Source: Candidatus Micrarchaeia archaeon (lineage in GTDB: Archaea > Micrarchaeota > Micrarchaeia > Norongarragalinales > UBA8480). Taken from it: a stretch of 17,895 nt of DNA. The notes beneath the pieces were generated by a model. It was not told where the DNA came from and did not search any database. It was given only the letters and a program-made list of their open reading frames with translations. The stretch is taken from NCBI GenBank assembly GCA_039794045.1, contig JBAMLY010000014.1:2509-20403 (forward strand), read 5' to 3'. Shown here one piece after another: positions 1-17,895 of the stretch. The position numbers and the translations under genes were made by a program. Numbering within the stretch: the first letter of the stretch is position 1; each line of letters begins with the position of its first letter.

Positions 1-2
1 AC

Positions 3-1208
3 GGCGTCTACGACCAAAACAGTGGAAACGCAACAATAAAAGTAACAACAATAAACCCTGGCGTCCGAAATCCGAACCAGAACCGAAACGTAACTAAAGG
101 AATATGCGACGACGAATACGGCTTTAACTGCAACTCGAGCACGGTGGACTTGCCTAACGCGAGCAACTCGTTGTTCACGGGGGTTACTGGCGCCCAGCAA
201 ATGGCTTTGAACCAACCAATCCAAAAACAAATAGTGATTAACGGCTTGAATTACTCGCTCTGCATTGGCCCTGACTTGATTGCGTCGTCTTTGGGTGCGT
301 CTTTTCCGTCCAGCGGCAGGATTTACTCGGTCAACGCCAGCGCAGCCGCGGTAAGCAAGGCCATTACCGAGTTGGGACAGCCGTTAGTTGGAACTGAGAA
401 CTTTACTGTGTCGTGGCAGTTGCGAAACGTTGGCAACGTGAACACAAGCAAACCATTCAACGTGACTTTCTACAAGTCTTCAGTTGATCCAAACAACAAG
501 ATTTACGAGTTGACGGTGAACGAGAACTTGACGCCGGGACAGTACAAGAGTGGTTCTTTTTCTGCGCTGGCTTACAACACCAGGAACTATTACTTCATGG
601 TTGTTGACTCGGCTAGCGAGATAGGCGAGTGCAGTGAGTCAAACAACGGAGCTCAAACGAGTGCGGACGCTAAACTCGCCTACAGCATTTACTTTTACAA
701 CGAGAGCGGCTCGCCTATTACCTCGCTGGAGTACACGGGGCGCCCCATAAGCTTGTTGGTTTACGCTAACGACAGTTTAGGCAATCCCGTGGCAGGCAAC
801 TTGACTCGCATCGTTCAAGAAAACGGCATCGAGTTGTTCGCTCCAGTACAGCAAGGAATGCGTCCTTACGCTATAGCAGAAGTGACGACGAACGCGAGCG
901 GTTGGGCGAACATGACGCTCATTCCAACCGGCAACCAATACTACGACAAGTGGAACTTTGGTTCTTACACGAACTTGTATAACTACCTTCAAAGCAATTA
1001 CTCGTTGTACGCAGAGTTGTACGTGGATGGCGTACGAAAAGCGAGAGTCGAACTGCCTTTGACTAGCCTTACGCCGACAGACCCCACCGGCGCAAACATT
1101 CACTCACTCAACCCGCCTTTCAAGACGCTCATAGAATTCGTTTACGACGCAGCACTCGGAGTAATGAAGACGGTACGCAACTGGCTGCAAATCACTAACG
1201 TGCCTTGA
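3..1208 (+). CDS. Large surface/extracellular protein, C-terminal part (5' truncated); CARDB domain followed by an Ig-like (Big-1 type) domain
   Basis: The frame is open from base 3 (GVYDQNSGNAT...) into the listed 144..1208 ORF. CARDB-type pattern FTVSWQLRNVGN...FNVTFY...LTPGQ...VVDSASEIGECSESNN; Ig-like motif VYANDSLGNPV...TTNASGWANMTL; more than ten N-x-S/T sequons. Confidence 0.8.
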   Translation, partial: GVYDQNSGNATIKVTTINPGVRNPNQNRNVTKGICDDEYGFNCNSSTVDLPNASNSLFTGVTGAQQMALNQPIQKQIVINGLNYSLCIGPDLIASSLGASFPSSGRIYSVNASAAAVSKAITELGQPLVGTENFTVSWQLRNVGNVNTSKPFNVTFYKSSVDPNNKIYELTVNENLTPGQYKSGSFSALAYNTRNYYFMVVDSASEIGECSESNNGAQTSADAKLAYSIYFYNESGSPITSLEYTGRPISLLVYANDSLGNPVAGNLTRIVQENGIELFAPVQQGMRPYAIAEVTTNASGWANMTLIPTGNQYYDKWNFGSYTNLYNYLQSNYSLYAELYVDGVRKARVELPLTSLTPTDPTGANIHSLNPPFKTLIEFVYDAALGVMKTVRNWLQITNVP

Positions 1209-1216
1209 GAGAATGA

Positions 1217-2500
1217 ATGGCCATGAAAAAGTTTTTCGCTGCATTGCCTGTTCTTCTAGCATTGGCGGCAGCGACAGCAAACGCGTTGACAGCCGAAATA
1301 ACTGACTCGAGTGGAGCGCCGCTTAACTTGACGCTCGACATTGACGCTTCTCAAGGGAGTTCGTTTCAAGGAACGCTCTTCCAGTACTGCAACTCGTCGA
1401 GTTACAGTGACTTGGCTTACTGCAACCAAAACGCGTTCGTCAAAATATGCGATGCCCAAAACTTGACTGGCAACTATACTGGAATCGCTTACAAGGTGGG
1501 AACCAATCCAGCGAAAATGAGGTGGATACTAGTAAGCAGTTACGGGGGGCAGTCAATGGGAAGCCTCTTCCCAATAACTAATTGGAGTGACTCCACCCAC
1601 TGCGCGCTAGTAGACGTCGACTTGTCTTTCTTTCGGGCAGTCTATCCCGCAATTCCGGAAGTCGTATTCTCCTCCGACGCCTTTGCCGACGACGGCGACA
1701 CCTTCATTCCCCTCACGACAGCCACGATGTTGAAGGGAACATATGTTTTCACTAACCAATCGCTTCCAGGAGACATACTTTCAATAAATGTTGCCGGCGC
1801 TTACGCGGAAAACACGCAAGCAGAGTACTCTGCGCCGTTGCTGGTAGTGGGCACTGAAAACGCGGCTCAACAAGTCTGCGACGTCAACATTACTTCGCCA
1901 AACCAGCCAATCAACTTGTCATTGTTCAGCGGCGGAATAGATTGCAGGGAAAGCACTGTAGTAAACATTAACGGCATTCGCACGCCAGTTAACTTGATGT
2001 ACTGCAACGACGGCGTGCAAGACTACGGAGAAACTGGCGTTGACTGCGGCGGTCCCTGCCCGCCTTGTCCAGTAAACGTCACGACTTACTTGGCATTCAT
2101 AAAGCCGGACGGAACGGCGGGCTGCCTGGAAATGACTACGCAGCCATTCAACGTCACCGTGCGCTTGGTGGTCGCCGGACAGCGGTTGTGCGACGAAAAC
2201 CACACTTTTCTCAGCATGCTCGCGCCCAGCGGGAAAACAGCTACTTACAACGCGTCTTCGTGCGCTAACGGCGACCACTTGTTCGCAGTAGAACTAGAAG
2301 GTGCTGGAACCTATCACTTCGTCGCGTTCTCTAACGCCACGGATTACTCGCCGAAAAGCATTCACTGTGACGTGACATTTAACCCCACTGAATTTATTGC
2401 TCGCTTGCCTGACGCGCACCCACTCGCCGCAGTCGCGGCAGGGCTTCTAGCGTTCTTGTTGTTCTTCAAGCTCGGCAAGCAAAACAAGAAGAGAAAGTAA
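1217..2500 (+). CDS. Secreted, C-terminally anchored surface glycoprotein with a Cys-rich repeat and a candidate archaeosortase signal
   Basis: Signal peptide MKKFFAALPVLLALAAATANA; motif CNDGVQDYGETGVDCGGPCPPC; many sequons; C-terminus LPDAHP + hydrophobic helix + KLGKQNKKRK. Starts 8 nt after the upstream stop, so probably co-transcribed. Confidence 0.8.
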   Translation: MAMKKFFAALPVLLALAAATANALTAEITDSSGAPLNLTLDIDASQGSSFQGTLFQYCNSSSYSDLAYCNQNAFVKICDAQNLTGNYTGIAYKVGTNPAKMRWILVSSYGGQSMGSLFPITNWSDSTHCALVDVDLSFFRAVYPAIPEVVFSSDAFADDGDTFIPLTTATMLKGTYVFTNQSLPGDILSINVAGAYAENTQAEYSAPLLVVGTENAAQQVCDVNITSPNQPINLSLFSGGIDCRESTVVNINGIRTPVNLMYCNDGVQDYGETGVDCGGPCPPCPVNVTTYLAFIKPDGTAGCLEMTTQPFNVTVRLVVAGQRLCDENHTFLSMLAPSGKTATYNASSCANGDHLFAVELEGAGTYHFVAFSNATDYSPKSIHCDVTFNPTEFIARLPDAHPLAAVAAGLLAFLLFFKLGKQNKKRK

Positions 2501-2513
2501 AAGGAGAGCTTTC

Positions 2514-2969
2514 TTGCAAATAAACGCCCGCAGCGTAAAAATTGCTCGCGCGACTTCAAAACAGCTTTACGCGATAACGGTTCTCACGCGCAAGTACTTT
2601 CCTTACACTAATTTCACGATGCAAGCAATTAGGGACAGAATGAAAAAAAGGCAAGTGAAATATTATGCTGCCTCGTACGCGGGGCACACCGTCGGCTTCG
2701 TTGACTTTCAATTCGTTGGAAGAAAAGCCAAGATTCTCGGGCTCGCCGTTCTACCAGAGTTTCGCGGCAACGGAATAGGAAAAAAGCTGTTGAAGAAAGC
2801 GCTAGAAGAAGCAAGAAAAGCCGGCAAAAGCGAGGCCTTCCTTTGGACGTCGCGCAAAATGTATCCCGACGCACAAGCGTTATACGAAAAATTCGGGTTC
2901 CAGTTCAAGGAAGCAATCCCGCAAAAAATTTTTGGGGAAGAAATAATTGTTTTAAGCAAGAAGCTCTAA
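2514..2969 (+). CDS. GNAT (RimI-like) N-acetyltransferase
   Basis: Acetyl-CoA binding motif A LAVLPEFRGNGIGKKLL and motif B AQALYEKFGF; AGGAG SD at about 2502-2506 before the TTG start. Confidence 0.9.
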   Translation: MQINARSVKIARATSKQLYAITVLTRKYFPYTNFTMQAIRDRMKKRQVKYYAASYAGHTVGFVDFQFVGRKAKILGLAVLPEFRGNGIGKKLLKKALEEARKAGKSEAFLWTSRKMYPDAQALYEKFGFQFKEAIPQKIFGEEIIVLSKKL

Positions 2970-2994
2970 AAGGAAGAGAGGAATGCGCGGCAGT

Positions 2995-3363
2995 CTAGGG
3001 CGCAAAAGAGTCAATAAATTCCTGTATTTTCTGGCGGTTTGCCGCGTAAGTCTTAACAATGAAGTGCTCTTCACCCAAAGACTTCCTGGCAGCCGAAAGC
3101 GCTTCGTCGAACTTGAAGACGTTGTGCTTGAACAAAGAACCCAGCGTGCGCCCGCCCCCGCCCCGCAAGGAAATCGACTTGACTTCAACAACTTTAACAG
3201 GACGAGACTTCAACAAACCAAAAAAGCCTGGCTTGACTTCGTGTTCCACTTCATTTTTTTCAATTTCAATCAAGCCAGCCAGCGGCTCGTAGCGTGGAAT
3301 GACTTTGTATAACGCCTTCTCTAAAGCGCGCGCGTGAACGGCTTCCCCGTGAGACAACGCCAC
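2995..3363 (-). CDS. Hypothetical protein (122 aa, soluble)
   Basis: GTG start preceded by AGGAGA; TATA-like AATTTTAAG upstream near 3401-3409; fills the gap between two real genes; no family recognised. Confidence 0.7.
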   Translation of the reverse strand: MALSHGEAVHARALEKALYKVIPRYEPLAGLIEIEKNEVEHEVKPGFFGLLKSRPVKVVEVKSISLRGGGGRTLGSLFKHNVFKFDEALSAARKSLGEEHFIVKTYAANRQKIQEFIDSFAP

Positions 3364-3420
3364 TGCAATCTCCTTTCTTACACTTTTTGGGACTCGCGCG
3401 CTTAAAATTATTGCGTTAAC

Positions 3421-4932
3421 TCAAACGCGTAGCGTGGGATCGCCGTACAAAATGAATTCAAGGGCAGTCAACTCGTCCACCTCGCGAGTTCCAAGCTTTT
3501 TCTTGGCGGCAACAAACGCATCGCCAATGCGCTCGCCTGACGCTAGTCCCTTCAAAGTAAAGTAAGTTAAAGCGTTAGCAACTCCTGCTCTCTCCACCGC
3601 CGCTTCGTCCACTGCGGCAGAGCTTGAGAGCTTGTTGTCCGACAACGCGCTCATCGTGCTTCCCACGAAAGCCTTCGCGCCTCCACGCAAAAACTTTATC
3701 GCGAGGCTCTCGTTAACAGTTCGCTGGGGGTTAGCACCATAACAAGAATCAGCCACCAAAATTTTTCCAGCAAAATCAATTTCCCGCGCTATCGAGGGAT
3801 TCAAGACCAAGTAGTCACTTGAATCGCTTCTCGCCCGCCCAATGAAAGCCTGCTCTTGCAGGGGCTCGTTGCCGTGCAATGCCACGAAGACGACGTTGCT
3901 TGAAAGCCCTTCGCGCAAGGAGTCAAGAGCAGGCGGAACATAAGCAAAGTCAAGCAAGCGAATCACGGAAAAAGGCGGAGCCACCAACGCCGCCTCGCCA
4001 GCCTTCTCGAAAGAAAAGCGGTTCAAGAAATCAAAGAAAACATCTTGCGAAACGACTTTAGAGACGCCTTCAAACGAAGCGCGCTTGGAGTGCGCTTGAA
4101 TCGCTTCCTCCAACAAGTCAACAAGCACTGAATCACGCGATTCTTCCTCGAAGCCGTCAGGCAAGCGACCCACTACCGCGCCGCCAGCCGAGTAAGGCAA
4201 GTCAGTCCAAACCATTGAATCGCTTTCAAGCAAGAACTCGAACACCGGACTGTAAGACGCGGAAGACAACGGGTTAGGCGCGCGAGGCATGGAAACAATT
4301 TTTGGTCCACCAACCAACAACAAGTAGCGAGCGCCGCTCTCGTTCAAAACAGTTAGCGCGGCGGCAACATCGCCCTCTGCAGTGAATGGCGCGCCTTCCT
4401 CGTCAAAAAAAACAGTTTCAGCGTTCACTCCGTCAGTTGAAGCGGCTTTCGCGAGGCGGTTCATCGCGTCCTCAACTTGCAACGCGATTTCTCGACCGTA
4501 CTTGGCGTTAAGGCGGTCGCGCCTGCTCGCAATAACCAGTTCAACTCTCTTTTCCTCCTGCAAGGGAAGCGTGGCTTGCGGGGATTCAGTGAGTTCAACG
4601 CTTGCCTTGGCATCGCCGGAAAGCGTGATCCGCAAAGAAGCGCCTTCAAAACCTTCTTTTTCCACTCTCACTGTAACGCGCTTGCTTGCAGGCAAGCCAT
4701 CAAAAACCGTGGTGCCATTGCCCAACGTAACCGAGGAAGCAAGCACCTTCCCACCAAAAACTATTTTCACTAGCGCGCCCTCTATTGGAGCGCCGGATAC
4801 AGTGGAAACGCTGACGCTCAACCGCGCCGCCTGCTGCTGCCCAAAAAAAGAAAGAGCAACGAACGCGAGCAACGCAGCTAAAACAATCAAGGCCACGAAA
4901 ACTGTTTTCCTTGAATTGAATTGAAAGTTCAA
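3421..4932 (-). CDS. Membrane-anchored peptidase C25 (gingipain-like, clan CD) with an N-terminal carboxypeptidase-regulatory-like beta-sandwich
   Basis: N-terminal TM helix; beta-sandwich motif GAPIEGALV...VEKEGF; C25 motifs YLLLVGG, D.PY...VVGRLP, LHGN (His at 3874-3876), DSCYG (Cys at 3742-3744), GAKAFVGST, IGDAF, LYGDP. Confidence 0.85.
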   Translation of the reverse strand: MNFQFNSRKTVFVALIVLAALLAFVALSFFGQQQAARLSVSVSTVSGAPIEGALVKIVFGGKVLASSVTLGNGTTVFDGLPASKRVTVRVEKEGFEGASLRITLSGDAKASVELTESPQATLPLQEEKRVELVIASRRDRLNAKYGREIALQVEDAMNRLAKAASTDGVNAETVFFDEEGAPFTAEGDVAAALTVLNESGARYLLLVGGPKIVSMPRAPNPLSSASYSPVFEFLLESDSMVWTDLPYSAGGAVVGRLPDGFEEESRDSVLVDLLEEAIQAHSKRASFEGVSKVVSQDVFFDFLNRFSFEKAGEAALVAPPFSVIRLLDFAYVPPALDSLREGLSSNVVFVALHGNEPLQEQAFIGRARSDSSDYLVLNPSIAREIDFAGKILVADSCYGANPQRTVNESLAIKFLRGGAKAFVGSTMSALSDNKLSSSAAVDEAAVERAGVANALTYFTLKGLASGERIGDAFVAAKKKLGTREVDELTALEFILYGDPTLRV

Positions 4933-4942
4933 GCCGACTCAC

Positions 4943-5560
4943 TTAATTCGTCTTCCAAGCCCGCGCTACAGCGCCAGTCTTCTTGTCCACTAAAACCACT
5001 GCGCCGTCCAAGAAAGAATAAGAAGGAACAGAAAAATTTTTTCCTTCCACTGAAGCCGTGCCTGCAGGAGTAGAATAACGCTTGAAGCCGGAAACCGCCC
5101 AGTAAGCCCCCGCGTCCACTACCTTCAAAGAAGCAGCAGGGTAACCAGCAAACAAATTCGCGAAAGCAGCGCGCGCTTCACTCGCGGAAACCCCTGCAGC
5201 CGAGGAAGGAAAAGCTTGAGCGGAAGGAAAAGAAAAATAAACGCTTGCAAAAAGAGTTCCTTTCTCTTCGCGGCCGGAAACGAATAAAACAGTCACTCCA
5301 AACAAGTTGGAAGCCACTCCCTTCTCCACGACAGAAAAACCACTTAATTGCTCTGAGCCATTATAAACCTTTAAAGCAATCCTTGAAAAGTCAGCTGAAA
5401 CGTCGGCGAGAAAGAAAACGAGTCCTCCCACTTCAACCGACTCGCCGCGAGCCAACTCCAACCTCTTTTCCTGCGATGAAGCCGAGCGCGCGAAAACCGA
5501 GAACAAAAGCACTACAACAAAACAAATAGCGGCGAACGCAACAAAGTTCTTGAAGGCCAT
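4943..5560 (-). CDS. Exported protein with an S-layer-like beta domain and a C-terminal PepSY-like domain
   Basis: Signal/TM segment; LELARGESVEVGGLVFFLADVS resembles archaeal S-layer-associated beta domains; VSASEARAAF...YWAVS...VLVDKKTGAV resembles PepSY. Domain calls were made by eye. Confidence 0.6.
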   Translation of the reverse strand: MAFKNFVAFAAICFVVVLLFSVFARSASSQEKRLELARGESVEVGGLVFFLADVSADFSRIALKVYNGSEQLSGFSVVEKGVASNLFGVTVLFVSGREEKGTLFASVYFSFPSAQAFPSSAAGVSASEARAAFANLFAGYPAASLKVVDAGAYWAVSGFKRYSTPAGTASVEGKNFSVPSYSFLDGAVVLVDKKTGAVARAWKTN

Positions 5561-5585
5561 GAAAACTTTTTGGCTTCACTGCTTA

Positions 5586-5921
5586 TTATGTTTTTTCAAC
5601 GCTGCTGGCTTGAATGAAAACAGGGCCGCCAACGACTCCCAAGAGTTTTTGAACCGTTCCCCGCACGACCACCGGCGTTCCTTCAGCGTAAAGAGTTCCC
5701 TTCCAAGCCACTGGAATAGAGTCGTTGGCTTCATCCCGCAAAGAAAACCCACTCAAGTCGCCCACGCGCAATACTCTTTCAACAGAGCCGCGCAATACAA
5801 CTTCCTTGCCAGCGAAAGCGTCAGGGTTTTGCTTCAACTCACTAACCGACTTAGAACCCTCCAAGCAACCAAACAAAAACAATGAAAAAACAATTAACAA
5901 CGCAAAAAGAAAACCCTTCAA
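5586..5921 (-). CDS. Lipoprotein with an extracytoplasmic OB-fold
   Basis: Probable TTG start at 5921 after GAGGAGGT (the listed ORF extends to 5963); lipobox LFLFGC; OB-like pattern NPDAFAGKEVVLRGSV...FSLRD...EGTPVVVRGTV. Confidence 0.75.
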   Translation of the reverse strand: MKGFLFALLIVFSLFLFGCLEGSKSVSELKQNPDAFAGKEVVLRGSVERVLRVGDLSGFSLRDEANDSIPVAWKGTLYAEGTPVVVRGTVQKLLGVVGGPVFIQASSVEKT

Positions 5922-5963
5922 AGCCAAACCTCCTCGCCCCCCAAAAAACAAGAAGGCATTCAT

Positions 5964-5980
5964 TATTTAAAAACTTTAAA
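5964..5980 (-). promoter_or_regulatory. Putative archaeal TATA box for the lipoprotein/PepSY-like/C25 cluster
   Basis: Minus strand reads TTTAAAGTTTTTAAATA about 45-60 nt upstream of the proposed start. Confidence 0.5.
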
Positions 5981-6061
5981 GTAGCGCCCAAAAACTGCGG
6001 CAACGCAAACAGCCTGCACTGTATTCTCCCATTCACAGAATAAGAAAAGCAGCGTAAGCGG

Positions 6062-9000
6062 TTACTCTATCTCCATTTCCAATTCTACTTGGCCAGTGCC
6101 GCACGGAATGGTTTGACCGATTATAATGTTTTCTGCGACGCCCTTCAAGGGGTCTTCCTCGCCTTTCACGCAAGCATTTATCAAGTGCTTCGCGGTTTCC
6201 TCAAAAGCAGCACGCGCGAGTACTGAAGCTTTCTCGCCAGCCAACCCATGGCGCCCCATGCTCTTGAGCGAGCCCTTGAAAGTCATGGCGTCAGCAATGA
6301 GCATCACGTGGCGCACGTCCACGTCAATGTCTTGCGCTTCAAGAACTTTCACTATCTCGGATATTATTGCGTTGCGCGCCGCCTCTATTCCCAGCACCTT
6401 GTTTATCTCGGCTATGTCGTTAGTAGTAGTACGGTAAGGCTCTACTTCAGGAACCTTAAACACTTCCTCCAAGTTAGAGCCCTCGGTCGCGATCACGTAC
6501 TCGCCATCGCGCTCGATGATGATGGCGCGCGAAATGCCTTTGATTCCGCGCAAGCTCAATTCTTTGAGCTTGTTTGTTATCTTGCGAATGTTTTTGAGCG
6601 TGTCCACTTGCGGCTTTATTGCCACGCCACGCGCTGTCTTCTCGCAGGAAGCAACGCCCTTTATTTTCTTGAGGATTTCGTCGGCAGACAACCCGTACTC
6701 CTTAAGCGCTTCCTCGTCGAAGTCAATGCGTATCACGCGCTTGTCGAAGTCTTCCTTTACTTCCGCGACTTTCTCCAAGCGAACTTCCTCGATAGAAGCC
6801 GCTATCCTGCGGACTTTCGCGTAGTCCTTTGCATACTCTTTCTTTAAGTAAACTTCCATGACTGGATTCTTTGGAGTCTTGCGCGCGTCAACTATTTCCA
6901 CGAGGCGAGTGAAGCCAAGCTGCGCAAGCGAAAGCACGCCCGCGTAGTGGAAAGTCCTCAAAGTCATTTGCGTGCCTGGCTCTCCAATGCTTTGCGCGGC
7001 AACCACTCCCACTGGCTCGCCGTAAGCTATTGACTTGTTGTTAGAGGGGTCAACGCCGTCGTCGCCGTACTTGAATTGAATAACATTTCCCTCGGCGTCG
7101 CGCACGCTCAAGTCTTCTGCCACGGTAACGTCTTGCAAGGCGTTGATCAAGCGGCGCTGCATGTAGCCAGTCTTGGCTGGGTTGACGCCCTTGTCTACTA
7201 CTGCATCGCGCCCGCCTGCCGCGTGAAAGAAGTACTCGAAAGGCGAAAGCCCGTGAGTAAAAGCAGAGGAAACGAAGCCGCGCGCGCTGTCACTCAAGTC
7301 GCCCTTTTTTTGGTGGGGCAGAATGCGGCGCTCGTAACCCGCCCTCATCCTGCGACCGCGAATTGCCTGTTGTCCCACCAAGCCACACATTTGCACTATG
7401 TTTATGAGCGAGCCACGCGCCTTAGAGCGAGCCATTACTACTGCAGGGTTCAAGTGACGCGTTTTCCCGTTGAAGTCAATGACGGTTTTCCTCACGTGCT
7501 TCAAAACCACTTCGTTGCAGTCGTTGCGCACGCCTTCCACTACATTCATAACCAGTTCTTCAAGCGTTTCGCGCAAGCTCTTGCCAGGCTTGCGTTCTAG
7601 CTTGCCGTTCCTGAATTTTTCAACGAGCTCGCGCACCTTATTTCTGCCGTGGCGGTAAAGCTCACGGATCTGGCTGCGTCCTTCTTCGCTCAACTCGTAG
7701 TCTGCGAGGGAAAGAGACAGGCCAGCGAGAGTCACGAAGCGCGAAGAAAGACGAGTTGCTGCATCAATGAATTTCCTGGCTTCCGCGGCGCCTAACTCAG
7801 CGAATATCTCACGAGCTATCTTGTCTATCACTCTGTCGTCAACGTAGCCTTCTTTGAGGACGCCATTCACTATCTTTACTTGGTGTCCTCCCCTGTTTTT
7901 CGCTTCCATCGAAAAATCTTTAGGGAGAATGGCGCTGAAGACTTCCCTGCCGTCAACTACTTCGTCTTTGAAGTCCGCAGTGACTCCAGCGTGGTAAAGC
8001 ACGTCGCACGCTTCCACGCGCGAGAGAAACACGTCGTCAGTCAAAAGGTAGATGCCGCTCAAGTGGTCCAGCGTCGGCACGACTAACGGCTCGCCGTTCC
8101 TCGGCGACAAAATGTTTTGCTCTACCTTCATTAAAAGCTCGGCTTCAGCGCGGGCTTCCTCGTTTTGAGGAACGTGAATATTCATTTCGTCTCCGTCAAA
8201 GTCCGCGTTGTATGGCTTGCACGCAGCAACGTTCAACCTGAAAGTCTTGCCCGGCATTATCTTAGCCGAGTGCGCCATCATGCTGACGCGGTGAAGCGAG
8301 GGCTGGCGGTTGAATATCACTGTGTCCCCATCCATCAACTGCCGCTCGACCACAAAGCCTGGCGCGAGCTCGGAAAGAACTTCTTCCACATTAGCTGGAG
8401 TAATCTTCTTGCGTCTCCCGTCAGGCCGCACAATGTAATTTATTTTTTGGGGGTTCTCGCGAATCACTTGCTTCAAGGATTCAATGTTCCACGAAGTAAC
8501 TCCTTCCGGAATCGTGAGCTCGGAAGCAATAGCTTCAGGAATTCCTATCTCGTTTATGCCTATCACGGCATCAGGAGAAACCACGGTGCGCGCACTGAAG
8601 TTAACGCGCTTGCCACTCAAATTGTACCTGAAGCGCCCCTCTTTTCCTTTCAAGCGCTGAAACAACGTCTTCAACTGCCTACCAGAACGGTGGCGGGCCG
8701 GCGGAATTCCAGCCGTCTCATTGTCAAAATAAGTTATCACGTGGTACTGCAAAAGCTCCCACAAGTCCTCTATGATGAGTTGTGGAGCGCCAGCGTCAAT
8801 GTTTTCCCCCAAACGCTGGTTTATGCGCAGAATGTCTACCAGCTTGTGTGTCAAATCGTCTTCGCTGCGCTCGCCTGTTTCCAGCGTAATCGAGGGACGC
8901 ACGGTAACCGGCGGAACTAAAAGCACCGTCAAAACCATGTTTTCTGGGCGCACGCTCACGCCAAGCTTCTTCAAGTCATCGTCTGGAATGCGTTCCAGCC

Positions 9001-9451
9001 TCTCACGCGTCTCGTTCGGCAAAAGCTTGCGGTCTTCCTCGTAGTAAGTCGCTGGCTTGACGAACTTTATCGTCTTCTGTTTCTCGCCGCAGTGCGGACA
9101 CTCTCCCACGTGCCTTGCCTTCTCAAGAGTGCTCGTCTCGCTCAAAAGCCTGCCGCACTTGCGGCAAGTCGCCCGCAAAAGCAAGTAAATCGTTTTAGCG
9201 AAACCAATGTGTATCACTGGACGCACTAACTCGATGTGCCCGAAGTGCCCACTGCAAGTCTTGATGCGGCCGCCGCACGTCTTACACTTCAATCCAGGAT
9301 CTATGACTCCAAGGTGTTGGTCCGCCAACCCCCCGCTTATAGGATAGCCGTCCTCGTCATAAGTGTCGGGAACCGTTATTTTGACGGCGCTCATACTGCG
9401 AATTTGTTCCGGTGAAAACAAAGAGAAAAAAATACTTTTCACTACTTCCAT
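6062..9451 (-). CDS. rpoA: DNA-directed RNA polymerase largest subunit, A'+A'' fused (Rpo1)
   Basis: Zn sites CKTC...CSGHFGH and CRKC/CPHC; NRQPSLH; catalytic YNADFDGDEMN; GYMQRRL. The same frame continues into the A'' motifs AQSIGEPGTQMT, LGIEAAR, VDVRH, RAAFEE, ENIIIGQ. Confidence 0.98.
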   Translation of the reverse strand: MEVVKSIFFSLFSPEQIRSMSAVKITVPDTYDEDGYPISGGLADQHLGVIDPGLKCKTCGGRIKTCSGHFGHIELVRPVIHIGFAKTIYLLLRATCRKCGRLLSETSTLEKARHVGECPHCGEKQKTIKFVKPATYYEEDRKLLPNETRERLERIPDDDLKKLGVSVRPENMVLTVLLVPPVTVRPSITLETGERSEDDLTHKLVDILRINQRLGENIDAGAPQLIIEDLWELLQYHVITYFDNETAGIPPARHRSGRQLKTLFQRLKGKEGRFRYNLSGKRVNFSARTVVSPDAVIGINEIGIPEAIASELTIPEGVTSWNIESLKQVIRENPQKINYIVRPDGRRKKITPANVEEVLSELAPGFVVERQLMDGDTVIFNRQPSLHRVSMMAHSAKIMPGKTFRLNVAACKPYNADFDGDEMNIHVPQNEEARAEAELLMKVEQNILSPRNGEPLVVPTLDHLSGIYLLTDDVFLSRVEACDVLYHAGVTADFKDEVVDGREVFSAILPKDFSMEAKNRGGHQVKIVNGVLKEGYVDDRVIDKIAREIFAELGAAEARKFIDAATRLSSRFVTLAGLSLSLADYELSEEGRSQIRELYRHGRNKVRELVEKFRNGKLERKPGKSLRETLEELVMNVVEGVRNDCNEVVLKHVRKTVIDFNGKTRHLNPAVVMARSKARGSLINIVQMCGLVGQQAIRGRRMRAGYERRILPHQKKGDLSDSARGFVSSAFTHGLSPFEYFFHAAGGRDAVVDKGVNPAKTGYMQRRLINALQDVTVAEDLSVRDAEGNVIQFKYGDDGVDPSNNKSIAYGEPVGVVAAQSIGEPGTQMTLRTFHYAGVLSLAQLGFTRLVEIVDARKTPKNPVMEVYLKKEYAKDYAKVRRIAASIEEVRLEKVAEVKEDFDKRVIRIDFDEEALKEYGLSADEILKKIKGVASCEKTARGVAIKPQVDTLKNIRKITNKLKELSLRGIKGISRAIIIERDGEYVIATEGSNLEEVFKVPEVEPYRTTTNDIAEINKVLGIEAARNAIISEIVKVLEAQDIDVDVRHVMLIADAMTFKGSLKSMGRHGLAGEKASVLARAAFEETAKHLINACVKGEEDPLKGVAENIIIGQTIPCGTGQVELEMEIE

Positions 9452-9462
9452 TTCTTACCGCC

Positions 9463-11295
9463 TCAACCCTGCGCGCGCAGCGAAAGCTTAGGAAATATTC
9501 CTATGCTCTTCATTTCATCCAACAATAACTTGAACGCGTAACTCATTTCAACTTCCGAGACGCTGGAACTGCCACACAACGGACAATAACGGCGGTTCTT
9601 GACTTTGTCGTGCACTGCCAGCGAACCACAAGAGTTGCAGACTAACTCTATAGTCTTGTCCGCCGAGTCCAGCATGCGTTCCTTCAACAATGAAGCCGCG
9701 CCATAGCCAATAAAGCAGTCGCGCTCCATTTCTCCAAGCCTCAAACCGCCTTCCCTCGCGCGCCCCTCTGTCGGCTGGTGCGTAAGCATTTGAACCGGGC
9801 CACGCGAGCGCGCGTGCATTTTAAGCGAAACCAAGTGATGCAGTCTCTGGTAGTAAATCACGCCAATGTAAATTTTTGCCTTCAAGGGAATGCCAGTTAC
9901 CGCGTCGTAAAGCGTTTCAGTTCCAGTCAAGCGGAAGCCGTTCTCGTGCAACACTTTCTCGAAGTCTTCCTGCGTCTCGCCGCGGAACGCCGTGCCATCC
10001 TTTATTCTTCCGTCGAGCGCGGCAGCCTTGCCAGCAAGCATTTCAAGCAAGTGCCCCGCAGTCATGCGCCCCGGAATCGCGTGCGTGTTTATTATCAAGT
10101 CTGGAACGATTCCGTCGCGAGTGAAAGGCAAGTCTTCTTGTTCGGCAAGCAAGGCCACAACTCCTTTTTGGCCGAAGCGGGAAGCAAACTTGTCTCCAAT
10201 CTCTGGAATGTTGAGCGTGCGAACGCGGACTTTAATGAATCGGTTTCCAGCGAGAGTCTCGCTCAACATGACTGCGTCAACCACTCCGCTCTCGTTGCCT
10301 CGCACGGTAACGCTTGCCTCGCGGCGTTTTTCGCTCTCGATCTCGAAAGCACTTATTTCTTTGAGGAAGCGGGGCGGCGAAGTTTTTCCGACGAGCACCG
10401 AGTTTGGTCCCACAAGAGTTTCAGGCGAAATAAAGCCGTTCTCGTCCAACTGGCTGTAAGCCTCGGGACCCAAGTAACCTTGCACGAACTCTTCCGGCAC
10501 TTGGTACTTGTCCTTCTGGCCGCCTGGATAGCGGCCTTCCTCGTCAGCGTAAGTGCGAATGAATACGCTGCGCGCCAAACCCCTCTCAACTGATGCTTTG
10601 TTTAATATGATGGCGTCGTTCAAGTTGAAGCCATTATAAGACAGTACTGCCACAACCATGTTTTGCCCGCTTGGGCGCTTGAAGTTGCCGAGAGTCTCGT
10701 AAATCGAGGTAGTGACGAGTGGACGGTGGGGGTAAAACAAGATGTAGCCGCGCGTCTCGCTCCTGTAATTAAAGTTTGCCGCGTACAAGCCCAGCGACTG
10801 CTTCGTGTGCTGGGCGGCCATTAAAACCCTGGCCGAAGAATTGTATTCAGGAAAGGGATTCTGGGAAGAAGCAACGCCGAGCATTGAAACAGGGTCTATT
10901 TCAAGGTGAGTGTATTTTTCCTCGTTCTTGCCGCTGGCTTTCTCTAAGTCTTCGGGGTTCAAGGCAACGAAGGCGTTCTCTTCTTCTTCAGCGTCCAAGT
11001 ACTCTATTACTCCTTGCTTGACTAAGTCATTCCAAGAAAGTTCTCCTTTCTTTAGCGCTTCCAAGTGCTTTTCAGTCAAGAGCGGCTTGTTGTTCTTCAC
11101 CACGATCAACGGCCTGCGAGGGCGCCCGTCGTCAGTGTTAATGAAGACTTCGTTTGTGCGCGCATAGAAAGCAACATTCGTTTGCCCGTCTATTTCGCCG
11201 GCGCGCCGTTTCTCGCGAATTTCTTTGGCGAGCTTATCGCCGTCTTCAGCGAAGCCAACAAACCTTCCATTCAAGTAAACGCTTGCTTTCTCCAT
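9463..11295 (-). CDS. rpoB1: DNA-directed RNA polymerase subunit B' (Rpo2C)
   Basis: YLDAEEEE, GKTSPPRF, GDKFASR.GQKG, QPTEGRAREGGLRLGEMERD, C-terminal Zn ribbon CNSC/CPLC. Likely ATG at 11295 after GTGA; alternative GTG at 11304 overlaps the B'' stop. Confidence 0.97.
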   Translation of the reverse strand: MEKASVYLNGRFVGFAEDGDKLAKEIREKRRAGEIDGQTNVAFYARTNEVFINTDDGRPRRPLIVVKNNKPLLTEKHLEALKKGELSWNDLVKQGVIEYLDAEEEENAFVALNPEDLEKASGKNEEKYTHLEIDPVSMLGVASSQNPFPEYNSSARVLMAAQHTKQSLGLYAANFNYRSETRGYILFYPHRPLVTTSIYETLGNFKRPSGQNMVVAVLSYNGFNLNDAIILNKASVERGLARSVFIRTYADEEGRYPGGQKDKYQVPEEFVQGYLGPEAYSQLDENGFISPETLVGPNSVLVGKTSPPRFLKEISAFEIESEKRREASVTVRGNESGVVDAVMLSETLAGNRFIKVRVRTLNIPEIGDKFASRFGQKGVVALLAEQEDLPFTRDGIVPDLIINTHAIPGRMTAGHLLEMLAGKAAALDGRIKDGTAFRGETQEDFEKVLHENGFRLTGTETLYDAVTGIPLKAKIYIGVIYYQRLHHLVSLKMHARSRGPVQMLTHQPTEGRAREGGLRLGEMERDCFIGYGAASLLKERMLDSADKTIELVCNSCGSLAVHDKVKNRRYCPLCGSSSVSEVEMSYAFKLLLDEMKSIGIFPKLSLRAQG

Positions 11296-11300
11296 TCCAA

Positions 11301-12767
11301 TCACGCCTTCATGCTCACACCAAGTTTTTTCAGCACTGGCTCCAAAGCCTTTTCTTCAACACCAGAAGTTATCTCGCAGAACAGCGCCAGGTTCTTGACG
11401 AGGCCGCAGTTCGGTCCCTCCGGAGTCTCGTTGGGATCCAGCCTACCAAAGTGCGTGCCATTCAAGTCGCGCGCCTTGTGGTGAGGATGTTTTTTGGCGA
11501 GCGGCGAAGTAACGCGGCGCAAGAACGAAAGACTGGAAATAAAGTTGTAGCGGTCAAGCGGCTGGCACACGCCAGTGTAGCCGCCAACCCAGTTGCCGGT
11601 AGCCAAAGAGTACTTAATGCGCTCGCTTAAAGCGTCAGGACGCACTACCACTGTCATGCTCATCTTGCGCCCGCGCACGTTAGCGCGCTCTATCTGGTAA
11701 CTAATGTCTTTGACTAGAAACTGGAAAGCATACCTGAACAACTCGCTCATGAGCTTGCCCGCAATCTTGAGGCGCTTGTTGGCGTAGTGGTCCTTGTCCT
11801 CCACTCTCCGCTTCTTGTAAGCAACGAGAATGCAGCGCTCAGCCATTCTACACAAAAAGTACGCTTTGGCGAGGCGCGCTTCCTCTTCCACGCCAATGTG
11901 AGGGAACAAGTAGTGGTCCAACAACAACTCAGCGCGCTTGACTTGGTATTCTACTGGCTGGCCCGGCGCAGCGCGCTTGCCAATCGTTTCAAGGGCTTCG
12001 CGCTTGTTCTTGGTCTCGTCAGCCTCCAAATTCAACAAAACATCGTTTTGAACTTCTACGTCGGGAGAAAAAGCCTCCAAAATCTTTTCGTTCTTTTCCA
12101 AGCCGAGAGCGCGCAACAACAAAACTAGTTCCAAGGACTTGCTATAAGAAGGCATTGAAGCCGAAAGCCTGCCTTCCACCGTGCGGTCAACAGTGCAACG
12201 CCCACGGAAGCCAAGGCGAGTAGAAAAAATTTTGGCGCTAGTAACCCCCTTGTCTTTGTCGCGGCTCACGAGAATGCGGTTGGGAGCTAAGTCCTCCATC
12301 GTCATCAAAGTCTTTTCAGTGCCATTGATTATGAAATAACCACCAACGTCTTGCGGGTCCTCCCCCAATTCCACGAGCTCTTGAGGAGTCTTGCCGTGCA
12401 AGTAACACAAATTACTTTTAGTCATGACGGGAAGCTCGCCAACGTAAATGTCTTCCGTCTTCTTTTCAACGCCGTTCAAGACTATAGTCATTTCCAGGAA
12501 GAGAGGAGCCGTATAAGAAATGTCGCGCAAGCGCGCCTCCATTGGGTAAAGCGGGCGCCGCGAGCCGTCAGCCTCGGTAATCATTGGCCTCTCGACGCGA
12601 ATCTTGCCAAGCTTTATCACGAGGCCCTCTATCTGTGGTTCTATCACGCGCTGCGAGTCAACCACTTCCTGGAGCCCCGTGGCAACGAACTTATTGTAAG
12701 AATCAAGGTATTGCTTCACCAAAGAATTCTGCAAGAGATATTGACGTGTAAGTTCCGGGAAAGCCAT
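11301..12767 (-). CDS. rpoB2: DNA-directed RNA polymerase subunit B'' (Rpo2N)
   Basis: PMEARLRDISY, GGYFIINGTEK, DKDHYANKRL, LATGNW, ETPEGPNCGLVKNLA; AAGGTG SD upstream. Confidence 0.97.
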   Translation of the reverse strand: MAFPELTRQYLLQNSLVKQYLDSYNKFVATGLQEVVDSQRVIEPQIEGLVIKLGKIRVERPMITEADGSRRPLYPMEARLRDISYTAPLFLEMTIVLNGVEKKTEDIYVGELPVMTKSNLCYLHGKTPQELVELGEDPQDVGGYFIINGTEKTLMTMEDLAPNRILVSRDKDKGVTSAKIFSTRLGFRGRCTVDRTVEGRLSASMPSYSKSLELVLLLRALGLEKNEKILEAFSPDVEVQNDVLLNLEADETKNKREALETIGKRAAPGQPVEYQVKRAELLLDHYLFPHIGVEEEARLAKAYFLCRMAERCILVAYKKRRVEDKDHYANKRLKIAGKLMSELFRYAFQFLVKDISYQIERANVRGRKMSMTVVVRPDALSERIKYSLATGNWVGGYTGVCQPLDRYNFISSLSFLRRVTSPLAKKHPHHKARDLNGTHFGRLDPNETPEGPNCGLVKNLALFCEITSGVEEKALEPVLKKLGVSMKA

Positions 12768-12812
12768 GCTTGCACCTTCTCAACACGCGCGCTCGCCACA
12801 GTAAGCCACGCG

Positions 12813-13061
12813 TTAATCTACCACGAGACGGTAATAAAGGGCGTCCTTGCCAGTGGCAGGACTAACCCTAGTAATTTTTATTACGTCGCCAACTTTAGGG
12901 CCGAGAGGAATCAAAGACGGGTCAGTAACACGAATTTTCGGCAGCTTGTCCAACGTCAAACCATAGTCGCTCAAAAGCTTCTTGACTTCCTCTCCAGAAG
13001 CAACCTGCATGCGTGGAACTAAAACGTGGACAGTAGGGTAAGATTCGTGGCTCTCAGGCAT
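12813..13061 (-). CDS. rpoH: DNA-directed RNA polymerase subunit H (Rpo5)
   Basis: HVLVP, LPKI...DP, GDVIKITR.S...G...YYRLV; canonical first position in the rpoH-B-A operon. Confidence 0.96.
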   Translation of the reverse strand: MPESHESYPTVHVLVPRMQVASGEEVKKLLSDYGLTLDKLPKIRVTDPSLIPLGPKVGDVIKITRVSPATGKDALYYRLVVD

Positions 13062-13120
13062 CCTAAATCACAGAATCCGACAAATTACCGGCTCGCAGTT
13101 AATACTTATCCCTCAAACTA

Positions 13121-13136
13121 TTTTTAAACCTATCGC
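13121..13136 (-). promoter_or_regulatory. Putative BRE/TATA promoter of the RNA polymerase operon
   Basis: Minus strand GCGATAGG-TTTAAAAA about 60 nt upstream of the rpoH ATG; GTGA SD just before the start. Confidence 0.55.
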
Positions 13137-13144
13137 TTTAAAGC

Positions 13145-13158
13145 AAAAAAAAAGAAAA
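13145..13158 (-). terminator. Oligo-T terminator after the Yip1 gene
   Basis: Minus strand TTTTCTTTTTTTTT starting about 24 nt after the stop at 13182. Confidence 0.5.
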
Positions 13159-13181
13159 CTGTGAGAAGCGCTTTCCTGTCT

Positions 13182-13841
13182 TCACGCACGCCAGAAAGCA
13201 TTGCCCGGCCCGCCAGCGCCCGAAAATCCGCCCAAGCCGGGCAAGACACCAAATCGAATGCCGAACAACGCGAAAACCAAATCCAACACAGCGACTACCA
13301 CCAACGAGGCAATGCCGGAAACCACGAGCGCTATCACTGCATTGACCCAGTTAAAACCATAAACTTCTTTCAAGGCAAGCAAGGCCAAGTAAAAGCCGTA
13401 AAGGCAAAGCAAAAAAACAAGCAAATTACCAACGACTGGCACCAGCGAAAACACGCCACCGACTACCATGATCGGCGCGCAAAACAAGGCGAACACGTAA
13501 GCAACAACGTCAAAGCTTCCCCCCTTGCCTTTCAAAAAAACCGCTGTCTTGTCGACCACGAAGCAAGCAACGACGAACCCAACAATTGAAGTCACTACCG
13601 AAACCACTACCGCTGAAGCCACGAAACCCAACGCACTCAAAGCACTTCCAGCCACAAGCGCTCCACCAAACGCTCCACGACTCAAGAAAAAGAACGCCGC
13701 AAACCCAGCCAGCACCCCGTAAACGAGTGAAGCAACGCCCACCATCTTAACGCCTTCCACTAAGTCCGCCTTCCCTTTCGCGGCAGCAAAGGCTTCTTCT
13801 GGCTTCAACAAAGCGCTCTTCCACAATTCAATCCAATCCAT
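13182..13841 (-). CDS. YIP1-family multi-pass membrane protein
   Basis: WKSALLKPEEAF N-terminal Yip1 signature; about five TM segments; LKEVYGFNWVNA motif. ATG at 13841 follows an AGGTGG SD (the listed ORF starts at 13862). Confidence 0.85.
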   Translation of the reverse strand: MDWIELWKSALLKPEEAFAAAKGKADLVEGVKMVGVASLVYGVLAGFAAFFFLSRGAFGGALVAGSALSALGFVASAVVVSVVTSIVGFVVACFVVDKTAVFLKGKGGSFDVVAYVFALFCAPIMVVGGVFSLVPVVGNLLVFLLCLYGFYLALLALKEVYGFNWVNAVIALVVSGIASLVVVAVLDLVFALFGIRFGVLPGLGGFSGAGGPGNAFWRA

Positions 13842-13954
13842 TAAAAACCACCTTTTAAACACAAAAACAACTCAATTAAAAACCTTTTTCCCGCAAAGCA
13901 AGGCCGAAAACCAAACCAAAAACATTAATTAAAAGCGAGCGCGTAACCCACTTA

Positions 13955-14521
13955 ATGATGTTATCCGACGACGGAATCAAGAAAGCCGTCAAGAAACGCG
14001 AGCTCGAAATCATTCCCTACTACGACTACGCCCTCCTCCCTTCAGCGTACGTCATGCACCTCGGCAAAAACTTTTTGCGTCCAGCGCGCGGTAAGACAAT
14101 CGACGCAGTACACGGGCCCACCGAAAAATACTACAAGCCATTCTCCATAACAGACGCAAAGCCACTACGCTTGAAACCAGGAGAGTTCGTGCTCGGCGAA
14201 ACCATGGAAAAAATTCGACTCTCCAACAAACTCGGCTTAATGATTGAAGGCGTGAGCGCGTTGGGACGCTTGGGCGTCACCGCCGTAATGACTGCCATGC
14301 TCGTCGACTCAGGGCACGGCTGGTTCAAGCCGCGAGCGATAACCCTCGAAATAAAAAACCAGGGCCCCAACACGATAATCTTGCGCCCAGGAATGAAGTT
14401 CTGCCGCTGCGTCTTCTTCCGCCTCGAAACGCCTGCCACGTTCTACAGCGACGCAAAAAGCAAGTACGCCTTCCAAGAAGGAGTAGGCGCGCCCAAGCCC
14501 TTGAACGAATTCGGAGTGTAA
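13955..14521 (+). CDS. dcd: dCTP deaminase family protein (trimeric dUTPase fold), divergent
   Basis: MLSD.GI, LKPGEFVLGETME.I.L, EG.S.LGRLG, ITLEIKN.GP..I.L.PGM, C-terminal SKY..Q.G; TTAATTAAAA about 25 nt upstream suggests a leaderless mRNA. Confidence 0.85.
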   Translation: MMLSDDGIKKAVKKRELEIIPYYDYALLPSAYVMHLGKNFLRPARGKTIDAVHGPTEKYYKPFSITDAKPLRLKPGEFVLGETMEKIRLSNKLGLMIEGVSALGRLGVTAVMTAMLVDSGHGWFKPRAITLEIKNQGPNTIILRPGMKFCRCVFFRLETPATFYSDAKSKYAFQEGVGAPKPLNEFGV

Positions 14522-14530
14522 AACCCGGCC

Positions 14531-14908
14531 TTACTTGAACCACTTGCGCGCGACTTCCTCTGAATACCATTGACGCAAAAGCTTTTCAGGCTCCACGCGC
14601 CCCACGAACTCAATCTTTACTGGGAAACCATGGTCCGTCTTGTGACCCATCCAAACTATTGCGCCCTGCCTCCTCTTATGAAGACCCCGCTCTTCAAGCA
14701 ATGCAATCAAACGCGCCACTTTCTCTTTGCTCTCAACAAAGCCAGCCAAGGAAGCCGACTTGAGTTCCTCCGGCCGCACAACAGGCAACAACGTCTTAAT
14801 AGTCGGAAAAGCAGTCTGGTGAATTGGCTTGCCAGTAATTTCCTGCGCGCGCTTGTCTGGCACTACCAGTTTTTCTTTCAGAATCTGGTTAACAGCAACC
14901 AAAACCAC
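14531..14908 (-). CDS. Hypothetical protein (about 125 aa)
   Basis: Fills the gap between dcd and the HD gene; GGGGTG SD before the GTG at 14908; natural-looking composition; no family recognised. Confidence 0.65.
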   Translation of the reverse strand: MVLVAVNQILKEKLVVPDKRAQEITGKPIHQTAFPTIKTLLPVVRPEELKSASLAGFVESKEKVARLIALLEERGLHKRRQGAIVWMGHKTDHGFPVKIEFVGRVEPEKLLRQWYSEEVARKWFK

Positions 14909-14987
14909 GAAAAACACCCCCCAAACATAGGCGAGAAAGTAGTATTAAAAATAAGCGCAAACAAAATAATACTCCCAAAGGAAGGCA

Positions 14988-15644
14988 GTGAAACAACCAA
15001 TGCAAGACAGCGAAAGCTCACTAGAAGAAATCTGGAAGCAAAGAAAAAAAGAGTTACCTACAGAAAGCAAGCTCTCGGAAAACACGGAGCACTTGCTTGG
15101 CTTACTTAAAAACCACTGCCTCGAAGCCTACCAGCACTCCCTGCGCGTCGCCCTCCTCGCCGACGAGCTCGCCACAAGAGAAGGAATGCAGGACGCCAAA
15201 CCCGCCTTCTACGGAGGCTCCCTCCACGACTGCGGAAAACTAATGCTTCCCGCCTCCCTCTTGAACGCCCCCCAAATCAACAACCACGCATACAAAGAAA
15301 TAAAGAAACACGCGGAATACGGCTACAAAATGCTGGCAGAAAAACACCCCGTCTGCGCAATGATCGCGGGAAGCCACCACCGAATCGCGCGCGGCGGCTA
15401 CGGCTTGCAACCCCACGAAGCAAAACTGCCTTTCTCGCTTCACAGCAAGCCAACCATAATGCAGGCAGCAATCACGGTAGCACTAGCAGACTACTTTGAC
15501 GCAGCCATGACGCGAAGAAAAGCTGAAGGCACTCAAATAAAAGCCGAGATGGAACACGCCTTCAACCGCCATGCAAAAAAAATTCCGTTGCTGTTCGCAA
15601 GCGACTACGCGCACTTGTTCTACTACAGGGGCATAAAACACTAA
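14988..15644 (+). CDS. Stand-alone HD-GYP-like metal-dependent phosphohydrolase
   Basis: HSLRVA, LHDCGK, KKHAEYGY, HHRIARGGYG (at the HHE..DG.GYP position), ADYFDAAMTRR. Start could be GTG 14988 or ATG 15000. Confidence 0.85.
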   Translation: MKQPMQDSESSLEEIWKQRKKELPTESKLSENTEHLLGLLKNHCLEAYQHSLRVALLADELATREGMQDAKPAFYGGSLHDCGKLMLPASLLNAPQINNHAYKEIKKHAEYGYKMLAEKHPVCAMIAGSHHRIARGGYGLQPHEAKLPFSLHSKPTIMQAAITVALADYFDAAMTRRKAEGTQIKAEMEHAFNRHAKKIPLLFASDYAHLFYYRGIKH

Positions 15645-15736
15645 ACAACTTAAAAAACAAGCAGTTTGCCGTCTTCGCCCCCGCCACGCCAGCCAGAAAC
15701 TACAATTAATAAATTAAGCGCGGCACTCCTTCTTGC

Positions 15737-16936
15737 ATGCAACAAACACTAGAACGCAAGCTAACTCTCACAGACGCCACTTTCTTCGAAGTCGGAGGCA
15801 TAATTGGCGCGGGAGTGTTCGTGCTAATAGGCCTAGCGACTGGAATGAGTGGCCCCGCCATAGTGCTCGCAGTAGCGCTCGCTGGCTTCGTCTCGTTCGT
15901 CACCGCCCTCAGCTACGCGGAAATCAGTTCCGCCATTCCAGCCGAAGGCGGAGAATACGAGTACGCATATCGCCTTGTATCACCAGCGGCAGGCAACGCA
16001 GTCGGCCTCGGCTGGCTCGCCGCAGACATTACTTCCAGCGCCGTCGTAAGCATCGGCTTCGCCAGCTACTTCACCGCAGTCTTCCCACAAGTTCCCACCA
16101 AGATTGCAGCGTGCGGCGCCGTAGCACTCGTAACCACGCTCAACCTCCTCGGAGTAAAGCTGAGCGCGCGCGCCAACAACGTGATCTCCACAGTAAAAAT
16201 TGCAGTCCTCGCGTTCTTCATCGTTTTCGCGCTCGCGCACTTCAACCCAAGCAATTTCTCGCCCCTCGCCCCAAAAGGAGTTGCTGGAATAACTTCTGCT
16301 GCGGCGTTGTTCTTCTTCGCGTTCTCGGGCTTCGGCAAGATAACGCGCTTAAGCGAAGAAGTAAGAGACGCCGAACGCACGCTCCCAAAATCAATAATTG
16401 CCGCGCTCGCGCTATGCACCCTGCTTTACATCATGACTGCAGTAGCTCTCGTCGGCGCCGTAGGCTGGGCTTCCGCTTCTTCAACGAACTCGCCGCTTGC
16501 TTCCGCGCTCGCTCAACTCGGCGCGCCAGGACCAGCGCTTGTAGTAACAGCCGGAGCCCTCGCCGCCACTTTCAGCGTGCTATTAACAAACAACGCTGGA
16601 ATCTCGCGCATAATATTCGCGTTCGGGCGAAGGCACAAGAAAGCCGCTTCGTTGAGCGAGTTGCACTCCTGGTTTAAAACGCCGTGGAAAGCAGTCCTAC
16701 TCGCAGGCGCCGCCACAACCGCAATCGTTTCATTCGTGGAAATGCAGGGCATAGCCACCATCGCAAGCTTCCTGTTCCTCGTTTACTACGCAGCAATTAA
16801 CTCGATAGCTATTGCCGCGCGCGGACGCGAAAACTGGAAGCCGCGCTTTCGCACGCCGTTCTTTCCCCTCTTTCCAGTGCTCGGCATAATTTCTTGCGCG
16901 CTGCTCTTGGCGGGACTAGTTTTAAGCACGCAATAA
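15737..16936 (+). CDS. APC-family amino acid permease
   Basis: GGIIGAGVF, ALSYAEISSAIP.EGG.Y, FFAFSGF, SEEVRD.ERT.P, SRIIFA, TP..A; about 11-12 TM segments. Confidence 0.93.
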   Translation: MQQTLERKLTLTDATFFEVGGIIGAGVFVLIGLATGMSGPAIVLAVALAGFVSFVTALSYAEISSAIPAEGGEYEYAYRLVSPAAGNAVGLGWLAADITSSAVVSIGFASYFTAVFPQVPTKIAACGAVALVTTLNLLGVKLSARANNVISTVKIAVLAFFIVFALAHFNPSNFSPLAPKGVAGITSAAALFFFAFSGFGKITRLSEEVRDAERTLPKSIIAALALCTLLYIMTAVALVGAVGWASASSTNSPLASALAQLGAPGPALVVTAGALAATFSVLLTNNAGISRIIFAFGRRHKKAASLSELHSWFKTPWKAVLLAGAATTAIVSFVEMQGIATIASFLFLVYYAAINSIAIAARGRENWKPRFRTPFFPLFPVLGIISCALLLAGLVLSTQ

Positions 16937-16945
16937 AAAAAGGAG

Positions 16946-17129
16946 CGCCCCGGCCGGGATTTTCGCTGGCGCGCGGCAAGCGAAAAGACATCGCCGCACG
17001 TTGATTCGAACCCGAGTCACAGGCTTTTTGCAACAACTCCTCTTGTTTTTCCGTCAACGCTTACGCGAAGCGCCACAGCAAAAGGGTTTTACGACAAGCC
17101 CGTATCCTAGACCACTAGACGACCGAGGC
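16946..17129 (-). tRNA. tRNA-Asp(GTC) with two introns: 17026-17091 (66 nt, position 37/38) and 16960-17004 (45 nt, T-loop position 59/60)
   Basis: Spliced sequence GCCTCGG TC GTCT AGTGGTCT AGGAT A CGGGC TT GTC GA GCCTG TGAC TCGGG TTCGAAT CCCGG CCGGGGC G folds as a cloverleaf with G73. Both exon-intron junctions form bulge-helix-bulge motifs. CCA not encoded. Confidence 0.92.
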
Positions 17130-17181
17130 ATTCCCACAATTTTTTTCGTCGCTATCGTTTTTATCGTTTCCGTCAACGCTT
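17048..17181. repeat. 15-bp direct repeat TTTCCGTCAACGCTT: one copy in the tRNA-Asp anticodon intron (17048-17062), one in the Tyr-Asp spacer (17167-17181)
   Basis: Exact match read by eye; similarity continues with GCGAAGCGC versus GCGCAGCGC. Confidence 0.85.
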
Positions 17182-17234
17182 TTTGCGCAGCGCGAGACGC
17201 CAACGAGCGCAAAGCAAAAAAAGCGTTGTTAGAG

Positions 17235-17345
17235 TCCCGCCAGCCTGATTTGAACAGGCAACCCTCTGGTTTCCTTTCGGAAGTCGCCGCGAAAGACGGC
17301 GATATCAAGCTACAGCCAGATGCTCTACCATTGAGCTATGGCGGG
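17235..17345 (-). tRNA. tRNA-Tyr(GTA) with a 39-nt intron at 37/38 (17271-17309)
   Basis: CCCGCCA/TGGCGGG acceptor stem (archaeal C1-G72, A73), GCTC/GAGC D stem, TCTGG/CCAGA anticodon stem, GCCTG TTCAAAT CAGGC T arm. Confidence 0.95.
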
Positions 17346-17372
17346 AAACAAAGAATTATTTGCGCAAGCAAA

Positions 17373-17386
17373 TTAAAAAAGCGTTT
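17373..17386 (-). promoter_or_regulatory. Putative TATA box for tRNA-Tyr (possibly a Tyr-Asp co-transcript)
   Basis: Minus strand AAACGC-TTTTTTAA about 28-35 nt upstream of the tRNA-Tyr 5' end; no equally good TATA seen directly upstream of tRNA-Asp. Confidence 0.55.
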
Positions 17387-17404
17387 TGAAGCCTTTTTTA
17401 TTCT

Positions 17405-17776
17405 TTACTGGTTTTCGGTTTTCTGGCGGCGTTCCAAGTAAAGAATCAAGTTGCGCAAGCGAGTCAAGCCGTTGAACTGGCGCGCGTCAGAAATTATTTT
17501 TTGTTCGTGCTTGTTTAAAGCGCCTTCAACGAAGTGGGAAAGCAAATAAACTTCTTGCCCGCTTTCAGGGTGAGTGCTTCGCTTGAACTCGGATTGGCTT
17601 GCGCTCTCCGCTAAAGCATTCAATTCCTTTAACGCTTTCCCGGGCGTTTCGACTGCGAAAAAGTGCGTTACCACCAAGCCCCGCGCTCCTTTTTCCGCGG
17701 CCTTGACTTGCACGTCGTATTTTCCCGCAAGAGAATGCCGTTCAATTATTTCGCTTACGCGCCTCAAAACCTGCAA
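17405..17776 (-). CDS. Hypothetical protein (about 123 aa) between tRNA-Pro and tRNA-Tyr
   Basis: GGAGGGGG SD before an in-frame TTG at 17776 (the listed ORF starts at 17800, abutting the tRNA); no family recognised. Confidence 0.65.
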   Translation of the reverse strand: MQVLRRVSEIIERHSLAGKYDVQVKAAEKGARGLVVTHFFAVETPGKALKELNALAESASQSEFKRSTHPESGQEVYLLSHFVEGALNKHEQKIISDARQFNGLTRLRNLILYLERRQKTENQ

Positions 17777-17801
17777 CCAGAACCCCCTCCGTGAAACCAA
17801 G

Positions 17802-17875
17802 TGGGGAGGCCGAGATTCGAACTCGGATCTTCAGCTCCCAAAGCTGAAAGCATAGCCAGGTTGGCCCACCTCCCC
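17802..17875 (-). tRNA. tRNA-Pro(TGG), no intron
   Basis: GGGGAGG/CCTCCCC acceptor stem, TCAGC TT TGG GA GCTGA anticodon arm, CCGAG TTCGAAT CTCGG T arm, A73. Confidence 0.96.
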
Positions 17876-17895
17876 GCTTACAAACATTTTTTTGT

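What the first reader, a model, noticed from the sequence alone, without database searches (positions are those of the whole stretch)
7150..7235. RNA polymerase bridge helix with a proline at the near-invariant central threonine
Seen: the codons read [28 protein letters not shown] (CCA at 7178-7180). Established: the archaeal/eukaryotic consensus is FFHAMGGREGLVDTAV(R/K)T(A/S)x(S/T)GY, and the Thr (yeast Rpb1 T831, M. jannaschii A' T821) faces the templating base. Here E>D, G>A, L>V, T>K, A>G, R/K>N and T>P cluster in one stretch while both flanks are canonical and in frame, which argues against a sequencing slip. Engineered prolines at certain bridge-helix positions are known to change archaeal RNAP activity. 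Inference: a natural, permanently kinked bridge helix, i.e. a cellular RNAP with an altered translocation/catalysis mechanism.
Basis: partly seen in the sequence, partly recalled or inferred. Interest (0 to 1): 0.85.

Follow-up and report, generated by a model that had tools for sequence, protein, structure and literature searches.

The report
Proline in RNA polymerase bridge helix
A whole order of tiny archaea runs its only RNA polymerase with a proline where almost all life has a threonine facing the growing RNA end; the variant is real and conserved, but nobody has shown that it changes how the enzyme works.

Summary
The gene lies on the minus strand (6062-9451) and is a fused A'+A'' Rpo1 of 1129 aa, the only copy in a 655-kb DPANN genome. 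Pro758 (CCA, 7178-7180) aligns without gaps to yeast Rpb1 T831 and M. jannaschii A' T821.

It is not an error. The DKGVNP motif is present in every Rpo1 recovered from the same order, which sources name Ca. Norongarragalinales (Micrarchaeota). All four proline codons are used. No proline was found at this site in 352 genomes of other orders.

In Rpo1, four positions that are conserved elsewhere differ throughout this order. Three sit in the bridge helix or trigger loop, including loss of the trigger-loop hinge proline (yeast P1099; Thr here). The order also fuses A' and A''.

A second, unrelated lineage (P0256) gained the same Thr-to-Pro change but keeps the hinge proline, so the two changes are not obligatorily coupled.

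The "permanently kinked helix, altered mechanism" reading is unproven. AlphaFold breaks the helix just before the proline, but a Thr-bearing control breaks worse.

The closest precedent is the Nanoarchaeum equitans bridge-helix proline, one residue later. This scan noted the same feature earlier on another genome (e1-5121430). I rate it a new variant of a known kind, of moderate interest.

The parts
6062..9451 (-). rpo1: fused A'+A'' largest subunit of the archaeal RNA polymerase, 1129 aa (P0001), single copy in the genome
   Evidence: Translation. Pfam Rpb1 domains 1-5. NCBIfam A' model on residues 108-806 and A'' model on 805-1126. One match in the organism's own genome.
7136..7243 (-). Bridge helix, residues 737-772 (helices 737-755 and 758-772 in the AlphaFold2 model)
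7178..7180 (-). Pro758 codon (CCA), equivalent to yeast Rpb1 T831 and M. jannaschii A' T821
   Evidence: Proline in 90 of 90 in-group rows, against Thr in 186 of 191 out-group rows.
7181..7192 (-). Lys754-Gly755-Val756-Asn757, the residues just before the proline. Lys-Gly is shared with Thr-bearing DPANN lineages; Asn757 replaces the usual Arg/Lys (mj R820).
7199..7201 (-). Val751 (mj L814 position), an order-specific replacement of a conserved Leu in the bridge helix
6887..6985 (-). Trigger loop region, residues 823-855 (GEPGTQMTLRTFHYAGV...GFTRLVEIVD)
6908..6910 (-). Thr848 codon (ACT) at the trigger-loop C-terminal hinge, where other polymerases have Pro (S. solfataricus A'' P102; yeast P1099 by coordinates)
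   Evidence: 0 of 88 in-group rows have Pro; 241 of 246 out-group rows do.
8675..8677 (-). Gln259 (CAG), replacing the Pro of the SGRP motif just before KGKEGR (T. kodakarensis Rpo1N P300)
7037..7039 (-). Approximate A'/A'' junction (residue 805) of the fused gene
   Evidence: Relatives of other orders have a stop codon here.
9463..11304 (-). rpoB' (Rpo2 C-terminal half, 613 aa) with nine order-specific replacements of conserved residues
11301..12767 (-). rpoB'' (Rpo2 N-terminal half, 488 aa)
12813..13061 (-). rpoH (Rpb5 C-terminal domain, 82 aa), first gene of the rpoH-B''-B'-A cluster

Best explanation
This is the working, selected form of the only RNA polymerase of an order of Micrarchaeota (source names: Ca. 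Norongarragalinales). At the origin of the order, the bridge-helix threonine that points at the i+1 site (yeast T831, M. jannaschii T821) became proline by a single-base change, ACN to CCN. On the same stem branch the trigger-loop C-terminal hinge proline (yeast P1099) became threonine. A bridge-helix Leu became Val. The Pro before the KGKEGR motif became Gln. Nine conserved Rpo2 residues changed, two of them in the loop that carries yeast Rpb2 R766/Y769. The A' and A'' genes fused. All of these steps are shown by sequence comparison. What follows is inferred. The proline, with Gly three residues before it, removes one backbone hydrogen bond and builds a permanent weak point or hinge into the turn of the bridge helix that bends most. 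[quoted passage not shown] The enzyme therefore stays active but probably has shifted translocation, backtracking or fidelity behaviour. The confidence given covers the whole statement: the shown part (real, selected, order-wide, co-substituted) I hold at about 0.95, the inferred mechanism at about 0.4.
For: Real and selected:
- The motif is present in 30 of 30 Rpo1 loci from 11 families of the order.
- A general Pro-at-this-site DNA pattern hit 47 of 401 genomes sampled from the phylum. That is 46 of 48 order members plus G000, 0 of 352 others, and 0 control hits.
- Pro codons are CCC 23, CCG 12, CCA 7 and CCT 4, my hand tally of the 46 matches listed.
- 88 of the 120 listed protein clusters at 90% identity carry Asn-Pro at this site.
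- There is a single rpo1 in the genome.

One origin: the Pro clade is monophyletic with SH-aLRT 100 on a long stem of 0.47.

Concentration in moving parts: only 4 of 1116 assessed Rpo1 columns are order-specific replacements of conserved residues, and 3 of those are in the bridge helix or trigger loop.

Literature (passages read):
- T831 sits on the most-bending turn and probes the 3' base pair; T831A lowers backtracking-dependent cleavage (Da 2016).
- mj T821P keeps clearly detectable activity, and S824P is superactive (Tan 2008).
- The yeast bridge-helix T834P phenotype depends specifically on P1099 (Duan 2025).
- P1099 variants are mostly loss-of-function (Qiu 2016).
- N. equitans RNAP, with a natural proline one residue later, is active in vitro (Nottebaum and Weinzierl 2021).
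Against: - No kinetic or structural measurement exists for this enzyme.
- AlphaFold2 gives no proline-specific signal. The query helix breaks at 756-757 (pLDDT 59), but the Thr-bearing control P0237 breaks at 805-809 with pLDDT below 50. That control lacks A'', so the comparison is confounded.
- The pairing of bridge-helix Pro with loss of the hinge Pro rests on one evolutionary event.
- The independent Pro lineage P0256/P0269 keeps the hinge Pro. Its likely A'' partner P0284 and all 8 of the 9 closest A'' proteins whose trigger loop was printed carry GLPRF (P0279 was not printed). It also keeps all nine out-group Rpo2 residues.
- Weinzierl 2010 found that two-residue deletions around T821-Q823 keep more than 50% activity in mjRNAP, so this region may tolerate change with little effect.
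Confidence: 0.5

Rival explanations
1. Near-neutral drift followed by entrenchment. In small DPANN populations the Thr-to-Pro change was fixed by chance on a fast-evolving branch and is now held in place by epistasis with other changes. [quoted passage not shown] DPANN polymerases carry many radical active-site substitutions: the Lys-Gly and Asp-Ser variants, Ile at this site in P0018, and Pro one residue later in Woese/Pace/Nanoarchaeota-type sequences. T821P retains activity, and two-residue deletions in this region are tolerated in mjRNAP. A second lineage acquired the proline without the accompanying changes.
Against: Thr is kept in 186 of 191 out-group rows. In 171 bridge helices surveyed by Tan et al., only T, A and V appear at this site (supplement pie-chart labels). 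Tan et al. call T821 highly sensitive to alteration. [quoted passage not shown]
Confidence: 0.3
2. Re-tuning of backtracking and proofreading. Removing the threonine 'probe' lowers fraying and backtracking in a lineage that lacks the TFS/TFIIS cleavage factor.
For: Da 2016 reports that T831A reduces fraying and cleavage, especially TFIIS-stimulated cleavage. No PF01096 zinc ribbon was found in G000, which is 92% complete. In the order, 5 of 61 genomes have a hit, and 4 of those lie inside open frames of 561-913 aa.
Against: Scarcity of the TFS ribbon is class-wide: 9 of 151 genomes have a hit. The other orders lack it too and keep Thr, so there is no specific association. A 39-position domain can be missed in divergent genomes.
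Confidence: 0.12
3. Artefact. The proline comes from a sequencing or assembly error, a pseudogene or second copy, or a misalignment that places it off the T831 position.
For: None found.
Against: The 1129-aa frame is intact and single-copy. An independent assembler's contig is identical. The motif is conserved with synonymous variation in 47 genomes. The alignment to yeast, T. kodakarensis and the M. jannaschii numbering is ungapped.
Confidence: 0.01

Closest known systems
Natural bridge-helix proline of Nanoarchaeum equitans RNAP (neA' P810; also Pace- and Woesearchaeota sequences), Nottebaum and Weinzierl 2021, PMC8204694 (abstract and passages read)
   Same: A DPANN archaeon whose only RNAP carries a proline in the centre of the bridge helix. 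It belongs to a wider set of radical active-site substitutions and is found in many environmental relatives. Some of those relatives also have fused A'/A''.
   Different: The position differs. The paper equates neA' R808 with mj R820, so P810 corresponds to mj A822, one residue after the threonine, which is kept (R-T-P). My examples are P0005, P0013 and L044. Here the threonine itself is replaced (N-P-A). The one Woesearchaeota-labelled example with both parts (L044) keeps the trigger-loop hinge proline, which is lost here. The paper has 0 occurrences of 'Micrarchae'.
Engineered M. jannaschii A' bridge-helix prolines (T821P, A822P, S824P, M808P), Tan et al. 2008 and Weinzierl 2010 (passages read)
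   Same: T821P is exactly this substitution. It left 'clearly detectable activity', which shows that a continuous helix is not strictly required.
   Different: Those are single engineered changes in a canonical background. The superactive ones (M808P, S824P) are at the two hinges, not at T821. The bar height for T821P could not be read from the supplement, because only the legend and axis text were held.
Yeast Rpb1 T831A (Da et al. 2016) and the T834P-P1099 interaction (Duan et al. 2025; Qiu et al. 2016) (passages read)
   Same: The same two residues are involved: the bridge-helix Thr facing i+1 and the trigger-loop hinge Pro. Published genetics link a bridge-helix proline to P1099.
   Different: The yeast proline is at T834, not T831. 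No T831P or T831P/P1099T data were found. A search for T831P, T790P, T821P and T1088P returned only Tan 2008 in an RNAP context.
Canonical archaeal Rpo1N/Rpo1C (for example T. kodakarensis 4QIW, S. solfataricus 2PMZ)
   Same: Same domains, same metal-A motif NADFDGD, same bridge-helix flanks and trigger-loop core.
   Different: Those enzymes have split A'/A'', Thr in the bridge helix and Pro in the trigger-loop hinge. Their trigger loop is one residue longer.

Membership tests
Archaeal RNA polymerase largest subunit (Rpo1 / A'+A'') | Rpb1 domains 1-5 in order | tested here: met
   Pfam PF04997, PF00623, PF04983, PF05000 and PF04998, all above cut-off. NCBIfam A' and A'' equivalog models also match.
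Archaeal RNA polymerase largest subunit (Rpo1 / A'+A'') | Catalytic metal-A motif NADFDGD | tested here: met
   YNADFDGDEMN at residues 414-424. D417, D419 and D421 are invariant in alignment A1.
Archaeal RNA polymerase largest subunit (Rpo1 / A'+A'') | Sits in the rpoH-rpoB-rpoA gene cluster and is the only copy | tested here: met
Archaeal RNA polymerase largest subunit (Rpo1 / A'+A'') | Split into A' and A'' genes (usual in archaea) | tested here: not met
   One open frame here. In 38 of 39 matched order genomes, a single frame spans the junction. The three relatives from other orders that I inspected have a stop codon there. This is an architectural variant and does not exclude membership.
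Nanoarchaeal-type natural bridge-helix proline (Nottebaum and Weinzierl 2021) | Proline at the mj A822-equivalent position with the Thr retained (R-T-P) | tested here: not met
   Here the sequence is N-P-A, so the proline occupies the Thr position itself.
Nanoarchaeal-type natural bridge-helix proline (Nottebaum and Weinzierl 2021) | Accompanying substitutions in fork loop 3, the metal-B motif and the trigger-loop edge proline | not tested
   The B'' half (fork loops) was not analysed. The order-specific changes in the B' half are different ones.
Superactive hinge-proline mutants (mj M808P/S824P, yeast T834P) | Proline at the BH-HN or BH-HC hinge residue | tested here: not met
   The M808 position is Ala745 and the S824 position is Thr761. 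The proline is at the T821 position.
Superactive hinge-proline mutants (mj M808P/S824P, yeast T834P) | Raised specific activity | not testable with these tools
   This needs a reconstituted enzyme.

The most novel reading that the evidence does not exclude
An entire archaeal order has rebuilt the mechanical core of transcription. [quoted passage not shown] Together these would give a cellular RNA polymerase with an intrinsically different balance of translocation and backtracking, operating without a TFS-type cleavage factor.
Probability: 0.3. Interest if true: 0.8.

Novelty: new variant of a known kind. Interest (0 to 1): 0.6.

Why it matters
Whether bridge-helix bending drives translocation and backtracking has been argued for more than twenty years, mostly from engineered mutants and simulations. 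This order offers a natural enzyme, kept under selection across at least 11 families, in which the residue on the most-bending turn is a helix breaker and its published genetic partner in the trigger loop (P1099) is changed as well. A second lineage carries the proline alone. Between them, the two lineages give ready-made single and multiple 'mutants' for reconstitution, cryo-EM and deep-mutational work. If the enzyme turns out to behave normally, that matters too: it would show that the near-universal threonine is not mechanistically essential.

Tried and rejected
- AlphaFold2 monomer models. The query breaks the bridge helix at 756-757. The Thr control P0237 breaks it more, at lower confidence. 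The result is inconclusive for a proline-specific kink. The control has no A'' and neither model has Rpo2 or nucleic acid.
- The AU test on the full 52-row tree did not finish in three runs. I replaced it with a 23-row test with the bridge-helix columns left out. The group was named after the tree had been seen.
- TFS/TFIIS link. Scarcity of the PF01096 ribbon is class-wide and not specific to the proline clade.
- Expression. No RNA holder was listed for the stretch, so nothing can be said.
- Run X2 held none of the stretch.
- Tan 2008 supplements. Only legends, axis text and pie labels were readable, so there is no activity value for T821P. One search fetched the R829 file by mistake.
- Additional data file 20 (the proline summary) was never read. 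Supplement number 20 turned out to be the T821 file.
- I considered and dropped a scan for Pro at this site across all of life.
Full report
**What is in the window**

The stretch 7150-7235 lies inside a 1129-codon open frame on the minus strand, 6062-9451. Its translation (P0001) contains [28 protein letters not shown] at residues 741-768. Pro758 is the codon CCA at 7178-7180, read on the minus strand.

Pfam finds Rpb1 domains 1-5 in order. NCBIfam places the A' model on residues 108-806 and the A'' model on 805-1126, so this is a fused A'+A'' Rpo1.

Upstream on the same strand lie a split rpoB (B' at 9463-11304, B'' at 11301-12767) and rpoH (12813-13061).

The genome holds 655,099 bases in 16 contigs and is 92% complete. 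It has one rpo1, so this is the organism's only polymerase.

**Position of the proline**

phmmer against PDB chains aligns residues 701-804 to yeast Rpb1 774-877 and to T. kodakarensis Rpo1N 778-881, without gaps. Pro758 therefore falls on yeast T831.

Tan et al. 2008 print the M. jannaschii numbering L814 to R830. The stretch is the same length here, so Pro758 = mjA' T821.

**The proline is not an error**

A Logan contig of run X1 covers 6900-7500 with no differences at mean word depth 33.7. X1 is probably the source run, so this is not independent support.

The stronger evidence is comparative:
- All 30 of 30 Rpo1 loci from 11 families of the same order carry DKGVNP(A/S)KTGY.
- The exact [8 protein letters not shown] DNA pattern occurs in 46 of 401 genomes sampled from the phylum, all of them in the order.
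- A looser pattern requires only R-x9-P-x3-G-Y-x2-R-R-L-x-N-A. It hits 47 of 401 genomes: 46 of 48 order members plus G000, 0 of 352 others, and no control hits.
- The two order members that miss are G002 and G006. I did not read G002's bridge helix; it may carry the VNPANTGYMQSRL variant seen in P0234-P0236, which the pattern would miss. No rpo1 was found in G006, which is 77% complete.
- Proline is encoded by CCC 23 times, CCG 12, CCA 7 and CCT 4, my hand tally of the 46 matches listed. That is selection on the amino acid.
- Among the 120 best protein clusters sharing words with this region, 88 have Asn-Pro, 1 has Arg-Pro and 31 have Thr.

Sources name members Ca. Micrarchaeota, Ca. Norongarragalinales and Ca. 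Norongarragalina meridionalis. The tool's order code cannot be matched formally to that name.

**How unusual the proline is**

Among 150 representatives at 50% identity, spanning archaea and eukaryotes, the site is Thr in 119 of the 124 rows (the query included) that my pattern could read. It is Pro only in the query and 3 rows that carry the query's own DKG(V/T)NP motif, and Ile once.

In a profile alignment of everything fetched, 186 of 191 out-group rows have Thr. Two have Pro (P0256 and P0269), two have Ile, and one Ala comes from a badly aligned row.

Tan et al.'s supplement lists only T, A and V among 171 bridge helices; I read the pie-chart labels.

Five other families of the same class keep Thr, with motifs NTAIRT, QKGLLT and GKALVT.

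**What changed together with it**

I compared the order with all other fetched sequences, column by column.

In Rpo1 there were 90 in-group rows, with 191-246 out-group rows at the four signature columns below. Four of 1116 assessed columns are order-specific replacements of conserved residues:

| Residue here | Usual residue | Location |
|---|---|---|
| Gln259 | Pro | SGRP motif before KGKEGR; T. kodakarensis P300 |
| Val751 | Leu | bridge helix |
| Pro758 | Thr | bridge helix |
| Thr848 | Pro | trigger-loop C-terminal hinge |

- The hinge position is Pro in 241 of 246 out-group rows and in 0 of 88 in-group rows. The in-group has Thr 82, Gln 4 and Asn 1; the remaining row is not itemised, and one search shows one Ser at this position.
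- The hinge corresponds to S. solfataricus A'' P102 and, by coordinates, to yeast P1099.
- On chains that carry both elements, bridge-helix Pro goes with a non-Pro hinge in 76 of 76. Bridge-helix Thr goes with hinge Pro in 73 of 73.

In the B' half of Rpo2 there were 30 in-group rows, which cover only about residues 125-613, and 129 out-group rows. Nine of 481 columns qualify. They include Leu161 and His166, which map to yeast Rpb2 768 and 773 beside R766 and Y769, and Leu523, Phe531 and Ser547, which map to yeast 1130, 1138 and 1154.

The A'/A'' fusion is also order-wide. In 38 of 39 matched genomes a single frame spans the junction. The three other-order relatives I inspected have a stop codon there.

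**One origin here, and a second elsewhere**

An IQ-TREE of the A' part (52 rows) makes the Pro clade monophyletic, with SH-aLRT 100 on a stem of 0.47.

P0256 is an 895-aa split A' with the motif DKGIRPSTSGY. Its near-identical twin P0269 matches at 894 of 895 residues and comes from a second source. P0256 sits inside a different clade of DKGIRT sequences, at 78% identity to P0237 and with support of 100.

With the bridge-helix columns removed, forcing all Pro rows into one clade costs 165 log-likelihood units (p-AU 1.9e-90, 23 rows). The group was named after the tree had been seen.

This second lineage seems to have the proline alone. Its likely A'' partner is P0284, matched by the same longest-contig length. 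P0284 and all 8 of the 9 nearest A'' proteins whose trigger loop was printed keep the hinge GLPRF (P0279 was not printed). Its likely B' partner P0402 keeps all nine out-group residues.

So the link between bridge-helix Pro and hinge loss rests on a single event and is not obligatory.

**How it probably works**

Published work bears on this; I read passages, not whole papers.
- T821/T831 points at the i+1 site and contacts the template, the RNA 3' end or the NTP, and is 'highly sensitive to alteration'. Even so, T821P keeps clearly detectable activity, while S824P and M808P are superactive (Tan 2008, Weinzierl 2010).
- T831 lies on the helical turn that bends most and acts as a probe of the 3' base pair. 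T831A lowers backtracking-dependent cleavage (Da 2016).
- In yeast, the phenotype of bridge-helix T834P depends specifically on P1099, and P1099 variants are mostly loss-of-function (Duan 2025, Qiu 2016).
- N. equitans RNAP has a natural proline one residue later and is active in vitro. Simulations in that paper predict local loss of helicity (Nottebaum and Weinzierl 2021).

From this I infer that Pro758, with Gly755 before it, builds a permanent weak point into the bending turn. [quoted passage not shown] This is inference only.

AlphaFold2 does break the helix at 756-757 (pLDDT 59). The Thr-bearing control P0237 breaks at 805-809 with pLDDT below 50. The models therefore do not discriminate.

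**Rival explanations**

Drift followed by entrenchment is a serious rival. It is supported by the long stem, by the many radical DPANN substitutions, by the tolerance of this region to deletions, and by the proline-only lineage.

A link to the missing cleavage factor TFS is weak. The PF01096 ribbon is absent from G000 and rare in the order (5 of 61 genomes), but it is equally rare across the class (9 of 151), where Thr is kept.

An artefact is excluded.

**Novelty**

A search for 'bridge helix' with 'Micrarchaeota' found only a Cas9 paper. Searches for T831P, T790P, T821P and T1088P found only Tan 2008 in an RNAP context. A 2025 Micrarchaeota genomics paper has no occurrence of 'RNA polymerase', 'rpoA' or 'bridge helix'. 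The Nottebaum and Weinzierl paper does not mention Micrarchaeota.

So in the library searched, a natural proline at the threonine position itself is not in print. The phenomenon of natural bridge-helix prolines in DPANN is known. I rate this a new variant of a known kind, with interest 0.6.

Noticed in passing
window 6062-9451 (junction near 7037-7039): A' and A'' are fused into one gene throughout the order, with a very short junction. The three relatives from other orders that I inspected have a stop codon between the two parts.
   Followed up: yes
relatives G008, G019, G022; proteins P0002, P0160, P0165, P0188, P0200, P0227: Some order members have an rpo1 of 1608-1671 aa carrying intein and LAGLIDADG domains (PF14890, PF14528). 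The insertion is at the start of the trigger loop, between query residues about 827 and 832. The window's gene has no intein.
   Followed up: partly
window 3421-5963, minus strand: I recall the usual genes after rpoA as L30e, NusA, S12 and S7. Instead there are two ORFs (5586-5963 and 4943-5560); the 205-aa ORF has no Pfam or NCBIfam match, and the 125-aa ORF has only one below-cut-off NCBIfam hit (EexN lipoprotein, E 1.2e-4). They are followed by a 503-aa protein with CarboxypepD_reg and Peptidase_C25 domains.
   Followed up: partly
L043 (record CAZVAJ010000001.1): A Thr-bearing DPANN lineage has the bridge helix DKGINT and the trigger-loop hinge GFPRL. It thus shares the Asn and the Phe of the window's NP / GFTRL state while keeping both the Thr and the Pro, so it looks like an intermediate.
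   Followed up: no
P0018 / P0272 (1597 aa, ENA): Another natural departure at the same site: isoleucine in place of the threonine (DKSIRISVSGY).
   Followed up: no
L046-L049 (genus g31 of the order): The only TFIIS-type zinc ribbons above cut-off in the order lie inside open frames of 561-913 aa, not in a TFS-sized gene.
   Followed up: no
class-wide: The TFS/TFIIS zinc ribbon PF01096 was found in only 9 of 151 genomes of the class (at least 85% complete), and 7 of those 9 are in one family (f13).
   Followed up: partly

Follow-up and report, generated by a model that had tools for sequence, protein, structure and literature searches.

The active centre of RNA polymerase is a textbook example of universal conservation, and the question raised by this locus is what to make of an archaeal subunit B' in which the active-site motifs are rewritten: whether it belongs to a functional but remodelled enzyme, to one in decay, or to a lineage in which such changes are ordinary. 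The gene lies in a 17,895-nucleotide stretch of DNA (the window), third on the minus strand in an operon of the order rpoH, rpoB'', rpoB', rpoA:

12813..13061, minus strand: rpoH (Rpo5), first gene of the operon
11301..12767, minus strand: rpoB'', 488 aa, fork-loop-3/betaD-II TPEG motif intact
9463..11304, minus strand: rpoB' (Rpo2', the C-terminal half of Rpo2), 613 aa, single copy, intact, Pfam Rpb2_4/5/6/7
6062..9451, minus strand: rpoA, fused A'-A'', 1129 aa, the segment between the halves deleted

Rpb2 domains 4-7 span the full length of the rpoB' product, which identifies it as an archaeal Rpo2 (B'), with 4qiw_B as the best solved archaeal chain (E 3.8e-222), and the reading frame contains no internal stops or frameshifts. 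Of the 60 loci closest to it in the genome collection, most are titled Micrarchaeota and several Norongarragalinales, the name used here for the order; 38 of the 41 genomes of this order have an rpoB' match. The window's own genome (655 kb, 92% complete) possesses TFB, TFE, Spt5, the TBP repeat and the Rpo4, Rpo6, Rpo7, Rpo10 and Rpo11 families over the cut-off, and an Rpo3 match below it; two further ORFs, picked out by eye among the zinc-finger ORFs, are presumably Spt4 and Rpo12. A hot-spring sequencing run, perhaps the sample from which the genome came, matches it, so the subunits may tolerate heat well enough to be reconstituted; no RNA run is among the matches listed.

Five motifs of B' had been singled out in the earlier note:

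10798..10845, minus strand: link-domain motif, aa 154-169; R159 (betaR678) and Q169 (betaQ688) kept
10615..10620, minus strand: metal-B dipeptide; N229 replaces betaE813/Rpb2 E836, D230 (betaD814/Rpb2 D837) kept
10162..10197, minus strand: basic-loop motif; K372 (betaK1065), R376 and K380 (betaK1073) kept, F377 replaces betaH1070
10060..10089, minus strand: funnel motif NTHAIPGRMT; R413 (betaR1106) kept, G412 replaces betaS1105
9820..9840, minus strand: HHLVSLK; H490 (betaH1237) and K495 (betaK1242) kept, L494 replaces betaD1241

All five are present in the 613-aa reading frame exactly where they had been placed, including the Glu-to-Asn change in GFNLNDA (N229, codon 10618-10620) and the His-to-Phe change of the basic loop (F377, codon 10174-10176). 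In addition to the residues listed, the link domain aligns M162 with M681, Q165 with N684 and H166 with M685 of E. coli beta. The BLAST alignment comprises the stretches 213-310 and 355-603, and the registers of the link and metal-B motifs were assigned by motif matching; yeast numbers (E836, D837, S1019, R1020, R766, K979) are taken from the parts of PMC3533926 (Table 1) and PMC2919709 that were available.

The remaining elements of the centre, contributed by subunits A and B'', are intact in some places and altered in others. Subunit A has an intact NADFDGD motif (~8189-8209) and a canonical trigger loop, and three features depart from the usual pattern:

11436..11438, minus strand: B'' D444, a Cys-to-Asp change just before the TPEG loop (codon position worked out)
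7163..7195, minus strand: bridge helix D753-Y763 of subunit A, rewritten
7178-7180, minus strand: P758 of subunit A, at the site of beta'T790 / M. jannaschii A' T821

All eight residues invariant in two-barrel polymerases are present (NADFDGD and R382-x-P384 in A; D230, K372 and K380 in B'). The funnel residue R413 (Rpb2 R1020) is likewise kept, and R679 of subunit A aligns with beta'R731, which we take to be the equivalent of the funnel residue Rpb1 K752; this position is Lys or Arg in 57/57 relatives. In the alignments the first shell is thus preserved: Mg-A has its NADFDGD, D814 retains the partner R1106, and R678, K1065, K1073, Q688 and H1237 are in place, as are the trigger-loop Gln and His. 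The canonical Glu-Asp pair of metal B is absent, as Asn precedes the invariant Asp. The statement of the earlier note that NTP/RNA-contacting Arg, Lys and Asp residues are retained amid altered neighbours therefore holds (R159, K372, K380, R413, D230).

Four sets of sequences served to gauge how widely these changes are shared. The first comprises 61 distinct relatives (median identity 70%), omitting the window itself, one 31%-identical stray, pieces shorter than 450 aa and identical rows; part of it was gathered by similarity, without an order label. The second consists of 52 of the 110 other genomes of the same class (Micrarchaeota) that gave a match; the third of 150 sequences, each standing for a cluster at 50% identity and most of them eukaryote-like or virus-like; and the fourth of 120 Nanoarchaeota-like proteins, the nearest to one B subunit with a Nanoarchaeota name, only a few of which are themselves named. 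Among the broad representatives the usual residue is found at E813 in 140, D814 in 150, H1070 in 118, S1105 in 139, D1241 in 131 and P407 in 140, so the departures in the window are real, though H1070 is never invariant.

D230, K372, K380, R413 and Q169 are invariant in 61/61 relatives, 52/52 other Micrarchaeota and 120/120 Nanoarchaeota-like proteins, and R376 in 61/61 and 52/52 of the first two sets. The metal-B Glu occurs in 0/61 relatives (N 47, D 9, Q 5), in 7/52 other Micrarchaeota (the other 45 have G, A, K, S, Q, L or M) and in 70/120 Nanoarchaeota-like proteins (50 non-Glu), and the broad clusters that lack it carry Thermoplasmatales, korarchaeote, Anstonellales and Nanoarchaeota names. 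The Asp at D1241 survives in 2/60 relatives, 0/52 other Micrarchaeota (N, L or T in all 52) and 7/120 Nanoarchaeota-like proteins. Gly at the S1105 site is typical of the relatives (57/61) and occurs in 9/52 other Micrarchaeota and 10/120 Nanoarchaeota-like proteins; the H1070 site is not fixed even among the relatives (F 39, Y 14, H 5, A 2, L 1; n=61). The 35 genes labelled as members of the order, the window included, have N 23, D 8 and Q 4 at site 229, G 32 and S 3 at site 412, and H166 in 35/35. Of the 131 positions in the whole subunit that are broadly conserved, 16 are changed in the window, compared with 8-23 in relatives and 8-27 in other Micrarchaeota, and by this count its B' is no outlier among either. 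The earlier note had thus overstated how special the gene is, with the loss of Glu and the variation at D1241 spread across Micrarchaeota and Nanoarchaeota-like proteins and the His-to-Phe change unfixed; its own proviso, that the residues might be common among archaea, applies in part to the metal-B Glu and to D1241. A158 and T407 are private to the window, P158 and P407 being kept in 61/61 relatives. A158, T407 and also N149 occur in 0/61 relatives, and A548 in 2/58. Comparison with the hot-spring run spans window 6000-8448 with zero differences; rpoB', with its private residues A158 and T407, lies outside this span.

Other changes are markers of the order. Taking as order-specific a residue fixed in at least 90% of the relatives and rare in the other Micrarchaeota and in the broad representatives, we found 10 such residues in 600 columns of B', 4 of them in aa 160-166; this clustering was counted with the region already in view. 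For comparison, 141 columns are freely variable in other Micrarchaeota, and only 15 of these have become fixed in the relatives. The four link residues are V160, L161, Q165 and H166, while M162 corresponds to the bacterial betaM681; H166, L161 and M162 are invariant in 61/61 relatives. In subunit A, Pro at the T790 site is present in 57/57 relatives and 0/50 other Micrarchaeota, A' and A'' are fused in 57/57 relatives, and the Rpb1 G823 site is Ser in 54/57. One apparent A'/A'' fusion outside the order proved to be an artefact, with two ORFs of 642 and 855 aa there. The Cys-to-Asp change of B'' is found in 49/49 relatives, 0/51 other Micrarchaeota with a residue at that position and 8/122 broad representatives; by motif spacing it is the same change as D445 in N. 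equitans B''. B'' G451 is kept, so the nanoarchaeal-type Gly-to-Asp change is absent. On these comparisons only the link-domain rewrite, the bridge-helix proline, the fork-loop Cys-to-Asp change and the A'/A'' fusion are markers of the order.

The gene is under strong purifying selection (dN/dS ~0.03-0.06). Between the window and its nearest relative dN is 0.148 and dS 2.58 (Nei-Gojobori), a ratio of ~0.06 that is rough because synonymous sites are close to saturated (pS 0.73); of the seven pairs that include the window, five are saturated in dS. Three close pairs within the order gave dN/dS inputs of 0.014/0.536, 0.027/0.576 and 0.049/0.831 by the same method, and a motif-only dN of 0-0.014. 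The window's genome, at 92% completeness, has one copy each of rpoB', rpoB'' and rpoA and yielded no second rpoB or rpoA. The outcome is thus the opposite of the relaxed duplicate against which the earlier note had weighed its reading; a single intact rpoB' under purifying selection argues against decay. Of its phrase "functional but remodelled rather than decay", the last part is borne out by the single copy, the dN/dS and the essential residues, and "remodelled" holds for the sequence.

In a B' tree calculated with the motif columns masked (105 rows, FastTree), Micrarchaeota group together with support 1.0 and the order with 0.91, the window has a branch of normal length, and a Nanoarchaeota-named protein stands apart from this grouping. 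Glu recurs at nested positions in this tree and its site takes 10 states in Micrarchaeota. All order-specific changes map to one branch, so their co-occurrence counts as a single event and provides no statistical test of co-adaptation.

Site contacts were taken from papers, in the available parts of which a division between indispensable and adjustable residues is apparent. The eight invariants of two-barrel enzymes are three Asp, an Arg and a Pro in the A subunit and D837, K979 and K987 in the B subunit, to which DNA-dependent enzymes add the funnel residues Rpb2 R1020 and Rpb1 K752; E836 lies outside the eight, contacts Mg-B via water only, and is missing from Qde1/YonO-type enzymes (PMC2919709). 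Yeast does not survive D837A, R1020K/Q or R766A/Q, whereas E836A and S1019F permit growth with a slow and severely fidelity-defective enzyme, and the loss of fidelity in Rpb1 G823A is moderate (PMC3533926). In E. coli, substitutions of E813 inhibit RNA cleavage less than those of D814, M681Y has little effect (bioRxiv 10.1101/2024.06.20.599782), and D814 is salt-bridged to R1106 (PMC5856549). The link domain contacts the N-terminus of the bridge helix, the betaD-II loop, RNA and NTP (PMC2988716), and M. jannaschii T821 is sensitive to change, T821P retaining detectable activity (PMC2776397). The window keeps residues of the lethal class (betaR678, D814, K1065, K1073, R1106; NADFDGD) and changes E813 and S1105, which suggests that what is kept is essential and what is changed tunes rate or fidelity; the cited yeast mutants are Ala or Phe, and the residues here are Asn and Gly.

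Of the factors named in the earlier note (TFS, Spt4/5 and TFE), TFE and Spt5 are present, Spt4 was recognized by eye, and TFS was not found in the order: 0/41 genomes passed the cut-off of PF01096 or TIGR01384. Four archaeal controls scored positive, and in 39 of these 41 genomes TFE did exceed its cut-off. In the window's genome a profile of nine Micrarchaeota TFS-like proteins detected no TFS-like ORF, there is none beside rpoL, and a motif screen together with a lineage profile gave weak zinc-ribbon matches only (best E 0.004). Across the phylum the PF01096 cut-off was passed by 12 of 121 genomes, all within two families, and 8 of these 12 have a two-ribbon protein with the DE hairpin. A sub-threshold PF01096 match in one genome and a match in another resemble what we take to be NrdR, and the match in a third genome is to an unrelated protein. 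A review names Methanopyrus kandleri as the sole exception to the conservation of TFS among archaea (PMC7289017); the lack of a detectable TFS in these 41 genomes, and in most sampled Micrarchaeota, departs from that statement. The idea that loss of TFS is coupled to loss of the metal-B Glu was rejected: all seven Glu-keeping genomes (of 52) are without a PF01096 match, and the four genomes compared that carry a two-ribbon TFS-like gene have K, K, K and Q at the Glu site.

The explanation that we consider probable is that the enzyme performs standard two-metal catalysis, holding Mg-B less tightly and through water, and that a repacked interface of link, bridge helix and fork loop keeps it working. 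The rpoB' product would be the ordinary, essential Rpo2' of the cell's only RNA polymerase. Around the conserved first shell, the alignments reveal a second shell changed in two layers. In the first, the metal-B Glu and D1241 were freed from strict constraint across Micrarchaeota and other DPANN. In the second, on the stem of the order, adjacent mobile elements acquired new fixed residues, in the link helix, in the bridge helix (Pro at the T790 site), before fork loop 3 (Cys to Asp) and at S1105 (Gly), together with the A'/A'' fusion. Asn, Asp or Gln at the Glu site could still present an oxygen of its side chain to the waters around Mg-B, with a weaker hold, and the enzyme would then probably bind NTP less tightly and elongate more slowly than a canonical one. 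The link and bridge-helix changes may represent co-adapted repacking of touching elements rather than new chemistry.

The pattern could also arise by tolerated drift alone, if DPANN polymerases evolve fast and non-lethal sites wander with little effect and no need of compensation. The 10 states and nested reappearance of Glu in Micrarchaeota, the variation of the same positions in the 120 Nanoarchaeota-like proteins, the 16 departures at 131 conserved positions (unremarkable for divergent archaea) and the unfixed F377 all agree with drift. Yet the Glu site is restricted to N, D and Q in the 61 relatives, and H166, L161 and M162 (61/61), P758 (57/57) and D444 (49/49) are invariant, which indicates a new constraint rather than free wandering, and we regard drift as unlikely to be the explanation. 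Somewhat less likely still is a relaxation of fidelity tied to the loss of TFS, with E813, S1105 and bridge-helix G782 given up, or else an enzyme that backtracks less or cleaves better unaided; the 41 genomes without detectable TFS, the fidelity defects of yeast E836A, S1019F and Rpb1 G823A, and Ser at the G823 site in 54/57 relatives are in keeping with it, but TFS loss and Glu loss are uncoupled across Micrarchaeota, and N. equitans has Gln at the Glu site and retains TFS according to the available text of PMC8204694.

A decaying or spare copy, or assembly errors, could be invoked for A158, T407 and N149 (0/61 relatives) and A548 (2/58), and a second copy could be missing from a genome that is 92% complete; this we consider very improbable, because most of the changes are common to dozens of genomes and the gene has neither stops nor frameshifts, a dN/dS of ~0.06, a normal branch length and its place in the rpoH-B''-B'-A operon. 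Even more remote is the possibility that a Nanoarchaeota-like organism donated the operon. Such a transfer would account for the Pro, the Cys-to-Asp change and the fusion found on both sides, N. equitans being altered in the same elements and fused A'/A'' having been reported in Pacearchaeota (available text of PMC8204694). The B' tree, limited to this subunit and lacking N. equitans, places the gene within Micrarchaeota (1.0) and away from the Nanoarchaeota-named protein; the Pro is one residue off that of N. equitans (T821 versus A822 site); and in 120/120 Nanoarchaeota-like proteins position 165 is Lys or Arg, with H166 in none (0/120). Conserved catalysis within a repacked second shell is therefore the reading that we retain. 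A bolder extension of it, put forward tentatively, is that the order runs its sole RNA polymerase without TFS, with a co-adapted active-site shell (metal-B amide, Gly beside the NTP-binding Arg, new link helix, bridge-helix Pro, fused and shortened A) and a Nanoarchaeum-like architecture reached independently, and either accepts low fidelity or has a built-in means of avoiding or rescuing backtracking.

The only polymerase of this tiny archaeon, in whose genome the usual proofreading factor TFS was not found, can be regarded as a natural test of how far the core may change and still transcribe accurately; the lineage shows which positions nature can alter in a housekeeping polymerase, and the pattern matches laboratory genetics. 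As judged from the alignments, the essential catalytic residues are all kept in a sole polymerase and many of their neighbours are replaced, as in its relatives. The canonical archaeal Rpo2 chains 4qiw_B, 36ro_B, 2waq_B and 2pmz_B align over the full length and share the domain order, the essential residues, the operon and the C-terminal Cys motif, but in the alignment have Glu-Asp, His, Ser and Asp-Lys at the sites changed here. E. coli beta shows partial convergence in the link helix, with Leu-Met at 680-681 and an amide at 684 (L161, M162 and Q165 here), whereas E813, H1070, S1105, D1241 and M685 are canonical there. Laboratory mutants have been made at the same sites, namely yeast Rpb2 E836A and S1019A/F (PMC3533926), E. 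coli betaE813A/Q (bioRxiv 10.1101/2024.06.20.599782; PMC5856549) and, at the site of P758, the active M. jannaschii A' T821P (PMC2776397). According to the available parts of these sources the mutants survive or retain activity, for the most part at a cost in speed or accuracy. Each is a single change in a canonical background, whereas here a wild-type enzyme combines changes at these sites, to residues other than those of the mutants. Qde1-type RNA-dependent RNA polymerases and YonO-like enzymes naturally lack the fifth carboxylate (E836), but are single-subunit, non-housekeeping enzymes (available text of PMC2919709).

The closest parallel is the RNA polymerase of N. equitans, an active enzyme with a metal-B Glu-to-Gln change, a bridge-helix Pro and a fork-loop Cys-to-Asp change, among others (Nottebaum and Weinzierl 2021, PMC8204694), ~7-fold below M. 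jannaschii activity in standard buffer and stimulated by fluoride. The authors extended the pattern to Woese- and Pacearchaeota, some Pacearchaeota having fused A'/A'', and list the nanoarchaeal-type changes of fork loop 3 as C-D, G-D, V/I-R and N-A; Micrarchaeota are not mentioned in the available part of that paper, and in a literature search that left subscription journals mostly uncovered we found no paper on Micrarchaeota RNA polymerase active-site motifs or TFS. As the general DPANN phenomenon has already been published, the surprise is limited. Both enzymes are from DPANN and share an amide in place of the metal-B Glu (Asn here, Gln there), a bridge-helix Pro and, judged by motif spacing, the Cys-to-Asp change. 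They differ in phylum, in the position of the Pro (T821 here, A822 there) and in the TPEG Gly and trigger loop, which are canonical here, while the link-helix rewrite, the S1105-to-Gly change and the lack of TFS are not described for N. equitans in the available text, which reports that it keeps TFS. The Pro offset, the different link motif and the grouping of B' with Micrarchaeota argue that the enzyme resembles the N. equitans case but is no member of it. The lineage seems to have come to a bridge helix with proline on its own, a second case in nature that bears on the need for a helix kink.

A B subunit far more divergent than that of the window comes from a single genus, which is labelled as belonging to the same family as the window and is represented by two loci (L091 and L092, in genomes G002 and G009) and one protein (P0001). 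Its B subunit is fused, has 1078 aa and lies on a branch that is long (0.63) in the tree; it has Phe at the site of betaH1237, Ala at H1070 and Asn at the link-domain K168 site (window numbering), and 23 of the 131 broadly conserved positions of rpoB' are changed. Despite this divergence, dN/dS is 0.026. The genus is thus more extreme than the window. Another departure is found in family f13 (L131-L150), where the site of the metal-B Glu (betaE813) is occupied by Lys in 10 fetched genomes and the bridge helix is rewritten further; the majority of the short TFS-like proteins (81-88 aa, with a GDE hairpin) also belong to f13.

A few relatives yielded a second rpoB-like match: L093 (G015, contig C94), L095 (G027, contig C5) and L045/L052. 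One such match is an Rpb2-like gene (31% identical) located on a contig of 3 kb, and another is an incomplete copy that lies on a contig of 1.5 kb; in a further case, one record title covers two differing rpoB' genes. These additional matches probably reflect contamination of the bins.

Two further genes were located on contig C3 of G000, the genome of the window:

39537-39836, minus strand: TBP match, a 100-aa single-repeat protein
17898-18254, plus strand: 119-aa ORF (L179) with two zinc-ribbon-like CxxC pairs, with the TFE gene nearby

The former is the sole TBP match in G000. TBP matches exceed the cut-off in 35 of the 41 genomes of the order, with a single repeat in every one; the open frames, including L167-L178, span 93-150 aa, apart from one of 182 aa. 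A literature search on this returned nothing. The L179 ORF is without the long acidic hairpin of TFS.

The window contains the following other genes:

144-2500 and 3421-4932: CARDB-domain protein, 427-aa protein and 503-aa protein
6062-9451: fused A'-A'' rpoA, junction near 7019-7042
13955-16936: dCTP deaminase-like gene, HD-domain protein and amino-acid permease
right end: tRNA-Pro(TGG)

A Pfam search returned zero matches for the 427-aa protein, and weak ones, below the cut-off, to peptidase C25 and carboxypeptidase-regulatory domains for the 503-aa protein. Across the whole of G000, ARAGORN, run without intron search, reported only 11 tRNA genes.

The fusion of A' and A'' is present in all relatives (57/57). 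At the junction in the window, just a few residues separate the A'-like part from the A''-like part and, compared with the solved archaeal subunits, the fused protein is devoid of the A' tail and of approximately 55 N-terminal residues of A''.
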